Assembly (NCBI GenBank): GCA_963931515.1
Contig: OZ007022.1
Span: 882,122-946,121, forward strand
Source: an uncultured Bacilli bacterium
Lineage (GTDB): Bacteria; Bacillota_I; Bacilli_A; RF39; UBA660
Length of the DNA: 64,000 nt
Direction of reading: 5' to 3'
How positions within the stretch are numbered: the stretch's first letter is position 1; each line of letters begins with the position of its first letter. Made by a program: the position numbers and the translations under genes. The notes beneath the pieces are model-generated. The model did no database searches and was not told the DNA's origin. It saw only the letters and a program-made list of their open reading frames with translations. This document shows, piece by piece, positions 1 to 64,000 of this stretch.

Positions 1-697
1 CTTTAGATACTTGGATAGTGCCATCTTTATCTTCTTCAGCATTGGTGATGATTATATCTAAGGTGGTTAAAGCACTTCTAGCATCACCGTTGGCATAGTT
101 AGCAATTATTTTTAAGTCTTCTTCGCTAATGTTTATTTTTTGTTTACCAAAACCTCTTTCATCAGTAATAGCTCTTTTAAGTAAGGTTAAAATATCATTA
201 CTAGATAATTCTTTTAAGACAAATACTCTACATCTTGAAAGTAAGGCGTTATTGATTTCAAAGGATGGGTTTTCGGTGGTGGCGCCAATTAAGAAGATTG
301 AGCCTTTTTCAACGAATGGTAAAAAGGCATCTTGCTGGGCTTTATTAAATCGATGAATTTCATCGACAAAGACAATGGTTTTGATACCTAGTCTCTTATT
401 ATTTTCGGCATCTTCCATAACTTTTTTAATTTCTTTGATACCTGAGGTTACAGCCGAGAATGTAATAAATTCAGATTTTGTTTCATGGGCAATTATTCTA
501 GCTAATGTGGTTTTCCCTACTCCTGGTGGGCCCCAAAAAATCATGGAAGATATGTTATCTGATTCAATCATTTTTCTAAGTAGTTTACCCTCTCCTATTA
601 AATGAGTTTGACCGGCAAATTCAGTTAGGTTTCTTGGGCGCATTCTAGATGCGAGTGGTTCATTTTTAGGTATTTCAAATAGTGACTGTTGATGCAT
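1..697 (-). CDS. rarA: Recombination factor RarA/MgsA (AAA+ ATPase); N-terminal part, gene runs off the window start
   Basis: Minus-strand translation from ATG at 695-697 (RBS GAGGTGA): MHQQSLFEIPKNEPLASRMRPRNLTEF...MIFWGPPGVGKTTLARIIAHET (Walker A)...VFVDEIHRFNKAQQDAFLPFVEKG. Not in the ORF track because the 3' end is outside the window. Confidence 0.8.
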   Translation of the reverse strand, partial: MHQQSLFEIPKNEPLASRMRPRNLTEFAGQTHLIGEGKLLRKMIESDNISSMIFWGPPGVGKTTLARIIAHETKSEFITFSAVTSGIKEIKKVMEDAENNKRLGIKTIVFVDEIHRFNKAQQDAFLPFVEKGSIFLIGATTENPSFEINNALLSRCRVFVLKELSSNDILTLLKRAITDERGFGKQKINISEEDLKIIANYANGDARSALTTLDIIITNAEEDKDGTIQVSK

Positions 698-1041
698 GTT
701 ATCACCTCTAATAAAATTATATATTATTGGTAGTTTTGATTCAAGTTTGGGTTTTAAATAGAGCTATTAATGCAATTGCTTGTGTTGTTCTAGTGACAAA
801 AACTCGACATTCATTCCTGCTTTTATTGACATTGTCATCGTTAAATCAAAATAGAATTTTTTACTTTTTTATATCAAATATATCATAATCCAACTTTTAT
901 GAGAATTATTACGATAAATATCAACACGATTTTATATTTTTTTCACATGAATGTGTTATAAATGGTTTATAAAATAAAGCTTTCTTAAAGTAAACTACTA
1001 TAATTAAACCACCATTAATTTCGTTATGGTGGTTTCTATAT

Positions 1042-2280
1042 TTATCTTTTTTTATTTCCTTTTCCTTTTGTTAATTCATCGTATAAATTTTTTAAGTGGG
1101 AATTATCCAAATTTGGTAAGTTTTCAATAATAACATTTGCCATGCGAGCTTTATCTTCGTCTGAAAATTCAATATATTCGTCTGGGTCTACTGGTGGTAA
1201 TTCGCTATCATCTTCTAAAGAAATTGTATAGTCAAAATCATTTTTATGATATATTCCAACACTTTCTGATATTGATGATAGTTGCCCATTTAAAAATCTA
1301 CTATTTTTCCACCCTTTACTACTGATAAATAGGCTTTCAGCATCTGATGTTGGTAAATTATTTTGTATATTAGCTTTTTTATTAATCATAGAAAAATTTC
1401 TACTAAATTTATATGGTCTATAAGCTGAAAATACAAAATCTAAATCATAATTTCTAATGAAATCGTTTAGCAAAAACAAATCTGATTTTAAATGAGAAGT
1501 CTTGGCTTCTAGTGATGTATCAATTGTTTTATCATAAAATATAACGCCAGAAGAATGTTCTAACATTCCCATTCTTTCAAATGCATAATTTTTCATTTCT
1601 ATTTTTGGAAAGTTAAAGGTATGATTTAGTTTTCCTTCTAAAACTGCATTTATAATTCTAGTTTCATTTGCTAGTATTTTTTCTAAGACAGTAAATAAAT
1701 CTTTTCTATCAGTCATTAATGATTTTATATTATCAGAGTGATTGAAAACACTTTCAAATTCTTGCATATTGGCTTTGATGACTTTTTCTTCTAGACCTAA
1801 TATGTGAAAAAGTCTAGTTGAAGAAATAGTTACTTTGGTTTTTTTTCCAATACTACTATCAATAATAAACACTTTATCTTTATATAATTTTTCATATAAA
1901 TACATATTATGTTCTAAGGCTTTGAATATTTGCTCTAGTTGCTTTTCTGTTAAAAGAGAATTTAAATTTTTTATTTGTTCTCCTTTGTGTAGAGTAATAC
2001 TTAAATCCTCTATAGATAATTTGTAAATTTTTGTTTTTTGAAATTCATCAATAAAGTCATAAATTATATCATATAATTCATATTGTTTTATTATTTCTTT
2101 TACATCTTCAAATTGCATTAATAACATCATTAAAATTTCCGTTGTATTTTCTTCTATATCTAACTGTAACACACCAATTAAATCTATACCATATTTTTGG
2201 ATTAAATGATGATTACATAATTTTAAAAAGTTTGCTAGGTCGCTTGTTGTTATTATTGATTTGCTTTGGTCATTATACAT
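1042..2280 (-). CDS. Hypothetical protein, 412 aa, acidic C-terminus, no recognisable motif
   Basis: Long ORF with RBS GGAG 8 nt upstream of the ATG; sits between rarA and an IS3 element. Confidence 0.55.
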   Translation of the reverse strand: MYNDQSKSIITTSDLANFLKLCNHHLIQKYGIDLIGVLQLDIEENTTEILMMLLMQFEDVKEIIKQYELYDIIYDFIDEFQKTKIYKLSIEDLSITLHKGEQIKNLNSLLTEKQLEQIFKALEHNMYLYEKLYKDKVFIIDSSIGKKTKVTISSTRLFHILGLEEKVIKANMQEFESVFNHSDNIKSLMTDRKDLFTVLEKILANETRIINAVLEGKLNHTFNFPKIEMKNYAFERMGMLEHSSGVIFYDKTIDTSLEAKTSHLKSDLFLLNDFIRNYDLDFVFSAYRPYKFSRNFSMINKKANIQNNLPTSDAESLFISSKGWKNSRFLNGQLSSISESVGIYHKNDFDYTISLEDDSELPPVDPDEYIEFSDEDKARMANVIIENLPNLDNSHLKNLYDELTKGKGNKKR

Positions 2281-2396
2281 AAATATGTCTCCAATCTATT
2301 CTTAATTTATTTCATATACGTTTTTTTTGTTGATGTTAGTATAGATATATAGACACAAAAATATAGAGAGTGATAAAATAAAATCAACGAAAGGAA

Positions 2397-2678
2397 GTGT
2401 CTATAATGACTAGAGGAAAACGTTATGATGAAGATTTTAAAAAAATGATAGTTGAATTATATACAGATCAGAATAAACCAGCTAGTGAAATAGAACGTGA
2501 ATATGGCGTAAGTAATGCAAGCATATATAAATGGATAGAGGAATATTCACCTATCAAAACAGACGATGGAACCGTTACTAACAATAAAGAAATTAAAAAG
2601 TTAAAAAAGGAATTAGCTCAAACCAAAGAAGAATTAGAAATACTAAAAAAAGCGATTGCCATATTCACGCAAAAATAG
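2397..2678 (+). CDS. IS3-family transposase OrfA (HTH domain)
   Basis: 93 aa with helix-turn-helix and leucine-zipper-like C-terminus (KKLKKELAQTKEELEILKKA); A7G at 2644-2651 near its 3' end. Confidence 0.8.
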   Translation: MSIMTRGKRYDEDFKKMIVELYTDQNKPASEIEREYGVSNASIYKWIEEYSPIKTDDGTVTNNKEIKKLKKELAQTKEELEILKKAIAIFTQK

Positions 2679-2728
2679 AAGATAAAATTAATTTTATTAA
2701 TAAATATAAAAGTCAATATAATGTAAGA

Positions 2729-3562
2729 TTGTTATGTGAGTGTTTAAATATTCATCATTCAGTTTACTATTATCATTGCAATCATAAAGAAAATAGTTAT
2801 CATAAATCAAACCAAGAATTAGATGAGAAAATAAAACAAATATATTTTGAATCTAAGCGAAGATATGGTTCACCTAAAATAACTAAAGTGTTAAACCGAA
2901 AAGGCGTTAAAGTAAGTCAAAAAAGAGTTGCTAGAAGAATGAAAAAATTAGGTCTAAGAAGTATAATTGTTAAAAAATATAATCATGCAAGTAGTTCAAA
3001 AAGCGATGAAACAAAAGAATATTCAAACCTTTTAAAGCAAGCTTTTTCAGCTAATAAACCAAGTGAGAAATGGGTCAGTGATATAACTTATATTTATACC
3101 AATGAAACAGGATGGACATATTTAGCTGTAGTTATAGACTTATTTGATTTAAAAGTGGTTGGTTGGTCTTATGGAATCAAAATGACAGATGACTTAGTAA
3201 TAGATGCTTTTAAAAAAGCAATGATAAATCGTGGATTAAACAAAGATGGTATATTTCATTCTGACAGAGGTAGTCAGTATACATCAAATGATTTTGGAAA
3301 ATTATTAAACCAACATAATATAAAACATTCATATAGTAAAAAAGGTTATCCATATGATAACGCAAGTATGGAAAGCTTCAATGCCATATTAAAGAAAGAA
3401 GAAGTAAATGTTAATACGTATAAAACATTTAAAGAAGCAAAACTAGCAATCTTTGAATTTATTGAAAGTTGGTACAACAATCACAGGATTCATAGTACAC
3501 TAGGATATATAACTCCAAATGAAAAATTTAATCAATATAAAGCTAGTTTAGCTATAGTTTAA
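2729..3562 (+). CDS. IS3-family transposase OrfB (DDE integrase core); probably made as an OrfAB fusion by -1 frameshift
   Basis: rve-type catalytic core (WVSDITYI...HSDRGSQYTS...YDNASMESFN); the -1 frame is open from the A7G site (2644-2651) into this ORF; annotated start is TTG. Confidence 0.8.
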   Translation: MLCECLNIHHSVYYYHCNHKENSYHKSNQELDEKIKQIYFESKRRYGSPKITKVLNRKGVKVSQKRVARRMKKLGLRSIIVKKYNHASSSKSDETKEYSNLLKQAFSANKPSEKWVSDITYIYTNETGWTYLAVVIDLFDLKVVGWSYGIKMTDDLVIDAFKKAMINRGLNKDGIFHSDRGSQYTSNDFGKLLNQHNIKHSYSKKGYPYDNASMESFNAILKKEEVNVNTYKTFKEAKLAIFEFIESWYNNHRIHSTLGYITPNEKFNQYKASLAIV

Positions 3563-3613
3563 ATTTCTCTTAAAAAATGTGTCTAAAAACTTGACCTAAA
3601 TCCAGATTGTCTT

Positions 3614-4033
3614 TTATTTACATGTATAGCCTTGCACTTCTAAAACTTGTTTTAATTCGGAGATGGTTATTTCTTGGGTGGTGTCTATTCCTATGAAACT
3701 ACCACCATGTTCTTTGGTTACAAATCTAATTCCATCATCGGTTACAGAGGCGCTCATATATGGTTTAGTTTGTCTTATCATATTAACATAATTTTGTCTT
3801 TGGTCTAAAAGTTCTTCTGGGAAAATCATATTAACGGTAAATACCATATCTTTTATTTTTTTATTATTAACTTTTATTTCTAGGTTTGATTTTGTTTTAA
3901 TATTAGATGAGGTGCCTTCGGCTGTGCAGGTTAAGGTTTTGGTGTTTTTAGAGTCAATTAAGAAAACTATAATTCCAAATGCTATGAGTAATAATACTAT
4001 AAATACTATCAACTTTTTATCTATTTTTTTCAT
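3614..4033 (-). CDS. Hypothetical membrane-anchored protein (139 aa)
   Basis: N-terminal TM helix; last gene of a ccdA / thioredoxin-like / this-gene operon on the minus strand. Confidence 0.5.
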   Translation of the reverse strand: MKKIDKKLIVFIVLLLIAFGIIVFLIDSKNTKTLTCTAEGTSSNIKTKSNLEIKVNNKKIKDMVFTVNMIFPEELLDQRQNYVNMIRQTKPYMSASVTDDGIRFVTKEHGGSFIGIDTTQEITISELKQVLEVQGYTCK

Positions 4034-4040
4034 ATATTTC

Positions 4041-4496
4041 CTACTTTCCTAAGACATCCATTATTTTATCTTCATTTACGGCTCCAACTAATGTTTCTTT
4101 AACTTTGCCATTTTCAAATATTATGAGTGTTGGAGTAGCGCTGATTTCATATTTTTCTATGATTTCATCATTTTCACTATCATCCATGTCAACGGTTGCT
4201 ATTTTGAGATTTTCATTATTTTTGGCAATATCTATTAATGTAGTTAACATAGCTACACAAGGTGGACAGGATTTAGATGTAAATTCTAAGACAACTGGTT
4301 TATCTGATTTTAAAACTTCTTTTGAAAAGTTTTCATCAGTGACTTTAACTATTCCGACATTGGCAGCTTCTTCTGGCTCTTCTAAGTTACTTTGACTAAA
4401 ATAATAGATGCCGGTGAATGCACATAATATAGCTATAAAAATTACGATTTCAATTATTAATTTTACTTTTTTATTCATGTTATACCTCCTAACCAA
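4041..4496 (-). CDS. Membrane-anchored thioredoxin-like thiol-disulfide oxidoreductase (TlpA/ResA-like)
   Basis: N-terminal TM anchor plus thioredoxin fold with CPPC active site (SKSCPPCVAM). Confidence 0.7.
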   Translation of the reverse strand: MVRRYNMNKKVKLIIEIVIFIAILCAFTGIYYFSQSNLEEPEEAANVGIVKVTDENFSKEVLKSDKPVVLEFTSKSCPPCVAMLTTLIDIAKNNENLKIATVDMDDSENDEIIEKYEISATPTLIIFENGKVKETLVGAVNEDKIMDVLGK

Positions 4497-5142
4497 TTAT
4501 GCCGATAATTCCTGTGATGGTGTACCAAACTCCACTTAGAATTAAGATGCTTCCCGATATTTTGTTTATGATATTATAATGTTTCTTTATGAAGTCAAAG
4601 GTGCTTTTCATTTTTTCTAGGAATAATGTTGTTACAATAAACGGGATGGCAAGTCCTAGAGAATAGATTAATAATAAGGTTGCTCCTTTTAAAACACTGC
4701 CTGTGGTGCTGGCTAATATTAAAGCGGATGATAAGAAGGCACCAACACATGGGGTCCATGATAATGAGAAGATTATGCCAAATAAGACTGATGTTATAAA
4801 TGTTAAGTTTTTCTTTTCTTGATTTGTGCCTTTTGTTTTATTTAAAAATTTGATGAATAAGACACCGATATAATTTAAACCAATTATGATTAAGAATATT
4901 CCAAAAATGATATTGATATAATCTGTATACTCATGAACAAATTTGCCAAAAGTACTGGCAAATACACCTAAGAGAATAAAGATTATACTGAATCCGCAAA
5001 CAAAGCCTAATGAATTAATGATGGATTTTTTCATACTTTTACTTTCGGTAGCAAAATAAGAAATATAAATTGGAATTACAGGTAATATGCATGGTGAGAT
5101 GAAAGAAGCAATTCCCTCAATAAATGTAATTAGATATTCCAT
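4489..5142 (-). CDS. ccdA: Cytochrome c-type biogenesis / disulfide reductant transporter CcdA (DsbD family)
   Basis: Polytopic membrane protein with the two conserved cysteines (FISPCILP and WTPCVG). Confidence 0.7.
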   Translation of the reverse strand: MEYLITFIEGIASFISPCILPVIPIYISYFATESKSMKKSIINSLGFVCGFSIIFILLGVFASTFGKFVHEYTDYINIIFGIFLIIIGLNYIGVLFIKFLNKTKGTNQEKKNLTFITSVLFGIIFSLSWTPCVGAFLSSALILASTTGSVLKGATLLLIYSLGLAIPFIVTTLFLEKMKSTFDFIKKHYNIINKISGSILILSGVWYTITGIIGIIG

Positions 5143-5284
5143 TTTTAACCTCCATACTATTTACTTAACACTATCAATGATAACACAAAAGAATTTTCTA
5201 TTCAACAGAGTGCACACTATATTTGTATAATCTAAAACTTAGTTTTAATAAATTATGAGCTAAATAAATAAGCATTATTTTAAT

Positions 5285-6034
5285 TTACTTTTTTAATACT
5301 TTTGTTATATAGTCAAATCCATTTTTTATTTTTTCTTCCGTAGTAATATTTTTACTATAAATTTTTCTTAATTTATCCATTACTAAAGTTTTGCCATCAT
5401 ACATTTCATAAAAGCTAGCATATCCCTTTTCTTTAAAATCAAATATATTTGAAAATGGCTTATTATTTAAAATTGGATCTGTTACCATTTCACTATACTG
5501 CCATACTATATATGGTGATTCAAATTCGGCTCTTGGTGTTTGTGGGTATATGGTTTTCCATTTTTCAAACCAGAGAAAGTGCAATGTTTCATGGGCGCAT
5601 GTTTCTATTAATTGCTGATCACTCATATTAATTGAAACGGAAAAACTAAAACTATCTAAATACCTAGGGAACACAGGTATTAAGCCTACTCTTCCCTCAA
5701 CTATGTCTATGTTATTTGGCCAGCTTATCTTTAAGTAGTTAGATAATGTTTTAAAATAAAGGTCATTGTATGGCTGCCATATTTCATTATATCTTTGAAT
5801 TTCTTTTTCTATTTCATTTTTATGTTTTTCATAACTTTCTCTAACAACATTTTCAATTATTTGGTTTATTTTTTCTTTTGAAAGATTTTTGTCTAGGTTT
5901 TCTAATTTCGGAAAATATTTGATAGTAAAATTATGAATATTAAATAAATCGTCATTTTCATAGTAGGCCCATTTTATAAGTTCTATGTTTTCTTGCAAAG
6001 ACATTTTTCTAAATTTTAGTTTTGGGGTTTTCAT
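5285..6034 (-). CDS. Hypothetical protein with an HExxH motif (CAHETLHFLW); third gene of the Y-family polymerase operon
   Basis: ORF overlaps the preceding small gene by 26 nt; true start may be the internal Met (MSLQENIEL). Confidence 0.5.
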   Translation of the reverse strand: MKTPKLKFRKMSLQENIELIKWAYYENDDLFNIHNFTIKYFPKLENLDKNLSKEKINQIIENVVRESYEKHKNEIEKEIQRYNEIWQPYNDLYFKTLSNYLKISWPNNIDIVEGRVGLIPVFPRYLDSFSFSVSINMSDQQLIETCAHETLHFLWFEKWKTIYPQTPRAEFESPYIVWQYSEMVTDPILNNKPFSNIFDFKEKGYASFYEMYDGKTLVMDKLRKIYSKNITTEEKIKNGFDYITKVLKK

Positions 6035-6239
6035 TAATATTCTCCTTTACATTTTTATTTAATTTGTCATTATTAATATTTATTATATCATTTATTCTAG
6101 TGATTTCGTTTATTTTTTCTTGATAACCTTTTAAGGCCGAAAAGGGAGCAAACTGAGCGGAACGATTTTTTAATGACATTGGTTTTCTTTTTTTAGATAC
6201 ATGATGTGGCATATTTATAATATCATCATAGTTAGGCAT
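6009..6239 (-). CDS. Small protein (76 aa) co-operonic with the Y-family polymerase (YolD-like by position only)
   Basis: Overlaps the polymerase ORF by 8 nt; no motif recognised. Confidence 0.4.
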   Translation of the reverse strand: MPNYDDIINMPHHVSKKRKPMSLKNRSAQFAPFSALKGYQEKINEITRINDIININNDKLNKNVKENINENPKTKI

Positions 6240-7719
6240 GATGGCCTCCTATTTGTTCGTTTCGCTTTTTGGTGGTAGCGACTTTTTCTAAATCCATAAG
6301 TTTTAAAATGGAATTTTTGCCATATTTTTCTTTAATGTTTAAAAGGGTCCCCTGGAGTTTTCTTTCTTTTGCTTCTTCTCTTTTTTCATTTTCTAAAATG
6401 TTAGTTTGTTTTTCTGAATCTGAAAATAAATCTAGTTGATGATATTTTGTTTTATGAATTTCTAATTTTTCATCTGTTACATCAATGGCGGTTAGGTTAA
6501 TTCTTTTGATTAATAGTTTGGGATTAATAATTTTATCATATAGTTTTATTAGGTTATTCATGATTATTTTAGAAGATGATGTTTTATGGGTTAAGGTTAT
6601 GGTCCCGTGAGCATGTTTAGGAATTTTTCTTCCATAAAAGTCAGTGGTTATTTCTCCTTCATAATTATTATTTATGTTTTGAATGTCATAACCAATGGTT
6701 AAGGTTAGTTTATCTGTGACAAGGCTTTTGGCTGTAAGGTCAAGGGCAAGTGAATCAGCCATTTCACAGATAACTAATTTAGTTTCTTTATAATTATATG
6801 GACAATCAAGTACTTGACCTGAGGTTATACATCTATTATTTGGAGTATAGGATTTTATAGACTCTATTGTACATGGCTCATATCCCCAAGCATGATCGAT
6901 TAATAGTTCGGCATTTATACCGAATAATTTATAAAGTAAGTCTTCATTTTGAATAGAACATCTAGCAATATCTCCCATGGTATAGATGCCATACTTTTCT
7001 AATCTTTTGGCTATTCCTTTACCTACCCGCCAAATATCGGTAATTGGTTTATGATACCATATTTGTTTTCGATAAGACGTTTCATCAAGTTTAGCTATTC
7101 TAACACCATATTTGTTTGGCTTTGTGTGTTTGGCAACGATGTCCATTGCAACTTTAGCTAGAAATAAATTGGTACCTATGCCAGCAGTGGCAGTAATACC
7201 TGTTTGTTTATAAATGTCATTAATTATTTTGGTGACAAGTTCTTCTGAGGCAAGGTTATAGTATTTTAAATAATTAGTTATGTCGGCAAATATTTCATCA
7301 ATGGAATATACAAATATGTCATCACTTGATAAATATTTTAGATATATGCTATAGATTTTGGCTGATGTATCTATATAATGAGCCATTCTGGGTTTGGCTA
7401 TTATGAAAGATAATTCTTTGGTTTTATCTTTTTTTAATTCATCATCATTAGATGATCGACCAGTAAATGGTTTATAACTATTTTGTTTTTTTCTTAGTTT
7501 ATTTATTTCTTTGACTTTTGATATTACTTCAAATAGTCTTGCTCTACCACCTACTCCATACTGTTTTAATGATGGGCTTACGGCAAGGCAAATGGTTTTT
7601 TCAGTTCTTTCTTTATCAGCAACAACGAGGTTTGTTTTTAAAGGATCTAATCCTCTTTCTACGCATTCTACTGAAGCATAGAAACTTTTTAAATCGATAC
7701 ATATATATGTCTTTTCCAT
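6232..7719 (-). CDS. Y-family (translesion) DNA polymerase, UmuC/DinB/UvrX-like
   Basis: N-terminus MEKTYICIDLKSFYASVECVERGLDP and palm/fingers region typical of the ImpB/MucB/SamB family; 495 aa. Confidence 0.8.
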   Translation of the reverse strand: MEKTYICIDLKSFYASVECVERGLDPLKTNLVVADKERTEKTICLAVSPSLKQYGVGGRARLFEVISKVKEINKLRKKQNSYKPFTGRSSNDDELKKDKTKELSFIIAKPRMAHYIDTSAKIYSIYLKYLSSDDIFVYSIDEIFADITNYLKYYNLASEELVTKIINDIYKQTGITATAGIGTNLFLAKVAMDIVAKHTKPNKYGVRIAKLDETSYRKQIWYHKPITDIWRVGKGIAKRLEKYGIYTMGDIARCSIQNEDLLYKLFGINAELLIDHAWGYEPCTIESIKSYTPNNRCITSGQVLDCPYNYKETKLVICEMADSLALDLTAKSLVTDKLTLTIGYDIQNINNNYEGEITTDFYGRKIPKHAHGTITLTHKTSSSKIIMNNLIKLYDKIINPKLLIKRINLTAIDVTDEKLEIHKTKYHQLDLFSDSEKQTNILENEKREEAKERKLQGTLLNIKEKYGKNSILKLMDLEKVATTKKRNEQIGGHHA

Positions 7720-7744
7720 TTATATCACCATAATTATTTTATCA

Positions 7745-7758
7745 CGAACGTTTGTTCT
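7745..7758. promoter_or_regulatory. LexA (SOS) box candidate upstream of the Y-family polymerase operon
   Basis: CGAACGTTTGTTCT fits the Gram-positive consensus CGAAC-N4-GTTCG; 27 bp upstream of the polymerase start codon. Confidence 0.55.
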
Positions 7759-7821
7759 TTTGAATGATTTTTTTGTTTTTGGAAAAATTTTACAAAAAAA
7801 GATTATATTTTGATAACCTTG

Positions 7822-8496
7822 TTATGTCAAAAATATAAGCCATATTCCTAAGATGATAAAAATAATAAAAGTGATTATACTAAATTTACTAATACTAATT
7901 TTTTTCATATTGTTTTTTTCTAGGGCTTTGGTTTCTCCAATATGTTTTAGACCAAATAGTTTGGTTTTACTTAAATCTTCACTTGTGTATAATCCGAAAG
8001 CCATTGGATTATCATATTCTGAGTATTCAAAGTCTTTTAATTTTAATAGATCAAAAAACATGATTAAGTCAGCTGAACATCCTGATATATTTAAAATGGA
8101 CAACCAAATTAATACATTATTGTTTGTAAGAATTCCTATGATATAAGTAATAACTCCAATTATGATGAATGGGAATAATAAAGAAATTAAAATATTTCTT
8201 TTACTGATATTTTGTTTACATAAACAACATAATATCCCCTTCTCTAGATGAGCACCATAGGTAATGTTTTTGAATTTGGCACCATTAATAACGTAAGCTA
8301 TACTATGAAGTAATTCGTGGAGAATTAGATATGGAATGATAAGTAAAAATATTAATTCAAAATCTTTATCAGTCATAGTAATCTCATTAGAGAAAAAGAA
8401 AGTTATGAATATCATAATAATAAAAATTATAACTGATATTATTTGGAGAATTACTCCATTCATTTCATATATACAGTATTTCTTTTCTTGGTTCAT
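7822..8496 (-). CDS. Membrane protein with HExxH motif (DUF3267-like putative zincin peptidase)
   Basis: Several TM helices and HELLHSIAYV motif. Confidence 0.5.
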   Translation of the reverse strand: MNQEKKYCIYEMNGVILQIISVIIFIIMIFITFFFSNEITMTDKDFELIFLLIIPYLILHELLHSIAYVINGAKFKNITYGAHLEKGILCCLCKQNISKRNILISLLFPFIIIGVITYIIGILTNNNVLIWLSILNISGCSADLIMFFDLLKLKDFEYSEYDNPMAFGLYTSEDLSKTKLFGLKHIGETKALEKNNMKKISISKFSIITFIIFIILGIWLIFLT

Positions 8497-8645
8497 TTTG
8501 CGACTCCTATAATTAATTTATATGTATTAATGTTTTTTTGTAATTTTGATAGAGCAATTTTACTTTTATTTTTGCTATACTTCACCTCTATGCTTTTTAA
8601 TACATTTTAATTATAACATAACTTCTTTAGCTAATATAGTCTCTA

Positions 8646-8660
8646 CTGATTACGGGAGTT
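8646..8660. repeat. 15-nt fragment identical to part of tRNA-Gly, inverted relative to the gene
   Basis: ctgattacgggagtt is the exact reverse complement of plus 10133-10147 inside the tRNA-Gly gene. Confidence 0.6.
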
Positions 8661-8699
8661 TTAGCTATTTTATATAAGAACAAAATACCAAAATAAATT

Positions 8700-8812
8700 T
8701 TGGCATTAGCTTACCTCACGGTAAGCTTTTTCTACTTCACAGAAACCTAAGGCTTCTCCATAGACCAGTATCGGATGGTTGCCACCCTAATTTTTTTGTC
8801 AAAATTTATTGA
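8700..8812 (-). ncRNA. Candidate omega-RNA (reRNA) scaffold in the right end of the tnpB element
   Basis: Directly abuts the tnpB stop codon (8813-8815); two hairpins (gcttacc-tcac-ggtaagc; agaaacc-taa-ggcttct); the second locus copy keeps the hairpins through compensatory substitutions. Confidence 0.45.
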
Positions 8813-9959
8813 TTAAATAGATTGTTCAATTCCTCTCATATATATTTCTAAACCTTTAAACATTATATTAACTGCTGCATTATAATCACGTTCATGCTCT
8901 ATATGACATATTGGACATTCCCATTTTCTTATACTTAAATCTTTGACTTCCTTATTTTGATAATTACAAACATTGCATATTTGACTACTTGGATAATATC
9001 TATCTATTTGTATCAGTTTTTTATTATTCCAGTTAGCTTTATATTTAAGTACTCTAATTATTTCTGATATTGGGTTTTCATTTAAACCTTTTGCTACATA
9101 GTGATTCTTCTGCATATTTCTTACATCTAAATCTTCAGTTACTATAATGTCATTTTCGTTTATTAGTTTATTTGTTATATCATGTATCATATGTTTTCTT
9201 GCATTTCTTATTTTTTGATATAATCTTTGTATTTTTAATTTCATTTTATATCTATTTTTACTTCCTTTTTTACATCTTGATATTCCTCTTTGTAAGCCTA
9301 TCATTCTTTTTGTGTTAAGTTTTATATTATTTTCTATTTTCTCATTAAATGATGTTACTATTAAATCTTTTATCCCTAGATCTATTCCTATTATACTTGT
9401 TGGAACAAAAGATGGTCGTATTAATTCTTCGTTGGTTAAGACACTTACATAATATCTTCCTGCATCTTTTTTAATTACGGCACTTTTTACCTCACCAGGT
9501 ATAATATTTTTATTCCTATATCCTCTAATTTTTACTTCTTTTAATTTTGGTAAGGTAATTGTCTTATTTTTTAAATCTAATTTTATACTGTTATAATTAT
9601 TACCTTTATAACCACTTTTTATATTATTAGTTTTATAACTTTCATGAACTCCTTTAGCTTTAAATCTAGGATAACCACTTCCGTTATAAAATCTTTTATA
9701 AGCATCTTCTAAATTAAATAGACTATTTCGAAGTGCGCAGCTATCAACTTCTTTTAAAAATGGATATTCTTTAGAAAGTGATGGTATCAATTTAATTTGG
9801 TCATAAGCTGTTTTACTTTTGCCTGCTATCTTATATTCTTTAATTTTATCATCTAAAAAATAATTATATATAAATCTAGCGCAACCAATAGTTTTATTAA
9901 TTAACTCTTCTTGCTTTTCATTAGGATACATTCTAAATACATAACCTTTTAGTATTTTC
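8813..9959 (-). CDS. tnpB: TnpB (IS200/IS605 OrfB; RuvC-like RNA-guided nuclease family)
   Basis: MKILKGYVFRMYPNEKQEEL start typical of OrfB; C-terminal zinc finger and RuvC-III region (CNVCNYQ...WECPICHIEHERDYNAAVNI). The track ORF extends to 10030 from an upstream start; ATG at 9957-9959 is preferred. Confidence 0.8.
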
Positions 9960-10109
9960 ATAACATCACCCTCTATCATTATTGCAATCAATATATCACG
10001 AATAGTTATATTTGTAAATAGTTTTAGCAAACGTTTGTTTACTGTTCAAAAATGCACTTTCCTTATATAATAAAAAACCCACACTTAAATGTATGAGTTT
10101 AAATTTCAA

Positions 10110-10183
10110 TGGAGCGGATGAGGAGAATCGAACTCCCGTAATCAGCTTGGAAGGCTGGGGTTCTACCATTGAACTACATCCGC
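10110..10183 (-). tRNA. tRNA-Gly (anticodon UCC)
   Basis: Reverse complement reads GCGGATGTAGTTCAATGGTAGAAC...CCTTCCAAGCTGA...GGGAGTTCGATTCTCC...CGCTCCA: cloverleaf with T-arm GTTCGATTC, anticodon loop CTTCCAA, encoded CCA. Confidence 0.85.
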
Positions 10184-10279
10184 AATTAGTAGACAATATA
10201 AATTATACTATATTTTGAATATTTGTCAATAGCACCCCAGCCGTTTTTTGAAAAAAATATAATACTGGAAATTGACAAT

Positions 10280-10618
10280 TCAGTTTTGATAAGTTTGAAA
10301 GTATATTAAGAGTAATATACCAGCAATTAAAAAACTACTTCCTAATAATTCTATTTCATATAATCTTTTTTCATGATAAGAAGCTTTTTCTAATGCTTTA
10401 TAATTTCTAATGAAGAAATAAATATAAATTAATAGAGTGACAATTAATGTGAGTTCAAAAATTTTATTTGATTTATCATGATATGTTTCTTGGTTTGTTG
10501 TTACATACTCCTCCTCTATTTTATCACCATATACATTTAAAAGAGAGATGATGGCAAAAATAATCCAAAGAAGTTCTTCAAATTTTAGTCTTTTAATTTC
10601 ATTTGTGGTATCATTCAT
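10280..10618 (-). CDS. Hypothetical small membrane protein (112 aa)
   Basis: Three predicted hydrophobic helices; no motif. Confidence 0.45.
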   Translation of the reverse strand: MNDTTNEIKRLKFEELLWIIFAIISLLNVYGDKIEEEYVTTNQETYHDKSNKIFELTLIVTLLIYIYFFIRNYKALEKASYHEKRLYEIELLGSSFLIAGILLLIYFQTYQN

Positions 10619-10718
10619 ATTATATTTTATTCTATTAAAAATAGTGTAATGATTTTATATTAAAATTAAAAAGTCCTTGATTTTTCATTTATATCAAAGA
10701 CTAACTATTAAATTATAT

Positions 10719-12050
10719 TTATTTTAACTTTTTTAATAACTTTTTACTATTTAACAAGATTCTATCTTTGGCTTCTGTTTCTCTAAAACGTGGTAATAGT
10801 TTAAAGTCATCTAATATTCTATATACTAACATTCTTTCATCTAGGTATTTAATGTTATTTAACTCTTTATAATATTTCTTTATGTATTCAAATAAATGTT
10901 TATAATCTTCTGGTTTTTGATATGGATCCATTTCGATATTAGCCCATTTCCACGGAGTTTCTGCACTCATATATAACAATCTCAAATCATAATCAAATGG
11001 CGCAATTATAGAATCGTTGAAGTCAATTAGTTTTATGTTTTTATTATTATCTATTAGGATATTATCGAAGTGCAAATCATTATGGATTAGGCAAAATTTA
11101 TTGTCAGATAATATTTCATCATATTTATCTAGTGATTTTAAAATTAAAGATTGCTCTTCTTTACTAAACATATCTAATGTTTGATTAAAACTGGATATAA
11201 TTTTATCTTTTATGTAGTCACTCCAATTATATTTTGGATATGTTTTATGATGTATTTTTTGAAGTACTTGTACTATTTTTTGAATTAACGTTTCTCTTTC
11301 TTGTTCATTCATTTTATACCAATGATAATAAACTGTTTTCCCATTTACTTTCTCCATTATTTCGTAGACATAAGGTATAACACTTTTAGATTTATCAAAT
11401 TTATATAATATAGGAATGTTTTCATTGTTTTGATTAGATTTATAAAAATTGGATTCGGTATTAAATTGCTTTTCTTTTGCTGTATTGGTACAAACTTTAA
11501 TAATAAATATATCATTTACGTTAAAGATACTATTATTAAATCCAGCGTTTACCTCTTCTAATTTTTTGATATCTCCAAATATATCTTGATTAGTTTTTGC
11601 TATTTTGCGAGCAAGTTCTAATCTTTTTTCGGTTAAATTTTCTTTTACTTCAAATATTTTAAATACTACTTTAGTGTTTTTATTAAAATTAGGGTTAATG
11701 GTTTCGAAATGCTTTATATGGGATTTTTTCCAAGTTTCAAAATTTTCTTTACCTTCAAGTTTAGAAAGATTTTCATCGATGTTTTTAAATTCTGTTATTA
11801 TTACTTTTTTAGTTTTGGTTGTGCAGGCGGTTTTGTCGTTATCGAAAACTAACATTTCTTCTTCATTATCATTTGGAACTTCTTTTTTATCATATAAATA
11901 AGTTGTAGCTGTTTTCATACCTTCTAACACCAATTTAATTTGGTTATCATTGTCATAAGCAAAACGCCATGTTTTTAAATTGTTATTCATGCTATCACCA
12001 CCAATTCTAATACTTTTTTTATTATTTATGCATTTATAGATTTCTAACAT
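10719..12050 (-). CDS. ASCH-domain / phosphotransferase (APH/choline-kinase-like) fusion protein
   Basis: N-terminal ASCH-like segment (LVLEGMKTATTYLYD) and C-terminal kinase motifs (LIHNDLHFDNILID, IDFNDS). Confidence 0.6.
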   Translation of the reverse strand: MLEIYKCINNKKSIRIGGDSMNNNLKTWRFAYDNDNQIKLVLEGMKTATTYLYDKKEVPNDNEEEMLVFDNDKTACTTKTKKVIITEFKNIDENLSKLEGKENFETWKKSHIKHFETINPNFNKNTKVVFKIFEVKENLTEKRLELARKIAKTNQDIFGDIKKLEEVNAGFNNSIFNVNDIFIIKVCTNTAKEKQFNTESNFYKSNQNNENIPILYKFDKSKSVIPYVYEIMEKVNGKTVYYHWYKMNEQERETLIQKIVQVLQKIHHKTYPKYNWSDYIKDKIISSFNQTLDMFSKEEQSLILKSLDKYDEILSDNKFCLIHNDLHFDNILIDNNKNIKLIDFNDSIIAPFDYDLRLLYMSAETPWKWANIEMDPYQKPEDYKHLFEYIKKYYKELNNIKYLDERMLVYRILDDFKLLPRFRETEAKDRILLNSKKLLKKLK

Positions 12051-12402
12051 TTTTTACAATTCCTTCATTTATCTGAATAGGTTAAAAAATTTCATTTGTA
12101 TAAAAATAAAATAGTTAAATTAGCTATCTTATAATACCTTTTTCTTTTGAAGAAGTTAAAATAACCTTCTTTTTATCTTTCCCATCACTAAATTTCCATT
12201 TCATTGGAATAACATCTTTAAGGGCTTCTTTAGTAGAAATGGTTGGCCTTGATTGTTTAAAAAAATCCTTTGGAAACTTATTATTTTTTTCCACTTACCA
12301 TCACTCCTATCTTAATAAAATTATACTAAAAAAGGTTAATAAATTCAATGAAAAAAATTTAAAAGTAGTATAACATAGTTAATATTTTATTGTCAATTTA
12401 AT

Positions 12403-12822
12403 CTAATTTGTTTGCAAATTATCATTAACAATTACAAGTTTATCTTCCTTTGAAAGAAAAACAATTATTTTTATTAATTCAGCTAATAAATCTTCTGAAA
12501 TTCTTCCAAAGACATAGTAGTCCAATTTGTTTTTATCAAAATAAAATAATTTATCAGCTTTAATGTAAGATGGTTTGGCAAATTTTCTTGTTTTACCATT
12601 TTTCTTAAATTCCACAACTTCTACATTTTCCATATATGATAGTTTTTTCTTTCTTTGCTTTTCACTTTTAAAACTTGAAATAACAGTTGTAACCATAGTA
12701 TAATCTAATCCACAAATACTATCAGGATTATCATCTATCACAACAAATGAATGCCGGCCAATTTCTTTTCTGTTTTCAGCGATATATTTGTTTACCACAA
12801 TGATATATCCTACTTTACACAT
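12403..12822 (-). CDS. Hypothetical protein (139 aa)
   Basis: Isolated ORF with strong RBS (AAGGAAGGAGAG); resemblance to the MazF/PemK fold is too weak to call. Confidence 0.45.
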   Translation of the reverse strand: MCKVGYIIVVNKYIAENRKEIGRHSFVVIDDNPDSICGLDYTMVTTVISSFKSEKQRKKKLSYMENVEVVEFKKNGKTRKFAKPSYIKADKLFYFDKNKLDYYVFGRISEDLLAELIKIIVFLSKEDKLVIVNDNLQTN

Positions 12823-12949
12823 AATATTACTCTCCTTCCTTTTTTGAGCATTACATTAATTTTTTCACCATCTTTCATATATTAATATACGACAAAAAGT
12901 TTTAGATTCCTTTTAAAAAAATAAAAAAAGTAGATTCATTTGAACCTAC

Positions 12950-14098
12950 TTATTTTGAAAATAATACTTTTTCTGATTTATATTGCTTAATGATGTATCC
13001 TAGTACTATTGCTATATAAATAAAGGTTGATATAATCATTAAGGCAATGTTTAGCCCATTGACATTACCAGCATTTATATCAGTAAAGATTAATGAGTAA
13101 TTTAAAAATGGTACTACTGATAACAATGGGGTTGTTGTAATGCTTATCATAAAGGCAATCATACCTGGGAATAATGATATGAATGTTAGTGGAGTTAAGG
13201 CACTTTGAGCTTCTTTAAATGTTTTACATGTACTGGCGATTGAAATACATAATCCACTAATAAAGAATGAATATACGATGATGATAATGAAGGCCATAAC
13301 AATACTAAGCGGTGTAAACATAATATCTAAGCCATCATATATCGAGAACATATTCTCGGCAATGACTAATGAAATGATAGCTAGAATAAAACTTATCACA
13401 CCAGTTATGATTGATGATAAGGTTACCCCTAAAAATTTTCCTAGAATAATGTCTTTACTTTTAATTGGGAAGGTTAATAATGTTTCTAATGTTCCTCTTT
13501 CTTTTTCACCAGCTGTTGTGTCGGTTGCTGGATAAGTCGCAGATACTGTTATAGCCATGATAACGAATAAAAAGGCATAATTTTTGATGAAGTCTGCAAA
13601 GTAATTATCTTGTTCTAAAGCTTTTTCTTCTACGGTTATGATGTTTAAGACACTATCCGCATCAACACCGTTTTGGGTTAGATAGTTTTGCTGCAAGTAA
13701 CTTTTATAGGCATTAAAATACTGTTCGGTTAAATTTTGGGCATATGCTGTGCTATCTGATGAATCAATATTTAAAGTATATTTATTTTCATCTTTGGTTA
13801 CATAAAGATTGATTTCACCATTTTCGTATTTTTCTTTTAGTTCATCTTCTTTACCCTCAACTACTTTGATATCCATTTCTTTGGCAATATTTTTTTCTGC
13901 TTCTGATAAATTATAAGCAAAACCAATAGTGTTATATTCATTAATATCTTTTTCGGTTTGTGATTCAAATAGTGCTGACATACCAAGCATAATTAATGGT
14001 ATAAATATTGGAATGATAAGCATCATGGATAGTGATTTTTTATCTCTAAATAGTTCTCTAAGTTCTTTTTTTAGAATATTCCATAGATTACTCTTCAT
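12950..14098 (-). CDS. ABC-2 type transporter permease
   Basis: Six TM helices after a large extracytoplasmic loop; overlaps the upstream ATPase gene by 11 nt. Confidence 0.7.
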   Translation of the reverse strand: MKSNLWNILKKELRELFRDKKSLSMMLIIPIFIPLIMLGMSALFESQTEKDINEYNTIGFAYNLSEAEKNIAKEMDIKVVEGKEDELKEKYENGEINLYVTKDENKYTLNIDSSDSTAYAQNLTEQYFNAYKSYLQQNYLTQNGVDADSVLNIITVEEKALEQDNYFADFIKNYAFLFVIMAITVSATYPATDTTAGEKERGTLETLLTFPIKSKDIILGKFLGVTLSSIITGVISFILAIISLVIAENMFSIYDGLDIMFTPLSIVMAFIIIIVYSFFISGLCISIASTCKTFKEAQSALTPLTFISLFPGMIAFMISITTTPLLSVVPFLNYSLIFTDINAGNVNGLNIALMIISTFIYIAIVLGYIIKQYKSEKVLFSK

Positions 14099-14864
14099 TT
14101 GTTACACCTCCAATCATAGCAAAAAAGGCATCTCTTAAGTTAGTTGTATTGGTATCTTCTTTTATTTTTGAAGGTGTACCTGAGTTTATGACAACACCTT
14201 TATTAATCATGATTACTCTATCACAGATGTTTTCAGCTTCTTCCATGTAATGGGTTGAATAAAGGATGGTCTTCCCTCTTTCTTTTTCTCTTTTTATAAA
14301 ATCTAAGATTATTTGGCTAGAGATAATATCTAATCCAGTTGTAGCTTCATCTAAAATATAATATTTAGGATCATGAACTAGGCATCTCGCAATATTTACC
14401 CTTTGGGTTTGGCCAGTTGAAAGACTGCCTATTTTACTATTTAAGAAGTTTTGCATATCTAAAATATCTGTTATTTCTTTAATTCTCTCTTCGGCTTTTT
14501 TATCATCTATTCCGTAAATTTCCGCACACATTTTAAGTAATTCATAGGTTGTTAAAGTGTCATATAGTTTGGTATTACCTGAAAGATAGGCGATATTCTC
14601 CTTAATTTCTATTTCATTATTTTTATAATTTAGTCCATCAAATTCAATGGTTCCTTCGGTTGGTTCTAATATACCAGCAATCATTCTAAGTAAGGTTGTT
14701 TTTCCAGCACCATTAGGACCCAATATACCGATAATTTCACCATCGTTTGCTTCAAAGGAAATTCCATTGTCGGCATAAAATACTTCTTTTTCTCGTTTGT
14801 TTTTTTGTTTAATAAACCGCTTTTTTAAATCATTTGCTTTTATCATAAATACCTCCAAAAGCAT
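14088..14864 (-). CDS. ABC transporter ATP-binding protein
   Basis: Walker A GPNGAGKTT, signature LSTGQTQR, Walker B ILDEATTGLD. Confidence 0.85.
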   Translation of the reverse strand: MLLEVFMIKANDLKKRFIKQKNKREKEVFYADNGISFEANDGEIIGILGPNGAGKTTLLRMIAGILEPTEGTIEFDGLNYKNNEIEIKENIAYLSGNTKLYDTLTTYELLKMCAEIYGIDDKKAEERIKEITDILDMQNFLNSKIGSLSTGQTQRVNIARCLVHDPKYYILDEATTGLDIISSQIILDFIKREKERGKTILYSTHYMEEAENICDRVIMINKGVVINSGTPSKIKEDTNTTNLRDAFFAMIGGVTNEE

Positions 14865-14951
14865 TTTATCATATATAACTATGTGTTTACTAGTAGATGT
14901 GAAAATTTTGTGGAAATTTTTATATTTTTTGGAATATAATTAAATGGTGAT

Positions 14952-15878
14952 TTGATGAATATAATTGATAAGAAGTTTAAAGAGCTTACAGATGATATAA
15001 AGGATAAGGAAGAATTAGAAATCTTTTATCACATTAAAGAGCGTTTTTTACTTGTAAATGAAAAGACAAGAAAGTCTTGTGAAGATTTTTTTAACAAGTT
15101 TTTATATTGGGGTAAATTAGATTTTAAGAATAAGGATTTTGAATTTTTTGAATTAAAAGCCAAGACACTTAAAAACCATATTGATGATTTTATATGGCTT
15201 TACGATAATTTATGTGATTATCAATCTAAGAAGGTGTTGCTGGGGACTTTAGATAATTGGTATAACTGGAATTTTACGGATTTAGCTTCGGTTATGCAAA
15301 ATCTATATGATGATTATTTTGATTTGGATTTAATTCCAAAGTGCGAGATGGAAGTGTTTGTAGATTTGGGAGCTTATATTGGTGATAGTACTTTATCTTT
15401 TATAAAAAATTATGGAGCTGATAGTTATAATAAGATATACTGCTATGAAATAAGTAAAGATAATTTTGAATATTTAAAGACTAACCTGAAACCTTATGAA
15501 GATATAGATTTAAGATTAAAAGGCGCTGGTGCAGAAAACGGGACAATGTATTTAAAGGAAAATGGCGAGTTATCTTCTACACAGGTTAGTGATAATGGTG
15601 ATATTCCTATTCAGATGGTTACGTTAGATGATGATATAAAAGAAGAGATTACAATTATTAAAAGTGACATTGAGGGCTCTGAGCGAATGGCTTTGATGGG
15701 GGCTAAAGGTCATATTATGAATGAGCACCCTAAACTTTTATTTTCTATTTATCACAGTAATGATGATGTATGGCAGATTCCTAGGATGATTAAAGAAATG
15801 GATGAAAGTTATAGATTTTATTTAAGGTATCATGGCGGAATGATTTATCCAACGGAAATTACTTTAATTGCACTTTAA
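14952..15878 (+). CDS. FkbM-family methyltransferase
   Basis: VDLGAYIGDSTLSF and downstream SAM-binding segments typical of FkbM-domain proteins. Confidence 0.65.
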   Translation: MMNIIDKKFKELTDDIKDKEELEIFYHIKERFLLVNEKTRKSCEDFFNKFLYWGKLDFKNKDFEFFELKAKTLKNHIDDFIWLYDNLCDYQSKKVLLGTLDNWYNWNFTDLASVMQNLYDDYFDLDLIPKCEMEVFVDLGAYIGDSTLSFIKNYGADSYNKIYCYEISKDNFEYLKTNLKPYEDIDLRLKGAGAENGTMYLKENGELSSTQVSDNGDIPIQMVTLDDDIKEEITIIKSDIEGSERMALMGAKGHIMNEHPKLLFSIYHSNDDVWQIPRMIKEMDESYRFYLRYHGGMIYPTEITLIAL

Positions 15879-15880
15879 AA

Positions 15881-15910
15881 AGTTTACGATGATTTTTCGT
15901 AAACTTTTTT
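15881..15910. terminator. Hairpin terminator between convergent genes
   Basis: agtttacg / cgtaaact stem followed by a T-run. Confidence 0.55.
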
Positions 15911-18377
15911 ATTCAACTGATTTTAATGATTCGATCATATCAACTTTTCTTAATTTAAAGTAAGTTACCACTTGCATGATAAGGGCGAAAACTAAAGTTA
16001 AAACACTCGCATAGACAAAGCTTAAAACTTTGACCGTTTTTAAGAACATGATGTCATCGCATTCGATGAATCCAATAATTACTCGGTGAAGTGGTACTGA
16101 TATTATTAGACCGATAATAATACCAATAATAACGACAACTAATGTTTCTCTATAGATATATTCATTAGATTCTCTACCATTAAACCCTAAGACTTTTAAA
16201 GTGGCTATTTCTCTTTGTCTTTCACTAATATTGATAGAAGTTAAATTATATAAAACGGTTAAAGCTAATAGAGATGATACAACGACAATTAATATGACAA
16301 TGTTATTTAAACCTTTAATTTCATTATTGGCGCTTTCTTTCAAATCATCTGAAAAGTTGACAGTCATGACACTACCTGTATTTAAAATATCTTTAGCTTT
16401 AGTGCCTTTTTTATTTTGAGATGCGACCATATTATAAGTTATATCTTCATTAAATATTTTATTATATAAGTCTTTAGAAATATATATATAATTACTTATA
16501 TAGTTTTCGGCGATGCCAGTTATTTTAATTTTTCTTTCTTCAGCATCTTCATTTTGAATAATTATGTTGTCCCCTACTTCGAGATTTAGTTTATCGGCTA
16601 TTTTAGGTGTAATGATAACACCATCATTATTTAAAGTTAAATGATCACCTGTTTTATTATCTAGTAAGTTAAAATAGTCTTCAAAAGTTTCTCCATTATT
16701 TTCAGGGATAACGACATATACTGATAATGATTCATCATCACCATATTTTAAGTCATATGAATACTGATTAAATAATAATGGATTTTTAATTTTATCATTA
16801 ATATCTGTTAGGTCTTGAGATGTTTGGACATTATTATTTAAAACTATCATATTATCATATGTAAATAGTTCTCCATATTGTTTATCACCAACTCCGTTGA
16901 TACTATCTTTAAGAGCAAAGCCAATGAAGATTAAGAAAGTACAGCCAGCTGAACCAATCAGAGTCATAAAAACTCTTTTTTTATAACGGAAGATATTTCT
17001 CGTGGTGATTTTTGAAGAAAATGATAGTTTAGACCAGAAGAATTTTATTTTTTCTAAAAATATAGTTTTACCACTTTTAGGACTTTCTGGTCTTAATAAG
17101 TTAGCTGGTTTTTCTTTTAAAGATTTACGGCAATTCCAAACAGTAACAATAGTCATAAGAGTAATAGCGACAAGTAAACAGCCGGTAAATAAATTTATAT
17201 CAAAATAATATTCTAAATCCGGGATGTGGAACTGAAAGATATTATAGACAAGCGGTGGGATAAATATAGTTCCTATTAAATAGCCAATAATTGCTCCAAT
17301 GATTGTTCCTGATAAAACGTATCCTAAATAGTTTAAGGTGATTCTGGTGTTGGATATTCCTAATGATGAAAATGTACCCATTTCAGTTCGCTCTTCGGTA
17401 ATCATTCTAGTCATAGTGTTTGAGGTCATAAGGAAAACAATTGAAACAAATATTAATGGGATTATAGTAGCGATGGTTGTTACTTGGAAGTACTGATTTT
17501 CTAATGTGTTATAGCCGGTTACTTCCGCATTTCTGCCGGTGATATACCAGCTTGAATCTAAGTCTATTACCCCTGCATTTGTATTTCCTGTTAGCATGGC
17601 TGATTTAATTAAAGCATCTTTTACTTCGGTTAATCTAGCTTCTTCTCTTTCACTTTGAATGCTTTCTACTTCGTTTGTTAATTCATCTAAGAAATCATCA
17701 TAGGCTTTAGAATACGGGATGTCATCTTCTGTTTTTTTACCGGTTATATATATTTCGGTATAGGTATCTAAATTGAATGCAGTTTTAGGAACATAAATAT
17801 ATGAGTGAAGTTTTCCGTTTCCGATATTGGTATATCCATAGTTAGTACCGGTATATAACGGTGAAATGATTGTTCCGACAACTTTAAATTCCTTGGTTTT
17901 AAGGGTGCTTTCATCTGAGGTTATTTTGATGGTGTCACCAACTTTATAAAATGCACTATCAGCTAAACATTCATTATCGTTTTTAGGTTTTCTACCACTA
18001 ATTAATTCATATTGATTTATGTTTTCGGTTATGGCATGAACTTTGATGGCTTCTTCGCCATTTAAGACATAAGCTGAATAAGATGGAATGGCATCTGAAA
18101 CAGTATCTAGTTTTTTTAAAGCATTTACGTCTTCATCAGTAAGTCCTAGAGTACTTCTTACTGTTAAATCCATTAAATTGGTGTTTTCGTAGTAATCGTT
18201 TTGGATTCTTTTGATGCTTGGAACTGAGCTTTGGATTCCAGCATAAAAACCAATACCAATTAAAACGATTATTAATAAGGAAAAGTATCTTCCAAATGAA
18301 TGTTTTAATTTTCTAATGGTATTTTTTAATAGCATATTATCACCACACAATCTCTTTTGGATCTTTTGGATTTTCAT
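15909..18377 (-). CDS. ABC transporter permease, FtsX/MacB-like (822 aa, two FtsX domains)
   Basis: Large extracytoplasmic domains separating two 4-TM FtsX-type bundles. Confidence 0.75.
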   Translation of the reverse strand: MKIQKIQKRLCGDNMLLKNTIRKLKHSFGRYFSLLIIVLIGIGFYAGIQSSVPSIKRIQNDYYENTNLMDLTVRSTLGLTDEDVNALKKLDTVSDAIPSYSAYVLNGEEAIKVHAITENINQYELISGRKPKNDNECLADSAFYKVGDTIKITSDESTLKTKEFKVVGTIISPLYTGTNYGYTNIGNGKLHSYIYVPKTAFNLDTYTEIYITGKKTEDDIPYSKAYDDFLDELTNEVESIQSEREEARLTEVKDALIKSAMLTGNTNAGVIDLDSSWYITGRNAEVTGYNTLENQYFQVTTIATIIPLIFVSIVFLMTSNTMTRMITEERTEMGTFSSLGISNTRITLNYLGYVLSGTIIGAIIGYLIGTIFIPPLVYNIFQFHIPDLEYYFDINLFTGCLLVAITLMTIVTVWNCRKSLKEKPANLLRPESPKSGKTIFLEKIKFFWSKLSFSSKITTRNIFRYKKRVFMTLIGSAGCTFLIFIGFALKDSINGVGDKQYGELFTYDNMIVLNNNVQTSQDLTDINDKIKNPLLFNQYSYDLKYGDDESLSVYVVIPENNGETFEDYFNLLDNKTGDHLTLNNDGVIITPKIADKLNLEVGDNIIIQNEDAEERKIKITGIAENYISNYIYISKDLYNKIFNEDITYNMVASQNKKGTKAKDILNTGSVMTVNFSDDLKESANNEIKGLNNIVILIVVVSSLLALTVLYNLTSINISERQREIATLKVLGFNGRESNEYIYRETLVVVIIGIIIGLIISVPLHRVIIGFIECDDIMFLKTVKVLSFVYASVLTLVFALIMQVVTYFKLRKVDMIESLKSVE

Positions 18378-19038
18378 TTATTTTTATATCGGTGACAGTA
18401 CCATTTTTAACGGTTATTACTTTATGAGCTACTTCGGCAACCAACGAATTATGAGTGATTACAATAGTTGTGATATGGTATTTATCACAAACTGTTTTTA
18501 AAAGTTCTAAAATTTTACTTCCTGTATCACTATCTAAGGCTCCGGTTGGCTCATCACATAGTAAGATTTTAGGGTTTTTAGCTATAGCTCTAGCGATAGC
18601 GACACGTTGTTGCTCACCACCTGATAATTGTGATGGAAAGTTATTTAATCTATGTCCTAGACCAACTTGCTTTAATATTTCTTTTGGCTTAAAAGCTTTT
18701 TTAGATAATTGACAAGCTAGTTCAACGTTTTCTAAGGTAGTTAGGTTTTGAATTAAATTATAAAATTGAAAGACAAATCCAATATCATATCTTCTATATA
18801 GTAATAAATCTTTGGCTTTAAATTTAGCAATGTTTTTACCATCAACTAAAATATTTCCTGATGTTGGGTTATCCATACCACCTAACATATTTAAAATGGT
18901 TGTTTTTCCAGCACCACTAGGACCTAGTACAACAACAAATTCACCTTCTTCGATTTCAAATGAGCAATCATCAACGGCTTTAACTGGTGTAGAACCTTTA
19001 TAAATTTTTCCAACTTTATCAAATTTTATATATGCCAT
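18340..19038 (-). CDS. ABC transporter ATP-binding protein (MacB/LolD-type)
   Basis: Walker A GPSGAGKTT, signature LSGGEQQRVAIARA, Walker B LLCDEPTGALD; RBS GGAGGG. Confidence 0.85.
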   Translation of the reverse strand: MAYIKFDKVGKIYKGSTPVKAVDDCSFEIEEGEFVVVLGPSGAGKTTILNMLGGMDNPTSGNILVDGKNIAKFKAKDLLLYRRYDIGFVFQFYNLIQNLTTLENVELACQLSKKAFKPKEILKQVGLGHRLNNFPSQLSGGEQQRVAIARAIAKNPKILLCDEPTGALDSDTGSKILELLKTVCDKYHITTIVITHNSLVAEVAHKVITVKNGTVTDIKINENPKDPKEIVW

Positions 19039-19100
19039 AATATCCCTCCATTATCTATAATTATTATAACTAAGTTTGGGCTTTTTTACAAATATAATAC

Positions 19101-19127
19101 AAAAAAGAACTATTTTTATTATAGTTC
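19101..19127 (-). terminator. Rho-independent terminator of exoA
   Basis: gaactat / atagttc hairpin overlapping the stop codon, followed on the minus strand by T6. Confidence 0.55.
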
Positions 19128-19874
19128 TATATCAATTCCAATTGGACAGTGGTCACTACCATAAATATCACGGTAGATTTTAACATCTTTAACGTTATTT
19201 ATAAATCTATTAGAAACTAAAAAATAGTCAATACGCCATCCGATATTTCTATCTCTAACTCCTGGCATATAACTCCACCAAGTATAGGCACCAGTTAAAT
19301 CAGGGTTAAAGTGTCTAAAGGTGTCAGTGAAGCCACTATTTAAAAGTTCAGTAAATTTATTTCTTTCTTCATAAGTAAAGCCAGCATTTCCAATATTAGC
19401 TTTAGCATTACAAATGTCGATTTCTTCGTGGGCGACATTGAAATCACCACATATTATTACAGGTTTCTTTTCATCTAATTCTTTTAAATATTTTCTAAAG
19501 ACATCTTCAAAGTGCATTCTTGAATCCATTCTGGATAAATCTCTTTTGACATTTGGAACATAAACATTTACTAAGTAAAAATCTTCAAATTCTAAAGTGA
19601 TTGTCCTACCCTCTTTGTCGTATTCTTCTTCGATATCTCCGTATGTTACATTCAAAGGTTTTACTTTAGAATAAATTAAAGTTCCTGAATATCCTTTACG
19701 AACAGCTGGAAATAAATACATATCATAACCCTCTGGTCTAAAATCAAATTGATCTTCCATAGCTTTAGATTCTTGAATACAAAATATATCGGCATTTACA
19801 TCATTAAAGAAATCAACTAAACCTTTTTTCAAACAAGCACGAATGCCTGCGACATTCCATGAAACTAATTTCAT
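19119..19874 (-). CDS. exoA: Exodeoxyribonuclease III (AP endonuclease)
   Basis: MKLVSWNVAGIRA start, ICGDFNVAHEEID and C-terminal SDHCPIGIDI typical of the Xth/ExoA family. Confidence 0.85.
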   Translation of the reverse strand: MKLVSWNVAGIRACLKKGLVDFFNDVNADIFCIQESKAMEDQFDFRPEGYDMYLFPAVRKGYSGTLIYSKVKPLNVTYGDIEEEYDKEGRTITLEFEDFYLVNVYVPNVKRDLSRMDSRMHFEDVFRKYLKELDEKKPVIICGDFNVAHEEIDICNAKANIGNAGFTYEERNKFTELLNSGFTDTFRHFNPDLTGAYTWWSYMPGVRDRNIGWRIDYFLVSNRFINNVKDVKIYRDIYGSDHCPIGIDIEL

Positions 19875-19920
19875 AATTAATCACCTATATTATTATACCA
19901 AAAAAAGCGATTTCTCGCTT

Positions 19921-20796
19921 TTAAAATTCGATTAATTCGTACTCTCTTTCACCAAAGCCTAGTTCGCTTGCTGCTTCAACAGTATGAACACCATGTCTTG
20001 ATTCGATTCTTTCGATTAATTTATCTCTACCTGGGTCTTTTGAATTATAAACTAAATCTAGACAAGCTTGGTCAACGGCAATTGGATCAGTACTAGCTAA
20101 AACTCCAATATCCTCCATACAAGGTGCAGAGGCATTACCATCACAATCACAATCTACTGAGATATTTTTCATAACATTTATATATACAATATTATCTTTG
20201 AAATGATTTACAACGCTTTCAGCTGCATCGGCCATTGCTTCTAGGAATCTATCTTGCTCTGGAAGGTTATCCCAAAGTTTTGTTTGATCGTTAGTAGCGC
20301 CTGCTGTATGAATTAAAGTTTTACCGGCAGAAGATGCACAACCGATTGAAAGTTGTTTTAAAGCTCCACCATATCCACCCATGGCATGACCTTTAAAGTG
20401 AGATAGAACTAACATTGAATCATAGTTGGCTAAATCTTTACCAACATAATTTTTCTTTAAAATTTTTCCATTTGGAACATCTAATTCTAAATCTGGTCCT
20501 TCTTCATCTAATAAATCAAATTTGAAATATTTATCCCATTCGTGTTCTTTAATTAACTGTTTATGTTTTTCTGTAGAGTTTCTAGCTCCTTCATAAGCCG
20601 TGTTACATTCAACTACTGTACCATTTACATGGTCTACTAATGGTTTTACAAATTCTGGTCTTAGGTAGTTTTGATTACCTTTTTCACCAGAGTGTAATTT
20701 AACTGCTACATTACCTTTTAGATTTACGCCTAATTTTTCATAGATTTTAATTAGACTTTCTTTAGTAATTTCTTTTGTAAAATAAACTTTTGACAT
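19921..20796 (-). CDS. DUF362-like protein
   Basis: VLSHFKGHAMGGYGGALKQLSIGCAS and Cys-rich C-terminal segment (VDCDCDGNASAPCMED). Confidence 0.5.
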   Translation of the reverse strand: MSKVYFTKEITKESLIKIYEKLGVNLKGNVAVKLHSGEKGNQNYLRPEFVKPLVDHVNGTVVECNTAYEGARNSTEKHKQLIKEHEWDKYFKFDLLDEEGPDLELDVPNGKILKKNYVGKDLANYDSMLVLSHFKGHAMGGYGGALKQLSIGCASSAGKTLIHTAGATNDQTKLWDNLPEQDRFLEAMADAAESVVNHFKDNIVYINVMKNISVDCDCDGNASAPCMEDIGVLASTDPIAVDQACLDLVYNSKDPGRDKLIERIESRHGVHTVEAASELGFGEREYELIEF

Positions 20797-20989
20797 TGTG
20801 TCAACCTCCTTTACAATATAATTATATTATTTTTTTTAGAAAAATGCAACTGAGGATTTTTTGGGCATTTTAATTTTTTTTTAATATTTTTGATGTTTGT
20901 TAAAGAATGTAAGTAATGATATTATTATATATGTGGTTATTTATCACAGATTTTATTTAAAGTTATAAAATAAATTAGGGAGTGATTTT

Positions 20990-22360
20990 ATGTTTAAATA
21001 TGAAACTAATTCTAGATTAGTTAAACCTGGTCAGACATTCGTAGCTATTAAAGGTTATACAGTGGATGGCCATGATTATATAAATGATGCGATTAAAAAT
21101 GGAGCTACTGCAGTTATTGCGGAAAAGAAAGTTAAATGTAGTGTTCCTGTAACTGCTGTAGAAAATTCAGCTAAGTATTATCAAGAATTACTTGTTAAAG
21201 AATATAAAGATGATTTTAAAGATTTAAAATTAATTGGGATTACTGGTACTAATGGTAAGACGACATCGGCTTATTTGACTTATCAAATGCTTTTATCTTT
21301 AGGTAAAAAAGTTGCTTATATTGGAACTTTAGGTTTTATGTGTGAAGACTATTTTGAGGAACTACCAAATACTTCACCAGAAATTTTAACTACTTACAAG
21401 TTGCTTGATAAGGCTAAAAATTTGAAATGCGAATATGTGGTTATGGAAGTTAGTAATTTTGCTTTAGACCAAAAGAGAATTGAAGGACTCGAGTTTGTAG
21501 CTGGAGCTTTTACTAATTTAACTGAGGACCATTTAGATTATCACAAAACAATGGAAAATTATTTAGAAGCTAAATTGAAATTAACTGATTATATAAAAAA
21601 AGACGGTGTTTTACTTGTTAATAAAGATGATGAGGCTAGTAAAAGATTTATAGAAAGATTTAAAAATACCAAGACTTATGGATTTGGAGATGCGGATTAT
21701 GATATTATTAGTGACGACATTCATCCAGACCATACTGATATTAAATTTAAAGTTAAAGGGCACGAATATAAAGTTACTACTAATTTGACAAGTAAATTTA
21801 ATGTTTATAATTATTTTACAATGTTTGGTATTTTATGTGAATTAGGTTTTGATATTGATATGTTAATTAATAAAACTAGTGATTTAAAAGCACCTAAAGG
21901 TAGATGTGAAACTTATAAGGTTAAAAATGGTTTTGCGGTTGTCGATTATGCCCATACACCTGATGCAGTTTTAAAGGTTGTTACAGCTTATAAAGAACTT
22001 GCCAAAGCAAGAGTTATTACATTAGTTGGTTGTGGTGGTGATAGAGATCCAATGAAAAGACCTATTATGGGTGAGATTGCTTCTAATTATAGTGATTATG
22101 TAATCTTTACTAATGATAATCCAAGAACTGAAGATCCAGAAAATATTATGAAAGATATTTTAAAAGGAGTTAAGAAAGATAATTATGAAGTTTGTTTAGA
22201 TAGGCGTGAAGCTATTAAAAAAGCTTTAGATATGATTGAAAAAGATGATATTGTATTGTTACTTGGTAAGGGTCATGAAGATTATCAAATTTTAGGTCAT
22301 ACTAAAGTACATTTAGATGATAGTGAAGAAATACTTAAATATATAGAAAAAAGCGAATAA
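20990..22360 (+). CDS. murE: UDP-N-acetylmuramoyl-L-alanyl-D-glutamate ligase MurE
   Basis: Mur-ligase P-loop GITGTNGKTT and the MurE-specific DNPR motif (TNDNPRTEDP). Confidence 0.85.
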   Translation: MFKYETNSRLVKPGQTFVAIKGYTVDGHDYINDAIKNGATAVIAEKKVKCSVPVTAVENSAKYYQELLVKEYKDDFKDLKLIGITGTNGKTTSAYLTYQMLLSLGKKVAYIGTLGFMCEDYFEELPNTSPEILTTYKLLDKAKNLKCEYVVMEVSNFALDQKRIEGLEFVAGAFTNLTEDHLDYHKTMENYLEAKLKLTDYIKKDGVLLVNKDDEASKRFIERFKNTKTYGFGDADYDIISDDIHPDHTDIKFKVKGHEYKVTTNLTSKFNVYNYFTMFGILCELGFDIDMLINKTSDLKAPKGRCETYKVKNGFAVVDYAHTPDAVLKVVTAYKELAKARVITLVGCGGDRDPMKRPIMGEIASNYSDYVIFTNDNPRTEDPENIMKDILKGVKKDNYEVCLDRREAIKKALDMIEKDDIVLLLGKGHEDYQILGHTKVHLDDSEEILKYIEKSE

Positions 22361-22376
22361 TTGAAATTCGCTTTTT
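22353..22376. terminator. Hairpin terminator at the murE 3' end
   Basis: gcgaat / attcgc stem overlapping the stop codon plus T5. Confidence 0.55.
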
Positions 22377-22743
22377 ATATTGTAGTAGGCGCGAGAAAAT
22401 CGAAGACTTTAATATTTCTCAAAATACCATAAATTATAAAAATTACTATTACTACATACCAAACTTTTTCGGGAATTTTTTTATATAATGATTTATCTTT
22501 TCTTATTAAGTAATCAATATACAAATATAGGCCTATTGGAAGTGAAATAAAAAGTAGTGGATTATATCTAAAGGCTCCATAAAAATCTAATTTTAAAAGT
22601 GAAAGTAACATTCTAGTAATACCACATCCTGGACAATAAAAGCCTGTAATTGTTTTGATTGGACAAGGTATATAAAAATGAACGTAACTAGAGATTAATA
22701 AATATGTAATTAATAAAAGTAATACAATTAAAAATTTCTTCAT
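22375..22743 (-). CDS. DUF2752-like membrane protein
   Basis: GFYCPGCGITRMLLSLL motif and 3-4 TM helices. Confidence 0.5.
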   Translation of the reverse strand: MKKFLIVLLLLITYLLISSYVHFYIPCPIKTITGFYCPGCGITRMLLSLLKLDFYGAFRYNPLLFISLPIGLYLYIDYLIRKDKSLYKKIPEKVWYVVIVIFIIYGILRNIKVFDFLAPTTI

Positions 22744-22755
22744 AAAGAAAAAAGC

Positions 22756-23130
22756 TTAAGCGCTTTGTCCTTGTCTTGCTCTAGTTATTTCATTTAAACC
22801 ATTTTGAATTAGGGCATAATTAATAATACCAAAACCAATTAACTGCAAAAGTAAAAATATTACAGAATTATCTTCAGCTCGTAAATTATTTTTTTCTTTA
22901 GCTATCATTAATAATTTACCCATTTTGTAGGCCCAATAGATACCATAAATACCACAGGTAATAATTGTTAATAAAAATGCTACTCCACCTGATGATAAGC
23001 TAGTATCTTCACTGGCTTGTTCTGTCTCGTTGGTGATACAGATAAACCAATAAATTCCATAAATTCCGCAGGTTACAATGGTTAAAATAATACTAGTAGC
23101 AATTCCTCTTTCTCTCATACTCTCACCCAC
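22756..23130 (-). CDS. Small membrane protein with an internally duplicated TCGIYGIYW motif
   Basis: Two copies of T(I/V)(V/T)TCGIYGIYW within TM segments. Confidence 0.45.
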   Translation of the reverse strand: MGESMRERGIATSIILTIVTCGIYGIYWFICITNETEQASEDTSLSSGGVAFLLTIITCGIYGIYWAYKMGKLLMIAKEKNNLRAEDNSVIFLLLQLIGFGIINYALIQNGLNEITRARQGQSA

Positions 23131-23160
23131 TATTAATATAAACTATATACTATATGAATG

Positions 23161-23766
23161 TTAATCATTATTTAAAAATTTTTGGGCTTTATTTTTTATT
23201 CTGGAGATTGCATTATCAATTGACTTATTATCTTTATCTAAAATTTCAGCAATTTCACGGTAGTTAAAACCGCTTATTTTAAGTTCGAAAACAGCACTTT
23301 CAAATGGAGTTAAAGTTTTTTGAATATTTTTGACTAGTTCTTTAGCATTTTCATTATCAATTAATTTATTTTCTGGATTACTATTACTATCTTCTAATAA
23401 ATTTTCTAATCCTTTGTTATCGTGGGCTAGGTCTTCAACGTAATATGATTCGTTTAACAGTTGGTGTTTAAAGCGGCTAGCTGATTTAACAAGACTAATT
23501 AATCTTCTTTCGATGCAGGTTTTAGCATACGTAAAAAAAGTTGTGTCTTTATTCTCATCAAAGGTGTTTATGGCAGTACTAAAGCCGATCATTCCTTCTT
23601 GGATTAAATCATTTAAGTCAAAGCCGGTATTTTGAGTTGTATTATATATTTTTTTTGCTAGACCGATGATTAATGGTTTATATTTATGAAATAATGTTTC
23701 GGTGGCTTCTTCATTATCTGCTACCATAGATAATACTTCATAATCGTTTGCGTTATCATATTTCAC
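23161..23766 (-). CDS. Sigma-70 family sigma factor (SigH-like by context)
   Basis: Region-2 and region-4 HTH features; sits downstream of rlmB as in the Bacillus mrnC-rlmB-sigH arrangement. Confidence 0.65.
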   Translation of the reverse strand: MKYDNANDYEVLSMVADNEEATETLFHKYKPLIIGLAKKIYNTTQNTGFDLNDLIQEGMIGFSTAINTFDENKDTTFFTYAKTCIERRLISLVKSASRFKHQLLNESYYVEDLAHDNKGLENLLEDSNSNPENKLIDNENAKELVKNIQKTLTPFESAVFELKISGFNYREIAEILDKDNKSIDNAISRIKNKAQKFLNND

Positions 23767-24458
23767 CTTTTTCTCACCGCCTCGTAAATGACTAAAGCAG
23801 CTGCGACTGAAGCATTTAAACTGTTTACAGTACCATACATTGGTATTTTGGCTATAAAGTCACAGTTCTCAGCTACTAGTCTACTCATTCCTTTTCCCTC
23901 GTTACCGATAATAAGAGCTATTTTTCCGGTATAATCTATTTTTTTGTAATCAGTTCCTTCCATATCAGTTCCAATAATCCAAAATCCGTTATCTTTTAAA
24001 GTCTTGATGGCATTTGTAAGATTGCTGACCATAGCTATATTTACTTTTTCTAAGGTTCCAGCACTAGTTTTCATAACTGTAGCATTTACTTTGACAGACC
24101 TATCTTTAGGTATGATTATACTAGTTATACCGGCAGCTTCACAGGTTCTGATGATGGCTCCAAAATTATGTGGATCTTCTAAGTGATCTAATATTACTAT
24201 AATATTTTTGTCTAATAATTTATCTAAAAAACAATAATTATAGTCTTTGATATCGAGAATAATACCTTGATGATTTCCGTTTTCAATTTTATCTAATTCA
24301 TGTTTAGGTAATAATTTGGTTTGAATGTTATTGTCTTTTATTTTATTTAATATATCTTTGTCATTGAAGTTGTCATAAAGATATATTTTATTTACGATTT
24401 TTGGATTATTTAATATTTCTTTTGCGACGTTTTTTCCAAATACATGCATTTTAATCAC
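23763..24458 (-). CDS. rlmB: TrmH-family 23S rRNA 2'-O-methyltransferase RlmB
   Basis: SpoU methylase motifs (LDHLEDPHNFGAIIRT, LIIGNEGKGMSRL). Confidence 0.75.
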   Translation of the reverse strand: MIKMHVFGKNVAKEILNNPKIVNKIYLYDNFNDKDILNKIKDNNIQTKLLPKHELDKIENGNHQGIILDIKDYNYCFLDKLLDKNIIVILDHLEDPHNFGAIIRTCEAAGITSIIIPKDRSVKVNATVMKTSAGTLEKVNIAMVSNLTNAIKTLKDNGFWIIGTDMEGTDYKKIDYTGKIALIIGNEGKGMSRLVAENCDFIAKIPMYGTVNSLNASVAAALVIYEAVRKR

Positions 24459-25197
24459 CTACTATATATTTCATAATTTCATTTATTCTGTTTTGATTAT
24501 TTTTGATTTCTAAATAACCTAATAGAGCTTCAAGTCCGGTGGCTTTTTTATAAGTTATTATACTAGTATGTTTAGGATGAGATAGAACTTTATGATTTCT
24601 AGCTCTTTTGACGATTTCCAATTCTTCACTGGTTAGAAAGTTATCTTCTATCATTTTATCTAGAAAATTACTTTGGGCTTTAGCTGATACGTATTTTATG
24701 GCCATTTCTTGTAAGTCTTTTACTTTATAATTTCCCTTTTTGGTTAAATATTTTCTGATATACAGTTCATATGTGGCATCTCCTAGATAGGCTAAGGCTA
24801 GAGAATTTATATTTAAAATGTTTAAGTAATTTAATATAAGTTTAATATCGTTTTGGTCTTTTTCTCTATTTAATGTTTTTTTTAATTTTAAAACTTCTTC
24901 TGGAGTTTGAACTAAATAGTTTTCAATTGTTTTTCCTTTGTATTCATTATAATAATGAGTACTAAAGTTAATAATATTATCTATGAAATAAACTTTATAA
25001 TTATCTATTTCTTTATCGAAGGTGCAGTTAAATGTTTTTAGTAATATGTCATTATACTCTTTTGTTACGGCAATATCAATATCATGACATGTATCTTTAA
25101 TGCCATTTAATACTAAAGCAGCAGAGCCAATTATGATGATGTTTTGGCTATCTAAATTATATTTTTGTAATATTTGTAGTACTTCACTTTTATTCAT
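24451..25197 (-). CDS. mrnC: Mini-ribonuclease III-like protein with an extra ~115-aa N-terminal region
   Basis: C-terminal half carries the Mini-III signature (SLALAYLGDATYELYIRKYL); N-terminal half is unassigned. Confidence 0.6.
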   Translation of the reverse strand: MNKSEVLQILQKYNLDSQNIIIIGSAALVLNGIKDTCHDIDIAVTKEYNDILLKTFNCTFDKEIDNYKVYFIDNIINFSTHYYNEYKGKTIENYLVQTPEEVLKLKKTLNREKDQNDIKLILNYLNILNINSLALAYLGDATYELYIRKYLTKKGNYKVKDLQEMAIKYVSAKAQSNFLDKMIEDNFLTSEELEIVKRARNHKVLSHPKHTSIITYKKATGLEALLGYLEIKNNQNRINEIMKYIVGD

Positions 25198-26053
25198 TTT
25201 CTTCTATCCTATCAAAAGTTACCCCTTTAATATAGCCATTTTTTACATCACCAATTATTAATGATATTACTTTATCATAGTCGATATTTCCACCTTTAAT
25301 TAGACAGCCTCTTTTTTTGCCTATTTCTTCGATACTTGTGACGATATCTTCATCTAGATAATCTAAATTATATCTTTCTTTTAAGATATTAGGATAATAT
25401 TTTTCTAAGGTAATTAAGATATGACAAGCAACATCAAATAAAGGTAAGGTTTCTTCTTTAATAGCTGTTAGGGCCGCTAGATTTAAAGCTTCTCTTTGAT
25501 CTAGTTTTGGCCATAGTATACCTGGGGTGTCTAGTAATTCTATTTTGTCATTTACTCTTATCCAACCAATACTTTTAGTAACTCCTGGTTTATTACCAAT
25601 ACTAGCGACTTTTTTACCAGCCAAATGGTTTATTAAGGTTGATTTTCCAACATTTGGGACACCTATTACTAATACTCTTGCTTTCCTATTTAAAAGGCCT
25701 TGTTTTTCTCTTTTTTCCCACTTTTCTTTTAAAAGTTTCTCTGTTGTATTTAAAATCTGCTTTAAATTACTATTATTTTCTAAATTAATAAGAATAACGG
25801 TATAGCCTTTACTTTCATAGTATTTTATCCATTTGTTGGTTTCATCTTTATCACATAAGTCAGCTTTGGTCATTATCATTAATCTTGGTTTATCACTAGT
25901 GTATTCATCAATATCAATTATTTTAGATGACTTAGGCATACGACTATCTACTACTTCATAAATGATATCAATGTATTTTAAATTTTCTTTGATTAATCTT
26001 TTGGTTTTAGCCATATGACCAGGGTACCAGTTAATATTTAGTTTCTCATTCAT
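25190..26053 (-). CDS. rbgA: Ribosome biogenesis GTPase A (RbgA/YlqF)
   Basis: MNEKLNINWYPGHMAKT start and circularly permuted GTPase motifs (DSRMP, VIGVPNVGKST); ATG at 26051-26053 preferred over the track's upstream GTG. Confidence 0.8.
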   Translation of the reverse strand: MNEKLNINWYPGHMAKTKRLIKENLKYIDIIYEVVDSRMPKSSKIIDIDEYTSDKPRLMIMTKADLCDKDETNKWIKYYESKGYTVILINLENNSNLKQILNTTEKLLKEKWEKREKQGLLNRKARVLVIGVPNVGKSTLINHLAGKKVASIGNKPGVTKSIGWIRVNDKIELLDTPGILWPKLDQREALNLAALTAIKEETLPLFDVACHILITLEKYYPNILKERYNLDYLDEDIVTSIEEIGKKRGCLIKGGNIDYDKVISLIIGDVKNGYIKGVTFDRIEENE

Positions 26054-26067
26054 TATAATCACTTCCT
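26019..26067. repeat. 49-bp direct repeat, copy 1 (covers the rbgA RBS and first codons)
   Basis: agttaatatttagtttctcattcattataatcacttcctatttattgttt recurs at 27109-27157 with a single-T difference. Confidence 0.8.
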
Positions 26068-26069
26068 AT

Positions 26070-26920
26070 TTATTGTTTCATTTCTAATTTCTTGTTTACC
26101 TTACCTTCTAATCGTTTTCTTTCTTTTTCAAGTTCTTTTAAACTTTTCTTAGGTGTAGGCATATCTTCGGGCATCATTCCACCAATGTCAGCAATCGCTT
26201 TTCTAACCTTTTTACCCACTTCATAATGGACATTTTTGGCATTGTATTCTCCTTGAACATTATCCCTTATAAGTTTTTGCTTCGTTTGATTGATTCTAAA
26301 CAAATTAGCTACTAGCTCATCATCATTCATATTATCTAAAATATCTTCTCTATATCGTAACTTTTTTCTTTTAAAAATGTCATCAGCTGTTTCACCATTG
26401 TATAGTCCTTTATATCCCGCATTATGAAACTCAGCCATATTTTTACTCCTGCAGATGAGGCAACTTTTTGTAAAGTATAATTACCTTGTTTTGTTAATTT
26501 TCTTTGATAAAGTCTTTTTTCATCCTCTGATAGAGAATCATATTCTTGTTCGGTGATTTCCTGCTTTCTCGTTTGAACAGCAAAATAAGTTTGACCTAAT
26601 GCGACAACTTCTTTACTTGGATCAGCATTTTGTACTATCAAATAACAAATATATCTTGATAATTTATAATCCTTAATAAATTCTTGTTTGCCTTTTCCTG
26701 TTTTTATTGGCTTGTTGATTTCAACAACCCAATCTTCATTACCATGAATACTATTATTTGCAGACATTATTGCTTTATCAATTACTTTCTTAAAATTTCT
26801 CCAATCTTTATATTCTAAAACCTTTTGCAGATCACGGGCAAGCCAATATTCGTTACCATATTCATCAATATGTTTTATATCTTCAAAAGTTTTACTAGTA
26901 TATTTATTAACAATTTCCAT
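26070..26920 (-). pseudogene. dinD: DNA-damage-inducible protein D (DinD) homologue, frameshifted
   Basis: Two overlapping ORFs (26336-26920 and 26070-26438) together align along DinD (LSRYICYLIVQNADPSKEVVALGQTYFAVQTRKQE; EFHNAGYKGLY...MPTPKKSLKELE); frames switch at the T5 run 26440-26444. Confidence 0.7.
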
Positions 26921-27108
26921 TATGCTTGCCTCCTTTTTAAAATATAATATATAAGTTTTTATCCTACTATATCAACTAAAAAATACCTCATTTTTGAATA
27001 AAAATAACTTTTTTTGCTATTTTTAGTCATTTTTAAAAAAATACGCAATGTTTCAATGCTCGTAAATTCTTTATTTATAAAGATTTTTCAAAGGGATTTA
27101 CTAAATTG

Positions 27109-27157
27109 GTATCAAGCAGTTAATATTAGTTTCTCATTCATTATAATCACTTCCTAT
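27109..27157. repeat. 49-bp direct repeat, copy 2
   Basis: Near-identical to 26019-26067; the two copies bracket the dinD pseudogene. Confidence 0.8.
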
Positions 27158-27260
27158 TTATTGTTTAAATAGCAAAATGTATTTATCATTATTACTGCCT
27201 GTTAAATCTATTTAATTATATCATAAATTTAAAGCAAAAGAAAAAGTAGTATTTTTACTA

Positions 27261-27743
27261 CTAATTAGAATAATTAATTTGAATGTATTTTAGTATTTCT
27301 TCAATGTTTTTTTCAGAAACGAAGTCATAACCTTTATGAAACATTTCTTTTGTTTTAGAATCTTTTTGTTTCATGGCTTTTCCAGCTAGTTTGACAATTA
27401 TCTTTTTGAATATATTTAATTTTGAATAGTTAATGCCACCTCTTAGGTAAAATAAAGGTTTATCTATTTGATTAGATTTTTTTAGTTCATTTAGATAATC
27501 ACTAGAAAAAGGATAAGCCCCGACAGCACCATAGATAACGATGTTAAAGTTATCTTGAAGTTTAGATTTCCCTTGTATTTTTCCAGCACAAATCCATCCT
27601 AAAAAAATAGCTTTATCTTCTTTGGTTAAATGTTTTGCTGCTTCGGCTGAAGTATAATATGGAATTTTTAGTTTGTCACTTAACATTTTGGCATATCTTA
27701 AGGTGTGATTTGTTTTACTTTCGTATATTATAGCTTTAATCAT
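27261..27743 (-). CDS. Flavodoxin-like protein (160 aa)
   Basis: MIKAIIYESKTNHTLRYAKML N-terminus typical of short flavodoxin-fold proteins. Confidence 0.5.
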   Translation of the reverse strand: MIKAIIYESKTNHTLRYAKMLSDKLKIPYYTSAEAAKHLTKEDKAIFLGWICAGKIQGKSKLQDNFNIVIYGAVGAYPFSSDYLNELKKSNQIDKPLFYLRGGINYSKLNIFKKIIVKLAGKAMKQKDSKTKEMFHKGYDFVSEKNIEEILKYIQINYSN

Positions 27744-27835
27744 AAAATAGACTCCTTTATAATCTTTAATATTATTATATCATACATTATCAAAAACGAA
27801 ATATTCATAGAACAAAAGTCAAAAATTATTTTAAC

Positions 27836-27945
27836 TTAGCTTACCTCACGATAAGCTTTTTCTACTTCACAGGGACCTTAGGTCCCTCCATAGACCAATA
27901 TCGGATAGTCGCTACCCTACTTTTTTACTTTGTCAAAATTTAACA
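27836..27945 (-). ncRNA. Orphan omega-RNA-like structured module (second copy of the tnpB right end, no tnpB attached)
   Basis: About 85% identical to 8707-8808; hairpin 2 differs by paired substitutions (agggacc-tta-ggtccct versus agaaacc-taa-ggcttct), hairpin 3 likewise; strand inferred from the tnpB-linked copy. Confidence 0.45.
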
Positions 27946-28110
27946 ATTGTTTTATTTTTTATTATATAATAGATTAACTACTCATTCTTAATGTTTGTTT
28001 AAATTAACCCTTAATATTTTTATATCATCACCTCATCTCTTTGATGTACTTAGCATATCACAAACATTTGTTCTTGTAAATAGTTTTTTATTTCTTACAA
28101 AGCAAATTCT
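27836..28110. mobile_element. tnpB-less IS200/IS605-derived remnant (right-end block plus internal left-end block)
   Basis: 27836-27945 matches the element-1 right end; 28025-28100 resembles element-1 9960-10040 (shared catcacc...atatcac...ttgtaaatagtttt). Confidence 0.45.
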
Positions 28111-28215
28111 TAGTATAAAAAAGGGGTGAAATAAATTTCACCCTTCACCCTAACGGGTGATTTTTTTTGCTTTAATCAAAATTTATTGGTAAAATTTAGT
28201 TTAAAGTGATGTTAT

Positions 28216-29376
28216 ATGATATTGTGTACTAGTAAAGATAAAGATTTTGAAAATTATAAAGAACGTATTTCTATTAGAAAAGTATTTTTTACTATTAAAG
28301 AAATTTTTAAAGATCATTGGGATGATTATCAAACTAAATATTCTCATATTAAAAGACGTCCTATTATCAATATTGTAATTGATAAATTTCTTAAATGTAA
28401 AACTTTTCTTCTTGGTTATTCTGTTTATAAATGTCCTATTTGTGATAAGGAAAAAGTTGTCCCTAATACTTGTAAAACTAGATTCTGTTCTTCTTGTGGT
28501 AATAAATACAATGAAGATAGAGCTATTTCTATCTTTTCTAAACTATTTAAATGGCGTCATCGTCATGTTGTTTTTACTATTCCAGAAGATTTAAGAGGAA
28601 TCTTTCAAAATAATAGAAAACTATTAAATCTTCTTTTTCAAGCTTCTGCTATTACTATTAAATATTGGTTTAAAGAAAAATACAAAAGGGACAATCTCAT
28701 TCCTGCCTTTATATCTGTCCTTCATACTTATGGTAGAGCTTTAAATTGGAATCCACACATTCATATGATTTTATTAGATGGTGGTATATCCAAAACAAAT
28801 TTTAAAAACATAGACTTCTTTTCATATGCTTCTTTCAGAAAACGATTTATGAAAGTCATTCTAGATTTATTAGAAAATGAACTTGGAAAAGATGAATTTA
28901 GACAAATCAAAAACGATTTATATCGTAGATACAAAGATGGCTTTTATGTTTACGCCCCTAAATCATTATATAAATCTATTAAAGATCTCTTAAAATATGT
29001 TTGTAGATATTTATCGAGACCTGTTATGGCTGAATCTCGTATTTTAGATTATGATGGTATCTTTGTCACCTTTTGGTATCAAAGGCATACTGATAACGTA
29101 ATTGTTATAGAAAAAATTCATGCTTATGAATTTATTCATCGATTAATTATTCATATCCCTGAACCAAATTTTAAATATATTAGATTTTATGGTGCTTACA
29201 ATAACAAAACTATTATTACTATTGATGTAGCTAAATTTATGGATAATGACAGAATTAATTTTAAAAAATCTCTAAACAAATGGCGTAATAAAATTTTAAT
29301 TAATTTTCATGTTGATCCTCTTATTTGTCCACATTGTCACGAAGAAATGGTATACTATAATAGTTACTACACGTAA
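28216..29376 (+). CDS. IS91-family (HUH, Y2) rolling-circle transposase
   Basis: N-terminal zinc-binding CPICDK...CKTRFCSSCG; HUH motif LHTYGRALNWNPHIHMILLDGG; catalytic tyrosine pair in LKYVCRYLSRPVMAESRI. Confidence 0.75.
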   Translation: MILCTSKDKDFENYKERISIRKVFFTIKEIFKDHWDDYQTKYSHIKRRPIINIVIDKFLKCKTFLLGYSVYKCPICDKEKVVPNTCKTRFCSSCGNKYNEDRAISIFSKLFKWRHRHVVFTIPEDLRGIFQNNRKLLNLLFQASAITIKYWFKEKYKRDNLIPAFISVLHTYGRALNWNPHIHMILLDGGISKTNFKNIDFFSYASFRKRFMKVILDLLENELGKDEFRQIKNDLYRRYKDGFYVYAPKSLYKSIKDLLKYVCRYLSRPVMAESRILDYDGIFVTFWYQRHTDNVIVIEKIHAYEFIHRLIIHIPEPNFKYIRFYGAYNNKTIITIDVAKFMDNDRINFKKSLNKWRNKILINFHVDPLICPHCHEEMVYYNSYYT

Positions 29377-29389
29377 CTAAGGAGGTCAT

Positions 29390-29638
29390 ATGAAACAAAA
29401 TTTATATATTAATAATTCTAATGAAGAATTTGATACTTGGTTTTATGATAATACATCTGATGATATTGAAACTACTTGTTTATCCTGTGGTTATACAGAA
29501 TTAGTCCCTGATTTTATTTATGATGAAATGTCTAGAAAAAAATACCATTTTAAAATTAGAAAAAAAGTTTCTACTTTAACTTGTCAAAAATGTGGCAAAA
29601 ATACAGCTATTCCTTCATCGTTTTTAAAAAATAACTGA
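29390..29638 (+). CDS. Small zinc-ribbon protein (82 aa) immediately downstream of the IS91-family transposase
   Basis: Two CxxC pairs (CLSCGY, CQKCGK); strong RBS AAGGAGG; followed by a hairpin terminator at 29655-29690. Confidence 0.5.
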   Translation: MKQNLYINNSNEEFDTWFYDNTSDDIETTCLSCGYTELVPDFIYDEMSRKKYHFKIRKKVSTLTCQKCGKNTAIPSSFLKNN

Positions 29639-29704
29639 TGTTATTCTTTTTGGCATGTTCATATTTTTCATCACCTATTTTTTAGGTGATTTTTTTATCC
29701 ATTC

Positions 29705-29730
29705 TATAAATGCACTTTCCTTATATATAA
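29705..29730. repeat. Second copy of the IS200/IS605-type left-end terminal block
   Basis: aaatgcactttccttatata matches 10048-10070 at the outer left end of the tnpB element. Confidence 0.5.
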
Positions 29731-29752
29731 AAAATAAGTAGAATTAATCTAC

Positions 29753-30319
29753 TTATTCAAAGGTTCCTATTTTATCTAGAGGGAAAATTGCGAAGTTAGT
29801 TGTTCCTTCGATGTCTTCACTTGGAATTAGGCCAATAATTCGGCTATCAGTTGAGTTAGTACGATTGTCGCCCATAACAAAATAATAACCTCTTGGTATT
29901 TTTTCATAGCCGAGTTCTTCTAAACTAAAGTCAGCTGTTGTTTTGTTATTTAAAAATGATTCAGCTACATACTCACCATTAATATATAATTTTCCTTCTT
30001 TATATTCAACAGTCTCACCAGGAAGACCAACTATTCTTTTGATTAGTTTAGTATTATTGTAATTAAAGACTACAACATCAAATCTTTCATAATTTTTATC
30101 GTATTTTTTTAACAACAATATTTCTTTATCATCTAAAGTTGAAAACATTGATAATCCTTCTACCTGAACTGGTGTTATAATATAGCTTCTAACTAGAACG
30201 ACAGCTATAATGATTACAATATAAGGTATGGTTCCTTTTAAAAAACCACTTATTTTATTTTCTTTTTTTTCTTCAGTTGCTGGATTTACTTTAGTGTTTT
30301 GCTTTTCATTTTGTGTCAT
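29753..30319 (-). CDS. lepB: Signal peptidase I
   Basis: TM anchor, catalytic Ser box (VEGLSMFSTL) and GDNRTNSTDSRIIG box. Confidence 0.8.
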   Translation of the reverse strand: MTQNEKQNTKVNPATEEKKENKISGFLKGTIPYIVIIIAVVLVRSYIITPVQVEGLSMFSTLDDKEILLLKKYDKNYERFDVVVFNYNNTKLIKRIVGLPGETVEYKEGKLYINGEYVAESFLNNKTTADFSLEELGYEKIPRGYYFVMGDNRTNSTDSRIIGLIPSEDIEGTTNFAIFPLDKIGTFE

Positions 30320-30360
30320 AGATTTCCCTCCTTAACGAAAAAATAAGGACGTTAAAGGCC

Positions 30361-30699
30361 TTATTTTCTTTCTTTGATTTTTGCTTGTCCTTTAAGGTCA
30401 CGTAAATAATTAAGTTTAGCTCTTCTAACTTTACCTTTTCTAATTACTTCTACGCTATCAACCTTAGGTGAGCTATATGGGAAAGTTCTTTCTACACCTA
30501 CACCACTAGATTTTTTTCTAACAGTATAGTTTTTACTTACTCCGCTACCTTTGATAGCTATTACGATACCTTCGAACGCTTGAATTCTTTCACGTTTTCC
30601 TTCGATGATACGAACGTTTACTTTAATGGTATCACCAACACGGAATTCTGGTAAATCTGTTCTGATTTGTTTTTGGGTAATTTTATCTACCAAATTCAC
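30361..30699 (-). CDS. rplS: 50S ribosomal protein L19
   Basis: [27 protein letters not shown]...[13 protein letters not shown]...[14 protein letters not shown]; GTG start at 30697-30699 with RBS AAGGAG 8 nt upstream. Confidence 0.8.
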
Positions 30700-30811
30700 A
30701 GCAATCACTCCTTTGCATAAATCTATGATCATAAGTAAATTTAACTCCCAGCGGATCACGACGTATTAAATTGTATCATATATTTTGAAAGAATGCAAGA
30801 GATTGAAAATT

Positions 30812-31267
30812 TTACCTGGATTTTCCTTGTGATTTAGTACTTTGTTTAGTAAGTTCTTTTAGCTTTTGATTTAATTCTAATTCAACCATCCCAACTTTGT
30901 GTAAAAGTTGTTTAATATATTTTTTATCTAAGAATTTAGAATATTTATTCATGATTATATTTTTATATCTAGCAACATCATCAATAACAAGTTCTAATTC
31001 ATCTGGATCATCATCATCGTCATCAATAACAGTGAAAAGAAATGTAAGATAAGTATTTAGTTTATGTTTTGTTTTTCTTTTTAAAACATTTTCAATTAAT
31101 GAAGGTTCCATTAAGACTAATCTACTAACTTCAACACCTTCATAAGGGACATTATTTCTAGGTTTTATTTTAAAACCATGTAGATGACTATAATCAATAT
31201 ATCCATAAACTATTTCATTATTATCTTTATCACAAATGTAATATCTTTCATCCATTTTTCTCACCAT
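30812..31267 (-). CDS. Hypothetical protein (151 aa) between trmD and rplS, with an acidic DDDDDDPDE tract
   Basis: ORF overlaps the trmD 3' end by 20 nt; no motif recognised. Confidence 0.45.
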
Positions 31268-31928
31268 TTTCTAATAAGTCTGGGCGTCTTTGTTTAGTCT
31301 TTTTTAGAGCTTCTTCTTCACGGTATTTTCTTATATTAGCATGATGACCTGATAATAGAACATCTGGTACTTTCATACCTCTAAAATCTACAGGCTTAGT
31401 ATAAACTGGGTAGTCTAATAAGTTATTATTAAAAGAATCGTTTAGATGTGATTCTTTTTCAATAACACCATCTATTAATCTAGTTATACTATCTGTTATA
31501 ACCATACTAGCTAGTTCTCCACCAGTTAAAACATAATCACCAATGCTTATTTCCATATCAGCTAGAGTTCTAATGCGTTCATCAAAGCCTTCATAGTGAC
31601 CACATATTAATATTAGATGTTTTTCCTTAGTTAGTTCGTAAGCTAGTTTTTGGTTATAGGTTTTACCTTGAGGAGTCATTAATATAACTTTAGTATTCTC
31701 TTTTTTTAAGTCATCTACAGCATCGAAAATGGGCTGTGGCATTAATACCATACCATGTCCGCCACCATAACCATAATCATCGACTTTTTTATGAGGATCT
31801 TTACTATATTTTCGAATGTCATGAATTTGAATATCGACGAGTTTTTGCTTGATTGCTCTTTTAATTATGGAAGTATTTAAAAAGCCATCAAACATTTCAG
31901 GAAAAATTGTTAGGATATCAATCTTCAT
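31248..31928 (-). CDS. trmD: tRNA (guanine37-N1)-methyltransferase TrmD
   Basis: [25 protein letters not shown] and SPOUT-fold C-terminus. Confidence 0.85.
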
Positions 31929-32397
31929 CGGTAAATCCTTTGATCAAATCTAAGTGAATGTCTTTACCGATATTTTTTACAAATTCATCAACATAAGGGA
32001 TAAGATATTCTTTATCACCTTGGACAACTAAAATTTCATGTCCTTTATTATCTATAATATTAGTTAAAGAGCCAATATATTTATCTTTATCGTAAACTTT
32101 TTTACCATATAAATCTTCATTGAGTGGTCCTGGAAATGTGTATTCATCTTTATTTATATAAACTTTTTCGCCTTTAAATTTTAATACTTCATTTATATTG
32201 TTATATCCATCAAAAGTTACCATATCATAATTTTTATGTTTACGATAGGCTTTTATTTTTAACTTTTCCCCATTTATATATAGAATATTACTCGGTTTAA
32301 AAATGGTACTTTTATATTTTAAATTAGAGATGATACGGACTTCGCCCTTAATGCCATGGGTATTTACTAAATCACCAATATATAGCATTTTTATCAC
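31918..32397 (-). CDS. rimM: 16S rRNA processing protein RimM
   Basis: [19 protein letters not shown] start and PRC-barrel C-terminus; overlaps trmD. Confidence 0.8.
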
Positions 32398-32399
32398 CT

Positions 32400-33122
32400 C
32401 TACTTCGTTAATTCATATAAAATAATACTTGTGGCTACACCGACGTTTAGACTTTCGCACTTACTATTCATCGGAATATACAAATATTCATCACACATAT
32501 CTAATAGTTTTGGATTTACACCATTACCTTCATTTCCCATTATTATAGCAAATTTCGAGATTTTTTCAAGGGTTTTAAGGTCTTTTCCTCCATCAACTTT
32601 GGTGCCATAAACAGGTATTTTACCTTTGATTTCATTTAGAAAAATTGTTAAATCTTTTTTTATTATATTGGTTTTAAAAATCATACCTTGTGATGATCTA
32701 ATTACTTTATCACTATAAGGATCTGCACATTTATCGTTGATAATTATGGTATCAATATTAAAAGCTACACTGCTTCTAATGATTGTTCCTAAGTTCCCTG
32801 GATCTTGAATACTATCTAAAATTAATAATTTATTTCCTTTTAAAGTCATGGGTTTAGGTGTACATATACCAATAATGCCAACAGGCGATTCTACTTCGGT
32901 TAAGGTATTTAAAACATTTTCGGTGATGTAATTTGTTTCAACATCTAGATTAAAGGTTTTATTTTCTAATAAGAGTAATTCTTTTAAATATCCACTTTCA
33001 TATGCTTCTTTAACTAGATGGGCACCTTCAACTAGAAAAAGATTTTGCTTATTGCGATATTTTTTTGTTTTGAGTTTAGTGAGCTGTTTTATTTTTGGAT
33101 TATTAACTGAACTATAAAGCAT
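32400..33122 (-). CDS. TrmH/SpoU-family RNA methyltransferase
   Basis: SPOUT motifs (LDSIQDPGNLGTIIRS, IIMGNEGNGV, SLNVGVATSI). Confidence 0.7.
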   Translation of the reverse strand: MLYSSVNNPKIKQLTKLKTKKYRNKQNLFLVEGAHLVKEAYESGYLKELLLLENKTFNLDVETNYITENVLNTLTEVESPVGIIGICTPKPMTLKGNKLLILDSIQDPGNLGTIIRSSVAFNIDTIIINDKCADPYSDKVIRSSQGMIFKTNIIKKDLTIFLNEIKGKIPVYGTKVDGGKDLKTLEKISKFAIIMGNEGNGVNPKLLDMCDEYLYIPMNSKCESLNVGVATSIILYELTK

Positions 33123-33139
33123 GTTTTCCTCTTTTTAGA

Positions 33140-33511
33140 TTACTCATCTTGAGTGGTGTTATAATTATAACTAAATCTAGTGCCATCATAAGTGATTTCA
33201 ACAACATTATCCATTTTAAAGCTTTCATCGGTTTTAGGATTTATAATTTCACCAGATGGAAGTAAGCCTTTTTCTTGAAGTTCTCTTAGCGTTACGGTAC
33301 AGGTCTCAGTTTGGCATTTAGTCATATTAAAAATATCTTCACCAACATAATTTTTAGCGGCTCTTTCAAAACTGTCTATTTGTTCTTCGTAGACTTCATT
33401 TGTGTTATCAACGATGGTTCTTTGAATGATTGGTACAGTAATCATGGCAAGAATACCTAAAATGACAATAACTCCTAATAATTCAACGAGTGTAAAACCT
33501 TTATTTTTCAT
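33140..33511 (-). CDS. Prepilin-type N-terminal cleavage/methylation domain protein (pseudopilin-like)
   Basis: MKNKGFTLVELLGVIVILGILA class-III signal peptide. Confidence 0.65.
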   Translation of the reverse strand: MKNKGFTLVELLGVIVILGILAMITVPIIQRTIVDNTNEVYEEQIDSFERAAKNYVGEDIFNMTKCQTETCTVTLRELQEKGLLPSGEIINPKTDESFKMDNVVEITYDGTRFSYNYNTTQDE

Positions 33512-33601
33512 TTTTCTTCACCTACTATAAATTATAAATTAGGCATGAGGATTAGTCAAGGTTTATAAAAATTTTGACATAGAAAAAGCACGCTTTGGTG
33601 C

Positions 33602-34831
33602 TTATTGTTCAGTTGTTTCTTCAGTAGGTATTTCTGGGTTAGATGGTTCTTCATATATTTTTAACTGACTATTTAAAATATATCCTGTTTGACCTTGATA
33701 AGTTACTCTAGACCATGTTTCACTAGTTCCAGTTCTTGTTATAATGGTTTCTTCTTGAATAGACGATATTTTGTTATCTAGTTCAGTAGATGGAGATTTA
33801 CGAAAGATGGCACTACCAACTGTGACTACTTGTTCATTAGTTTCACTAAAAGTCACTTTTTTAATGGCTTCGGCATTTGGATCTAAGCTTACTTCGCTAT
33901 CGTCTTTAGCTTGGTCAGAGGCGTTTGTAGATAATCTAAAATAGGCTATATTTAGATCTACTCTACCACTTATACCACTAACTATGCCATTACTAGTGTA
34001 CTGCCAAATATTATATTTTCCTGCATAATTGGTTTTATCTGTGTAATGAGCAAGCCATACTTTATATTTATTTAAGTTATTCATATTCCAAATTGGTCCA
34101 AAGGTGCTTTTACTTCCATAATGCATGGCAGTGTATCCGGCGCTTTGAATTCTATTTAGGAATGTTATAGCATTTTTATTTAATTGATCATAACTAACAC
34201 CGGCTAAACGATGACGATTAAAATCTTCTAAGTCGAAAGCTACTGGATAAGTTATGTTATAGTTTTTAATGGCGTTTATGGTGAAATTAGCTTCTTCTAA
34301 GGCTTCCATTTCGTTTTTGGCTACAGAATAAAAATATATACCGACATGAATGTTATTGGCTAAAGCTCCTTCAATATTCTTTTTAAAATATGGGTCCATG
34401 ACTATTTTGCCAGTACCATATCCACGATATCCTACTCTTATAATGGCAAAGTCAATACCATCTTGTTTGACTTTAGACCAGTTAATATTGCCTTGATATT
34501 TTGATACGTCAATGCCAAGTGAAGTTCCACTTGTTTCATACTGTTTAATATCATTCACGGTAAAACTACCTCTAGTATCTTTTGGTCTATTTTGTTTCAT
34601 TCCATCTTCTTTATCATTGATGGGAGCGACTTCTATTTCAGGTTCTTTTTCAACTATTGGGACAGTATATGTGGGAATGCTATATTTTTTTAGTAAGCTA
34701 TTATTTTCTGCGCAATAGTTTGTTTCCATATTTAATATGGTATTATAAGATGAACTTAGAATGATAGATAAAATTAAAATGATTAAAAAAGGCGTATATT
34801 TTAAGGCTTTTAAATTTAATATTTTTTTCAT
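33602..34831 (-). CDS. Secreted GH25-family muramidase (lysozyme)
   Basis: Signal peptide and GH25 catalytic module (LGIDVSKYQGNINWSKVKQDGIDFAIIRVGYRG). Confidence 0.7.
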   Translation of the reverse strand: MKKILNLKALKYTPFLIILILSIILSSSYNTILNMETNYCAENNSLLKKYSIPTYTVPIVEKEPEIEVAPINDKEDGMKQNRPKDTRGSFTVNDIKQYETSGTSLGIDVSKYQGNINWSKVKQDGIDFAIIRVGYRGYGTGKIVMDPYFKKNIEGALANNIHVGIYFYSVAKNEMEALEEANFTINAIKNYNITYPVAFDLEDFNRHRLAGVSYDQLNKNAITFLNRIQSAGYTAMHYGSKSTFGPIWNMNNLNKYKVWLAHYTDKTNYAGKYNIWQYTSNGIVSGISGRVDLNIAYFRLSTNASDQAKDDSEVSLDPNAEAIKKVTFSETNEQVVTVGSAIFRKSPSTELDNKISSIQEETIITRTGTSETWSRVTYQGQTGYILNSQLKIYEEPSNPEIPTEETTEQ

Positions 34832-34894
34832 ATTTTTCTCCCTACTAGAACTTTACAATAACATTATATATTTTATGTTAACCAATGTAAAGCA

Positions 34895-36511
34895 CTAAAT
34901 TAATTTAACGAGAGCAAGGTGTTTCTTTTCAACTTCTTTAAGTTTTTGTTTTAATTGGTCTTTACACTTTTCATAGTATTTACTTTTTGATAAAATGTTT
35001 AAATATTCATTTATTTTGTTTAGGTAATAGTCTAATGATGTTTCTTTATATTTATCAATATAGATATATATTAGTTCTTCATCGGCTTCATATATGCCTT
35101 TTTGGGCAGCTTTTTTAAAATATTCAGTGGCTTTATTTATATCTTTTTCAGTGCCGGTTTGATGATTACCATTTAGATAAAAATATTTAGCTAGGTTATA
35201 GAATGCCCAATGGTCTAAGATGTTTAAAGGAACTTCAGTGGCTAATTTATAGTATTTGAAAGCTTTTGTCATATCTATTTCACCAGCAATGCCTAAGCGG
35301 TAATACTCGCCTATCTTATTACATGCCCAACTTTCCTCTTTATCAGCACCAAACATAAAATATTTATAAGCTTTTTTATAATTTCCTTTTTTCTCGTAGA
35401 TTTTTCCTAAATTATTTCCAGCATAAACATAATCATGAGCGAATGCTTTTTTGAAATATTCAATGGCTTTAGTTTCACTTTGAGGTTCATTTGGAACTAG
35501 ACCATTTAAGTAACATACACCGATTGTGTTAGTGGCAGCTACACTGCCTACCTTTTCAGCTTTTTTTAGATAATGCCAAGCAAGTTTTAAATCATCTTTA
35601 GAAAGATCGCCTATTTTCTTTTGATATATCATTTGGGCAATTAGCCAACATGACCTTGGATGATTTTTGTCAGCGGCAATTTTAAAGTATTCATAACTTT
35701 TGATATATCTTGGATATCCGGTCATTTGACCTGTGTATTCCATCTCACCGATTTCATAACAAGCATATGGATTTTTTTCTTTAGCTAGTTTTTTTAAGGA
35801 ATGAGTATAATTGATTCCATCTTGTATTTGAAGTTTTAAGAATTTCTCTAATTCTGTTACAGAAATGTTGGTACTATTTAAAATGTTTTCGATGATTTCT
35901 TTATGTGTGGTTTGTGTATATATAGGTTGTTTTTTCTCTAAGACAATATATATAAGAATATCGCATAAGGTTTTATATGTTTCATTTTGAGAGATTTGCT
36001 TATAGATAGTTTCAGTAAATGTACTAGAGACGCTTTCATCATTTTTGGCTATGTTATATAGTTCTAAAAGTAGTTTTTTTAATGTTGAATGATTTTGAGT
36101 TTTCTCTATTAATTCTTGGTGAGATAGTTTTGAATAAACTTCTCCATCTAGTATAGATAAAAGGCCGGTGATGACGTCGTCAAAAATTTCTAGGTTTTCT
36201 TGGTAATGATTTTTATAAGATATATATTTTTGTCTAAATTCTGTTCCGATGGCACGGTAGCCAATACAGTAATTATTAACTGTAGAATCACTGACATTAT
36301 CAACACTAAAGAGGCAATAGAATATTTCTGTTTGATTGGCAAAGCTTTTATTTTGGGCAAGTTCTTTGACAATTTTACAAAAGTTACCCAATGATAGTTG
36401 ATTTTGATTGTTATTCATTTTTACGAATTGTTTTTTCATTTTTATCACCGTATGTATTATATCATATTTTGAGTGAAATGTGTGGATTTTTTGTTTTAAT
36501 GTGGAATACAC
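34895..36511 (-). CDS. Sel1/TPR-like repeat protein (538 aa)
   Basis: Tandem ~36-aa Sel1-like repeats in the C-terminal half (repeated A..YFKKAA..G and NLG..YE.G patterns). Confidence 0.6.
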   Translation of the reverse strand: MYSTLKQKIHTFHSKYDIIHTVIKMKKQFVKMNNNQNQLSLGNFCKIVKELAQNKSFANQTEIFYCLFSVDNVSDSTVNNYCIGYRAIGTEFRQKYISYKNHYQENLEIFDDVITGLLSILDGEVYSKLSHQELIEKTQNHSTLKKLLLELYNIAKNDESVSSTFTETIYKQISQNETYKTLCDILIYIVLEKKQPIYTQTTHKEIIENILNSTNISVTELEKFLKLQIQDGINYTHSLKKLAKEKNPYACYEIGEMEYTGQMTGYPRYIKSYEYFKIAADKNHPRSCWLIAQMIYQKKIGDLSKDDLKLAWHYLKKAEKVGSVAATNTIGVCYLNGLVPNEPQSETKAIEYFKKAFAHDYVYAGNNLGKIYEKKGNYKKAYKYFMFGADKEESWACNKIGEYYRLGIAGEIDMTKAFKYYKLATEVPLNILDHWAFYNLAKYFYLNGNHQTGTEKDINKATEYFKKAAQKGIYEADEELIYIYIDKYKETSLDYYLNKINEYLNILSKSKYYEKCKDQLKQKLKEVEKKHLALVKLI

Positions 36512-36565
36512 ATGTTGGGCATTTTACTATAAATTGCTTATAATGTACTAGGAAGGAGTTTTTAT

Positions 36566-37870
36566 ATGAAAAAGTTTAAAAATTTTTTAAAGAATTATAA
36601 GACGATGCTTATCTTAATATTAGCAATGATTATTGGGGCAATATGTGGTCTTATATTTAAAGAAGATGCGATGGTGGTTAAACCACTAGGAGATTTATTT
36701 TTGAATTTGATGTTTGTAATTATTGTACCGCTTGTGTTTTTAACAATTTCACTTGCGGTGGCTAAAGTCAAACATCCAAAAAGACTTGGTAAAATTATGA
36801 TATCAACGGTTATTGTGTTTTTGATTACTTCGATAATTGCGGTTGGTATTGGATTTATAAGTACTTATTTTGTTGATTTGGTTGATGCGGGTGATTCTTC
36901 ATCTATTAGGGAATTATTTGATGGTGAGGTAGCTAGTGATACTGATTTGAATTTTTTAGAGAGAACTGTTCAGTTAATTAGTGTTGATGATTTTACTGGA
37001 TTACTTTCTAAAGATAATGTGGTAGCTTTGCTAGTATGTGCTTTGATTGTTGGTTTTTCAATGAGAATGAGTGGCGAGAAAGCGGAACCTCTTTTAAAGG
37101 TTATGGAAAGTGCGCATAGTGTAGTATTTAATTTCATAAAGATAACTATGTACTATGCTCCAATTGGTATTGGTTGTTATTTTGCTTCATATGTTGGAAG
37201 TTTTGGTGCTAGTATTGCAACAGGTTTCCTTAAGACGTTTATTTTATATGCATTAGTAGCTCTTGCTTATTATGTAATTATTTATACTTTATATGCCTTT
37301 ATTTCTGGAGGTAAGAAAGCGGTTGTTGTTTGGTGGAAAAATATTTTACCTTCAACATTTACAGCTTTAGCTACATGTTCTTCTGCAGCGTGCATTCCAA
37401 TTAATATTGATTCAGCTAAAAAGATGAATGTATCTGATGATGTTGCTGATACTACAATTTCACTTGCGACTAATTTACATCAAGATGGTTCAATGATTGG
37501 TAGTGTGTTTAAAATTATGTTCTTAGTTTGCCTATTTGGAACAAATATTGCTGATGCTGGAACTACTATTCAAATTTTAGTTACAGCTTTGGTTGCTTCT
37601 GTGTTAATTAGTGCAGTTCCAATTGGTGGAGGTACTATTAGTGAGATGGTTATTATTTCAATGATGGGTTATCCAGTTGCAGCTTTACCAGTACTTACAA
37701 TGATTGCGACAGTTATTGATGCTCCAGCTACGGCTTTAAATGCAGTTGGTGATACTAGTTGTACATTACTTGTTTCAAGAGCTGTCGATGGTAATGATTG
37801 GTTAGATAAAAATAAAGTTATTGGTGAAGCAGAAATTAAAGGTAAAAATAAGAAAAGTAAAAGAAAATAA
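36566..37870 (+). CDS. Dicarboxylate/amino acid:cation symporter (DAACS family)
   Basis: Polytopic transporter with the SSAACIPINID reentrant-loop motif. Confidence 0.75.
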   Translation: MKKFKNFLKNYKTMLILILAMIIGAICGLIFKEDAMVVKPLGDLFLNLMFVIIVPLVFLTISLAVAKVKHPKRLGKIMISTVIVFLITSIIAVGIGFISTYFVDLVDAGDSSSIRELFDGEVASDTDLNFLERTVQLISVDDFTGLLSKDNVVALLVCALIVGFSMRMSGEKAEPLLKVMESAHSVVFNFIKITMYYAPIGIGCYFASYVGSFGASIATGFLKTFILYALVALAYYVIIYTLYAFISGGKKAVVVWWKNILPSTFTALATCSSAACIPINIDSAKKMNVSDDVADTTISLATNLHQDGSMIGSVFKIMFLVCLFGTNIADAGTTIQILVTALVASVLISAVPIGGGTISEMVIISMMGYPVAALPVLTMIATVIDAPATALNAVGDTSCTLLVSRAVDGNDWLDKNKVIGEAEIKGKNKKSKRK

Positions 37871-37897
37871 TAAAGAGTTCATTTGTGATGAACTCTT

Positions 37898-38428
37898 TTA
37901 GTTTGTTAAATATTGATTTATAAAATTTATTAAAGCATTACATATGTTTTCAATATTATCTATGTATAAGTATTTGGGGTTTAGTATTATTTGGATAATG
38001 TCAACACTATTATATTCAAATTCTTTATGATAATTTTTATTATATATTGTTTTGACATTATTGTTTTTAAATGAAGTTTCTAATTGTTTTATTACTGGGA
38101 AAATAGCATTTAGATTTTTAGATGTTTCAATTTCGAGATCAAAGCCATTATCTTTATTATCTATAGTAATACTGATAAGCAATTTTATGTTTTGATTATT
38201 AATTAGATTCAAAAGAATTGGTTTAAAATTTTCTTCTAAATTGGTTTCACTTATATTTATTAAAAATGAACTTTCAGTAGCATTAGAGATATATTTGGCG
38301 ATGGTGTTACTGTTTTTTTCATTTTCGTTTACTTTTGGAGTAATTATAATGACTGGGGTTAGGCCCATTTTTATTATGTATGGAGAGTTTGAAAAGTTAT
38401 AGTTTTTGATTTCATCTTTAAAATTCAT
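37898..38428 (-). CDS. Hypothetical protein (176 aa)
   Basis: ORF only; Asn-rich, no motif. Confidence 0.4.
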   Translation of the reverse strand: MNFKDEIKNYNFSNSPYIIKMGLTPVIIITPKVNENEKNSNTIAKYISNATESSFLINISETNLEENFKPILLNLINNQNIKLLISITIDNKDNGFDLEIETSKNLNAIFPVIKQLETSFKNNNVKTIYNKNYHKEFEYNSVDIIQIILNPKYLYIDNIENICNALINFINQYLTN

Positions 38429-38514
38429 ATTATCACCATTATTATTTTATCACATCTTGTCTTAATATAGGGGCAATAATTAAATATATGTAATATTTAA
38501 ACGTTATTAAAAAT

Positions 38515-39588
38515 TTAATGTCTTGAAATATTTAGAATGATTCCCATGGATGCGAGGGTTATGAGTAGGCTTGAACCACCATATGATAAAAACGGTAATG
38601 TTACCCCAGTTACTGGTATTAAACCAATAACGACACTTAGGTTTAATAAGGCTTGAAAGGCTAACATGAAAATGATTCCAAAAGCTAAATATTTACCAAA
38701 TAAATCTTCACATTTTAGGGCTATTTTAATAGCTTGATATATGATAAAAGCAAATAGTCCAGAGACAATAAGGACACCCATAAAGCCAAATTCTTCACTG
38801 ATTATTGAGAATATGAAATCAGTTTGGGGTTCTGGAAGGTAGAAATGTTTTTGTCTAGAACCACCTAACCCATAACCAAACAAGCCACCTGGTCCTATTG
38901 CATACAATGACTGAATAATTTGAAATCCACTACCTAATGGATCACTCCAAGGGTTTAAGAAAGATAAAATTCTTTTTAATCTATAAGGAGCAGCTAAAAT
39001 TAAGGCAACGATTCCACCTACTCCTAAAAGGCCGATTTTCAAAAAGAATTTTAAATCTACTCCTCCGACGAATAGTAAACCAATAACACCCATGACTAAG
39101 ATAACACCAGTTCCAAAATCGGGCTGAAGCATAATTAAAAGAAAGATTATTAAAGTTAAACCGAGGATTGGCATAACACCTTTTTTTATATTGCCAATAT
39201 CTTTTTTATTGTTATATAGATATTTACTGGTGAATATTATCATGGCTAGTTTCATGAATTCACTGGGCTGGATACCAAATGAACCAATGCCAAACCAACT
39301 TTTACTACCATTTCTTTCAGTTCCAACAATTAAAACTAGAACAATTAAGATAAAACAAACTAGGAAAATTTTAGAAGCATACTTATAATATTTTTTATAA
39401 TCTATTTTACTTACAAAATACATGATAATAATACCTAAAATTAAAAAGAGTCCTTGGTTTTTAACGTATTTAAATGGGTCATCAAATTTATATTCGGCCC
39501 AAATGCTTGAGGAAGAATAAACCATTAAAAGTCCAAACAAGGATAAAATAATAACACTTATAAATAAACTTAGATTAAATTTTTTCAT
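38515..39588 (-). CDS. ftsW: SEDS-family peptidoglycan glycosyltransferase FtsW/RodA
   Basis: Ten-TM SEDS architecture with conserved PEPQTDFIFS and GGSS motifs; start taken at MKKFNLSLF. Confidence 0.8.
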   Translation of the reverse strand: MKKFNLSLFISVIILSLFGLLMVYSSSSIWAEYKFDDPFKYVKNQGLFLILGIIIMYFVSKIDYKKYYKYASKIFLVCFILIVLVLIVGTERNGSKSWFGIGSFGIQPSEFMKLAMIIFTSKYLYNNKKDIGNIKKGVMPILGLTLIIFLLIMLQPDFGTGVILVMGVIGLLFVGGVDLKFFLKIGLLGVGGIVALILAAPYRLKRILSFLNPWSDPLGSGFQIIQSLYAIGPGGLFGYGLGGSRQKHFYLPEPQTDFIFSIISEEFGFMGVLIVSGLFAFIIYQAIKIALKCEDLFGKYLAFGIIFMLAFQALLNLSVVIGLIPVTGVTLPFLSYGGSSLLITLASMGIILNISRH

Positions 39589-40586
39589 AACCACACCCCA
39601 TATACTAAGGCAAACATTGATGCAATTAAGCCAATGGTCCAAAACATTTTAACGATGTCGGTTTCTTTCATACCTATTTTTTCAAAGGTGTGATGAATCG
39701 GCGTCATAGGAAATACTCTTTTTTTAGTAAGTTTATAAACGGTTATTTGAATTATACAGCTTAATGTTTCTAAGACAAAAACGATACCAATGAGAACTAA
39801 TAACAATTCATGGCGGGTTGTTATGGCATAGGCTCCTAATGTAGCTCCTAAACATAGTGATCCGGTGTCACCCATGAAAACTTTAGCTTTATTAGTATTG
39901 AAAATTAGAAAGCCTAATAAAGCTCCTATCAACGTGAAAGCAAATATGGCAATATCTTCATAACCTTCTAACCAGCCTGTATTCCAAGAGATAATACCAA
40001 AGGTTAAGAAACCAATTACAGATAGGCCACCAGCTAGGCCATCTAGACCATCGGTTAAATTTACCGCATTACTGCTTGCGACAAGGATAAAAAGAATTAA
40101 AATTCCATAAAGCCAACCAATATTTTGTTTAATATTTAGACTGTGAATCCAAAGTAAGGGTTCACTACCCGATTTCATGAAAAGATAGAAGAAGATAATA
40201 GCGACAAGGACTTGAAGGGTGAATTTTTGACTTTTAGTTAAGCCTTTATTGTTATGTTTTTTTATAATTAGATAATCATCTATGAATCCGATGATAGCAT
40301 AACTGATAAAGGTGAATATTATGATAATTAAAGTATAGGTTACTTCTATTTTTTTTAAGTATATGAATATTAAGGTGATGATGATGGTTGGTAAGATAAA
40401 GATAAGCCCACCCATAGTAGGGGTGCCTTCTTTTGATTTGTGAGTTCTTTGAAGATAAATGCTTAAGTTTTGAGAGGCATGGATTTTTTTTAATAAAGGA
40501 ATGATGATTAATCCGGTTATAACAGCAAAGATGAAACTAATCATCATGGCCATGATTGATTTTGTTAATATAAGCACGGTAATCAC
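39585..40586 (-). CDS. mraY: Phospho-N-acetylmuramoyl-pentapeptide transferase MraY
   Basis: NAVNLTDGLDGLA and VFMGDTGSL motifs. Confidence 0.85.
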   Translation of the reverse strand: MITVLILTKSIMAMMISFIFAVITGLIIIPLLKKIHASQNLSIYLQRTHKSKEGTPTMGGLIFILPTIIITLIFIYLKKIEVTYTLIIIIFTFISYAIIGFIDDYLIIKKHNNKGLTKSQKFTLQVLVAIIFFYLFMKSGSEPLLWIHSLNIKQNIGWLYGILILFILVASSNAVNLTDGLDGLAGGLSVIGFLTFGIISWNTGWLEGYEDIAIFAFTLIGALLGFLIFNTNKAKVFMGDTGSLCLGATLGAYAITTRHELLLVLIGIVFVLETLSCIIQITVYKLTKKRVFPMTPIHHTFEKIGMKETDIVKMFWTIGLIASMFALVYGVWL

Positions 40587-40588
40587 CT

Positions 40589-42493
40589 CTACTCTGTGAA
40601 TAATCTAATGGTTTTGCCTTCTTCTAGTTTTGTTCCAGCTTCAGGCGACTGATAGGTAACTTTATCACCACTACCTTCAATTGATACTTTAAAATTCTTT
40701 AATTCTTTTTTAGCATCGGTTACTGATTTATTTGTGACGTCAGGAACAGTATAAGTTTTAGGGTCTGGCCATTTATATTTTTTATCTTTTCCGCCTTCGC
40801 TTCTTGGTATATCTAAGGCTTTAATGCAATCTTTTAAAACGGCTTTGGAAATTGGACCAACAGTGGTTCCACCATACTGAACTGTTCCTTTTGGGTTATC
40901 TATGGCAATATAAACTACAACCTGTGGGTTATCGGCTGGTAAAAATCCAATGAATGACAAGATGTAATTATTTGAAAGGTAGGCACCATTTTGAACTTTT
41001 TGAGCAGTTCCGGTTTTACCCCCTACTCTATATCCATCTATGTAAGATGTTCGTCCACTACCGTTGGCGACAACGTTTTCTAAGGCTTCTCTTACTTTTT
41101 TACTTGTCTCTTCACTGATGACTTTTCTTACTTCAGTTGGTTTGTTTTCTTTGATAACAGTATTTGTTTCAGGTTCGTTTATACTTTTTACAATATAAGG
41201 TTTATATAAAGTTCCACCATTAATAGCAGCACTTACGGCGGTGACTTGCTGAATCGGAGTTACTGATACGCCTTGGCCAAAAGCAGTTGTGGCCAGTTCT
41301 ACAGGGCCAACTTTACTTCTATCAAATATAATTCCTGTGGATTCACCATTTAGGTCAATACCAGTTTTTTTACCAAATCCAAATTTATCTATGTAATCAA
41401 ATAAGGTGTTTTTACCTAATCTTTGACCTAAAATAACGAATCCTGGGTTACATGAGTTTTCAACTACTTGCATGAATGTTTCTTTTCCATGACCACCATG
41501 TTTCCAACAATGGATAGTAGCATTTTCTACTTTGATACTGCCTTTGTCATAGTAAGTATCTTTTTCTAAGTCAACTTTTCCTTCTTCTAAAGCAGCGGCT
41601 AAAGTTATTATTTTGAAAGTAGAACCCGGTTCATAGGTGGCCCATATTGGTAGGTTTCTATTTATTTCTTCTATACTGTAGTCTTGATAATTATTTGAGT
41701 CGAAGGTTGGTCTTGCGGACATGGCTAATATTTCTCCAGTATTTGGGTCCATGACTAAGCCGATTGCTCTATCTGGGTTATATTTTGTTACGGCGTTACT
41801 TAATTCTCTTTCTAATGAGGCTTGTATTTCATTGTTGATGGTTAGGGTTATATTCATACCATCTTGAGGTTGTTCGTATACTTCGCTTAAGGATAATTTG
41901 TTTCCTTTGGCGTCACTAAAGTATTTGATTGCTCCATCTTCACCGGTTAGGTATTCATCATAAGTTAGTTCAAGACCGCTTAATCCTTGGTTGTCTATTC
42001 CAACAAACCCCAATGTATGAGCCATATAGCTATCGTAAGGATAGACTCTTTTTGATTCTTTAACTAAATATACACCATCTAATTTTAAGGCTTTTATTTT
42101 GTCAGCGGTTTCATATGATAATTTTCTACCTTCTGGGTGCACTCTTTCAATAGATGTTTTTTTACTGACATGTTTATACATACTTTCATAACTCACATTT
42201 AATATTTCAGCTAATTTAGTAGCAGTTTCTTCTTTGTTTTTGATTTGGTTTGGAATAACCACTAATGATGTTGTTGTGGCGTTATCGGCTAGAATAACAC
42301 CTGTTCTATCGTATATTAATCCCCTATCTGCTTTAATTGGTAAGTTTCTACTCCATAGGTCACTAGCTTTTTTGTTTAGTTTTTTATAATCAATTACTTG
42401 GATATAAAATACTCTTAAAATGATAACAATAAAAATAAATAATATTATGAGTAAAGTTATTTTCATTCTTTTGTGTATATTTTTAAAGAACAT
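40589..42493 (-). CDS. Penicillin-binding protein (class B transpeptidase, FtsI/PBP2B-like) with C-terminal PASTA domain
   Basis: Transpeptidase motifs (STFK, SCN, KTGT) and a PASTA domain at the C-terminus. Confidence 0.8.
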   Translation of the reverse strand: MFFKNIHKRMKITLLIILFIFIVIILRVFYIQVIDYKKLNKKASDLWSRNLPIKADRGLIYDRTGVILADNATTTSLVVIPNQIKNKEETATKLAEILNVSYESMYKHVSKKTSIERVHPEGRKLSYETADKIKALKLDGVYLVKESKRVYPYDSYMAHTLGFVGIDNQGLSGLELTYDEYLTGEDGAIKYFSDAKGNKLSLSEVYEQPQDGMNITLTINNEIQASLERELSNAVTKYNPDRAIGLVMDPNTGEILAMSARPTFDSNNYQDYSIEEINRNLPIWATYEPGSTFKIITLAAALEEGKVDLEKDTYYDKGSIKVENATIHCWKHGGHGKETFMQVVENSCNPGFVILGQRLGKNTLFDYIDKFGFGKKTGIDLNGESTGIIFDRSKVGPVELATTAFGQGVSVTPIQQVTAVSAAINGGTLYKPYIVKSINEPETNTVIKENKPTEVRKVISEETSKKVREALENVVANGSGRTSYIDGYRVGGKTGTAQKVQNGAYLSNNYILSFIGFLPADNPQVVVYIAIDNPKGTVQYGGTTVGPISKAVLKDCIKALDIPRSEGGKDKKYKWPDPKTYTVPDVTNKSVTDAKKELKNFKVSIEGSGDKVTYQSPEAGTKLEEGKTIRLFTE

Positions 42494-42564
42494 ATAATCA
42501 CCAATTAAATATATGATTATGGCCTAGAATTGTTTACAAAAAAACTTGGCTATTTTTACCAAGT

Positions 42565-43485
42565 TTATTCAATTGTGTATGGATTAGACTGACTTCCATC
42601 TCCGCCTGTGATTTTGATTGATGATGAGAGATAAATGGCCGGACGAACACTATGCCCACCACCATCTACTTGACCGTAGGAGCTATTTAATGTTCCATTG
42701 TGATCTACATAGAATGCACCGTTTGTACCCGTACCATTGTTGCTCGGAGATATAGTCCACCAAATGTAACCACTAAACATCCAGGTAGTATTTCTACATG
42801 TACTATAATTATCATTTGTTAAGGAATGAGTGCCACATAAACTAATATTTGAATTTGTACGTAAATATTCTGAAGTTGTAGCTAAACCAATTTTACCATT
42901 CCATATAGTATTTCTTTCAGAATTTATGGTGTTTGCTAAGTCATCGTCATCCCATAATGTTAATCCAACTTTCCAATCATGTGCAACTATTTGATTTTGA
43001 GCTGTTGAATTTAGTCCATTATAATAAGTGCTATTTAAATATGTATTTAGTGTGGATGGACGGGTCCAATTATTTGATCCCGACCTATCCCAATATTGAT
43101 CTCCTATGCTAGCTATTCTCATTATTTTTATTGTTCCATCACATTCTACTGATATTATTCTCCAGCCGGCTGTTTCATTATTAAATGTGACATAATTATT
43201 TGGATTTTGTCCTGTAAAGAAATACCTACACTCATAAGGGTCTTTTTCTAATCCTGCGTTTTCTATTATTTCTTCAGCTGGTGTTTTGGCAATGCAAGTT
43301 GCATATAGTTCATCTATCGCTCCTTGAACATTGGTACTCTCTAAACCACTTTCACTATTATCATACGTAGTTTGATTACTTGGAAAATATGTCATGGCTA
43401 AAACACTCACACCACCACATACAATAAGTCCTGTTATATACCCAGGTAGATATCCAAATACGATTTTTTTTATTTTCTCTTTCAT
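42565..43485 (-). CDS. Secreted/membrane-anchored Cys-containing protein, paralogue A (306 aa)
   Basis: N-terminal TM anchor; conserved blocks ESGLESTNVQGAIDELY, DPYECRYFFTGQNPNNY, AGWRIISVECDG; paralogous to 61656-62579. Confidence 0.5.
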   Translation of the reverse strand: MKEKIKKIVFGYLPGYITGLIVCGGVSVLAMTYFPSNQTTYDNSESGLESTNVQGAIDELYATCIAKTPAEEIIENAGLEKDPYECRYFFTGQNPNNYVTFNNETAGWRIISVECDGTIKIMRIASIGDQYWDRSGSNNWTRPSTLNTYLNSTYYNGLNSTAQNQIVAHDWKVGLTLWDDDDLANTINSERNTIWNGKIGLATTSEYLRTNSNISLCGTHSLTNDNYSTCRNTTWMFSGYIWWTISPSNNGTGTNGAFYVDHNGTLNSSYGQVDGGGHSVRPAIYLSSSIKITGGDGSQSNPYTIE

Positions 43486-43565
43486 TTTTGTTTCTCTCCT
43501 TATATTAGATTTTCTATTCTAACACAATTTCACTCCACGTTTCGTGGCTAGTCAAGACAAAAATG

Positions 43566-43586
43566 CCACATTATGCAACAATGTGG
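43566..43586. promoter_or_regulatory. Palindromic operator candidate in the divergent promoter region
   Basis: CCACATT-atgcaac-AATGTGG, 14 bp upstream of the XRE regulator start. Confidence 0.4.
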
Positions 43587-43599
43587 ATGGTGATGTAAA

Positions 43600-43833
43600 A
43601 TGATAGGAAAGATTATAAAATATGCAAGAAAACAATCTGGTTTGACGCAAGAGGAGCTTGGCAAGTTAGCTAATATAAATAGAACAACTTTGGGTAATTA
43701 TGAAACGGAGTTTAGACAACCAACTTTTGAGATGATTGAGACTTTGCTTAATAAATGTGGAGTTAAAATATTTTTTGAGATGAGTAATGGTGAAAAATTT
43801 GAAAGTAAGGATGTTTTAAGAAAAGACATTTAA
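43600..43833 (+). CDS. XRE-family HTH transcriptional regulator
   Basis: HTH (ARKQSGLTQEELGKLANINRTTLGNYE). Confidence 0.65.
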   Translation: MIGKIIKYARKQSGLTQEELGKLANINRTTLGNYETEFRQPTFEMIETLLNKCGVKIFFEMSNGEKFESKDVLRKDI

Positions 43834-43860
43834 AAAGAGTTACGTTTTGTAACTCTTTTG

Positions 43861-44991
43861 TTATACCATCATGAATGTTCCTGGTAAATATATTAAAATT
43901 ATAGCAGCGACTAACATAATTATGCCAGCAATTAATCTATTATATGTTCCTATTGTATTTTCAATGATTAATTCTTTAATGATGACATTTACAACGCCGA
44001 CTAGAATTAAGCTAGTGATTAAATACATAAGGAAGTATAAGAACATGTAAGGTGCGGATGTTGTAACATTTTGCATTTCGAAGGCAGTTTCTAATAGTAC
44101 TGATGAACTTTGTGATTGGTTAACTAAAACAAACGAAGTTATAACACTAGTAATTATGATTCCAAGTGAATACATGAGGAATTGTTTTTTACCAAATAGT
44201 TCTTGAAGTATTTGAAGAATGCTTTTTTTAGGGATGTTTATTTTTAGATGTGCGTCAATACTAATGGCGGCAATGATGATTGCTACAATGGCAATGAAGG
44301 TTCTAATAAAGGTTGTTTGATTAATAGTAAATTCGGCATTAGTAAGGGCAAATATCATATAGGTGATGGTACTTGTAAAAACAAATATGCCGCCTAATAT
44401 TAAACGTTTTTTATTATTATATACAGCTAGCATGATACCGGCTAAAAATAGGATAATCCAAAGAGAGCCTAGATTTATTGCATCTCCTATTCCTTCAGTA
44501 AAGGCAATTGTTATTGGGCTTGTTTCTTTAACATTTGTTTCACCTAATAAACTAAAGTGGATGGTTGGGTCTTGGCTTTGATTAATATTTGTTGGGACTG
44601 ACTTACCATTTTTAATTAATTCGACAGCATTTATATTTTCTTGTTTTAAACTATCAATAATAGTTTGTTTCATTTGTTTACCTATTTCATCGTTAAAGCC
44701 AGAAAAATATTTATTTCCAATAATGGTGAATGGTACTCCTTCATTATTATCACCAAAAGCTGTTCTAACTTGATTTAAAAGTTCAAGATTATCGTCATTG
44801 TTCCACACTTCATATGTTTGAATATTAAGGTTTTTGCCTAGTTGTTTTTGAAGAATGTCTAAATATTTTTCTTCATCTGCGCAGTGCGGGCAACCGTCAC
44901 CGTGAAAAAGGGTTAAAGTTACTTCTTCGGCATTTACTTTAGTAAATGGAATGATTAAAATTAAAGTTAAAATTAATATTATTTTTTTCAT
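43861..44991 (-). CDS. Membrane protein with N-terminal secreted thioredoxin/glutaredoxin-like CxxC domain
   Basis: Signal peptide, CPHC motif (GDGCPHCADEE), then about 7 TM helices; overlaps the cysteine desulfurase gene by 4 nt. Confidence 0.5.
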   Translation of the reverse strand: MKKIILILTLILIIPFTKVNAEEVTLTLFHGDGCPHCADEEKYLDILQKQLGKNLNIQTYEVWNNDDNLELLNQVRTAFGDNNEGVPFTIIGNKYFSGFNDEIGKQMKQTIIDSLKQENINAVELIKNGKSVPTNINQSQDPTIHFSLLGETNVKETSPITIAFTEGIGDAINLGSLWIILFLAGIMLAVYNNKKRLILGGIFVFTSTITYMIFALTNAEFTINQTTFIRTFIAIVAIIIAAISIDAHLKINIPKKSILQILQELFGKKQFLMYSLGIIITSVITSFVLVNQSQSSSVLLETAFEMQNVTTSAPYMFLYFLMYLITSLILVGVVNVIIKELIIENTIGTYNRLIAGIIMLVAAIILIYLPGTFMMV

Positions 44992-46103
44992 TGTTTACCT
45001 CCTAATTTTTTATAACTTTCATCAAAGGCTTTTAAAAAGTTTTCAATATCTAATTTTGTTGTTTTTTTAGAAATGCTTATTCTGACACTAGTTTTAGCTT
45101 TTTCTTCGTCGTTTGTGAGGGCTAGAACTGGTTTTGAGGCATTTCCTGTTGAACAAGCACTCCTAGTAGATATGTATACATCTTTTTCTTCTAGACTATG
45201 AAGTAAGGTTTCTGGTTTTATTCCTTTAATACTGATGTTTAATATATGAGGAATAGAGTTTTCATTACTATTGATGGATACATTTGAGTATTTTTTTAAA
45301 TTTTCTTTTACTATTTGATTTAATTTTTGAACTTTTTTTATATCCTCATCAATGTTTTGGTAGCTTAGTCTTAATGCTTTGGCAGTAGAGACAATGAGCT
45401 CTAGTGGCGGAGTGCCACTACGAAATACGGTTGTGCTTTTACCACCAGCAATTAAAGGTTCTATATTCAAATTTTCTTTTTTATATAAAACGCCTATTCC
45501 TTTAAAGCCAAAAAATTTATGAGCGGAAAAACTAGCTGCATCGACGTTAGTTAAGTCAAATTTTATTTTACCAACAGCTTGAGTTATATCACTATGAAAA
45601 ATTATTTTAGGATAGTTTTTTAATAATTTTCCAATTTCTTCGATGGGCTGGCGAATTCCTGTTTCACTACTTACCATACTTATTGTAACGAGTATGGTAT
45701 CATCTGTTAATAGTTTTTTTAATTCATCTATTTTAACGATTCCGTTTTTTAAAGGAACATAATCTATTTTGAAGCCTTTTTCTTCTAGCTGTTTTAATGG
45801 ACTATATATAGATGAATGTTCTAAGGCGGTGGTTATAATATGCTTTCCCCTATTTTGATATTTTTCCATGGCTTTAATGATAGTATTATTACTTTCACTA
45901 GCGCCTGATGTGTAAATTATTTCGTTCGGTTTTACATTTAAAATGTTGGCTATTTGGTTAGTGCTTGCATCTATTAGGTGTTTTGCATTTACGCCCAATT
46001 TATGAAGTGAATTAGGATTACCTATATATTTTGTGGCTTTTATAAAACTATCTAAAACTTCTTCATCAACTGGGGTTGTCGCACTATAATCTAAATATGT
46101 CAT
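44988..46103 (-). CDS. Cysteine desulfurase (NifS/IscS-like class V aminotransferase)
   Basis: PLP-lysine region SFSAHKFFGFKGIGVL and active-site Cys loop (STRSACSTGN). Confidence 0.75.
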   Translation of the reverse strand: MTYLDYSATTPVDEEVLDSFIKATKYIGNPNSLHKLGVNAKHLIDASTNQIANILNVKPNEIIYTSGASESNNTIIKAMEKYQNRGKHIITTALEHSSIYSPLKQLEEKGFKIDYVPLKNGIVKIDELKKLLTDDTILVTISMVSSETGIRQPIEEIGKLLKNYPKIIFHSDITQAVGKIKFDLTNVDAASFSAHKFFGFKGIGVLYKKENLNIEPLIAGGKSTTVFRSGTPPLELIVSTAKALRLSYQNIDEDIKKVQKLNQIVKENLKKYSNVSINSNENSIPHILNISIKGIKPETLLHSLEEKDVYISTRSACSTGNASKPVLALTNDEEKAKTSVRISISKKTTKLDIENFLKAFDESYKKLGGKQ

Positions 46104-46115
46104 AATTGTTCCTTT

Positions 46116-47936
46116 CTATTTGATGGTATCAAAACCACTACGTTTGAATAATTTTTCTAAATCATAATTTGAATAATATATCATGGTTGGCCTTCCATGA
46201 GGACAGTTAAATGGATTTTTACAATTTCTTAAATCAGTAATTAAAGCTTCCATTTCTTCCATGGTGATATTAGTATTGGCTTTAATTGCATGTTTACAGC
46301 TCATCATAGTGGCAACTTTTTCATTGAATTTTTCGATGCTAAAATCTTTACGTGTCGCAATTACTATTTCAATTATTTTTCTGATTGATTCTTCTTCATA
46401 GCCTTTTGGAAGCCAAGCTGGGTGCTGTTTTATGATAACTGAGTTAATACCGAATTCCTCGATTTTGAATTTCAAATCTTCTAAAATATGCATGTTTTCT
46501 TTTAGGATTATGAATTCGTCGGTTGATAGTTCAATGGTGATTGGAAAAAGTAATGAGGTTGATGCTATGTTAGGTTTGCCCATGGCTTCTTTAAACTTTT
46601 CATAGTTACATCTTTCTTTAGCAGCGTGCTGGTCAATGATATACATACCTTTTTCATTTTGAGCAATAATGTATGTACCATGAACTAAACCTACAGGATA
46701 CATTTCAGGCATAAATTCTTTTTCTTCTTCTTTGGTGTTTATTTGATATTCTTCATTATCCATGGTTACTTCGTGAACGATATCGCCGTTATTTTCATCT
46801 TCATATATACTTTCATTGACTATAATTTCTGGTTCCTCGAATTCTATAGGTTCTGGCTTTATTTCGGGTGTGCTATGAGAATGTCTTTCTAAATCAAAGC
46901 GTAGTTCTTCTCTTTTCGGTTTTTCTTTTCTAATTGAAACTTCTGGTATTAAATTGCGGTCAGTAATAGCGGCCATAATGGTTACTTTAATTAATTCTAA
47001 TAATGTATCCATTTTACTAAATTTGATATCCATTTTAGTTGGATGTATGTTTACATCAATGACACTTGGGTCCACTAAAATATTGATAACAGTTATTGGA
47101 TATCTGTTATCTGGTTTATATGAGTGGTAAGCGTCATTTATAGTTCTATTAATATCCATGTTTCTAACTACTCTACCATTGACGATGGTCACCATGTTAT
47201 TACGACTAGATCTATGTACTTCTGGCAAGGATATATAACCAGATATTTCATAGTCGGGGTTTTCTCCTTTAATTGGTACCATTTTTCTAGCAACGTCAGT
47301 TCCATATATATTTTGTATAACTTTCAAGATGTTACCAGAACCATCTGTTCTTAAGATAATATTATCGTTGTTTTGTAAAGTGAAACGAATATTTGGCTGA
47401 GACAAAGCTAGTTTATTTATGTAGTCAGTTATACTTGCAAGTTCAGTATATAAGCTTTTCATGTGTTTTAATCTAGCTGGAGTGTTATAAAAAAGTTCAC
47501 TGACGGTAATAGTAGTGCCTTTTCTAGCATCGCCTAGACCTACTTCTAGAATTTTTCCACCATTTATGACAACATGTGTTCCAATATCTCCCATACATGT
47601 TTTTAAATCAACTTTACTTACAGCGGCAATTGAAGCGAGAGCTTCGCCTCTGAAACCTAAAGTAGTTAATCTATATAAATCATCTTCATCATCTATTTTA
47701 CTAGTGGCATGTCTTGAAAAAGCTAAGACAGCATCATCTTTATCCATGCCTTTACCATTATCGATGACTTTTATTTGTCTTGTTCCAGCGTCTTCTAGTT
47801 CAACTTTGATTTCAGTACTTCCGGCATCAATACTATTTTCGACTAACTCTTTGACAACTGAGGCACATCTTTCGACAACTTCACCTGCAGCTATTTTATT
47901 TGCAAGAAGTTCATCCATTACTTTTATTACGGACAT
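46116..47936 (-). CDS. mutL: DNA mismatch repair protein MutL
   Basis: GHKL ATPase N-terminus (VELVENSIDAGSTEI, DNGKGM) and MutL C-terminal dimerisation domain. Confidence 0.9.
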   Translation of the reverse strand: MSVIKVMDELLANKIAAGEVVERCASVVKELVENSIDAGSTEIKVELEDAGTRQIKVIDNGKGMDKDDAVLAFSRHATSKIDDEDDLYRLTTLGFRGEALASIAAVSKVDLKTCMGDIGTHVVINGGKILEVGLGDARKGTTITVSELFYNTPARLKHMKSLYTELASITDYINKLALSQPNIRFTLQNNDNIILRTDGSGNILKVIQNIYGTDVARKMVPIKGENPDYEISGYISLPEVHRSSRNNMVTIVNGRVVRNMDINRTINDAYHSYKPDNRYPITVINILVDPSVIDVNIHPTKMDIKFSKMDTLLELIKVTIMAAITDRNLIPEVSIRKEKPKREELRFDLERHSHSTPEIKPEPIEFEEPEIIVNESIYEDENNGDIVHEVTMDNEEYQINTKEEEKEFMPEMYPVGLVHGTYIIAQNEKGMYIIDQHAAKERCNYEKFKEAMGKPNIASTSLLFPITIELSTDEFIILKENMHILEDLKFKIEEFGINSVIIKQHPAWLPKGYEEESIRKIIEIVIATRKDFSIEKFNEKVATMMSCKHAIKANTNITMEEMEALITDLRNCKNPFNCPHGRPTMIYYSNYDLEKLFKRSGFDTIK

Positions 47937-48037
47937 AACATCACCCTACTTTTAACCTTCTTATAAGATTATACCATTATTTATAAGTAAAAAACAATAA
48001 AAGAAAGTTGTAATTTAATCATGTTATGTTTTTAATG

Positions 48038-48125
48038 GTTACTATTCACAGTCCCTTTAAAATATCATAATTTGTTTTAATATATTTTTCTTAAGCTATG
48101 AATAGTAACGTTTTTCAAAAGGGAC
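48038..48125. repeat. Interleaved inverted-repeat pairs A-B ... A'-B' upstream of the Rpn gene
   Basis: A gttactattcacag (48038-48051) pairs with A' ctatgaatagtaac (48096-48109); B gtcccttt (48051-48058) pairs with B' aaagggac (48118-48125). Confidence 0.6.
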
Positions 48126-48157
48126 AAGTAATTTACTAAGATATTACTTGTTTTTTT
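48126..48157 (+). terminator. Hairpin terminator
   Basis: caagtaat / attacttg stem followed by T7. Confidence 0.5.
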
Positions 48158-48286
48158 GTGGTAACTTAATAATAGTAGTGAAAAAAGAAATAATGAATAA
48201 AATTTGCAATTTTTTTTGGAATTTTAGAAGGAAATAAGATGTCTACGCCGTATGTTTATATATGAAGGGGCAAAGAAAGGAGTTAT

Positions 48287-49189
48287 ATGAAAATAGAACA
48301 TTTAGAAAACCTAGACCAAACGTTATCTTTGATTCCTTTAAACTATGATAGAGCTTTTAAAAGTGTGTTTAAAATAAATTTAGATATTTTAAAATACTTT
48401 TTAAAAGTAACTATTCCTATCAATATAAACGATAATGATAGTATAAATCTTTTAGATAGTGAAATACCTGTCACCAGTAAAAATGAATATAAAAGAACCG
48501 TCGATATTCTAGTCGTCATTAATAATAAAATATTTATTGATGTAGAGATGAATAAAAGTAAATTTGAATATGTATCTGAACGTAATTTTTCATATGGAGA
48601 TATTATATCTACAAGAGTTATAGAAATGGGAGAAGATATAAATAATTTAAAATATAAATATGTATATCAGCTTAATTTGAATGAAAGTCCATATGAAGAT
48701 ATACTAGAAGATGATATAGTTTTGTATGGATTAAAGAGTCACAAGATATATAATTCTAATAGGCATACCTTAACTAAATCACTTGAACTTTACAGAAATT
48801 TATATTACAATGAAGGTAATAGAAATAAAGAAGTTATTTGGTATACGATGCTTACAGCGCGAACGTTTAGTGAGTTATATGAACTAGCTAGACAAGTACT
48901 AGATGAAGATAAAGTTCAAAAGTTAATGGAGGCGGTTATAAATATGAGTAAAGATGAGTTTATTATTCATGAGTGGCAGAAAGAAAAGATGGATGCTTTA
49001 GTTAAGCATAATGAGATGGAGGGAGCTAAAAAAGATGGAATCGAAGAAGGCAAAAGTATTGGAATCAAAGAAAGTAAACTAGAAATAGCTCAGAATTTAC
49101 TTAATATGAAAATAAGCATAAAAGATATTTCAAAAGCTACTGGTCTAACTATCCAAGAAATCGAAAAATTAAGAAGCACTAATGAATAA
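48287..49189 (+). CDS. Rpn-family recombination-promoting nuclease / putative transposase (PD-(D/E)XK, YhgA-like)
   Basis: N-terminal nuclease region (DRAFKSVF..., VDILVVINNKIFIDVEMN) and characteristic C-terminal tail (IAQNLLNMKISIKDISKATGLTIQEIEKL). Confidence 0.7.
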   Translation: MKIEHLENLDQTLSLIPLNYDRAFKSVFKINLDILKYFLKVTIPININDNDSINLLDSEIPVTSKNEYKRTVDILVVINNKIFIDVEMNKSKFEYVSERNFSYGDIISTRVIEMGEDINNLKYKYVYQLNLNESPYEDILEDDIVLYGLKSHKIYNSNRHTLTKSLELYRNLYYNEGNRNKEVIWYTMLTARTFSELYELARQVLDEDKVQKLMEAVINMSKDEFIIHEWQKEKMDALVKHNEMEGAKKDGIEEGKSIGIKESKLEIAQNLLNMKISIKDISKATGLTIQEIEKLRSTNE

Positions 49190-49230
49190 ATTTAGTGCTT
49201 TTAAATTGATGTTTACAATATATTTATCTT

Positions 49231-49244
49231 CTGTGAATAGTAAC
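49231..49244. repeat. Third copy of the 14-bp motif (ctgtgaatagtaac) downstream of the Rpn gene
   Basis: Same orientation as 48096-48109; one mismatch. Confidence 0.6.
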
Positions 49245-49268
49245 TTTTAATGTATGCAAAACAGGGAA

Positions 49269-49403
49269 TTATACTTTCTCGGCTTCCTTTTGTAGTAATT
49301 TAATTTTTTCTTCAGTTAGACCACTTACTTTTGAGATAGTTTTAATATCAATATTTTCTTTAAGTCTATTTTCAGCTATTTGTATTTGATTTTCTTTTTT
49401 TAT
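49269..49403 (-). pseudogene. Relic encoding an Rpn C-terminal-tail-like peptide (no start codon)
   Basis: Minus-strand frame reads ...IAENRLKENIDIKTISKVSGLTEEKIKLLQKEAEKV*, resembling the Rpn tail IAQNLLNMKISIKDISKATGLTIQEIEKL; preceded by an in-frame stop. Confidence 0.35.
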
Positions 49404-49420
49404 TTATCAAAAAAGAAGGT

Positions 49421-50071
49421 TTAATTTGTAATTTTACCTTCTTTTAAATATTTAACAATATCGACTTTTTCTTTGACATTGTTTGAGTGAGATATAATGA
49501 TAATACATTTTTTATCTTTATGAGCTAGATTTATGAAGATGTCTAAAACTTCTTCTTCGGTTTCTTTATCTAAGTTTCCGGTTGGTTCATCGGCTAAGAT
49601 AATACTTGGGTTATAAGCTAAGGCTCTAGCAATAGCGACACGTTGTTGCTGACCACCGGATAGAGTTAGAATTTTTTGACCCGCTTTTGATTTATCAATT
49701 CCAACTTTTTCTAGACATTCTAAGGCTTTTTGCTTTTTATCTTTTCCTTTATAACCACTGATATCCATTGATAAAATGACGTTTTCTAAAGCGGTTAAGT
49801 AAGGAAGTAAGTTATAACTTTGAAAGACAATACCAACATCATGGCACCTATAATAATCGTGATTTATTTTGTTTAAACTTTTACCGTTATAAAGTATTTC
49901 TCCTTCTTTATAGGTTTCTAAACCGGCCATTAGACTTAACAGTGTTGATTTACCAGCTCCACTTTTACCAAATATACCATATACTTTTCCTTCTTGAAAA
50001 TTTAAGTTTAAGTTTTTTAAAACATTGTCTCCATTTTTGTATGCGAAGTTTAAGTTTTTTAATTTTAAAAT
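49421..50071 (-). CDS. ABC transporter ATP-binding protein with no canonical start codon (candidate ATT start)
   Basis: Frame is open from the permease stop through Walker A (GKSGAGKSTLL) to the signature and Walker B, but has no ATG/GTG/TTG before the Walker A; AAGGAGG lies 7 nt upstream of ATT at 50069-50071. Confidence 0.65.
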   Translation of the reverse strand: MLKLKNLNFAYKNGDNVLKNLNLNFQEGKVYGIFGKSGAGKSTLLSLMAGLETYKEGEILYNGKSLNKINHDYYRCHDVGIVFQSYNLLPYLTALENVILSMDISGYKGKDKKQKALECLEKVGIDKSKAGQKILTLSGGQQQRVAIARALAYNPSIILADEPTGNLDKETEEEVLDIFINLAHKDKKCIIIISHSNNVKEKVDIVKYLKEGKITN

Positions 50072-50083
50072 AGTATCGCCTCC

Positions 50084-51511
50084 TTAAGTTTGATTTCTAA
50101 GTATTTGATTTGGATTATATTTAGTAATAAATATTGCGGATACGGAGCCACTAACTGTAACTAGAATTAAGCCAAAGCTAAATAATAGAATAATGGTTTT
50201 TGTATCTAATGTTACTTTTAGACTATCTTCATAGTTTTGATTTGCCCTTTGTTCATTTGGTCTTTCGAATCCTCTTCCACCAAAGTTTGCCCTAGTGTTT
50301 TCTGTTTGGGCTTGCTGAGACGCAATTTCGTTTTCAAGCATTTTATTAGTGACTGGCTGACTTAATAGTTTGCCTCCAATTATACCTATTATAAATGCTA
50401 TAACAGTGACGATAAAAAGTTCAGCTAGCAAGCTTAATATTAATTTGACTTTACTCATACCTATAGCTCTTAGAACACCTATTTCGTATTTTCTATCTCT
50501 AATGTTTAACATATTTATAACAGCTAATATAATAGCACCAACAATTAAAATAATGATTAAGAAGGTCATAGAAAAGTTACTGATGTTTTTAATTGGTGTT
50601 AAGGTGTTTGTAATCTCATCTGAGTTATCAGATAAGGTGTAATAATCACTTAATCCTTTTTCTTTTACTTCCTCGGTGTAGGCTTCTAAGTCATCTTGGC
50701 TTTTTAAATAAATAGTAGCGTTTAAACTGTTTGAATTATCAACTTCTTCTAAAATGTTATTGATTACTGTAATATTGGTATAAATTTGGTTTTGAGCATT
50801 TAAGACATTCATGTTCAGAAAATCTTCAGAACTACTGTCACTAGTTGTTTCAAAGATACCGGTTATTTCAAATGTGTAAGTTTTAGAAGAATCAGATGGT
50901 AAATAGAATGTTATTTCATCACCTACTTCTAAATCATTTTGGTTAGCTAACTCTTCACTAATTACGATATGATTTTCTTCGTCATCACTAGTAATCATCG
51001 AACCTGAGGTTATTTTAGAAGTGCCATTTATAAAGTTTTCAATATAAGAGGTATCTGAGTAAGCGGTTATTTTAAAGTCACCTAAGCTTTCCATATTTTG
51101 TTTGTTTTCACCTCGTCCACCAGGCATTTCTCCTTCTGGCGGAGTTTCACTATTATCTTTTGGTTCAAATTTTTCACTCATATCAATAGCATCAATTTCA
51201 TCTGATGATAAACTAGCGTCTAAGGTATAATAATAACTAGATACATAATCAGAGTTGGCATAGTTTTCAATATCGCTTACGCTAAGTTTTGTGTAAGTTG
51301 TGTTTTCATCTCTAAGTTTACTCATGTCTAATCTAAAGGATACAGCTAATTCATTTTTGTTTTTATAGCTTTCGATTAGTTTATTTCCTGATGTGTTTAT
51401 TGATAAGGCGACGGTAGAACTTAGGGCTACTACTAAAACTATTAATCCTATTAAAATGTTTCTTCCTAAATGTCTTTTTATATTAATCCAGGCATTTTTT
51501 ACAATGTACAT
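50084..51511 (-). CDS. ABC transporter permease, FtsX-like (475 aa)
   Basis: N-terminal TM, large extracytoplasmic domain, C-terminal FtsX 3-TM bundle. Confidence 0.75.
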   Translation of the reverse strand: MYIVKNAWINIKRHLGRNILIGLIVLVVALSSTVALSINTSGNKLIESYKNKNELAVSFRLDMSKLRDENTTYTKLSVSDIENYANSDYVSSYYYTLDASLSSDEIDAIDMSEKFEPKDNSETPPEGEMPGGRGENKQNMESLGDFKITAYSDTSYIENFINGTSKITSGSMITSDDEENHIVISEELANQNDLEVGDEITFYLPSDSSKTYTFEITGIFETTSDSSSEDFLNMNVLNAQNQIYTNITVINNILEEVDNSNSLNATIYLKSQDDLEAYTEEVKEKGLSDYYTLSDNSDEITNTLTPIKNISNFSMTFLIIILIVGAIILAVINMLNIRDRKYEIGVLRAIGMSKVKLILSLLAELFIVTVIAFIIGIIGGKLLSQPVTNKMLENEIASQQAQTENTRANFGGRGFERPNEQRANQNYEDSLKVTLDTKTIILLFSFGLILVTVSGSVSAIFITKYNPNQILRNQT

Positions 51512-51636
51512 TTCTCTCCTTTCACATTTTAAGTATATTTGGAATGTGTGAAATAATTATGCGTCCAAAGTGAAAAAAAGGAGAAAATAATCTAGGCAAA
51601 GGCATAAAAATATTATATAATATAGTTGTTTGATGT

Positions 51637-51712
51637 GCTGGAGTAGCTCAGTTGGTAGAGCAGCTGTCTCGTAATCAGCAGGTCGCAGGTTCAAGTCCTG
51701 TTTCCAGCACCA
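51637..51712 (+). tRNA. tRNA-Thr (anticodon CGU)
   Basis: GCTGGAGTAGCTCAGTTGGTAGAGC...anticodon loop CTCGTAA...GGTTCAAGTCC...CCAGCACCA; 76 nt with encoded CCA. Confidence 0.85.
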
Positions 51713-51722
51713 TATGAAAATA

Positions 51723-51747
51723 AACCGTTGAAGATCAACGGTTTTTA
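51723..51747 (+). terminator. Rho-independent terminator after tRNA-Thr
   Basis: aaccgttga-aga-tcaacggtt followed by TTTTT. Confidence 0.65.
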
Positions 51748-51812
51748 TGTTTAATTAGTACAAGTTTTATTTATATAATTTTACAACGTTTTTGAATTAG
51801 TTTGAATTGCAT

Positions 51813-52184
51813 CTAATTTATGTCACTTTGCCAAAGACCATGTTTATTACAGTAAGCATAAACTTTAGCATTTTCTTTATAATCAAATATCCAAATTGGT
51901 TCATCACCTGGTTTAAAGTTATGAATTTCCACTGTATTATCATACTTTAAAGCAACAAAATTAATATAATGATCTTCATCCATTGGATGTAATACCTCAC
52001 CTACTTTAACAATAATTTTATTATCTCTTACTTCAGCAGTTGGAACGTGTTTTTCTAAAGCTGCATCTACTGAACCAGCAGCTAATTCTTCCATTGGCTC
52101 ACCACAACACATTAGTGTTCCTTTACCATTTACTACTAAGGCAACGACGTTGCCACATTTTTTACATAAATAAAATTTTACCAT
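51813..52184 (-). CDS. Desulfoferrodoxin (superoxide reductase)
   Basis: N-terminal desulforedoxin Cys cluster (CKKCGN...CCGEPM) and C-terminal neelaredoxin site (CNKHGLW). Confidence 0.8.
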   Translation of the reverse strand: MVKFYLCKKCGNVVALVVNGKGTLMCCGEPMEELAAGSVDAALEKHVPTAEVRDNKIIVKVGEVLHPMDEDHYINFVALKYDNTVEIHNFKPGDEPIWIFDYKENAKVYAYCNKHGLWQSDIN

Positions 52185-52628
52185 TTTTACATCTCCATTC
52201 TTATTATATTTACATTATCATTTTATATGTTTATGGGGCTTTAGTCAACTTATCGGCACCAAAAAACATGCTTTTCTGTCATAAAGCATGCTTTTGGATG
52301 GTTTTTAGAGAAATTATAAGATTATAATGACAGTTATAACTTATAATCTTTATCAAGTCCCCATATATGCGCATATTACTTAATAGCTTGATTGATAATT
52401 GCGCTTCTTTCTTCCCCTATACTAAACTTCCACATATAAGGTAAGCAAAGAAGAATTAGATACTACTTACAAAATAAATTTTTAATAGGTAATAAATACA
52501 GATTAAAATTTTAAATTGTAAGATAGGTGATTAATTTTTTTTCGCTATCCTATTAAGTAATTTCATAATATCATCTTTATTTATAGATGTCAATATATGT
52601 TTTGTAATAAGTTTTTAATTTTTAAAAT

Positions 52629-52657
52629 TTGACATATTATGTGTAAATGCTTATAAC
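52629..52657 (+). promoter_or_regulatory. Sigma-A-type promoter candidate in a 690-bp non-coding region
   Basis: TTGACA, 17-nt spacer, TATAAC; no annotated plus-strand gene downstream. Confidence 0.35.
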
Positions 52658-52825
52658 TCTTTGAAGTGAGTAATTGTACATTTTATCATTATGCTTAATA
52701 ATGTTTTTATGTTAGCTAAAATGAATAAAATCTTGTTTTTTTTATTATAAATCATAGTAATTTCCCCTAGCGGGAGTGTATTATAACATCGTTAGTATTA
52801 CTTGTCAAATATACATAAAGAGAAA

Positions 52826-52862
52826 TGTTAAAATAAAAAGTCTTGAAATGAAAAACAAGACT
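52826..52862 (-). terminator. Rho-independent terminator after tRNA-Leu
   Basis: agtcttg / caagact hairpin followed on the minus strand by TTTTATTTT. Confidence 0.55.
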
Positions 52863-52875
52863 ATTAATTACAATT

Positions 52876-52962
52876 TGGTGCATGAGATGGGACTTGAACC
52901 CACACAAGGAAATCCTCACTACCCCCTCAAAGTAGCGCGTCTACCTATTCCGCCACCCATGC
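52876..52962 (-). tRNA. tRNA-Leu (anticodon GAG)
   Basis: Reverse complement: GCATGGGTGGCGGAATAGGTAGACGC...anticodon loop TTGAGGG...long variable arm...GGTTCAAGTCCC...CATGCACCA; 87 nt. Confidence 0.8.
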
Positions 52963-52973
52963 ATTTGAACTAA

Positions 52974-53369
52974 CTAATCAGTAGTTAGTTCTACGTTCAT
53001 ATTTGTAATGCCACCTAGGTCATATATTTTTGTATATCCCATTTTTTCTAATGTTTTAGCAGTTTCACTACTTCTCACACCGGTTCGACAATAAACGGCT
53101 ATGGCTTTATCTTTGTCATAATTAACTTCATTTTCTATTTCGGTATCTGGGATATTAATAGCTCCTTTTATATGACCTGATTCATATTCTTCCTTAGTTC
53201 TAACATCAATTATAGTAATATTTTTATCTTGAATGATTTGTGATATTTCTTCAGATGTTGGAGTTTGAATTACCGATTTACTGTTTCCACCTAAGGTCAT
53301 TACAATAAACACAGCAACAATTAAAAGAATTATTAAAAACACAAATATTAGATTTTTATTTTTTTTCAT
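52974..53369 (-). CDS. Rhodanese-domain protein (membrane-anchored sulfurtransferase)
   Basis: N-terminal TM and rhodanese active-site loop CRTGVRS. Confidence 0.7.
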   Translation of the reverse strand: MKKNKNLIFVFLIILLIVAVFIVMTLGGNSKSVIQTPTSEEISQIIQDKNITIIDVRTKEEYESGHIKGAINIPDTEIENEVNYDKDKAIAVYCRTGVRSSETAKTLEKMGYTKIYDLGGITNMNVELTTD

Positions 53370-53374
53370 TATAT

Positions 53375-54691
53375 TTATCCTTTCAAAGCTTTAAACATTT
53401 TTTTCCATAAGTTTTTAGATGAATAATTTAATATACCTACTTTATAAATACGCATACCATATTTGAGTAAGGCCCAAATAGTTATTATCAATAAAATAAT
53501 GGCAATAACAACTTCGGCGATTCCAATTTGACCTAGCATTAATAATGATGGAGCTAAAATTGCTGATATGAATGGAATAAATGATAGTATTTTTATGAAT
53601 ATTGATCCTTCAAACATTCCAGCCATCATAGCTAGATAATAGCCGATTAATGATATGATGACGATTGGCATTTGCATTTGCTGGAAGTCTTCGATGTTTG
53701 TAGTCATAGACGCTAGAATTCCGGCTAATAGAGCATAAGCTATAAATGTCAATATCATTAGTATTAAAGCAAGTGGAATAATGTAGGCTAAATTACTAGC
53801 AATATCACTTTTAATTATGGTATCTATAATAGAATTTATATCTATACCACTAGAGGATAATGGCGTTCCAATAATTTTTCTAACACCAAATCCTATTATA
53901 ACATAAATCACTAATAATATAGCTTGAAATAAAACGAATAAGTTACTAGCCAATACTTTAGAAAAAAGATGTGTTTTTGGAGATACATTAGAGATGATGA
54001 TTTCCATGCCTCTGGTTGTTTTTTCGTCGTTGATTTCCGCTCCGACCATTTGTACTAAAAATATAGTTAAGGTAAAAAATGGAAGGATTAAAAGTGGAAA
54101 TATGGTACTCATAATCATCTGCATGTTTTCACCTTCGGTTTTTTTACTTTCATCAAGTATTTCTCTTTCAATATTTAGAGGTTCAGATATTTTAGCAAGT
54201 TCATTTGGGTCAATATTACTTTCTTGCATGGCAATGGTTGTTTTAGTGTTATTTAAAATTGTTGATATACCAGTATATAAAGATGTGTTTACGTATCCTT
54301 CGGTTATTAATGTAGCTTTGATATAGTTTGTTTCATCATTATCTATTTTTAAGTACCAAGCATCTTTATTTTCATTATCTTTAAATATTTCATCTGATGT
54401 TTTGTTTGTCTTTTCTAATTTGAAAGCATTTTCTTCATCGTTTGTGAGATTTTTGTAAGAATCGTTTTGTGCTTTTAAAATATCATATGTTTTATTAGTG
54501 TTATCTTGGACATAAATTATTTGAGTTTCATCAAAGTCACCACCAAAAAAGCTTATTACAGAATCTATATTTAAAAGACCGATAATTAAAATAGCAAATA
54601 TTACATTAGCAATTACAAACCATTTAGTATTTATTTTTCTTCTTAAGCTGATTTTGGTTAAAAATTTTAGTTTATTTGTCATAGGTTTCAC
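53375..54691 (-). CDS. ABC-2 type transporter permease
   Basis: N-terminal TM, extracytoplasmic domain, C-terminal 5-6 TM bundle; overlaps the ATPase gene. Confidence 0.65.
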   Translation of the reverse strand: MKPMTNKLKFLTKISLRRKINTKWFVIANVIFAILIIGLLNIDSVISFFGGDFDETQIIYVQDNTNKTYDILKAQNDSYKNLTNDEENAFKLEKTNKTSDEIFKDNENKDAWYLKIDNDETNYIKATLITEGYVNTSLYTGISTILNNTKTTIAMQESNIDPNELAKISEPLNIEREILDESKKTEGENMQMIMSTIFPLLILPFFTLTIFLVQMVGAEINDEKTTRGMEIIISNVSPKTHLFSKVLASNLFVLFQAILLVIYVIIGFGVRKIIGTPLSSSGIDINSIIDTIIKSDIASNLAYIIPLALILMILTFIAYALLAGILASMTTNIEDFQQMQMPIVIISLIGYYLAMMAGMFEGSIFIKILSFIPFISAILAPSLLMLGQIGIAEVVIAIILLIITIWALLKYGMRIYKVGILNYSSKNLWKKMFKALKG

Positions 54692-55571
54692 CTACTGTTT
54701 CAATAAATATTTCATTTAAGCTTGGTTCTTCAACACTAAATTTAGTGATGTTTTTTCCTTTACTTACTACTTCAAATACTTTACTGGCAATGCTTTCGTC
54801 ACTTATTTTTATTTGATATTTTAAATTATCTAAAGTGACTGATAAAACACCAGGGATTTTTTTGATTTTATCTACATCAATATCTCCGACTACTTCTACA
54901 GTTTTTTTACGAAATTTTCGTTTGATATCTTTTAGGTCTCCAGATAAAACAGTTTTCCCATTTTTTAAAACAACTAGTTTTTTACAAAATAATTCGACGT
55001 GCTCCATCCGGTGAGATGAGAAAATGATAATACTTCCATTATTTGCCATTTCTTTTATTTCGTTTTTAAACATTTCAACATTGAAAGGATCTAGTCCAGA
55101 AAAAGGTTCATCTAATATTAATAATTTGGGATTGTTTATTATAGCTGTAATGAACTGGATTTTTTGTTGATTACCTTTAGATAGTTCTTTGATTTTTTTA
55201 TCTTTATATTCTTCGATTTTGAATTTTTTTAATAATTCATCTAGTTTATTTAAAATATTTTTTTCTTGCATACCTTTTAAAGTTCCGTAATAGATGGCTT
55301 GCTCTTTAACAGTCATTTTAGTTAGTAAACTACGTTCTTCTGTTAAAAAACCGATTTGATCGGTTATGTTATAATCAATTAGATGTTCATCTAGGGTGAT
55401 TTTGCCACTAGTTGGTTTTAGAAGGCCTACTATCATTCTAAAGGTAGTTGTTTTTCCAGCTCCGTTAACACCTAATAGGCCGAATATTTCACCAGGTTTT
55501 ACTTCAAATGATAGGTTATCAACGGCTAAAAAATCTCCATAGTATTTAGTTATATTTTCTACTTTTAGCAT
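54672..55571 (-). CDS. ABC transporter ATP-binding protein
   Basis: Walker A GVNGAGKTT, signature LSKGNQQK, Walker B LILDEPFSGLD. Confidence 0.85.
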   Translation of the reverse strand: MLKVENITKYYGDFLAVDNLSFEVKPGEIFGLLGVNGAGKTTTFRMIVGLLKPTSGKITLDEHLIDYNITDQIGFLTEERSLLTKMTVKEQAIYYGTLKGMQEKNILNKLDELLKKFKIEEYKDKKIKELSKGNQQKIQFITAIINNPKLLILDEPFSGLDPFNVEMFKNEIKEMANNGSIIIFSSHRMEHVELFCKKLVVLKNGKTVLSGDLKDIKRKFRKKTVEVVGDIDVDKIKKIPGVLSVTLDNLKYQIKISDESIASKVFEVVSKGKNITKFSVEEPSLNEIFIETVGETYDK

Positions 55572-55580
55572 ATATTTCTC

Positions 55581-56630
55581 CTACTTTATTAATCTTATAA
55601 TGTCATTATAGGTTATTAATATCATTAGGGCCATCAATAAGAAGAATCCTATTGAATGAATGGTGTTTTCAAGTCTTGGGTCAACTGGTTTTCCTTTTAT
55701 TTTTTCAATTATAATGAATAATAGTCTACCACCATCGAAGGCGGGAATTGGTAATAAGTTAATTAAACCAACATTTACACTTAATAAAGCAGTTAAGCTT
55801 AGTATTGACCAAATTCCACTATTGGCAGCGGTTCCAACGATGCTGAAAATACCGACTGGACCTGATAAAGCATTGATGTTTAAGTTACCAGTTATTAGAT
55901 AACCAATAATTAAAATCATTTGGTGAAGTAAGCTAAAGGTTTTTGAAAAAGCATATTTTACCGATGCGAAGAAACCTGTTTGAACTTCATCAGTGATGGC
56001 AAAACCATATTTATATACTTCTTCACCATCTTGCTTAACTTTTTTTGGTTTTAAATTAATGGTCTCAGTTTTTCCATTTCTTTCAACTTCCATTTTTATA
56101 GTTTTTCCATTATTTACTTGAAGTTGTAGAGCAAGTGTATCATAAGTACTAGCATCTTTACCGTTTACTTTTAAAATTCTATCACCTGTTTGTAATCCAG
56201 AAGTATAAGCTGGATAATCTTCACTTATTTCACCTACAATGGCTTTATTTTGTGGAGCTCCAGTGAATAAAGCAATTATGAAGAAAAGGACAATGGCTAA
56301 GATGAAATTATTCATAATACCGGCAATGACGGTCATGAATTTTTGACCAAACGTTTTAACAGAGAATTTCATGTTTTTAGGAACATTTGGGTCGTCATCT
56401 ATTTCTTCACCGGCCATTTGGACGAAACCACCAATTGGAATTAATCTTAGCGAATATTCTGTTTCGTCGTTTTTTCTTGTCCATTTATGGATTCTTGGAC
56501 CCATACCAATTGAAAATTCATAAACATATATGCCAGATTTTTTAGCAAATATAAAATGTCCGAATTCATGAATTAAAACTATTACTCCTAATATTAAAAT
56601 AAAGCAAATTAAATTTATAATAAATGTCAT
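55581..56630 (-). CDS. rseP: Site-2 (RIP) zinc metalloprotease RseP/RasP
   Basis: HEFGHF zinc motif in TM1, central PDZ domain, C-terminal LDGG motif (PAFDGGRL). Confidence 0.8.
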   Translation of the reverse strand: MTFIINLICFILILGVIVLIHEFGHFIFAKKSGIYVYEFSIGMGPRIHKWTRKNDETEYSLRLIPIGGFVQMAGEEIDDDPNVPKNMKFSVKTFGQKFMTVIAGIMNNFILAIVLFFIIALFTGAPQNKAIVGEISEDYPAYTSGLQTGDRILKVNGKDASTYDTLALQLQVNNGKTIKMEVERNGKTETINLKPKKVKQDGEEVYKYGFAITDEVQTGFFASVKYAFSKTFSLLHQMILIIGYLITGNLNINALSGPVGIFSIVGTAANSGIWSILSLTALLSVNVGLINLLPIPAFDGGRLLFIIIEKIKGKPVDPRLENTIHSIGFFLLMALMILITYNDIIRLIK

Positions 56631-56642
56631 ATAATCTCCCCT

Positions 56643-57440
56643 TTATATAATTGTGATAAAGAACATAAATCCTAACAATACAAAGATAATACTATCTAAT
56701 CTATCTAAGATGCCACCATGTCCTGGTATAAGGTTTGAAAAGTCTTTTTTACCAAAGTATCTTTTGATAGCTGAGAATACTAAGTCACCGTATTGTCCTA
56801 ATAAGGATAGGAATGTACAGATGGCTAGTAATTCAATTTTTGAGAAATTTGGATCTATTACTGTGTGATGGAACATCGCACCGATAAAGACACCCATTAT
56901 TGTTCCACCTATCATGCCTTCGACGGTTTTCTTTGGTGAAATTTCAGCAAGAAGTGGGTGTTTACCAATTAACATTCCTGTTATATAAGCAAAAATATCA
57001 GTAGCCATTGGGATTATAAGTAAGAATATTAATAAGTTTATGTCAATAGAACGAATCAATATTAATAGTGACATGGATATTCCTAAGAAAAGTAAGCCGC
57101 CTATTAGATAAAAGGCATCGTTGATACTATATTTAGAACGTTCATGGTAAAATACTGTTGGTATTAGAAAAGCCATGAAAAGTGCGGATAAAATTCTATA
57201 ATCTAGTGTGAATACTCCTGATAAGTCTTTAGAATTAAAGGCAATTAGTATCGTTATAAAAATATATGCGATTAATTGAATAAAAATTGGACTTTGTTTT
57301 TTTGTGGCTTTAGTATCTAGAAATTCTTTTAGGGCGATTATAGAAATTACATATACCCCTAAATTAAAGACTGTACCTCCATAATAAATTAAAGGAATTA
57401 TAATAGCAAGAGCAATGATTGCACTAATTACTCTGGTTTT
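56643..57440 (-). CDS. cdsA: Phosphatidate cytidylyltransferase CdsA
   Basis: C-terminal signature SAIKRYFGKKDFSNLIPGHGGILDRLDS; start taken at MKTRVISAI. Confidence 0.8.
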   Translation of the reverse strand, partial: KTRVISAIIALAIIIPLIYYGGTVFNLGVYVISIIALKEFLDTKATKKQSPIFIQLIAYIFITILIAFNSKDLSGVFTLDYRILSALFMAFLIPTVFYHERSKYSINDAFYLIGGLLFLGISMSLLILIRSIDINLLIFLLIIPMATDIFAYITGMLIGKHPLLAEISPKKTVEGMIGGTIMGVFIGAMFHHTVIDPNFSKIELLAICTFLSLLGQYGDLVFSAIKRYFGKKDFSNLIPGHGGILDRLDSIIFVLLGFMFFITII

Positions 57441-58155
57441 CATAATCAATACCTCCAAATCTTCTATCACGTTTTGTGTATTCTAATATGGCTTTATCAA
57501 ACTCTTTTTCATCAAAGTCTGGAAAATATGTTTTAGGAAAATAAAATTCTGCATAAGAGTTTTGCCAAAGCATGAAATTACTTAGTCTTTGCTCACCAGA
57601 TGTTCTAATCATTAAATCGACAGGTGGCAGGTCTTGATATAAGTATTTACTATAGTTATTTTCATCTAGTTTGTTTATATCTAATTTATTATTTTGAACA
57701 TCATTTACTATTTTTTTAGTGGCATCAATTATTTCAGCGTGGCCACCATAATTGAAACAAATGTTGAAGGTTCTACCTTCATACATTTTAGTTTCATCTT
57801 CTATTTCTTGCATGGCTTTTAAAACCTTGCTTGAAAGGTTTTCTTTTCTTCCTGAGAAAACAGCTTTTATTTTTTCTTCATGACAGAAGTTTAAAATATC
57901 TTTTAATTGATTAGTTAATAATCCCATAATAAAGGATACTTCAGCTTTACTTCTTTTAAAGTTTTCCGTTGAAAATAAATATGCACTTATATAGTGTATA
58001 TCTTTAGAGAAAATATAGGCAGTTAACTTTTTTAGGTTTAAAAATCCTTGTTTATGCCCCTCACTTCTATTCATTCCTCTTTCAGTTGCCCATCTACCGT
58101 TACCATCGACGATGAGGGCGACGTGATTTGGAACTTTTAATTTTGAATAATCCAT
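57424..58155 (-). CDS. uppS: Isoprenyl transferase (undecaprenyl-diphosphate synthase UppS)
   Basis: HVALIVDGNGRWA and conserved C-terminal RxG/ELW-type region (EQRLSNFMLWQNSYAEFYF). Confidence 0.85.
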   Translation of the reverse strand: MDYSKLKVPNHVALIVDGNGRWATERGMNRSEGHKQGFLNLKKLTAYIFSKDIHYISAYLFSTENFKRSKAEVSFIMGLLTNQLKDILNFCHEEKIKAVFSGRKENLSSKVLKAMQEIEDETKMYEGRTFNICFNYGGHAEIIDATKKIVNDVQNNKLDINKLDENNYSKYLYQDLPPVDLMIRTSGEQRLSNFMLWQNSYAEFYFPKTYFPDFDEKEFDKAILEYTKRDRRFGGIDYENQSN

Positions 58156-58334
58156 TTTACTACCTCACTATCCATTATTAATTATAATATATTTTTATGT
58201 TTAAAACAACGATATTAAAGATTTTTAGTTTGGTTTACAAAAAATAACAAAAAATAAGAACATTAATAAAGGGTTAAAATGTTCTTATTATGTATTTGAT
58301 TATTCAATTGTGTATTATCGGAGTTCTCCGATAA

Positions 58335-58424
58335 TATACATTATCGTAGATTTTTAGTTATCGGAGAAAATGAAAGAAATCCTTATGATTAAAGGGTTTC
58401 TTTTTGACTTTTCTCCGATAACAA
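58335..58424. repeat. RIT left terminal inverted repeat
   Basis: Reverse complement of 61581-61670 with one mismatch; preceded by an extra 20-bp palindrome (58315-58334, TTATCGGAG/TTCTCCGATAA). Confidence 0.8.
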
Positions 58425-58466
58425 TTATAATAGTTTCCGCTGGCAAAGTGTCAGTAAGGAAGGAGT

Positions 58467-59690
58467 GTGTATATGAATACACAAGATTTTAAAATTTATA
58501 TTAAAAATATTAGGAAGGAGGCATTAGAAATTGGATATTCTATTAAAACGATGGATGGATATTTAGTGATATGGAATAAATTCATTAAATGGAAAAATGA
58601 AATTCATTTTGTATATGATGAAAAAGAATACTCTAAATTTTTGTTTGATTATTATCATTTTGATGTTAGTAAATTTACTAATAAATCTAAGTCTAGACAT
58701 CAACAATTAATGAGATCAAAAAGAATACTAGATAATTTTGATAGTTATAAAATACATATACTTAAAAGAAGCTTGCCTAAAGCATTATATTCTAATTATC
58801 CTAGTAATTGGAATATAATTTTAGATGGTTATTTAAATTATTTAAAAAATGTAAGACAAAATAGCGATAACAGTATTAAAATCAAAGGAGATTATTTAGT
58901 TCATTTGCTATCTTATTTTTATCAAAATAAAATAAATGATTTAAAACAATTATCTAAATTAGATATTACAAATTTTATAAATAAAGTGGTAGAAAAAGGT
59001 AATATTTCCAAAAGAAGAAACTTCTATGTTCTAGGTGACTTTTTAAAATATTTATTTATAGAAAATATTCTACTTGAAGATTTATCTGTTTATGTTCCAA
59101 GAATTAATCGAAGAAAGAAAAGAAAACTACCAACTTATTTAAAACAAGAAAATATTGAAAAGTTGCTTGAAAGCATTCCGAAATTAAAAAAGGTTGATAT
59201 CAGAAATTATGCCATCATCTTACTTGCCGCAAGACTGGGACTTAGACTAAGTGATATTTTAAATATTAAACTAAAAGATATTGATTGGAAAAATAAAAAA
59301 ATAAATATTATACAGCCTAAAACTAATAACTTAAATATACTCCCTTTATCTAAAGAGGTTGGGTGGGCCATTATTGATTATATTAATAAAGCTAGGCCTA
59401 AATGTAATAATGAATACTTGTTCATCAAAATGCATTATCCGTTTGAAAAAATGGAACAATTTACTGATTTTAATAAATATTTTGATAAGTGTGATTTTAA
59501 GCAAAAAGATACAAAAAAAGGAATTCATAATCTAAGACATTCCCTCGCAACCAATCTATTAGATAATGATATTCCTATTCACATTATTTCATCAGTCTTA
59601 GGTCATACATCTACTGATACTACCTCTAATACATATCTAAAGATTGACCTTAAAAATCTTAAAAAAGTATGTTTGGAGGTAGATGAATAA
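58467..59690 (+). CDS. Tyrosine recombinase, RIT subunit A-like (407 aa)
   Basis: Catalytic R..H..R..Y region (HNLRHSLATNLL ... GHTSTDTTSNTYLK). Confidence 0.75.
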   Translation: MYMNTQDFKIYIKNIRKEALEIGYSIKTMDGYLVIWNKFIKWKNEIHFVYDEKEYSKFLFDYYHFDVSKFTNKSKSRHQQLMRSKRILDNFDSYKIHILKRSLPKALYSNYPSNWNIILDGYLNYLKNVRQNSDNSIKIKGDYLVHLLSYFYQNKINDLKQLSKLDITNFINKVVEKGNISKRRNFYVLGDFLKYLFIENILLEDLSVYVPRINRRKKRKLPTYLKQENIEKLLESIPKLKKVDIRNYAIILLAARLGLRLSDILNIKLKDIDWKNKKINIIQPKTNNLNILPLSKEVGWAIIDYINKARPKCNNEYLFIKMHYPFEKMEQFTDFNKYFDKCDFKQKDTKKGIHNLRHSLATNLLDNDIPIHIISSVLGHTSTDTTSNTYLKIDLKNLKKVCLEVDE

Positions 59691-60628
59691 TGCGAGAATA
59701 TAATACCATATTTGATGAATTTATTCAATTTAAACATTTTTTAGGATATAAATATAAAACTGATGAAATAGTTATTAATGAAATAAAAAATTATCTAATA
59801 GAACATAATATTACTAAAATAACTAAAGAAGTTACCGAAGATTATGCGGGGTTAAATACTAATATATCATCTAATACAATAGCCAGAAATATGGGAGTAT
59901 TTAGAGAATTTTGTAATTTTTTAAAATATCAAAAAGATATAGATTGTTATCAAATACCAAACAAAATATATCCACAAAACCATAATAACTTTATTCCTTA
60001 TATATTTTCATATGAAGAAATTAAGTTGATTTATTCTAACTTAAACGAACCACTAAAAGATTATCATTATAGTTACTATAAACAAAAAGCTTATCCTTTA
60101 ATTATTAAAATACTTTATCAAACTGGTATGCGAATCGGAGAACTGTTAAATATTAAGCTTGAAGATTATAATTATGAATTATCTGCGTTTAAACTTACGG
60201 ATACTAAAAATAATGAAGAAAGATATGTGGCTATTTCTGATAAATTAAATGAAGAAATAAATAAATTTGTAACTAAATTTTTCTATAATAAATCAAATGA
60301 TGAATATATTTTTAAAATACACGGAGATTCAGCTACAAAATATTTTAAAAAAGTATTAATGTTATCTAATATTAAAATAACTGATAAAGGGCCTAGACTA
60401 CATGATTTAAGGCATACTTACCTTGTTCATAATATTGATAAAGCTATTAAAGAAAATAGAGATGTAAATCAAATATTACCTATACTAAAAACTCAGATTG
60501 GACATAAAAGTTTAAATTCTATTGCTTATTATTTTCATATTAATAAAGATATATTAGGAACAGTTAATGAAATATCAGAGAACGAACTAGGTTATCTAAT
60601 ACCAAGTATAGGTGAAGATAATGAATAA
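59690..60628 (+). CDS. Tyrosine recombinase, RIT subunit B-like (312 aa)
   Basis: LHDLRHTYLVHNI ... GHKSLNSIAYYFHI; start overlaps the previous stop (ATGA). Confidence 0.75.
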   Translation: MREYNTIFDEFIQFKHFLGYKYKTDEIVINEIKNYLIEHNITKITKEVTEDYAGLNTNISSNTIARNMGVFREFCNFLKYQKDIDCYQIPNKIYPQNHNNFIPYIFSYEEIKLIYSNLNEPLKDYHYSYYKQKAYPLIIKILYQTGMRIGELLNIKLEDYNYELSAFKLTDTKNNEERYVAISDKLNEEINKFVTKFFYNKSNDEYIFKIHGDSATKYFKKVLMLSNIKITDKGPRLHDLRHTYLVHNIDKAIKENRDVNQILPILKTQIGHKSLNSIAYYFHINKDILGTVNEISENELGYLIPSIGEDNE

Positions 60629-61580
60629 AGATTTTTCATATTACTTATCAAAGTTTTTAAAAGACTACTTAATTATAGAAAGAAATATGTCATTACATAC
60701 TGTTCGTTCCTATAAAAAGACATTTCAAACACTTATAGATTATTTAGTAAACATTAAAAATTTTAAGTTACAAAATATCACATTTGAAAATATAGCTAGA
60801 GAAATAATTATAGAGTTTTTAAATTACCTAGAAGATGATAAAAAAAACAGTATTAGAACAAGGAATCAGAGGCTAGCCTGTATAAAATCATTTTATCAGT
60901 ACTGTATGATAGATGAAATAGATAATATTGATAACATCAGAAAAATATTGAGTATTAAAGCAAAAAAAGAAACTAAGAAAGTAATGAGTTATCTTACAGA
61001 AGATGAATTACAAAAATTATTTAATAGTATAGATACAACAACAAATAAAGGTAGAAGGAACTTAACCTTACTCACACTTTTATATGATACAGCAGCTAGA
61101 ACCAGTGAAATTATTAATCTTAAAGTAGAAAATATACATTTAGAAGAAAAATATATAATATTAACTGGAAAAGGTAATAAACAAAGAATAGTATCTATGA
61201 TGGAACAAACAAAAAAATTATTAATTAATTATATTAAAGAAAATCATATAAAAAGTGGCTATTTATTTAATATTAATGGCAACAAAATGAACGAAAGATT
61301 TTTAAGAGATATTGTAAAAGTAACAAATTCATTAGACAAACAAATATCACCACATACATTTAGACATACAAGAGCTGTCCATTTACTCGATAAAGGAGTT
61401 AATATAATATATATTCAGGAATTACTTGGACACACATCAGTTAATACAACGATGGAATATGCGAAAGTAATAGAAAAGTCAAAATTTGAAGCCATTGAAA
61501 AAGCAAATCCTAAGATGGATAATAATTTGCCTGATTGGAATGATGATAAAGATTTACTTAGCCAACTATTGAACTTGTAA
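60612..61580 (+). CDS. Tyrosine recombinase, RIT subunit C-like (322 aa)
   Basis: XerC/D-like N-terminal core-binding region and HTFRHTRAVHLL ... GHTSVNTTMEYAK. Confidence 0.75.
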   Translation: MKIMNKDFSYYLSKFLKDYLIIERNMSLHTVRSYKKTFQTLIDYLVNIKNFKLQNITFENIAREIIIEFLNYLEDDKKNSIRTRNQRLACIKSFYQYCMIDEIDNIDNIRKILSIKAKKETKKVMSYLTEDELQKLFNSIDTTTNKGRRNLTLLTLLYDTAARTSEIINLKVENIHLEEKYIILTGKGNKQRIVSMMEQTKKLLINYIKENHIKSGYLFNINGNKMNERFLRDIVKVTNSLDKQISPHTFRHTRAVHLLDKGVNIIYIQELLGHTSVNTTMEYAKVIEKSKFEAIEKANPKMDNNLPDWNDDKDLLSQLLNL

Positions 61581-61670
61581 TTGTTATCGGAGAAAAGTCA
61601 AAAAGAAACCCTTTAATCATAAGGATTTCTTTCATTTTCTCCGATAACTAAAAATCTACGATAATGTGTA
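61581..61670. repeat. RIT right terminal inverted repeat
   Basis: Inverted copy of 58335-58424; its outer 15 bp supply the last four codons and stop of the flanking gene. Confidence 0.8.
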
Positions 61671-62579
61671 AGGGTCTGACTCAGTTCCGGTTCCTGATAA
61701 TTTTAGGTCTGAGGAAAGATAGAGAACAGGAAGAATATTATTTGAAACTCTTGGAAGAGTATCATAATAAGAGCCTGTAATTGGTCCACAATATACATAA
61801 TTACTCATATTTTGAGATTTTGTCAAGGTCCACCAATATTCGTCGCTTTGGCTTACATCTAACCAACTAGTAGATTCACATGTATGATTAAAAACCGAAT
61901 TATCATAATACAAATCATATGTACCACATTCTTCTATATTAGAATTAATTCTTATATATTCACTTAATGTTGCTAAAGCAATTTCCCCATTCCATGTTGT
62001 ATTATTTTCATCATTTATTTGGTCGGCTAAATCATTATTGTTTTCGTTTAATCCTCCTATGCTAAAGTCGTGAGCAACAATTTGATTTTGAGCTGTTGAT
62101 GTTAAACTATTATAATATGTGTTGTTTAAATAAGTGTTCAAATCTGCTGGACGATTCCAATTGGTTGAATTTGAACTATCCCATGCCATACCTCCTATAC
62201 TTTCATTCCTTATTATCTTTATGCTTCCATCACATTCTACTGATATAATTCTCCAGCCGGCTTGTTCATTATTAAATGTTATATAGTTATTTGGGTTTTG
62301 CCCAGTAAAGAAATATCTACATTCATATGGATCTTTTTCTAAATCTACTTTTTCAAGCATTTGCTCTCCTGTTGTTGGTTCCTTTGTACATTCTGTATAA
62401 AGTTCATCTATTGCTTCTTGAACATTATTTGATTCTAAGCCACTTTCAGTATTACTATAAAACACTTCATTACTTGGGAATGTTATAGCAGCATATACGG
62501 CTACTCCACTTATTAAAAGTCCTCCTATGATAAAAGCGATTAAATTTGTTTTTAAATATCTCTTTATATTTTGTTTCAT
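61656..62579 (-). CDS. Secreted/membrane-anchored Cys-containing protein, paralogue B (307 aa); last codons supplied by the RIT repeat
   Basis: Same conserved blocks as paralogue A; ends ...DPYTLS* where the final codons lie in the RIT repeat; the displaced native end (YTIE*, plus terminator) sits at 58262-58314. Confidence 0.55.
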   Translation of the reverse strand: MKQNIKRYLKTNLIAFIIGGLLISGVAVYAAITFPSNEVFYSNTESGLESNNVQEAIDELYTECTKEPTTGEQMLEKVDLEKDPYECRYFFTGQNPNNYITFNNEQAGWRIISVECDGSIKIIRNESIGGMAWDSSNSTNWNRPADLNTYLNNTYYNSLTSTAQNQIVAHDFSIGGLNENNNDLADQINDENNTTWNGEIALATLSEYIRINSNIEECGTYDLYYDNSVFNHTCESTSWLDVSQSDEYWWTLTKSQNMSNYVYCGPITGSYYDTLPRVSNNILPVLYLSSDLKLSGTGTESDPYTLS

Positions 62580-62740
62580 ATTTTTCTCCCTTTTTATATA
62601 CTTAAACTACTTATTCTCTTGGAAATTATATTATTGTTCGTTGCTTTTATCGGTCGTATTGACCTACTTATAATAAGTATAAATCATTTTGGGGTATACT
62701 GTCAATAATGATTTTAAAAAAATATTAAGTAGGTGAACCG

Positions 62741-62956
62741 ATGAAGATAAATGCTTTAGATTACGATTCAAAAGAACTTTTTAAGATAATTAGAGAATGG
62801 TCTGAACTTACTCAAGAGGAGTTTGCGAAGAAGATTAATGTTTCTAAGGGAACTGTTCAAAATTATGAGCAAGGAAAAAGAAATTATACTTTTAAAAGTT
62901 TAATGGAAATATGTAAGAAGAGTAATATTAATATAATTTTTGAAAAGAAAAAATAA
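62741..62956 (+). CDS. XRE-family HTH transcriptional regulator (71 aa)
   Basis: HTH (WSELTQEEFAKKINVSKGTVQNYEQG); divergent from paralogue B. Confidence 0.6.
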   Translation: MKINALDYDSKELFKIIREWSELTQEEFAKKINVSKGTVQNYEQGKRNYTFKSLMEICKKSNINIIFEKKK

Positions 62957-63006
62957 AGCTGATTTGACTTTATTTTTTTGTAAGAAAAAAAGTATCTACT
63001 CGATAC

Positions 63007-63876
63007 TTATTTCATTTGTTTAGCAACTTCTTCGGCAAAGTTTTCTTCTCTTTTTTCCATACCCTCGCCTACTTCATATCTATACATAGCAACGATTTTA
63101 CCACCGTTATTTTTAGCATATGTTTTAACGTTGATATCACTATCTTTAACGAATGGTTGCTCTTCTAGGCAAATTTCTTTATAGAATTTATTAAGTCTAC
63201 CTTGAACCATTTTTTCAGCTATTTCAGCAGGTTTTCCTTCATTCATAGCTTGTTCTTTTAAGACTGTTTTTTCTCTTTCTAAAACGTCTACTGGAACGTC
63301 AGCTTCACTTACATAACTTGGACGCATAGCGGCAGCATGCATAGCGATATCTTTGGCAACTGTACTATCAGTTCCTTCTGTAACAATTAATACGGCAATT
63401 TTACCACCCATGTGGATGTATTCACCAAATGTTTCATTATCATTTTTAGTTACTTTAGCAAATCTTCTTAATGATAATTTTTCACCAATTTTGGCTGTTT
63501 TAGAAACAATAAAGTCATTAATTGTTCCACCATCATATGGTAAGTTTAATGCTTCTTCTAAAGTTTTTGCATCACTATTTATAATGGTTTTTAAAGTTTC
63601 ACTTACTAATTCTTGGAATTCTGCATTTTTAGCTACGAAGTCTGTTTCAGAGTTCATTTCTAATATTACAGCATTATTTCCTTCAGTTAAAATAGCAGCG
63701 ATACCTTCAGCAGCAATTCTATCAGCTTTTTTAGCAGCTTTAGAAATACCTTTTTCTCTTAACCAATCAATAGCTTCATCAATACTACCGTTTGTAGCTT
63801 CTAATGCTTTTTTGCAGTCAAGCATTCCAGCTCCAGTTTTCTCTCTTAGTTCTTTTACTAAACTTGCACTAATCAT
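63007..63876 (-). CDS. tsf: Elongation factor Ts
   Basis: MISASLVKELREKTGAGMLDCKKALEATNGSIDEAIDWLREKG; RBS AGGAGG 6 nt upstream of ATG at 63874-63876. Confidence 0.85.
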   Translation of the reverse strand: MISASLVKELREKTGAGMLDCKKALEATNGSIDEAIDWLREKGISKAAKKADRIAAEGIAAILTEGNNAVILEMNSETDFVAKNAEFQELVSETLKTIINSDAKTLEEALNLPYDGGTINDFIVSKTAKIGEKLSLRRFAKVTKNDNETFGEYIHMGGKIAVLIVTEGTDSTVAKDIAMHAAAMRPSYVSEADVPVDVLEREKTVLKEQAMNEGKPAEIAEKMVQGRLNKFYKEICLEEQPFVKDSDINVKTYAKNNGGKIVAMYRYEVGEGMEKREENFAEEVAKQMK

Positions 63877-63930
63877 ATATTTCCTCCTTTTTTTATTTAA
63901 AAAAGATGACACTAGGTCATCTTAATTTAC

Positions 63931-64000
63931 TATTTTAAAGCATCAATTAATTCAGCTTTTTTCATTGTAGAATATCCTTTGATTTCTTTAGCTTTAGCTA
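63931..64000 (-). CDS. 3' end of an unidentified gene upstream of tsf (partial)
   Basis: Minus-strand frame ends ...AKAKEIKGYSTMKKAELIDALK*; synteny would suggest rpsB but the tail does not confirm it. Confidence 0.3.

Follow-up and report, generated by a model that had tools for sequence, protein, structure and literature searches.

A probable tnpB-only, non-autonomous IS200/IS605 insertion sequence behind a tRNA-Gly terminator in an uncultured Bacilli genome

The window analysed in this study is a 64,000-nucleotide stretch of an uncultured Bacilli bacterium (contig OZ007022.1, positions 882,122 to 946,121), in which a tnpB gene lies close to the gene for tRNA-Gly(UCC). This arrangement raises the question of whether the gene belongs to an intact mobile element, and of whether its position beside a tRNA gene has any meaning of its own. 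A sequence-only reading had proposed a tnpB-only element of the IS200/IS605 type that would need TnpA in trans, and the protein profiles, the alignment to ISDra2 TnpB, a covarying right end, the multicopy status and an empty site all agree with this assignment. At 1385 bp (8678-10062), the element is very probably an IS200/IS605-family insertion sequence of the non-autonomous, tnpB-only kind (IS1341-type). The features of its coding part and right end are as follows.

8678-10062, minus strand: the element, 1385 bp, delimited by comparison of copies and by the empty site
8813-9961, minus strand: tnpB coding sequence, 382 amino acids plus stop, from Pfam, NCBIfam and the ISDra2 alignment
9380-9382, 9134-9136 and 8885-8887, minus strand: codons of the TnpB RuvC residues D194, E276 and D359
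8906-8977, minus strand: TnpB zinc finger, C329 to C352
8678-8812, minus strand: right end (RE), predicted omega-RNA scaffold, from alignments A1/A3 of 25-27 copies
8773-8787, 8731-8764, 8708-8727 and 8686-8705, minus strand: RE hairpins, from folding and covariation, followed by TATTTTGTTC
8678-8682, minus strand: terminal motif TGTTC, in the role of transposon-encoded motif
8662-8677, minus strand: predicted 16-nt omega-RNA guide, 5'-UUAUAUAAAAUAGCUA, placed by comparison with ISDra2

The tnpB gene and its right end

The tnpB gene starts with the ATG at 9961 and ends with the stop codon at 8813-8815 of the minus strand, with GAGGGTG as ribosome-binding site 5 nt upstream of the start; a 405-aa frame opening with TTG was rejected as the gene, as it is a mechanical upstream extension of the 382-aa frame. 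The protein scored above the cutoffs of three Pfam domains, OrfB_IS605 (PF01385; 77.8 bits, cutoff 30.5), Cas12f1-like_TNB (PF07282; 69.8 bits, cutoff 26.3) and HTH_OrfB_IS605 (PF12323; 61.8 bits, cutoff 21), as well as that of NCBIfam NF040570, guided_TnpB ("RNA-guided endonuclease TnpB family protein"; 288 bits, cutoff 100). The stricter NF038281 (IS200_TnpB) gave a score of 373 and its cutoff of 425 was not reached. The match to ISDra2 TnpB runs end to end, with residues 5-371 aligning to structures 8h1j and 8bf8/8exa (E = 1.5e-69), which supports the placement of the gene in the IS200/IS605 type. The zinc finger and the DYNAAVNI motif named in the sequence-only reading are present as CNVC (aa 329-332), CPIC (aa 349-352) and ERDYNAAVNI (aa 357-366). 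Counted through the alignment, D194, E276 and D359 fall on D191, E278 and D361 of ISDra2, the last of which we take, from the 2023 cryo-EM structure papers, to be the third catalytic residue, and both CxxC pairs are kept. Cleavage by ISDra2 TnpB has been found experimentally to need D191 and E278 (PMC8612924). Because the RuvC residues and CxxC pairs are kept in this alignment, with no loss of RuvC residues seen, the nuclease looks intact from its sequence. The exact protein occurs at just this one locus in public assemblies, and no source gives it a name.

The RE comprises 135 non-coding nucleotides after the tnpB stop, ending in TGTTC. The structured block that had been described 3' of the gene is real, but it consists of four hairpins rather than three. 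Its single-sequence fold beats 100 of 100 shuffles (z = -3.3), and across 27 copies it forms 33 pairs with 97.9% of cells paired, against 35-51% in slid-alignment controls. Compensatory changes occur at six pairs among these copies, and the observed covariation was reached in none of 500 shuffles. A covariance model of the RE (R1) gives 163 bits on the window element. RNAalifold offers an alternative 10-bp long-range stem (8800-8809 with 8690-8699), in which ATAAATTTTG just after the stop codon pairs with the 5' arm of the last hairpin; since this stem is invariant, it is neither supported nor refuted by covariation. No Rfam match was found for the RE, and an E-value-threshold search of 8000-10800 returned the tRNA only.

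By analogy, the RE is expected to be the scaffold of an omega, or right-end, RNA, as the RNA of ISDra2 covers the RE and ends in approximately 16 nt of flank that act as guide (PMC8612924). The structure could equally represent DNA hairpins for TnpA, and the last hairpin (8686-8705), which as DNA folds with z = -3.2 and shows covariation, probably serves both roles. The flank after GTTC, which is the predicted guide, differs at every copy, and the first 8 nt of the guide predicted for the window copy (8670-8677, TTATATAA) are missing from the empty allele described below.

Element limits, copies and the missing transposase

A search of genome contigs, with one genome per species, yielded 46 related loci, and for 29 of these, all full copies, both ends could be mapped. 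Related uncultured Bacillota (uncultured Bacilli MAGs, Candidatus Coprosoma and Firmicutes bacterium CAG:822) carry at least 30 full copies, with amino acid identities of 84-93%, approximately 20 of the loci coming from one closed 1.54-Mb chromosome (OZ007038.1), and the mapped copies have unrelated flanks at each site. The family copies all end in ...TTTGTTC, except for one ending in ...ACGTTC, with unrelated sequence beyond, and in the 29 copies the flanks diverge directly after GTTC. On the other side, homology starts at TAGGAATTTGC (variant A) or at GGAAAGTGC (variant B, the form of the window copy). The element proposed in the sequence-only reading therefore stands, while its limits of 8686 and 10075 were about 10 nt off at each end. 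No terminal inverted repeats were found at the element ends. The features of the left side are listed below.

9962-10062, minus strand: left end (LE), variant B, starting GGAAAGTGC and conserved inward in 11 copies with unrelated outer flanks
10018-9990, minus strand: promoter-like TTTACA-17-TATATT with TG extension, from a promoter scan
10063-10069, minus strand: TAM TATATAA (core TATAA), in the flank, bordering the LE of all 11 variant-B copies

The promoter-like site of the LE is kept across copies and is well placed for driving tnpB. The subterminal hairpin that TnpA would be expected to recognise, at 10026-10043 in the variant-B LE of the window, is weak (7 bp) and folds no better than shuffles, and the variant-A LE of L002 has a 9-bp hairpin with z = -2.4. 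The TAM of variant-A copies is T(A/T)TAC (18 copies, counting the mini element described below), and the TAM is usually preceded by a T run. A TAM-type motif is also present in empty sites (L055 and L007:7255-7420) and is for this reason assigned to the flank, as target, rather than to the element. Cross-comparison of loci provided more distant occupied and empty pairs, with L007:7255-7420 as the counterpart of the L015 copy and L037 as that of the L029 copy, and these empty alleles have a TATAC-like pentamer.

The empty site corresponding to the window copy is found in L055, L056 and L057, where the tRNA-Gly gene, its terminator and ...TTTTTTATTATATAA are joined directly to AATAGCTAAAACTCCCG...; the junction reads as the tRNA-Gly terminator and TTATATAA, then AATAGCTAAAAC.... 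The flanks of these three loci are otherwise identical to those of the window, and their contigs carry a 93%-identical DUF3267 neighbour gene. The window copy is a real insertion, and, as the site is polymorphic among close strains, a recent one. The window exceeds the empty allele by 1393 bases and not 1385, the 8 additional nucleotides lying at 8670-8677: TTATATAA stands to the left and to the right of the element (10063-10070 and 8670-8677), and once in the empty site of L055-L057. This apparent 8-bp duplication is atypical for IS200/IS605, no target-site duplication was found in other copies, and scarless peel-and-paste would not predict 8 extra nucleotides at the right junction, so that this finding counts against the best explanation of the locus. 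The same holds for the lack of a cognate tnpA among the sequences searched, the weak LE hairpin, the NF038281 score below its cutoff and the absence of an Rfam family for the RE. The extra TTATATAA can be read as 8 nt of former flank, ending in the TAM-like TATAA and carried along, or as a local duplication. It may record TnpA cutting beyond the true RE, at a downstream site that resembles a TAM, in which case the old flank, and hence the old guide, would have been carried to the new site. An LE boundary that takes in TATATAA/TWTAC, with TTTR as TAM, would abolish the duplication; it was rejected, as other empty sites also have the pentamer, which moreover is not constant within a single LE subfamily.

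Comparison of L048 (2358-3900) with the window (8600-10130) shows identity alternating between blocks of 100% and of 84-91%, and in L048 the right flank of the window copy adjoins a copy whose left side comes from another locus, next to Rpn-like and IS256-type genes. In L053 (1987-2200), from the same sample as this mosaic, an IS66-type gene comes after the tRNA-Gly side. The mosaic identity and swapped flanks imply that copies exchange sequence, and they indicate that recombination and gene conversion between copies of the insertion sequence rearrange the chromosome.

Within the window, R1 found no further copies beyond a mini element and a partial RE-like relic. The mini element is as follows.

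27810-28112, minus strand: tnpB-less 303-bp derivative, 87% identical to the RE by blastn, R1 score 140 bits

In this derivative an LE of variant A is followed by what remains of the tnpB start, which is mutated (ATAAAAATATTAAGGGTTAAT), and then by an RE preserved in full. Its build is like that of a PATE (palindrome-associated transposable element), and it may represent a solo omega-RNA gene. It is present in 10 of 10 related contigs fetched, shortened in L068 by an IS4-type insertion, and no empty site for it was found among the 10 strains. It lies directly upstream of a flavodoxin-like gene (27261-27743). The relic (28116-28204, minus strand; 36 bits, E ~1e-6 with R1), which ends in a hairpin and TTTTTTATAC, abuts the LE of the mini element and is either what is left of a different element that had served as target, or a plain terminator caught by R1. 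Beside the mini element, the frame at 28216-29376 (plus strand) is, by its annotation in the identical contig L066 (Zn_Tnp_IS91/Y2_Tnp), an IS91-family transposase; a Y-family polymerase gene is located at 6232-7719 and a Bro-N gene near 26336-26920. The polymerase gene and the Bro-N gene point to scattered stretches of mobile-element DNA in this region.

The absence of tnpA claimed in the sequence-only reading was confirmed for the 64-kb window, where tblastn with a Y1 consensus found no Y1 tnpA; the same query detected tnpA in the positive controls L007 and L039. A cognate transposase was found at neither locus. The tnpA of L007 (2385-2822), the sole Y1 tnpA near a close copy, belongs to a separate IS200 with unrelated ends, and that of L039 is part of a full but distant IS605, with a TnpB only 35% identical to that of the window. 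Since there is no tnpA in the window, the element is filed as non-autonomous and tnpB-only (IS1341-type). The definition of the IS200/IS605 family allows tnpB-only members, and the majority of tnpB elements have no tnpA of their own and are moved in trans all the same (PMC10055086).

It is conceivable, though rather improbable, that the element is an intact but immobile fossil, for which no compatible TnpA exists and which persists by vertical descent and inter-copy recombination, its TnpB and omega RNA having no current job. The lack of tnpA in 64 kb, the restriction of the exact protein to a single locus in public assemblies, the fixation of the neighbouring mini element in all strains fetched and the unrelated ends of the only nearby Y1 tnpA in a relative would all fit such a history. 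However, a site that is empty in L055-L057 and occupied in the window, between flanks that are otherwise identical, points to recent insertion, and a closed genome of a relative, which holds approximately 20 loci, argues in the same direction, as do the unrelated flanks of every mapped copy. The reading frame, catalytic residues, promoter and RE are also all intact, and mobilisation in trans is the common situation of tnpB elements without tnpA (PMC10055086).

The tRNA-Gly gene and insertion behind terminators

The sequence-only reading had placed the left end about 40 bp from tRNA-Gly(UCC), and the distance to the 3' end of the tRNA is indeed 47 nt, or 39 nt counting TTATATAA. The features between and beyond are as follows.

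10110-10183, minus strand: tRNA-Gly(UCC), from ARAGORN, with an Rfam tRNA score of 67 bits
10229-10202, minus strand: tRNA-Gly promoter, perfect consensus (12/12 in the promoter scan)
10075-10100, minus strand: tRNA-Gly intrinsic terminator, 10 pairs then a T run in the terminator scan

The terminator of the tRNA-Gly gene fills the gap between tRNA and TAM, and the TAM follows directly after its T run. A survey of LE flanks (loci L001-L032, L048 and the window) placed only three of 31 copies behind a tRNA, each time a different one (Gly, Ser, Glu). A strict terminator detector accepts the insertion sites of 15 of the 30 other copies, and visual inspection adds more, so that at least half of the insertion sites lie directly 3' of a terminator-like hairpin and T run; the background of the detector is four of 148 unoccupied TTRTWTAC motifs and 1.3% of TAM-like pentamers in the same DNA, and the corresponding share for the extended target motif where it is unoccupied is 2-6%. 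The contrast between three of 31 copies behind a tRNA and at least half behind a terminator makes the tRNA adjacency a by-product of a terminator-flank preference: the closeness to tRNA-Gly is without tRNA-specific meaning, as the element family sits behind terminators generally.

There are several potential explanations for the terminator-flank preference, which may reflect an extended T-rich target, selection against within-gene insertions, or real structural targeting. That the DNA just 3' of an intrinsic terminator (hairpin plus T run plus RTWTAM) is recognised by the family as an insertion signal is considered unlikely. If true, IS200/IS605 TnpA would here show a preference for target structure that has not been described for it, and this would explain how copies, the window copy included, come to lie behind tRNAs and other terminators without gene damage.

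A different role for the tRNA is offered by a 15-nt exact inverted match, in which 8646-8660 is the reverse complement of 10131-10145 in tRNA-Gly, from the 3' strand of the anticodon stem to the 5' strand of the T stem. In type V-K CRISPR-associated transposons a delocalised crRNA serves homing, and the 15-nt complement beyond the RE could by the same logic be a homing guide that targets the element to tRNA-Gly. In favour of this reading, shuffles with up to two mismatches gave a mean of 0.04 such matches over the whole window and never reached the two observed, and the geometry of target, LE, tnpB, RE and match would suit homing. However, the 15-mer is also present in the empty allele, in the same place relative to the tRNA (approximately 45 nt past its 3' end), from which it follows that it predates the insertion and was not carried by the element. 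In addition, it occupies flank positions 18-32, outside the guide of approximately 16 nt, the matched stretch of the tRNA gene is preceded on its 5' side by GAATCG and not by the TAM, the three copies behind tRNAs are behind three different ones, and the RE flanks of other copies are unrelated. As it already exists in the empty allele, does not fall in the guide register and lacks a TAM, the match was rejected as a guide or homing signal, and homing to tRNA-Gly is regarded as highly improbable. The match is degenerate (10/15) in more distant strains, and it is possibly a decaying tRNA fragment or a quasi-palindrome; nothing comparable was found at the other two tRNAs of the window. A read-through transcript from tRNA-Gly in the empty allele would fold back on the tRNA through the 15-mer.

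The surroundings of the tRNA-Gly gene vary between strains. In L063 (3147-3501) and L064 (3074-3501) the body of the tRNA-Gly gene is replaced by unrelated DNA up to ...GCTCCA, the 3' tip and terminator alone being shared, which makes the 3' end of tRNA-Gly look like a hot spot where other elements integrate. Upstream of the gene, a 443-aa APH/ASCH gene and a 112-aa gene are variable and absent in L055.

Host domestication of the TnpB, for example as a TldR-like RNA-guided repressor or another single-copy regulatory derivative, might be read from the lack of tnpA, the fixed position by a host tRNA and the conserved RNA module, but it is extremely unlikely for a protein with an intact RuvC triad in an element that is multicopy with unrelated flanks, shows presence/absence polymorphism, and has guides that differ at every copy and simply equal the flank; a nuclease-dead derivative of the TldR type was rejected on the intact triad, the copy number and the variable guides.

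Proposed mode of movement and comparison with known systems

The reading as a non-autonomous insertion sequence mobilised in trans builds on what was observed: the identity and intactness of TnpB, an RE that covaries, mapped limits, many copies and a site that is polymorphic for the insertion. By the mechanism of the family, a Y1 TnpA encoded elsewhere would excise the top strand of a donor copy as a single-stranded circle, which would be pasted 3' of TATATAA/TATAA just behind the tRNA-Gly terminator. The tnpB gene would be transcribed from the promoter within the LE, and the last approximately 135 nt of the element, together with approximately 16 nt of flank, would be transcribed as omega RNA, the four-hairpin scaffold binding TnpB and the 3' tail UUAUAUAAAAUAGCUA acting as guide. 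After excision by TnpA, the resealed donor joint, TATAA followed by TTATATAAAATAGCTA, would be cut by the complex of TnpB and omega RNA, and recombination with an element-bearing copy would then restore the element. The donor joint after excision would be the guide target under the TAM/TEM logic (PMC10055086). For the window copy, excision would leave ...TTATTATATAA joined to TTATATAAAATAGC (TATAA then TTATATAAAATAGC), compared to ...TTATTATATAA joined to AATAGC in the ancestral sequence.

The value of these results is mostly one of annotation, providing exact limits, a TAM, a predicted guide and a covariance model for an element that is highly proliferated in small-genome gut Bacillota. The many mosaic copies illustrate rearrangement driven by insertion sequences in these genomes. 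In addition, a compact TnpB of 382 aa with an A/T-rich TAM and a scaffold downstream of the reading frame could be a candidate for a miniature genome editor.

Among known systems, ISDra2 of Deinococcus radiodurans has a TnpB of the same architecture, alignable over its full length and with the D-E-D residues and the zinc finger in common. Its 3' end encodes a structured RNA that continues into flank used as guide, as is predicted for the window family, and both insert 3' of a short motif with no general target duplication. ISDra2 differs in possessing tnpA, which the window element lacks, and in its TAM, TTGAT (PMC8612924), whereas the TAM of the window family is TATAA/TATATAA or T(A/T)TAC; the scaffold of the window family also lies almost entirely downstream of the stop codon, and its RE is without an Rfam match. 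The IS1341-type, ISGst-like elements and PATEs of Geobacillus stearothermophilus (Meers et al., PMC10055086) are similar in having many tnpB-only copies with common LE and RE and a presumed trans TnpA, in following the same TAM/TEM logic, and in including ORF-less minimal derivatives that keep the omega-RNA region, a type to which the 303-bp element at 27810-28112 belongs. Compared to these, the window family occurs in another host lineage (uncultured gut Bacillota, Candidatus Coprosoma-like) and has other end sequences, with two LE variants that use different TAMs on otherwise approximately 90% identical elements. IS608 of Helicobacter pylori belongs to the same peel-and-paste family, and its TTAC is contained in the variant-A target T(A/T)TAC, but IS608 has both tnpA and tnpB, and the window copy uses TATAA. 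Group IIC introns insert after intrinsic terminators, by retrohoming, and recall the position of window-family copies directly 3' of a terminator hairpin and T run; their mobility mechanism is unrelated, however, and the preference of the insertion sequence may come from a T-rich target and selection against within-gene insertions. Measured against these systems, the element is an ordinary, typical tnpB-only member of IS200/IS605, of a thoroughly known kind that has no name yet, and the terminator-flank pattern and the carried-over TAM are the sole points that go slightly beyond the textbook.

What the first reader, a model, noticed from the sequence alone, without database searches (positions are those of the whole stretch)
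26019..27157. dinD pseudogene bracketed by 49-bp direct repeats that duplicate the rbgA start
The sequence covering the rbgA RBS and first nine codons (26019-26067) is repeated at 27109-27157 with a single-T difference. The ~1.04 kb between the copies contains only the dinD homologue and its upstream region. This looks like a DNA segment inserted or duplicated between rbgA and its original promoter region.
Basis: seen in the sequence. Interest (0 to 1): 0.45.

Follow-up and report, generated by a model that had tools for sequence, protein, structure and literature searches.

The report
Mobile gene cassette inserted at rbgA
The repeat is real: it marks the two junctions of a ~1.1-kb mobile cassette, carrying a now-frameshifted dinD-like candidate phage-defence gene, that inserted at codon 9 of the essential ribosome-assembly gene rbgA and brought its own copy of the gene's start; the same spot is an insertion hotspot in many uncultured gut Bacilli, probably served by paired large serine recombinases.

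Summary
The repeat exists, but its boundaries are 26028-26078 and 27117-27166 (51 vs 50 nt, one A/T-run indel, 41 nt exact; none expected by chance). The region is identical in three independent assemblies, so it is not an artefact. Both copies end at AACTG, inside the Trp codon of the conserved INWYPGHM motif of RbgA. The rbgA-side copy continues into rbgA. The distal copy lies just downstream of the ancestral rbgA promoter and continues into a conserved ~190-nt element arm (CTTGATACC...), followed by dinD. dinD is split by a 6A-to-5A slip and is intact in sister strains.

In sister strains the copy after dinD is followed by a second arm and further elements instead of rbgA. One such element ends next to rbgA with two large serine recombinase (LSR) genes. 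Duplicated rbgA starts, the same arm, LSR pairs and single-gene candidate defence cargo recur upstream of rbgA in many related MAGs. dinD is 85-93% identical between hosts whose housekeeping genes are 65-74% identical.

Verdict: this is a recombinase-less cassette bounded by attL/attR at an rbgA integration hotspot. It resembles both Tn5253 integration at rbgA and SCC-like tandem cassettes. It is a new variant of a known kind, of moderate interest.

The parts
25190..26053 (-). rbgA (ylqF), ribosome biogenesis GTPase, 287 aa from the ATG at 26053. This is the target gene of the insertion.
   Evidence: TIGR03596 GTPase_YlqF, 332.8 bits against a cutoff of 208. The ATG start is conserved in relatives.
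26003..26027 (-). B' arm: rbgA codons 9-17 (G GTACCCTGGTCATATGGCTAAAACC, WYPGHMAK). This is the host-side half of the integration site, and its extent is approximate.
   Evidence: 78 of 80 rbgA relatives carry AT(C/T/A)AA(C/T)|TGGTA(T/C)CC at this position. Contigs L100 and L102 begin exactly at AACTGGTACC.
26028..26078 (-). Direct repeat copy 1: the element-borne arm (P arm) that gives rbgA its RBS, ATG and codons 1-8. It ends in the proposed crossover dinucleotide TG (26029-26028). Its first 9 nt are the last two codons and stop codon of dinD.
   Evidence: The same 51 nt follow dinD in L085 and L086, where they abut a second element arm instead of rbgA.
26070..26920 (-). dinD-like gene (Bro-N domain; PADLOC PDC-S13), inactivated by a -1 frameshift in an A run (5 A at 26440-26444, 6 A in intact alleles).
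   Evidence: NF008573 hits of 204.1 and 125.1 bits on the two halves, with contiguous profile coverage. Repair and identity to P0002. PADLOC PDC-S13, E = 4.7e-96.
26930..27116 (-). Element-side arm ('module'). It contains the P' half-site CTTGATACCAATTTAGTAAATCCC (27116->27093), the palindrome CTTTATAAATAAAG (27082->27069), and a second TTGATA motif (26977->26963) that doubles as the -35 of a promoter-like site for dinD (TTGATA-18-TATATT, 26975->26946).
   Evidence: It is conserved at 69-87% identity after each repeat copy in L085, L086 and L089, and upstream of rbgA in L038, L049, L063, L066, L067, L074 and L076. Promoter scan. No Rfam family matches.
27117..27166 (-). Direct repeat copy 2, forming the left junction (attL-type) together with the module. 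It is a vestigial rbgA start with a 1-nt deletion and would encode only MNEKLILTA*.
   Evidence: The same 1-nt deletion is present in L085, L086 and L087.
27198..27223 (-). Ancestral rbgA promoter/leader: extended -10 TGATATAAT (27223->27215) plus TAAATAGATTTAACAGG. It is now 1.16 kb from the rbgA start codon.
   Evidence: Homologous to the sequence directly upstream of rbgA in L006 and of the attL-type junction in L088 (0 of 2000 shuffles; sequences).
27241..27743 (-). Flavodoxin-like gene (27261-27743) and its AT-rich terminator-like hairpin (27261->27246 plus a T run). This is the upstream neighbour and lies outside the cassette.
   Evidence: PF12724, 29.3 bits. The hairpin was read from the sequence; the consensus terminator scan did not call it.

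Best explanation
The two repeats are the junctions of a small, non-autonomous integrative cassette: 1088 bp from core to core, 27116->26029, with a single cargo gene, dinD. It sits at a dedicated integration site inside the 5' end of rbgA.

How the site works
- Recombination takes place at the dinucleotide TG of AAC-TG-G, the Trp-9 codon of the conserved INWYPGHM motif.
- This would cut off the RBS and first 8 codons of an essential gene. Every element of this family therefore carries, at its right end, its own RBS, ATG and N-terminal codons, which fuse in frame to WYPGHM.
- In this host the element-borne copy is almost identical to the resident 5' end, so the junctions appear as a 51-nt direct repeat.
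- The left junction (copy 2 plus CTTGATACC...) keeps the old promoter and a dead start codon. The right junction (copy 1 plus GTACCCTGG...) is the working rbgA start.
- rbgA is now most likely transcribed together with dinD.

The enzyme
- It is most likely a pair of large serine recombinases encoded by bigger elements that use the same site, acting in trans.
- The right junction also serves as a fresh attB, so elements stack in tandem. Sister strains have further cassettes, or a large ParA/ParB/SpaA/sortase element, between dinD and rbgA.
- The window strain has the dinD cassette only, with dinD since inactivated by a homopolymer slip.

Shown
- The repeat, the junction position, the promoter homology, the tandem arrays, the presence of LSR genes next to rbgA in relatives, and horizontal spread of dinD.

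Inferred
- That the LSRs catalyse the events, that TG is the cleavage dinucleotide, that single cassettes move on their own, and that dinD and rbgA are co-transcribed.
For: 1. Junction
- The copies diverge exactly after AACTG: GTACCCTGG (rbgA) vs CTTGATACC (module).
- Same-species contigs L100 and L102 start at AACTGGTACC. L099 replaces everything 5' of it with a different RBS and N-terminus, MKNNEIQGGLHKSVIN.

2. Occupied versus free site
- L085 and L086 are 99.3-99.6% identical to window 28122-26028.
- In both, the repeat after dinD is followed by a second module (81-87% identity) and then ParA/ParB/HTH_36/SpaA/sortase, or RhuM.

3. Recurrence
- Duplicated rbgA starts occur upstream of rbgA in L039, L043, L062, L063, L064, L066, L071 (3 copies), L074, L076 and L077. 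Most end at AA(C/T)TG(G) and are followed by the module.
- The module is always co-oriented with rbgA and upstream of it.

4. Recombinase
- LSR genes (Resolvase + Recombinase + Zn_ribbon_recom) lie directly upstream of rbgA on the same strand. They occur as pairs in L017, L028/L083, L044 and L099, and as a single gene in L079. They are also present in L034 and L063.
- 10 of 113 ORFs within 4 kb upstream of rbgA are LSRs.
- No tyrosine integrase appears among the 25 most frequent Pfam families of these 113 ORFs, or among 10 further integrase-sized ORFs.

5. Site architecture
- Reconstructed attP sites read AT(C/T)AAC-TG-(C/G)TTGAT: 6-bp inverted arms around a 2-bp non-palindromic centre, as expected for serine recombinases.

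6. A long repeat is not required
- In L103 the arms flanking dinD share only CAACTG.

7. Mobility
- dinD is 85-93% identical at the nucleotide level between hosts whose rbgA, lepB and rplS are 65-74% identical.
- It sits next to rbgA even where the upstream synteny differs, for example infB-rbfA-truB in L107.

8. Ancestral promoter
- It lies upstream of copy 2.

9. Literature
- Integration at the rbgA 5' end, with a duplication that restores the CDS, is established for Tn5253 (PMC6079316, PMC8571831).
- Recombinase-less tandem cassettes mobilised by LSRs are established for SCC elements (PMC11470126).
Against: - There is no recombinase gene in the cassette or anywhere in the 64-kb window, so no enzyme can be assigned to this copy.
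- The link between the module-type left ends (L085) and the LSR-bearing right end (L099) rests on two separate contigs from one sample. Only L063 shows LSRs and modules on one contig.
- The characterised rbgA-targeting elements (Tn5252 family) use a tyrosine integrase, and long direct repeats are more typical of that class.
- A serine recombinase does not by itself create 51 nt of identity. This needs a second assumption: that the element arm mimics, or was homogenised with, the host sequence.
- Copy 2 is not in the exact native context. About 45 extra nucleotides separate it from the promoter, compared with L006. It may therefore be the arm of an older, lost cassette rather than the original host arm. 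The decayed-copy reading of this stretch was not significant (264 of 2000 shuffles).
- All relatives are metagenome assemblies, and nothing was tested experimentally.
Confidence: 0.7

Rival explanations
1. The picture is the same (a site-specific integrative cassette or remnant at the rbgA 5' end), but the enzyme is a tyrosine integrase of the Tn5252/Tn5253 type. The crossover would lie somewhere inside the 51-nt identity, and the LSR genes seen next to rbgA in relatives would belong to unrelated elements.
For: - Tn5253 integrates at the rbgA 5' end with 83/84-bp direct repeats that contain the first 20 nt of the CDS plus upstream sequence, and it needs Int/Xis (PMC6079316; PMC8571831).
- Streptococcal ICEs at rbgA encode tyrosine integrases (PMC4701971).
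- Long direct repeats and ~200-nt conserved arm regions are typical of lambda-type att sites (own knowledge).
- The 6-nt identity in L103 (CAACTG) is compatible with a tyrosine-recombinase overlap region.
Against: - No tyrosine integrase was seen in any gene table of the related contigs.
- None was seen among the 25 most frequent Pfam families of 113 hotspot ORFs, or in 10 integrase-sized ORFs.
- LSR genes abut rbgA in at least 6 loci.
- The inverted arms are separated by 2 bp, not 6-8 bp.
Confidence: 0.1
2. No dedicated recombinase is involved. The dinD segment entered, or the rbgA start was duplicated, by homologous or illegitimate recombination: Campbell-type single crossover of a circular DNA sharing about 50 nt with the rbgA start, or unequal crossing-over within a variable island. 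The repeat would simply be the homology used.
For: - 51 nt of near-identity is within reach of RecA-dependent recombination (own knowledge).
- P arms attached to dinD differ between hosts (MNEKLNIN, MNDSKTNIN, MINEEKGFQKGNIN), which shows that recombination or gene conversion reshuffles these ends.
- L043 has a different, longer duplication that runs past the AACTG point into rbgA.
Against: - The junction falls at the same dinucleotide in many species whose flanks are not homologous.
- In L103 only 6 nt are shared between the two junctions.
- A conserved element-side arm with a half-site that is the inverted image of the rbgA-side arm follows each junction.
- Recombinase genes are enriched at the site.
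Confidence: 0.1
3. The upstream copy is kept because it does something, for example as a decoy RBS or leader peptide that couples or attenuates transcription and translation of dinD and rbgA.
For: In several junctions the vestigial start opens a short ORF that reads into the module: MNEKLNINCLIPIYLTPLRNPYK* in L085 and MSKNKNEEVYKIGINCLIPIYLTPLKKLYK* in L089.
Against: - The peptide length and sequence are not conserved: 9 aa in the window because of the 1-nt deletion, and 13 aa in L086.
- No terminator or attenuator-like structure was predicted and no RNA family matches.
- The short-module cassettes (L088, L103) lack most of the region.
Confidence: 0.03
4. Assembly artefact: the second copy or the frameshift results from mis-assembly or homopolymer sequencing error.
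For: Both differences (AAA/AA in the repeat, A5/A6 in dinD) are homopolymer-length changes, the usual long-read error type.
Against: - The 2.1-kb region is identical in three assemblies made with different assemblers and, judging by contig names, different read types.
- The AA variant of copy 2 is also present in L085, L086 and a Logan contig, L087.
- The A6 allele is found in other samples with otherwise 99% identical flanks.
Confidence: 0.01

Closest known systems
Tn5253 / Tn5252-family ICE integration at the 5' end of rbgA in Streptococcus (PMC6079316, PMC8571831, PMC4701971)
   Same: - Same target gene and same end of it.
- The site comprises the first codons of rbgA plus upstream sequence.
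- The element brings a copy that restores the CDS.
- The integrated element is flanked by imperfect direct repeats, whose length equals the extent of identity between the host and element arms (17-84 nt in different hosts).
- Integration occurs just after a short conserved coding motif.
   Different: - Tn5253 is a 65-kb-class conjugative element with tyrosine Int/Xis.
- Here the unit is 1.1 kb with one gene and no recombinase.
- The recombinases found at the site in relatives are large serine recombinases.
- The hosts are uncultured low-GC gut Bacilli.
- The elements form multi-cassette arrays.
SCC / SCCmec and recombinase-less SCC-like tandem cassettes at rlmH (orfX) in staphylococci (PMC11470126)
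   Same: - Paired large serine recombinase genes sit on the autonomous members.
- There is a fixed site at the end of a conserved ribosome-biogenesis gene.
- Each junction regenerates a usable site, so cassettes stack in tandem.
- Cassettes without recombinase genes are bounded by att sites.
- The cargo is enriched in (candidate) anti-phage genes.
   Different: - The target is the 5' end of rbgA, not the 3' end of rlmH, so the element must supply an RBS and start codon.
- The LSRs are only distant relatives of CcrA/B/C (70-106 bits against cutoffs of 700-900).
- Cassettes can be as small as about 1 kb with a single gene.
- Nothing has been shown experimentally.
CIMEs (cis-mobilisable elements) and accretion at ICESt1/ICESt3 att sites in Streptococcus thermophilus (own knowledge; not checked in the library)
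   Same: The unit is flanked by att sites but lacks recombination and transfer genes. It sits in tandem with a complete element at the same site.
   Different: - Those systems use a tyrosine integrase at the 3' end of fda.
- CIMEs are thought to be decayed ICEs, whereas the dinD unit looks like a discrete single-gene cassette that recurs with the same boundaries in several species.
Integron gene cassettes
   Same: - Small, mostly single-gene, promoter-proximal and co-oriented cassettes are stacked at one site downstream of a resident promoter.
- Cassettes lack their own recombinase.
- Defence genes are among the cargo.
   Different: - There is no IntI (tyrosine recombinase) and no attC hairpin sites. 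IntI is absent from the 25 commonest Pfam families of the hotspot ORFs, and attC sites were not searched for.
- The cassettes carry their own promoter-like sequences.
- The array is wedged into an essential gene's 5' end rather than next to an integrase gene.
E. coli DinD (NF008573 / PRK11525), an SOS-inducible protein
   Same: Full-length collinear match of the two halves to the DinD equivalog profile (positions 6-284 of 288), with an N-terminal Bro-N domain.
   Different: - The gene is frameshifted here.
- The context is a mobile cassette rather than a chromosomal SOS gene.
- No LexA-type box was looked for.
- PADLOC files this family as the candidate defence gene PDC-S13.

Membership tests
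Integrative element targeting the 5' end of rbgA (Tn5253-type site usage) | Insertion within the first codons of rbgA, flanked by direct repeats, with the element-side copy restoring the CDS. | tested here: met
   The repeats at 26028-26078 and 27117-27166 include the RBS, ATG and 8 codons. rbgA is intact from the ATG at 26053.
Integrative element targeting the 5' end of rbgA (Tn5253-type site usage) | [quoted passage not shown] | tested here: not met
   The cassette has one gene (dinD). No tyrosine integrase appears in the related loci's gene tables or in the Pfam census.
Integrative element targeting the 5' end of rbgA (Tn5253-type site usage) | Conjugation module (a Tn5252/Tn1549-type ICE). 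| tested here: not met
   Only dinD lies between the repeats. The larger elements in L085, L086 and L099 were not analysed for conjugation genes.
LSR-mobilised tandem cassettes (SCC-like) | One or two large serine recombinase genes on the autonomous elements that use the site. | tested here: met
   Met in relatives only. LSR pairs lie directly upstream of rbgA in L017, L028/L083, L044 and L099, and a single LSR in L079. There is none in the window.
LSR-mobilised tandem cassettes (SCC-like) | Recombinase-less cassettes bounded by att-type junctions, in tandem with other cassettes at the same site. | tested here: met
   L085, L086, L089, L111 and L063 show repeat/module junctions between successive genes. 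The window holds the one-cassette state.
LSR-mobilised tandem cassettes (SCC-like) | Att sites built as inverted half-sites around a 2-bp crossover dinucleotide. | tested here: inconclusive
   AT(C/T)AAC-TG-(C/G)TTGAT is seen in reconstructed sites, and divergence starts right after TG. The cleavage position itself cannot be shown from sequence.
LSR-mobilised tandem cassettes (SCC-like) | Recombinases orthologous to CcrA/CcrB/CcrC, and a target at the 3' end of rlmH. | tested here: not met
   Best Ccr scores are 70-106 bits against cutoffs of 700-900. The target is rbgA.
LSR-mobilised tandem cassettes (SCC-like) | Recombinase-dependent excision and circularisation of the cassette. | not testable with these tools
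   This needs PCR or read-level detection of the P arm-TG-P' circle junction, or in vitro assays.
DinD (NCBIfam NF008573, equivalog) | Full-length match above the curated cutoff (242 bits) as one intact protein. | tested here: not met
   The match is split: 204.1 bits (profile 6-167) and 125.1 bits (profile 168-284) on two overlapping frames. The gene is therefore a member by descent but a pseudogene in this strain.
Integron | IntI tyrosine recombinase next to attI, and cassettes ending in attC sites. | tested here: not met
   No Phage_integrase family appears among the 25 commonest Pfam families of the hotspot ORFs. The junction sequences are rbgA-start mimics plus a conserved arm, not imperfect-palindrome attC sites. 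attC folding was not formally tested.

The most novel reading that the evidence does not exclude
The rbgA start in this clade of gut Bacilli may be the docking site of an integron-like cassette system run by paired large serine recombinases. In this reading, ~1-kb single-gene units (dinD/PDC-S13, RhuM/PDC-S05, YhcG/PDC-S02, KilA-N/PDC-S22) each carry an attP made of a mimic of the rbgA 5' end plus a conserved arm. They would be captured, stacked, shuffled and exported individually in trans. Each capture would rewrite the RBS and N-terminus of an essential ribosome-assembly GTPase, which would explain the recurrent, element-class-specific RbgA N-termini seen across species.
Probability: 0.4. 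Interest if true: 0.7.

Novelty: new variant of a known kind. Interest (0 to 1): 0.5.

Why it matters
For this window, the result turns an odd repeat into a clean annotation:
- attL and attR of a stranded cassette;
- a displaced native rbgA promoter;
- an element-derived translation start on an essential gene;
- a strain-specific dinD pseudogene.

More broadly, the 5' end of rbgA was known as an ICE site only in streptococci and enterococci, with a tyrosine integrase. The data here suggest it is also a widely used hotspot in uncultured low-GC gut Bacilli. There it is associated with serine-recombinase pairs, and very small cassettes of candidate anti-phage genes accumulate in tandem at it.

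If the mechanism is confirmed, it would give:
1. a second SCC-like system, outside staphylococci, for studying trans-mobilisation of defence genes;
2. a natural set of LSR/att pairs with a conserved target, of possible use as integration tools;
3. a warning that RbgA N-termini, and the apparent synteny upstream of rbgA, are element-derived in these genomes.

Tried and rejected
- **Assembly collapse or homopolymer error.** Rejected: the sequence is identical in three assemblies, and the alternative alleles occur in other samples.
- **Ordinary conserved intergenic repeat.** Rejected: the nearest relatives L005 and L006 have one copy only.
- **A third, decayed rbgA start between the promoter and copy 2 (27203-27167).** The promoter part aligns significantly to L006 and L088. 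The 37-nt stretch alone does not (264 of 2000 shuffles reach the score), so this is left as speculation.
- **The module as a known RNA.** No Rfam match at E <= 1. I did not pursue covariation, because the two TGATACC/TGATTACG motifs are direct repeats, not complementary.
- **Phage or satellite origin.** The P' motif gave 0 hits in IMG/VR. The DinD search gave only unnamed metagenomic proteins.
- **Recombinase in cis.** tblastn with two LSRs found nothing in the 64-kb window.
- **Tyrosine integrase at the hotspot.** Not found in the 25 most frequent Pfam families of 113 ORFs or in 10 further integrase-sized ORFs. Single-member families beyond the 25 listed could not be inspected.
- **W-to-Y/F at codon 9 as an 'immune' attB allele.** This is seen in L005, L006 and L101. 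It is suggestive, but with n = 3 it is only noted.
- **Wasted search.** A literature search on DinD/PDC names matched 'Clavien-Dindo'.
- **Element walking.** I could not walk along the L086 and L099 contigs to join the two ends of the large element, because look-ups are limited to proteins from the window or from the homology search.
Full report
**1. The observation**

The repeat is real.
- On the minus strand (the coding strand of rbgA), 26078->26028 reads AAACAATAAATAGGAAGTGATTATAATGAATGAGAAACTAAATATTAACTG. 27166->27117 is the same with one A fewer in the AAA run.
- The 41-nt exact core occurs twice in the window and never in 100 shuffles.
Their first 8-9 bases lie beyond the point where the copies diverge, and 11 repeated bases at the other end were missed.
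- The repeat holds the rbgA RBS (AGGAAGTG), the ATG at 26053 and codons 1-8. It stops after the first two bases of the Trp-9 codon.
- rbgA itself is a clear YlqF/RbgA (TIGR03596, 332.8 bits).

Between the copies there is only dinD and 187 nt upstream of it.
- dinD is split into 194-aa and 122-aa ORFs that match the DinD profile NF008573 at positions 6-167 and 168-284.
- The shift lies in a run of five A at 26440-26444. One extra A restores a 283-aa protein about 99.6% identical to an intact database protein, P0002.

**2. Not an artefact**

- Window 25190-27300 is found base for base in three ENA assemblies whose contig names indicate different assemblers (NODE_, tig, ctg; L001-L003).
- The one-base deletion in copy 2 is also present in L085, L086 and L087.
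- The intact A6 allele of dinD occurs in L085 and L086, which are otherwise 99.3-99.6% identical to the window over 2.1 kb.
- The pseudogene is therefore a strain-level variant, and the repeat is a stable feature of the species.

**3. Which copy is where**

- Upstream of copy 2 lies TTATGATATAATTAAATAGATTTAACAGG. This aligns to the sequence directly upstream of rbgA in L006 (RbgA 88% identical, no insertion) and to the corresponding place in L088. None of 2000 shuffles reaches the score. It carries an extended -10 box (TGATATAAT, 27223->27215).
- Copy 2 thus sits at the old promoter, and copy 1 sits on the working gene.
- After the shared AACTG, copy 1 continues GTACCCTGGTCATATGG (W-Y-P-G-H-M). 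Copy 2 continues CTTGATACCAATTTAGTAAATCCC...
- No terminator-like site was predicted between dinD and rbgA. The dinD stop codon and the rbgA ATG are 16 nt apart, and a promoter-like site (TTGATA-18-TATATT, 26975->26946) precedes dinD. Co-transcription of rbgA with dinD is an inference from these facts.

**4. Sister strains show a tandem array**

- In L085 and L086 the order is rplS-lepB-flavodoxin-copy 2-arm-dinD, as in the window.
- There, however, the 51-nt copy after dinD (100% identical to copy 1) is followed by CTTGATACC... again, not by rbgA. This is a second copy of the ~190-nt arm, at 81-87% identity.
- After that come ParA, ParB, an HTH_36 protein, a SpaA-domain surface protein and sortase (L085), or RhuM, a third arm and ParA/ParB (L086).
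- L099 comes from the same sample as L085 and shows what lies next to rbgA in such a strain. It has two large serine recombinase genes (fragmented in that assembly) and a 130-aa ORF. An element-borne promoter, RBS and a different N-terminus (MKNNEIQGGLHKSVIN) are then joined to rbgA at ...ATCAAC-TG-GTACCCTGG.
- L099 is 98.9% identical to the window from that point on.
- Two further same-species contigs (L100, L102) begin exactly at AACTGGTACC. This is what an assembly graph does where strains differ on one side of a fixed point.
- The window therefore represents the state with the dinD cassette only. Its copy 1/rbgA junction is the site that larger elements use in sister strains.

**5. The same thing happens across the clade**

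In the 80 GTDB loci retrieved with RbgA (all uncultured Bacilli/'Tenericutes'-type MAGs):
- 78 have ...AT(C/T/A)AA(C/T)|TGGTA(T/C)CC encoding INWYPGHM.
- Extra copies of the local rbgA start lie upstream of rbgA in L039, L043, L062, L063, L064, L066, L071 (three copies), L074, L076 and L077. Most end at AA(C/T)TG(G) and are followed by the arm.
- The arm was found only upstream of rbgA and only in its orientation.
- Aligned, the arm has five parts:
  - TG + (C/G/A)TTGAT(T)AC(C/G)(A/G)ATTTAT;
  - a palindrome, CCTTATAAATAAAGG;
  - ATCTTGCAC;
  - an A-rich stretch;
  - a second, direct copy of TGATACC or TGATTACG that co-varies with the first, followed by the cargo gene's promoter and RBS.
- It matches no Rfam family.
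- RbgA N-termini fall into recurrent classes that do not follow host relatedness: MNENKTNIN, xGGLHKSVIN, EGVNKIGIN, EKSFPKTxIN and long MDMYQKRK...VGIN. This is expected if the last element to arrive supplies them.

**6. Which recombinase**

- tblastn with two LSRs from L063 (Resolvase + Recombinase + Zn_ribbon_recom) found LSR genes immediately upstream of rbgA, on its strand. They occur in L017, L028/L083 and L044 (intact pairs of 550-571 and 528-538 aa), L079 (single, 402 aa) and L099, and also in L034 and L063.
- In a census of 113 ORFs of at least 150 aa within 4 kb upstream of rbgA in 40 loci, 112 are co-oriented with rbgA and 10 are LSRs. LSRs are the most frequent family after the housekeeping signal peptidase. 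No tyrosine integrase is among the 25 commonest families. Ten further integrase-sized ORFs were not integrases.
- Reconstructed element sites read AT(C/T)AAC-TG-(C/G)TTGAT: 6-bp inverted arms around a 2-bp asymmetric centre. The host and element sequences part immediately after that TG. This architecture fits serine recombinases (own knowledge), but it is not proof.
- The LSRs are only remote relatives of CcrA/B/C and XisF.
- There is no LSR in the 64-kb window, so any movement of this cassette would need an enzyme supplied in trans.

**7. The cassette is mobile cargo**

- dinD is 93.1%, 90.8%, 90.8% and 84.9% identical at the nucleotide level to the copies in L088, L103, L111 and L107. In those hosts rbgA, lepB and rplS are mostly 65-74% identical to the window.
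- dinD sits directly upstream of rbgA even where the upstream synteny is different (infB-rbfA-truB in L107-L110). It also recurs with the same boundaries between different neighbours:
  - flavodoxin|dinD|rbgA in the window;
  - NTP_transf_6|dinD|RhuM in L088;
  - ASCH|dinD|rbgA in L103;
  - RhuM|dinD|RhuM in L111.
- In L103 the arm left of the cassette (MDNEQNSTNSN) and the arm right of it (MNDSKTNIN) share only CAACTG. The long repeat in the window is therefore not a requirement of the reaction. It reflects near-identity between this element's arm and this host's own rbgA start, through mimicry, capture or gene conversion. The same logic is documented for Tn5253, where repeat length varies from 17 to 84 nt with the host (PMC8571831).
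- PADLOC classifies the recurrent cargo as single-gene candidate defence families: DinD = PDC-S13, RhuM = PDC-S05, YhcG/DUF1016 = PDC-S02 and the 280-aa KilA-N protein = PDC-S22.

**8. Comparison with what is known**

[quoted passage not shown] Decayed ICEs are recorded at this site in S. suis (PMC7168690).
- Tandem, recombinase-less cassettes rich in defence genes, mobilised in trans by LSRs, are established for SCC elements at rlmH (PMC11470126).
- The locus combines the target of the first with the apparent enzymology and array behaviour of the second.
- It fails the membership tests for both families: there is no tyrosine Int or conjugation module, no Ccr orthology and no rlmH target.
- I therefore file it as a new variant of a known kind. 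The window's own feature is an ordinary, well-explained instance: a stranded cassette with a decaying gene.

**9. Confidence**

- That the repeat marks the junctions of an inserted, horizontally acquired cassette at a site-specific hotspot in rbgA: high, about 0.9.
- That large serine recombinases are responsible, and that TG is the crossover: about 0.7.
- That single-gene cassettes move individually: about 0.4-0.5.

Noticed in passing
window 28123-29725 (transposase 28216-29376 +; 82-aa ORF 29390-29638 +): An IS91-family (rolling-circle, Y2) transposase (NF033538, 274.6 bits) plus a small Cys-rich ORF form a ~1.6-kb insertion between lepB and the flavodoxin gene. It is absent from the otherwise 99-100% identical contigs L085 and L086.
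   Followed up: partly
window 27800-27945 (minus strand); second copy at window 8677-8808; L005 90-234: A ~135-nt conserved non-coding element folds much better than shuffles (z = -4.0 on the minus strand, -1.7 on the plus strand) and has no Rfam match. It has an 82%-identical second copy in the window and an 85%-identical copy upstream of lepB in L005. It may be an unknown small RNA or a repeat element.
   Followed up: partly
window 24451-25197 (minus strand): The mini-RNase III gene downstream of rbgA carries an N-terminal ~120-aa DUF6036/nucleotidyltransferase-like extension (248 aa in total). The orthologous position in L103 and L107 encodes only the 114-121-aa RNase III domain.
   Followed up: no
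L101 1-60; L005 2497-2530; L006 8001-8035: A same-species rbgA allele (L101, 98% nt identity) and the two closest relatives without insertions encode NIN(Y/F)YPGHM instead of NINWYPGHM. They thus lack the TGG that holds the proposed TG crossover. These may be integration-resistant alleles, but there are only three cases.
   Followed up: partly
L062 ~7452-7500; L067 ~3189-3240: An inverted fragment of the rbgA YPGHM coding sequence (CCATATGGCCAGGA) abuts a P'-like TGATACCGATTTATAG site. This could be a product of recombination between sites in opposite orientation.
   Followed up: no
L017 4211-4510; L028 4281-4556; L099 5451-5726; L038 514-780; L074 4971-5285 and 7231-7524; L076 7286-7561: A small DUF6870 protein (88-104 aa) sits just upstream of the LSR pairs and also occurs alone in arrays without LSRs. 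It is a candidate accessory or directionality factor.
   Followed up: no
L043 2864-2917 vs 3836-3889: A different kind of duplication occurs at the same locus. A 54-nt exact copy runs past the AACTG point into rbgA codons 9-25, so not every duplication here has the same junction.
   Followed up: no
40 GTDB loci, 4 kb upstream of rbgA: 112 of 113 ORFs of at least 150 aa are co-oriented with rbgA. GNAT acetyltransferases (7) and HD-domain proteins (4) are common cargo besides LSRs (10) and Bro-N/DinD proteins (5).
   Followed up: partly

Follow-up and report, generated by a model that had tools for sequence, protein, structure and literature searches.

A gene-less IS200/IS605-type mini-element, probably PATE-like, with an ωRNA-like right end in gut Bacilli

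The block that abuts the 3' end of a tnpB gene recurs, without a tnpB gene, some distance away in the 64-kb stretch of DNA analysed here (the window). This locus raises the question of what a structured tnpB end does on its own. The original prediction, made from the two copies, took the second one for an orphan module whose hairpins are kept by paired substitutions, and proposed three roles for it, namely a trans-acting guide for the TnpB of the same window, a decoy or a domesticated RNA.

The repeated block and the element around it

The window is AT-rich, with a GC content of 28.7%. BLASTN within the window aligned positions 8677-8808 with 27809-27942 at 82.4% identity over 136 columns (E 4e-32), and a MAFFT alignment of 8678-8808 with 27810-27945 gave a mean column identity of 84%, so that the repeat itself was borne out. 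BLAST within the window found no third copy, and the two right ends, scoring 121 and 126 bits with a covariance model, are the only high-scoring sites in the window. A tblastn search found a single TnpB in the whole window and none beside copy 2, as had been claimed. With matches at E 4e-32 and one tnpB in the window, the earlier observation therefore stands. The limits first drawn for the block (8707-8808 and 27836-27945) were too narrow, however, since it reaches the right end (RE) of the element, at 8678 in copy 1 and 27810 in copy 2.

Copy 1 belongs to a full-length, tnpB-only element of the IS200/IS605 family (Table 1), with ends AGGAATTTGC...UUUUGUUC. Its tnpB coding sequence had been given as 8813-9959, two nucleotides short. 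By homology, the product is an ISDra2-like RNA-guided nuclease: it carries the Pfam domains HTH_OrfB_IS605, OrfB_IS605 and Cas12f1-like_TNB, reaches 288 bits with the NCBIfam model guided_TnpB (cut-off 100) and aligns over its full length with the ISDra2 TnpB (8h1j, E 1.5e-69). The RuvC D/E/D triad is intact, and the motifs GIDLGIKD, VTEDL and HERDYNAAVNI align with the catalytic motifs of 8h1j. Homologues of this TnpB number in the thousands; the best 120 are 84-93% identical to it, and many of these 120 share one chromosome of 1.3-1.5 Mb.

Table 1. Features of the full-length element (copy 1) and of the mini-IS (copy 2) in the window
Feature	Position	Strand	Description or basis
Copy 1, tnpB-only IS200/IS605-family element	8678-10069	-	1392 bp; ends from comparison with homologous loci
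tnpB	8813-9961	-	382 aa; ISDra2-like RNA-guided nuclease by homology
Copy 1 RE, ωRNA-like scaffold	8678-8808	-	alignment, covariation, covariance model, fold
Copy 1 RE hairpin H3	8773-8787	-
Copy 1 RE hairpin H2	8741-8757	-
Copy 1 RE hairpin H1	8709-8726	-
Copy 1 RE hairpin H4	8685-8706	-
Copy 1 terminal UUUUGUUC	8678-8685	-
Copy 1 predicted guide position	8662-8677	-	inferred from RE boundary
Copy 1 LE promoter-like site	9990-10018	-	TTTACA, 17 nt, TATATT, with TG
Copy 1 TAM-like TTTAT	10070-10074	-	5' of copy 1 LE
Mini-IS (copy 2)	27810-28114	-	305 bp; internally deleted, non-coding; order LE, spacer, RE; homology to copy 1
Mini-IS RE, ωRNA-like scaffold	27810-27945	-	alignment, covariation, covariance model, fold
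Mini-IS RE hairpin H3	27903-27917	-
Mini-IS RE hairpin H2	27871-27887	-
Mini-IS RE hairpin H1	27839-27856	-
Mini-IS RE hairpin H4	27818-27835	-
Mini-IS CUAU..GUAG helix	27862-27893	-	encloses H2
Mini-IS terminal UUUUGUUC	27810-27817	-
Mini-IS LE	28011-28114	-	homology to copy 1 LE
Remnant of tnpB ribosome-binding site and first codons	28009-28034	-	alignment with copy 1, L002 and L003
Mini-IS LE promoter-like site	28052-28080	-	TTTACA, 17 nt, TATGCT; TG upstream of second hexamer
Mini-IS predicted 16-nt guide position, UAUGAAUAUUUCGUUU	27794-27809	-	flank 3' of RE; inferred from RE boundary
Mini-IS TAM-like TTTAT	28115-28119	-	directly 5' of mini-IS LE

The description of copy 2 as an orphan module is misleading, because the block is the RE of an internally deleted copy of the insertion sequence (IS) whose left end (LE) is also present. 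BLAST matched 28011-28087 to 9949-10025 at 73% identity (E 1e-6), and the LE retains a remnant of the start of tnpB in which ATA stands in place of the ATG start codon; the limit of the LE is placed to within 1-2 nt. A spacer of ~65 nt separates LE and RE. It could not be aligned clearly with the tnpB 3' end, and the deletion breakpoints are therefore approximate. No TnpB remnant was detected in the mini-IS by tblastn, and its longest open reading frame (44 aa) is spurious. Both ends of the parent IS are thus held in the correct order and orientation, and LE, spacer and RE on the minus strand identify 27810-28114 as an IS copy that lacks nearly all of tnpB. The promoter-like site of the LE is kept in all mini and full-length LEs aligned; these sites are consensus matches, of a kind no commoner in this AT-rich DNA than in shuffled sequence.

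Pairing among the copies and the nature of the scaffold

Selection on RNA structure had been read from two sequences, which are insufficient for such a conclusion, but the reading is sustained by covariation in 89 distinct copies and by strand asymmetry: in the further copies, the substitutions are paired rather than random. We scored the four hairpins and the invariant CUAU/GUAG helix. This structure was defined by hand, with shuffle and slide controls, because the consensus that RNAalifold drew from the MAFFT alignment lacked H3 as well as the outer portions of H1 and H4. Standard pairs occupied 95.9% of the cells against 83.3% in shuffles, and 22 of the 33 pairs had changes on both sides (378 cells). 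The covariation score was 0.366, compared with 0.147 after shuffling, and none of 500 shuffles reached the observed values; sliding the partners by 1-3 columns lowered the score to ~0.05. When the 18 intact tnpB-less copies were taken alone, 96.8% of cells were paired, with double changes in 13 of 27 pairs. Over the two sets, the scores were 0.37-0.44, against ~0.05 in the slid controls. G·U cells far outnumbered A·C cells (241 versus 21), from which it follows that the tnpB-sense strand carries the structure. Single-sequence folds agree with that strand, with z-scores of -4.5 (copy 1) and -5.9 (copy 2) on the minus strand and of -3.0 and -1.8, respectively, on the plus strand.

In the window itself, every scored pair of copy 2 is standard, despite a divergence of ~16% from copy 1. 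The paired differences reported for two of the hairpins were confirmed: H2 reads AGAAGCC/GGUUUCU in copy 1 and AGGGACC/GGUCCCU in copy 2, and H3 reads GGGUGG/CCAUCC and GGGUAG/CUAUCC, respectively. Hairpin 1, described as conserved, in fact differs by one substitution in copy 2, where the minus-strand RNA has a G·U wobble and the plus strand an A·C mismatch. All three hairpins first described are there, but a fourth, H4, which also shows paired changes, had been missed.

Some right ends depart from this scheme. The 5' strand of H3 is replaced (GGGCAAAAGAC...) in L003, L048, L049, L051, L077, L086 and L087 (loci are designated here by L numbers), and the rest of the scaffold is intact. These right ends come from OZ007038.1 and strain-level relatives; six are linked to tnpB, and the upstream sequence of L086 is too short for it to be classified. 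H3 may be dispensable, or the copies with a broken H3 may be impaired.

The RE scaffold is encoded on the same strand as tnpB, at its 3' end, comprises four stems over ~110-130 nt and stops exactly at the transposon boundary. In copy 1, the H4 loop is UUUA at positions -20 to -17 from the RE end. In the ISDra2 ωRNA, whose scaffold is 116 nt long, a UUUA tetraloop joins the tracr-like and cr-like halves (PMC10097598). Its position and architecture make the scaffold a probable ωRNA. Compared with the ISDra2 TnpB-ωRNA system (Karvelis 2021; Nakagawa 2023, PDB 8H1J; PMC10097598), the element shares TnpB with its D/E/D residues, a sense-strand RNA from the RE, a four-stem scaffold of ~116 nt, the UUUA loop at -20 to -17 from the guide junction and a T-rich TAM 5' of the LE. 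The two differ in the motif, TTGAT in ISDra2 and TTTRT-like here, and in the scaffold, nearly all of which here follows the stop codon and in which a pseudoknot is not demonstrable. Between the two RNAs, no sequence similarity was detected. An Rfam 15 search of either copy gave no match at the gathering score and none meaningful at E<=10; this shows only that no curated model covers the block.

As a candidate for a pseudoknot or closing helix, an upstream GAACAA(AA) could pair with the terminal UUUUGUUC (UUGUUC). In DNA so rich in A, complements of this kind are at chance level (median shuffle p 0.86), and the helix was dropped as evidence.

The 16 nt directly outside each RE are the predicted guide positions, the RE boundary being the point at which similarity among copies is lost. 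The original prediction had called for these 16-mers to be compared with other sequences; within the window, the comparison returned only self matches and chance matches with three mismatches, hence no second target for the copy 1 flank and no second match for that of the mini-IS. Among the three proposed roles, that of a trans-acting guide for TnpB is plausible. Neither the decoy nor the domesticated RNA found support, the RuvC site of TnpB being intact and the flanking 16-mer being without a second target in the window. Gene-less PATE-like elements 'often encode ωRNAs', for which TnpB would need to act in trans (PMC10055086). We consider that copy 2 is, with good probability, such a PATE-like, non-autonomous IS200/IS605 mini-element derived from a tnpB-only IS, whose ωRNA TnpB would need to use in trans. 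Gene-less elements of this type have already been described, and the block is not a new RNA class.

Relatives, insertion sites and mobility

To collect relatives, we scanned a genome collection for the RE pattern with two anchors fixed and hairpin 2 left free. This single scan returned 102 loci, in uncultured gut Bacilli that include Ca. Onthocola, Ca. Coprosoma and Firmicutes CAG:822; viral contigs gave 0 matches to the pattern. Approximately 60 loci had enough upstream sequence to be evaluated, with a full tnpB in ~35 and none in ~20. The window copy belongs to a first mini family, together with L021/L116, L055, L057/L117 and L118 (L116-L118 are metagenome loci), whose members have an identical internal junction and unrelated flanks on both sides, at >=5 junctions in >=3 hosts. 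On its right, L118 is flanked as the L057/L117 insertion is, but its left flank differs; two mini-element copies may have recombined, or the site may have been rearranged. A second mini family comprises nine copies at nine sites, and L022/L091, L095 and L100 are further independent deletion lineages. Other orphans (L080, L085, L101 and L070) are truncated or decayed, with 71-88% of cells paired.

All members of mini family 1 have H2 in the form GGRRCC/GGUYCC and all full-length relatives in the form AGAAGCC/GGUUUCU, so that the differences of the window copy are lineage differences; no full-length element with the H2 variant of the mini family was found among the relatives collected. Within the family, H2 occurs as GGGACC/GGUCCC, GGAACC/GGUUCC and GGGGCC/GGUUCC, and H4 varies through G·U intermediates. 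Pairing is kept in six of the seven variable pairs, two of them with double changes, and one stem change breaks a pair. The H4 loop of copy 2 is UAAU, whereas UUUA is seen in the other minis of family 1 and in the rest of its closest relatives. The retention of the fold in the minis could in part be inherited from different full-length parents, or have come by recombination, rather than reflect selection after the loss of tnpB.

In ~40 elements, mini and full-length, the left flank ends in TTTAT or TTTGT, and rarely in TTCAT, TTAAT or ATTGT. On the right, similarity between copies stops at ...TTTTGTTC and the flanks are unrelated. The ends are asymmetric, without terminal inverted repeats or target duplication, and insertion is 3' of a conserved motif. 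On the sequence evidence, this pattern is the footprint expected of IS200/IS605-type insertion at a target motif without duplication. The predicted empty site of the window mini-IS is TTTAT|TATGAATATTTCG. No empty site was found among the contigs that encode the identical flavodoxin protein: wherever the flank of a strain contig was long enough, the element was there.

Several elements are preceded directly by a terminator-like hairpin and T-run, as in the window at 10075-10183 and 28119-28143 (both on the minus strand) and in the left flanks of L005, L024, L029, L072, L104 and others. The gene for tRNA-Gly(UCC), at 10110-10183, lies just upstream of copy 1, whose TAM-like motif follows a terminator-like hairpin, and that of the mini-IS is at the end of the hairpin and T-run which the terminator scan placed at 28124-28143. 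The TTTAT/TTTGT motif appears to steer insertions into terminator T-tracts. An identical left flank, ...GTAGAATTCTACATAATT(G/A)T, is found in the otherwise unrelated L050 and L064 (mini) and L089 and L105 (full-length), which suggests a hot-spot repeat or nesting in a left-end remnant.

No cognate Y1 tnpA was found in the 64-kb window. A solo IS200-like Y1 tnpA lies at L003:8397-8822 in a related genome, 1.2 kb upstream of a tnpB element; it was rejected as the mobiliser, as its flanking hairpins and ends are unrelated to the tnpB-element ends.

Other features adjoin the mini-IS. A weak covariance-model match (27 bits) lies at 28112-28197 (overlapping 28124-28170) on the minus strand, just upstream of the LE. 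The hairpins UCACCCGUUAGGGUGA and GGGUGAAAUUUAUUUCACCC and a U-run make it up, and before them stands CCAATAAATTTTGA, similar to the beginning of the RE block. In a terminator scan, the same region reads as a bidirectional terminator pair that separates the mini-IS from an adjoining IS91-family Y2 transposase gene (28216-29376, plus strand; Zn_Tnp_IS91 and Y2_Tnp). The match could be a terminator pair, the relic RE of an older element, or chance. With the IS91-family gene beside the mini-IS, the interval from rplS-lepB to flavodoxin has therefore gained at least two unrelated mobile elements. On the other side, next to the flavodoxin gene, a Bro-N open reading frame (26336-26920) overlaps a 122-aa open reading frame in another frame (26070-26438); the pair (26070-26920, minus strand) may represent an antirepressor-like gene that is frameshifted or in two parts.

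Alternative readings and wider meaning

These observations fit a scheme in which a tnpB-only IS like that at 8678-10069 would have lost nearly all of tnpB to give the 305-bp mini-IS. The LE promoter would transcribe the scaffold into the flank, yielding an ωRNA whose guide is the ~16 nt beside the RE. TnpB from full-length relatives, here that encoded at 8813-9961, would bind this RNA in trans. After excision, the empty site, made of TTTAT and the guide sequence, would be cut, and recombinational repair from a sister copy would retain the mini-IS. Finally, a Y1 TnpA acting in trans may move it to new TTTRT sites, often in a terminator T-run, a step for which the insertion footprint speaks. A bolder form of this scheme, to which we give somewhat less than even chances, holds that the tnpB-less minis are a long-lived, guide-RNA-only selfish lineage with its own promoter, its fold having been selected after the loss of tnpB, that hijacks the TnpB of its full-length relatives for its own retention.

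The main rival is that the mini-IS is an inert relic, a dead deletion derivative whose hairpins are intact through youth or through inheritance from structured parents, which we regard as possible but rather unlikely. It would agree with the fixation of the window copy in all strain contigs examined, its atypical H4 loop and the decayed state of the other orphans. Moreover, in one strain (L108:25-1600) the left part of the mini-IS has given way to a DDE_Tnp_1 (IS4-like) transposase gene; L108 and the window are homologous only from within the RE onwards, so another IS interrupted the element. A dead copy does not, however, explain why the family recurs with the same internal structure at its several junctions and hosts, why its stem differences preserve pairing in nearly all variable pairs, or why all scored pairs of the window copy are intact at its distance from copy 1.

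The readings that invoke DNA signals or flavodoxin regulation are weaker. The first holds that the hairpins serve TnpA as single-strand DNA signals at the right end and are not RNA, which seems improbable. Subterminal hairpins at IS200/IS605 ends are recognised by TnpA on the top strand (PMC10055086). H4 lies only 8-10 nt from the end, as this reading would have it. G·T pairs are tolerated in DNA hairpins too, so the strand asymmetry alone does not exclude top-strand DNA. TnpA requires one subterminal hairpin per end, whereas four covarying hairpins extend over ~110 nt here, so that the reading explains at most H4; the LE has no matching hairpin set, and in its location behind tnpB, its layout of four stems and the place of its tetraloop the scaffold agrees with the ISDra2 ωRNA.

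Still less probable is that the element has been domesticated as a regulator or promoter donor, its LE promoter or RNA controlling the flavodoxin gene. That gene (27261-27743) is co-oriented and begins 67 nt downstream of the mini-IS, the predicted guide sits 51-66 nt upstream of its ATG, and the arrangement is kept in all strains seen. This adjacency is all that speaks for such control. Other family members adjoin unrelated genes, and the flank has an extended -10-like motif of its own, TGATATAAT, noticed by eye and not recovered in the promoter scan. In TldR systems (Wiegand et al.; PMC10705468), a TnpB-family guide RNA is likewise found away from a mobile tnpB gene, but there a nuclease-dead TnpB is guided to a fixed host promoter. 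Here the TnpB nuclease site is intact, the RNA lies in a mobile mini-element, and neither flanking 16-mer recurs in the window, so the system is not TldR-like. An assembly duplication or a low-complexity coincidence, for which nothing was found to speak, is already excluded by the E-value of the repeat, by recovery of the locus in >=9 independent assemblies and by homologous elements in >100 loci.

For the preferred reading of copy 2 as a PATE-like mini-element, the closest parallel is given by the ISGst elements of Geobacillus stearothermophilus (Meers et al. 2023, PMC10055086), which consist of the LE and RE of a tnpB or iscB IS. Like the mini-IS, these are multi-copy and have no protein gene, retain the ωRNA region and presumably depend on TnpA and TnpB in trans. 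The present elements differ in their hosts, small-genome gut Bacilli known from metagenome-assembled genomes (MAGs), and in IS lineage, and they are known from sequence alone; on the other hand, the deletion junction, the LE promoter-like site and pair-preserving divergence inside one mini lineage are documented here. The MITEs of bacterial IS are also short, non-coding, multi-copy deletion derivatives mobilised in trans. In contrast to these, IS200/IS605 elements have ends that are not inverted repeats, their insertion duplicates no target sequence, and the mini-IS, unlike classical MITEs, carries a functional-looking predicted guide-RNA gene.

Current understanding is unchanged, as Meers et al. 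2023 had put the concept forward before. What the locus presents is a TnpB homing system split into modules, one element with the nuclease and another, gene-less, with promoter, scaffold and ends. The >100 copies, with their covariation, RE boundary and TTTRT motif, provide a ready ωRNA model and a TAM hypothesis for the 382-aa ISDra2-like TnpB, and the mini-elements may serve as natural 'sgRNA cassettes' for use in trans. If the selfish-lineage reading is true, the mini-elements would be hyperparasites of the TnpB homing system across several species of gut Bacilli.

Follow-up and report, generated by a model that had tools for sequence, protein, structure and literature searches.

A TnpB relic beside an IS91-family insertion sequence in an uncultured Bacilli genome, and the ends that Y2 and TnpB elements have in common

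We analyzed a 64,000-nucleotide stretch of DNA from an uncultured Bacilli bacterium (the window) and found that the region at 27836-29732 is two separate mobile elements in tandem, a relic of a TnpB/omegaRNA element and an IS91-family insertion sequence (IS). An earlier note had read this region as one composite, in which IS200/IS605-type ends bracket an IS91-family transposase and a zinc-ribbon ORF in place of tnpB. Comparison with related genomes lacking the insertion, which that note had proposed, recovered sister strains with the relic and without the IS. Five strain contigs carrying the same LepB protein (L013-L016 and L021) have this arrangement, and their empty site reads ...CTTAGTA|TAAAAAATAAGTAG. 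Relic and IS are both present in L012 and in seven similar places. The IS landed exactly at the outer edge of the old 306-bp relic; the relic is old and fixed in the population, and the IS is young and strain-polymorphic. Taken jointly, two tandem elements and a mobilization of tnpB elements by the Y2 transposase, as suggested by the ends, are probably the best overall explanation. The coordinates of all features are listed in Table 1.

Table 1. Features of the relic, element 1, and the IS in the window (64,000 nt, about 28% G+C)
Feature	Position	Strand	Basis or remark
tnpB-less relic of a TnpB/omegaRNA element, 306 bp	27810-28115	-	blastn against full-length tnpB elements L026-L028 and L022
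Relic right end (RE)/omegaRNA scaffold	27810-27942	-	two terminal hairpins, terminus ...TTTTGTTC
Relic filler, 68 nt	27943-28010	-	
Relic left end (LE), variant B	28011-28115	-	promoter, ribosome-binding site, dead start codon (ATG to ATA)
Retained tnpB promoter of relic, predicted	28052-28080	-	TTTACA-N17-TATGCT; read from sequence, compared with LEs of L022 and L026-L028
Element 1, intact TnpB-only element, 1,393 bp	8678-10070	-	
Element 1 tnpB	8813-9961	-	
Element 1 RE	8678-8812	-	terminus ...TTTTGTTC
Element 1 target heptamer	10071-10077		
IS91-family insertion sequence, 1,612 bp, strain-polymorphic	28116-29727	+	empty site in L013-L016 and L021
IS end upstream of transposase gene, 'ter'-like	28116-28160	+	conserved copies named in the text
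Constant heptamer TAAAAAA	28116-28122	+	
IS hairpin 2, GGGGTGAAATAAATTTCACCC	28123-28143	+	
IS hairpin 1, TCACCCTAACGGGTGA, then T-run	28145-28160	+	
Candidate transposase-gene promoter	28167-28195	+	TTGCTT-N17-TAAAAT; read from sequence, putative function
IS91-family Y2 HUH transposase, 386 aa	28216-29376	+	Pfam, NCBIfam
Zinc-ribbon accessory ORF, CxxC...CxxC, 82 aa	29390-29638	+	
Subterminal hairpin, ATCACCTA-TTTTT-TAGGTGAT, and T-run	29670-29690	+	
'ori'-like terminal motif, GCACTTTCCTTATATA	29712-29727	+	downstream of transposase gene; 'terminal block' of the earlier note
Target heptamer TAAAAAA (TTTTTTA on tnpB-sense strand)	29728-29734	+	flank, not element

The relic, whose boundaries were set from five independent copies, finishes on the minus strand with hairpin 1 (GCTTATCGTGAGGTAAGC), hairpin 2 (GTTAAAATAATTTTTGAC), and then TTTTGTTC. 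The promoter that its LE appears to retain would now face an orphan omegaRNA scaffold. The stretch between the internal left-end block and the terminal block had been matched to a gap of about 30 bp in element 1, the intact TnpB-only element of the window; this reading fails for 28088-28115, which on its own makes up an entire left-end terminus, one of a second sequence variant. We also considered the relic terminus as a degenerate terminal block and rejected this, as it is a distinct variant common to full-length tnpB elements. An Rfam scan of the whole window returned only tRNAs at gathering thresholds, with no curated omegaRNA family fitting, and under permissive settings 27780-28230 yielded no more than two sRNA matches, both below threshold.

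Element 1 encodes a typical TnpB. The protein matched ISDra2 TnpB (8H1J) with E = 1.5e-69 and has the RuvC D-E-D triad of IS200/IS605-type TnpB intact, in the motifs GIDLG, TEDLD, and ERDYNAA when aligned to ISDra2-like TnpB. It contains the Pfam domains HTH_OrfB_IS605, OrfB_IS605, and TNB and scored 288 bits against NCBIfam guided_TnpB (cut-off of 100). No tnpA was found in the element. In this, in its omegaRNA-type right end, and in the conserved motif beside its left end, at the position expected of a TAM, element 1 resembles the TnpB-only (IS1341-type) members of IS200/IS605, and 27810-28115 resembles their tnpB-less miniature derivatives. Its LE is of variant A, the outer ~29 nt of which match the end of the IS91-type element. 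Most tnpB copies in the species carry variant B (TACTAGGAATTTGC), and every Y2 element found by protein search carries variant A. An alignment of 17 REs revealed compensatory double changes in 15 of 21 predicted pairs, typical of an omegaRNA, and the tnpB right ends have a terminator-like hairpin and U-tract just before the element boundary.

The cut points of the tnpB elements rest on comparison of paralogous copies. For element 1, looking up the two neighboring proteins led to occupied sites or contig ends and to no empty site. All independent copies of the tnpB elements have TTTTTT(T)A(T) as the left-end flank. Because the tnpB copies are only 85-93% identical and each exact TnpB protein occupies a single site in the species, we regard them as old and fixed. 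Every tnpB right end finishes in GTTC; the likeness to the cleavage tetranucleotide of IS801 and IS1294 is a curiosity, not evidence.

The boundaries of the IS follow from the empty site and from its relatives, in a register that is ambiguous by up to 7 nt, as TAAAAAA stands at both junctions. Alignments to Y2 elements at 11 genome loci run from 28115-28117 to 29734, beyond which the flanks are unrelated. Exact copies of the Y2 protein were found at four or more distinct sites in the species and in 107 index blocks, and the IS occurs without the relic at three other sites in the species and in other genomes. No target sequence was duplicated, as comparison of the empty and occupied sites showed. 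The left junction is the same throughout (TAAAAAA|GGGG), and the right junction varies among copies with identical transposases and among genomes: in L030, L001, and L003 the two junctions carry different heptamers, and the heptamer corresponding to 29728-29734 is TAAAAAA in L031 and L032 versus CAAAATA in L030, although the transposase is identical. The heptamer at 29728-29734 was originally the motif flanking the relic's own LE. On the tnpB-sense strand, the IS was inserted immediately 3' of this TTTTTTA. In a second tandem, L029 is likewise inserted directly against a variant-B left end.

The end upstream of the transposase gene is conserved in L001-L004, L008, L029-L033, L050, L083, L109, L129, and L142. 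At the other end, the earlier note had assigned the terminal block (29705-29730) to an IS605-type element. This block belongs instead to the IS91-type element and is conserved at that end in other genomes, in copies with protein identities of 59-89% and no adjacent TnpB sequence. Every copy has a hairpin of variable sequence at the subterminal position, and the one at 29670-29690 is likely the terminator of the transposase and zinc-ribbon genes. GTTC had been proposed as the insertion target from its presence in element 1; the actual insertion site reads ...GTA|TAAAAAA, and GTTC was discarded as a target after at least 15 junctions all proved to be A/T heptamers. The GTTC/CTTG target of the IS91 family is thus not the one used here. 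That target is characteristic of the members studied so far, and the family as a whole may not be defined by it.

Both ORFs of the IS are real, as the earlier note had proposed. The transposase matched Pfam Zn_Tnp_IS91 and Y2_Tnp (E = 1.3e-22 and 2.2e-33), the domains expected of the IS91 family, and scored 274.6 bits against the NCBIfam equivalog transpos_IS91 (cut-off of 125; model positions 1-355 of 356). The HUH motif (H181-I182-H183), the YxxxY tyrosines Y261 and Y265 (YVCRY), and the zinc cysteines are invariant in 11 homologs (63-100% identity). By analogy with Y249 and Y253 of IS91, we take Y261 and Y265 to be the catalytic tyrosines. No sequence relative of the Y2 protein was found among solved structures, and its best plasmid-borne relatives are ~35% identical. 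The GCACTTTCCTTATA motif is absent from the Enterococcus and Bacillus plasmid copies examined, and these copies are therefore of no help in defining the ends. A tblastn search placed the zinc-ribbon ORF beside the Y2 gene in metagenome copies (36-80% identity); a CxxC...CxxC ORF also lies downstream of the 33-35%-identical plasmid transposases from Enterococcus and Bacillus.

A scan of gut metagenomes with TTTTNNNNNTATAAGGAAAGTGC returned 120 loci, a sample thus selected by the left-end motif itself. The motif lay upstream of tnpB on the same strand at 28 loci, either ~85-200 nt or ~380 nt from the matched gene start where this was in reach; the TnpB proteins were 33-88% identical to that of the window (42-68% for full-length matches). 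At 18 loci the motif stood at the end of an element with Y2 and zinc-ribbon genes (Y2 identity 48-79%), and two held tnpB-less miniature elements (left end, scaffold, and GTTC). Another 25 had a left end only, which is compatible with one-ended events, as expected of the IS91-type rolling-circle mechanism with its single-stranded circular intermediates, and not diagnostic of them. A Y1 TnpA, the mark of the IS200/IS605 family in an element or its same-end siblings, was detected at 0 of the 120 loci using one IS200-type query in tblastn, and none of the 28 tnpB-linked left ends has room for tnpA. TnpB- and Y2-guided protein scans of viral contigs found nothing. The left-end terminal motif common to Y2 and TnpB-only elements is (T)TATAAGGAAAGTGC. 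The 'ori'-like motif is nearly invariant both across Y2 elements with proteins 48-100% identical and across the LEs of tnpB elements with TnpB proteins 42-88% identical to that of the window.

The two classes also have a target and a right-end module in common. Both lie directly after a hairpin and TTTTTTA, resembling a transcription terminator, and the 40 nt upstream of the T-run had a mean folding energy of -5.8 kcal/mol, compared with -2.9 kcal/mol in controls (p = 4e-14). The right-end module consists of two hairpins and a T-rich tail, usually with a TTTA loop in hairpin 2. All tnpB elements finish with the scaffold, hairpin 1, hairpin 2, and (T)TTTGTTC, beyond which the flanks diverge, and Y2 elements finish with hairpin 1, GCGA, hairpin 2, and TTTTTTA. 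The last bases thus differ systematically (...TTTTTTA in Y2 elements versus ...TTTTGTTC in TnpB elements). Instead of a covariance model of the Y2 upstream end, an explicit descriptor of the two hairpins was applied, with random positions as the control. The strict descriptor fitted 10 of 17 tnpB ends and 11 of 12 Y2 ends, compared with 2.5% of random positions; TTTA was the hairpin-2 loop in 7 of the 10 fitting tnpB ends and in all 11 fitting Y2 ends. A MAFFT alignment of Y2 upstream ends placed hairpin 1 in inconsistent columns. The tnpB elements L067 and L073, which have different left flanks, match each other at 96% identity; both carry 243 nt of the end of Y2 element L083 (92-94% identity), a fragment of the zinc-ribbon gene included. 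To judge from these sequences, at least two sites have received a tnpB element whose end comes from a Y2 element.

Most TnpB genes lie in transposase-less elements, and a Y1 TnpA elsewhere in the genome is usually assumed to move them. Here, a large set of TnpB elements has both ends and the target in common with an IS91-type element, and with none of the Y1 kind, which sets it apart from IS200/IS605. We lean toward the reading that a diverse TnpB/omegaRNA clade of low-G+C gut Bacilli consists of non-autonomous partners of a small IS91-family IS and does not depend on Y1. This reading includes the shared 'ori'-like left end, the two-hairpin 'ter'-like right end, and a terminator-like target that would equal the TnpB TAM. 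The Y2 transposase would be the autonomous partner, mobilizing TnpB-only elements in trans. Like the IS91 enzyme, it would cut single-stranded DNA after the hairpin and T-rich signal at the upstream end, and it would join the element to the target 3' of a similar signal. The tnpB elements lack a transposase gene of their own and would be non-autonomous partners of the Y2 enzyme. Because resident elements keep the target heptamer at the left-end flank, new copies would land there and form tandems, and deletions within tandems would yield tnpB elements carrying the end of a Y2 element. A right terminus of GTTC, rather than the TAM-like TTTTTTA, would be an adaptation of TnpB elements that keeps TnpB from cutting its own occupied site. 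The guide of element 1 would start directly after ...UUUUGUUC, with a predicted TTTTTTA-like TAM. As a counterpoint, the right-end hairpins of TnpB elements could be kept for omegaRNA function and not for the transposase.

A different account, which we consider unlikely, is that the shared ends are historical only, captured by recombination, with the tnpB elements moved by a Y1 TnpA elsewhere and the Y2 transposase moving only itself. The TnpB of the window is close to that of ISDra2, a Y1 element. A related genome (L028) carries an IS200-type Y1 gene, tnpB copies look old and Y2 copies young, and no Y2 element matches left-end variant B. Against this account, the motif and right-end module are kept even where TnpB is only 42% identical to that of the window and the Y2 protein only 48% identical, which argues for continuing selection on both. 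No Y1 was detected at the 120 loci, and the 28 tnpB-linked left ends leave no space for tnpA. The only Y1 element seen, that of L028, has unrelated ends and was ruled out as the mobilizer. By eye, the left end is a linear motif and not a hairpin resembling that of the right end, an asymmetry of IS91 and Helitron elements rather than of Y1 elements. The occurrence of a tnpB element with a Y2-derived end at two or more sites also speaks against purely historical sharing.

The IS resembles the IS91 family (IS91, IS801, IS1294, and ISCR) in its Y2 HUH transposase with an N-terminal zinc-binding domain, in the absence of target duplication, and in having a small accessory ORF (orf121 in IS91). In the IS91 family, a sequence-specific target abuts the end downstream of the transposase gene, and the upstream end consists of a short cleavage-site sequence with a subterminal palindrome (PMC13181058). 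The same layout was found here, with (T/C)AAAA(A/T)A on the plus strand beside the conserved motif and TAAAAAA with a palindrome at the other end. The IS differs from the family in its distance from the best plasmid relatives and its small size (1.6 kb), in a target of hairpin plus TTTTTTA instead of GTTC/CTTG, and in an accessory ORF that is a zinc ribbon downstream of the transposase gene. It differs also in sharing its ends with TnpB/omegaRNA elements, which is unreported for IS91 in the literature searched.

The closest parallel to a Y2-TnpB partnership is eukaryotic. Non-autonomous Helitron2 elements of Chlamydomonas (CRe-1, 2, and 3) carry Fanzor1, a TnpB-family nuclease, on transposase-less elements, and both of their ends match autonomous Y2 HUH transposons (Bao and Jurka 2013, PMC3627910). 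They too insert after a T-run (TTTT) without target duplication and have a subterminal hairpin at one end (PMC3627910). Their transposase is a RepHel fusion and not an IS91-type protein, and omegaRNA/TAM logic was not part of that analysis (PMC3627910). We do not take this to mean that the two partnerships share an origin. Other TnpB partners include the serine recombinase of IS607, DDE transposases of the IS630 type, tyrosine integrases, and Asgard Cas1 (PMC10691335). These show that TnpB pairs with transposases other than Y1, although the associations are in cis within one element, whereas the present pairing would act in trans, as the shared ends suggest; an IS91-family partner is absent from the associations named there.

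We found no report of an IS91-type/TnpB pairing or of shared ends in the literature searched, and it is slightly more likely than not that TnpB is here paired with a Y2 rolling-circle transposase, which would be a first for prokaryotes. If true, a third HUH-type system would join the list of TnpB partners, gut-bacterial TnpB elements of an abundant class would have a concrete explanation for their mobility, with a TTTTTTA-like TAM predicted for them, and the Fanzor-Helitron association would have a bacterial counterpart. Tandems such as this one can pass for composite elements in annotation, and they would arise where resident elements preserve the target.

It is very improbable that 27810 (or 27836) to 29734 forms one composite transposon, with a TnpB-type right end on one side, the terminal block on the other, and the Y2 and zinc-ribbon genes as cargo replacing tnpB. 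IS91-family elements are able to skip the upstream end and mobilize adjacent DNA (PMC13181058), the DNA adjoining this end is a TnpB relic finishing in a similar hairpin and T-rich signal, and chimeric elements of this general kind exist, as L067 and L073 illustrate. However, the relic stands without the IS in five contigs and the IS without the relic elsewhere in the species and in other genomes, and a second copy of the 1.9-kb composite was not found in homology, protein, or end-motif searches. The region at 27836-29732 was not found inserted, absent, or duplicated as one unit. The earlier suggestion that ends had been reused around different cargo is therefore wrong for this region, because the relic is fixed, the IS is polymorphic, and the IS occurs alone at other sites. 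It is true at the family level, because the left-end motif, the two-hairpin module, and the target are common to both classes.

Still harder to sustain, and already refuted by the empty-site strains and variant-B copies, is an insertion of the IS91-like element inside the left end, at a GTTC-type target, that split the internal block (28025-28100) from the terminal block. The order of the three blocks does mimic element 1, which has GTTC just inside its terminal block. Nevertheless, the left end of the empty-site strains finishes in ...CAAATTCTTAGTA|TAAAAAA and is already complete although it lacks the terminal block, and its terminus is the variant B common to full-length tnpB elements L026-L028. 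Copies of the Y2 element at other sites and in other genomes bring the terminal block with them, the junction reads GTA|TAAAAAA and not GTTC, and related left ends read GAAT at the position of GTTC, which is not conserved. The first option of the earlier note, an IS91-like element inserted into a tnpB-deleted derivative, was thus correct in essence, as seen from the empty site in L013-L016 and L021; its geometry was not, as the insertion lies at the outer boundary of a complete relic.

The three repeated blocks that suggested a composite are present at the places first described, in the same order and orientation and above chance, as determined by alignment and shuffle controls. In pairwise alignment, the two copies of the right-end block (8706-8796 and 27836-27926) agree at 87% identity and their stems carry compensatory changes (AGAAACCTAAGGCTTCT versus AGGGACCTTAGGTCCCT), and the internal left-end block (9938-10025 and 28000-28087) is 70% identical; the 20-mer AAATGCACTTTCCTTATATA of the terminal block is exact at 10050-10069 and 29708-29727. 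Although the low G+C of the window would favor AT-rich chance matches, the probability of that explanation is negligible, as the shuffle controls expected 0.00 matches for a right-end 37-mer with exactly two occurrences in the window and 0.03 for the terminal 20-mer, also observed twice, and the same sequences recur in >100 independent loci.

The sequence blocks that the earlier note had described as shared by element 1 (the intact TnpB-only element) and the region around the IS91-type transposase proved to be real repeats in this window of ~28% G+C. The right-end block is 87% identical between its two copies, with the differences compensatory within a stem, and a 37-mer of it occurs twice in the window against an expectation of 0.00. 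The internal left-end block is 70% identical, and the 20-mer AAATGCACTTTCCTTATATA is exact at both of its positions (0.03 expected). Both genes described there were also borne out. The transposase ORF matches the NCBIfam IS91 transposase model end to end with 274.6 bits (cut-off, 125), its HIH and YVxRY motifs are invariant, and the zinc-ribbon ORF that follows it carries its two CxxC pairs. The observation is thus confirmed; its interpretation is only partly supported.

Coordinates of the elements, repeats, and genes in the window
Feature	Position	Strand	Description
Element 1	8678-10070	-	intact TnpB-only element
Hairpin at right-end terminus, element 1	8678-8705	-	AT-rich, followed by UUUUGUUC
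Right-end block	8706-8796; 27836-27926
tnpB of element 1	8813-9961	-	382 aa
Internal left-end block	9938-10025; 28000-28087
20-mer	10050-10069; 29708-29727
Direct repeat	26038-26078; 27126-27166		41 nt, perfect
Bro-N-domain gene	26336-26920
Relic	27810-28115	-	tnpB-less, complete at both ends
IS91-type (Y2) element	28116-29727	+	1,612 bp
Y2 transposase ORF	28216-29376	+	Zn_Tnp_IS91 and Y2_Tnp domains
Zinc-ribbon ORF	29390-29638	+	82 aa, two CxxC pairs
Dispersed repeat pair	42977-43276; 62068-62367		300 nt, 77%
Dispersed repeat pair	18495-18626; 49531-49662		132 nt, 73%

A protein-guided scan for the Y2 transposase that covered a single genome of each species yielded 11 loci, every one of them in uncultured low-G+C gut Bacilli. 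The blastn homology of these copies to the window starts at 28115-28117 and stops at 29734, excluding 27836-28114. The upstream-side (left) junction reads xTAAAAAA|GG(G/A)(G/A)TGAAATAAATTTCA... in all six copies read there, and the opposite end reads ...GCACTTT(C/A)CTTATA(A/T)A, followed by an A-rich heptamer, in all nine read, with unrelated flanks. Given these homology limits and conserved ends, the "terminal block" at 29705-29730, which had been taken for tnpB-element sequence, is instead the end that the IS91-type element itself carries downstream of its transposase gene.

Looking up the exact LepB protein that adjoins the insertion site recovered both occupied and empty sites. The IS is present at the lepB site in the strain contig L012 and in seven similar places. 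In the strain contigs L013-L016 and L021, the gap between lepB and a flavodoxin-like gene is 396-397 bp, compared with 2,009 bp in the window; these contigs keep the whole tnpB-less relic and lack the IS (...CAAATTCTTAGTATAAAAAATAAGTAGAATTAATC). The occupied site in the window reads ...CTTAGTA, then the element TAAAAAAGGGG...1,612 bp...CCTTATATA, then TAAAAAATAAGTAG. The IS is therefore a discrete, strain-polymorphic unit, and because the empty-site contigs hold a complete relic, it inserted at the relic's outer edge. The proposal that an IS91-like element had inserted into a tnpB-deleted derivative therefore holds for the two components, but not for an insertion inside the relic.

An identical Y2 protein is found at four sites in the species, beside genes for a DUF2779 protein, FtsK, a DnaB-domain protein, and LepB. 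All four left junctions read ATAAAAAA|GGGG, whereas the right junction is ...CCTTATATA-TAAAAAA at three sites and ...CCTTATATA-CAAAATA at the fourth. Since the right junction varies and the left is constant, the heptamer on the motif side is target DNA and that on the palindrome side is part of the element, which rules out a target duplication; the two heptamers differ in other genomes too. The target is thus an A/T heptamer and not GTTC, as had been supposed. The Y2 element has been recently active, and locally the two elements form an ordinary tandem, the insertion being clean and without duplication.

The tnpB elements were compared on the tnpB-sense strand in five independent copies (element 1, listed as locus L022, and loci L023 and L026-L028) together with the relic. 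Their left end (LE) is flanked by a hairpin and then TTTTTT(T)AT. LE variant A, TATATAAGGAAAGTGCATTTTTGAAC, occurs in element 1 and L023, and its first ~29 nt equal the end of the IS91-type element; variant B, ATACTAGGAATTTGCTTTGTAAAA, occurs in L026-L028 and the relic. Variant B is found in most same-species tnpB copies and variant A in all Y2 elements found by protein search. The LE variant is followed by a promoter (TTTACA-N17-TATAYT). On the 3' side of tnpB lie a scaffold, two hairpins, and (T/C)ATTTTGTTC, beyond which the flanks diverge. Matching these ends shows the relic to be complete; it retains the promoter, its ATG has become ATA, and 68 nt of filler replace tnpB. Element 1 encodes a TnpB that is closely related to ISDra2 TnpB (E=1.5e-69) and retains an intact catalytic D-E-D. 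In the species, any exact TnpB protein occurs at a single site and copies are 85-93% identical; look-ups of element 1's neighbouring proteins recovered no empty site. The hairpin and U-tract at every tnpB right end (RE) are terminator-like and lie exactly where the omegaRNA guide should begin.

Scanning metagenome contigs with the LE motif TTTTNNNNNTATAAGGAAAGTGC gave at least 120 loci, a sample therefore chosen by the motif itself. Among the 120 matches listed, the motif lies upstream of tnpB on the same strand in 28 (17 full length), at the end of a Y2 plus zinc-ribbon element in 18, in tnpB-less miniature elements in 2, and ahead of host-like genes in 25; 34 contigs end too early to classify, and 13 matches are probably due to chance. 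Within the tnpB class, the motif stands ~85-200 nt (in some, ~380 nt) upstream of the matched gene start where this is within reach, and TnpB identity to the window's is 33-88% (42-68% for full-length matches). Y2 identity in the Y2 class is 48-79%. In tblastn with one IS200-type query, no locus among the 120 listed matched a Y1 TnpA.

All tnpB REs follow one plan of scaffold, hairpin 1, a variable but self-complementary hairpin 2, and (T)TTTGTTC, with compensatory double changes in 15 of 21 predicted pairs (alignment of 17 REs). The Y2 upstream ends consist of hairpin 1, a GCGA linker, hairpin 2, and TTTTTTA. When a strict descriptor of two hairpins plus tail was anchored at the boundary, it was matched by 10 of 17 tnpB ends and by 11 of 12 Y2 ends; among 20,000 random positions the rate was 2.5%. 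Of the matching ends, 7 of the 10 from tnpB elements and all 11 from Y2 elements have TTTA as the hairpin-2 loop. Folding is also more stable than in controls for the 40 nt that precede the target T-run (mean -5.8 vs -2.9 kcal/mol, p=4e-14), so the target looks like an intrinsic terminator and like the upstream end of the element itself. The LE motif, RE module, and target are common to the two cargo types, Y2 and tnpB, and are thus a family property.

The 25 loci with host-like genes (L036, L044, L049, L087, L089, L093, and others) often carry a TTGACA-N17-TATAAT promoter with the motif; by reading, the genes include SufS-like, HtpG-like, UvrA-like (935 aa), kinase-like (267 aa), and rplS-lepB. 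No RE was detected at these 25 loci, which could be truncated relics or products of one-ended mobilisation.

The tnpB elements at L067 and L073 have different left flanks and match each other at 96% identity over 1,454 nt. Counting inward from the LE boundary, their first 243 nt are 92-94% identical to the Y2 element at L083, a stretch that includes the 3' part of the zinc-ribbon gene. A tnpB element with a Y2-derived end has therefore moved. Deletion inside a [Y2 element][tnpB element] tandem would yield exactly this structure. Two such tandems occur in the same species, in the window and at L029, and they are expected because the resident element retains the target heptamer at its LE flank. 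At L029, the Y2 element is inserted against a variant-B LE-like sequence (~1823-1908) with a promoter and ribosome-binding site directly upstream of a 608-aa DUF2779 gene; this may be an LE relic reused as a host promoter.

The tandem probably exposes a new TnpB-transposase partnership, as judged from sequence comparison. Like other IS91-family enzymes, the Y2 protein would cleave single-stranded DNA after the hairpin-plus-T-rich signal and then join the element to the 3' side of a similar signal at the target; the tnpB-only elements would be its non-autonomous partners. If so, their TAM would equal the same T-rich heptamer. The RE terminus GTTC, in place of the target-like TTTTTTA, may ensure that the site occupied by an element is not recognised by its own TnpB as "TAM plus guide". 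This GTTC also matches the cleavage tetranucleotide reported for IS801 and IS1294 (PMC13181058).

IS91 has its target next to the terminus that lies downstream of the transposase gene, and its other terminus carries a related sequence with a subterminal palindrome (PMC13181058). The window's IS shares this layout, the family's protein features, and the absence of duplication, but targets an A/T heptamer rather than GTTC or CTTG; it is a divergent IS91-family member. Element 1 and the relic are of the TnpB-only and miniature kinds that are classed with IS200/IS605, but their ends have no associated Y1 partner. An IS200-type Y1 gene (L028, 897-1322) lies 1.2 kb upstream of a tnpB element in a related genome, and the hairpin ends of that Y1 element are unrelated to those of the tnpB element. 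The TnpB associations listed in a 2023 survey are with Y1, serine recombinases, tyrosine integrases, DDE transposases, and Asgard Cas1 (PMC10691335); the literature searched contained no description of a prokaryotic TnpB pairing with an enzyme of IS91 type. The nearest analogue is eukaryotic: Chlamydomonas Fanzor1 elements are non-autonomous Helitron2 that insert after TTTT without duplication (PMC3627910).

A CxxC...CxxC ORF also follows IS91-like transposases of 33-35% identity in Enterococcus faecium pSRR24 (L154, 2441-2640) and Bacillus wiedmannii p135158 (L155, ~2450-2700). The zinc-ribbon ORF appears to belong to the machinery of this Y2 subfamily, and we would guess that its product is a DNA-binding cofactor or regulator. 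The E. faecium ORF is in a different frame from the transposase gene, whose stop codon it overlaps, and just part of it is annotated.

Several further sites were noted. At L023 (1480-2030), element 1's RE flank is joined to another LE flank, with Transposase_mut and PDDEXK_2 genes upstream, a product either of recombination among tnpB copies or of chimeric assembly. Beside a 112-aa gene, the place taken in the window by tRNA-Gly and element 1 is occupied in one strain by an IS66-family DDE transposase (L157, 2095-3582). The direct repeat flanks the Bro-N-domain gene in a strain-variable region: the protein has 194 aa in the window and L012, but in L013 and L015 it has 283 aa and is followed by other genes. 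The two dispersed repeat pairs are unrelated to the IS/relic tandem.
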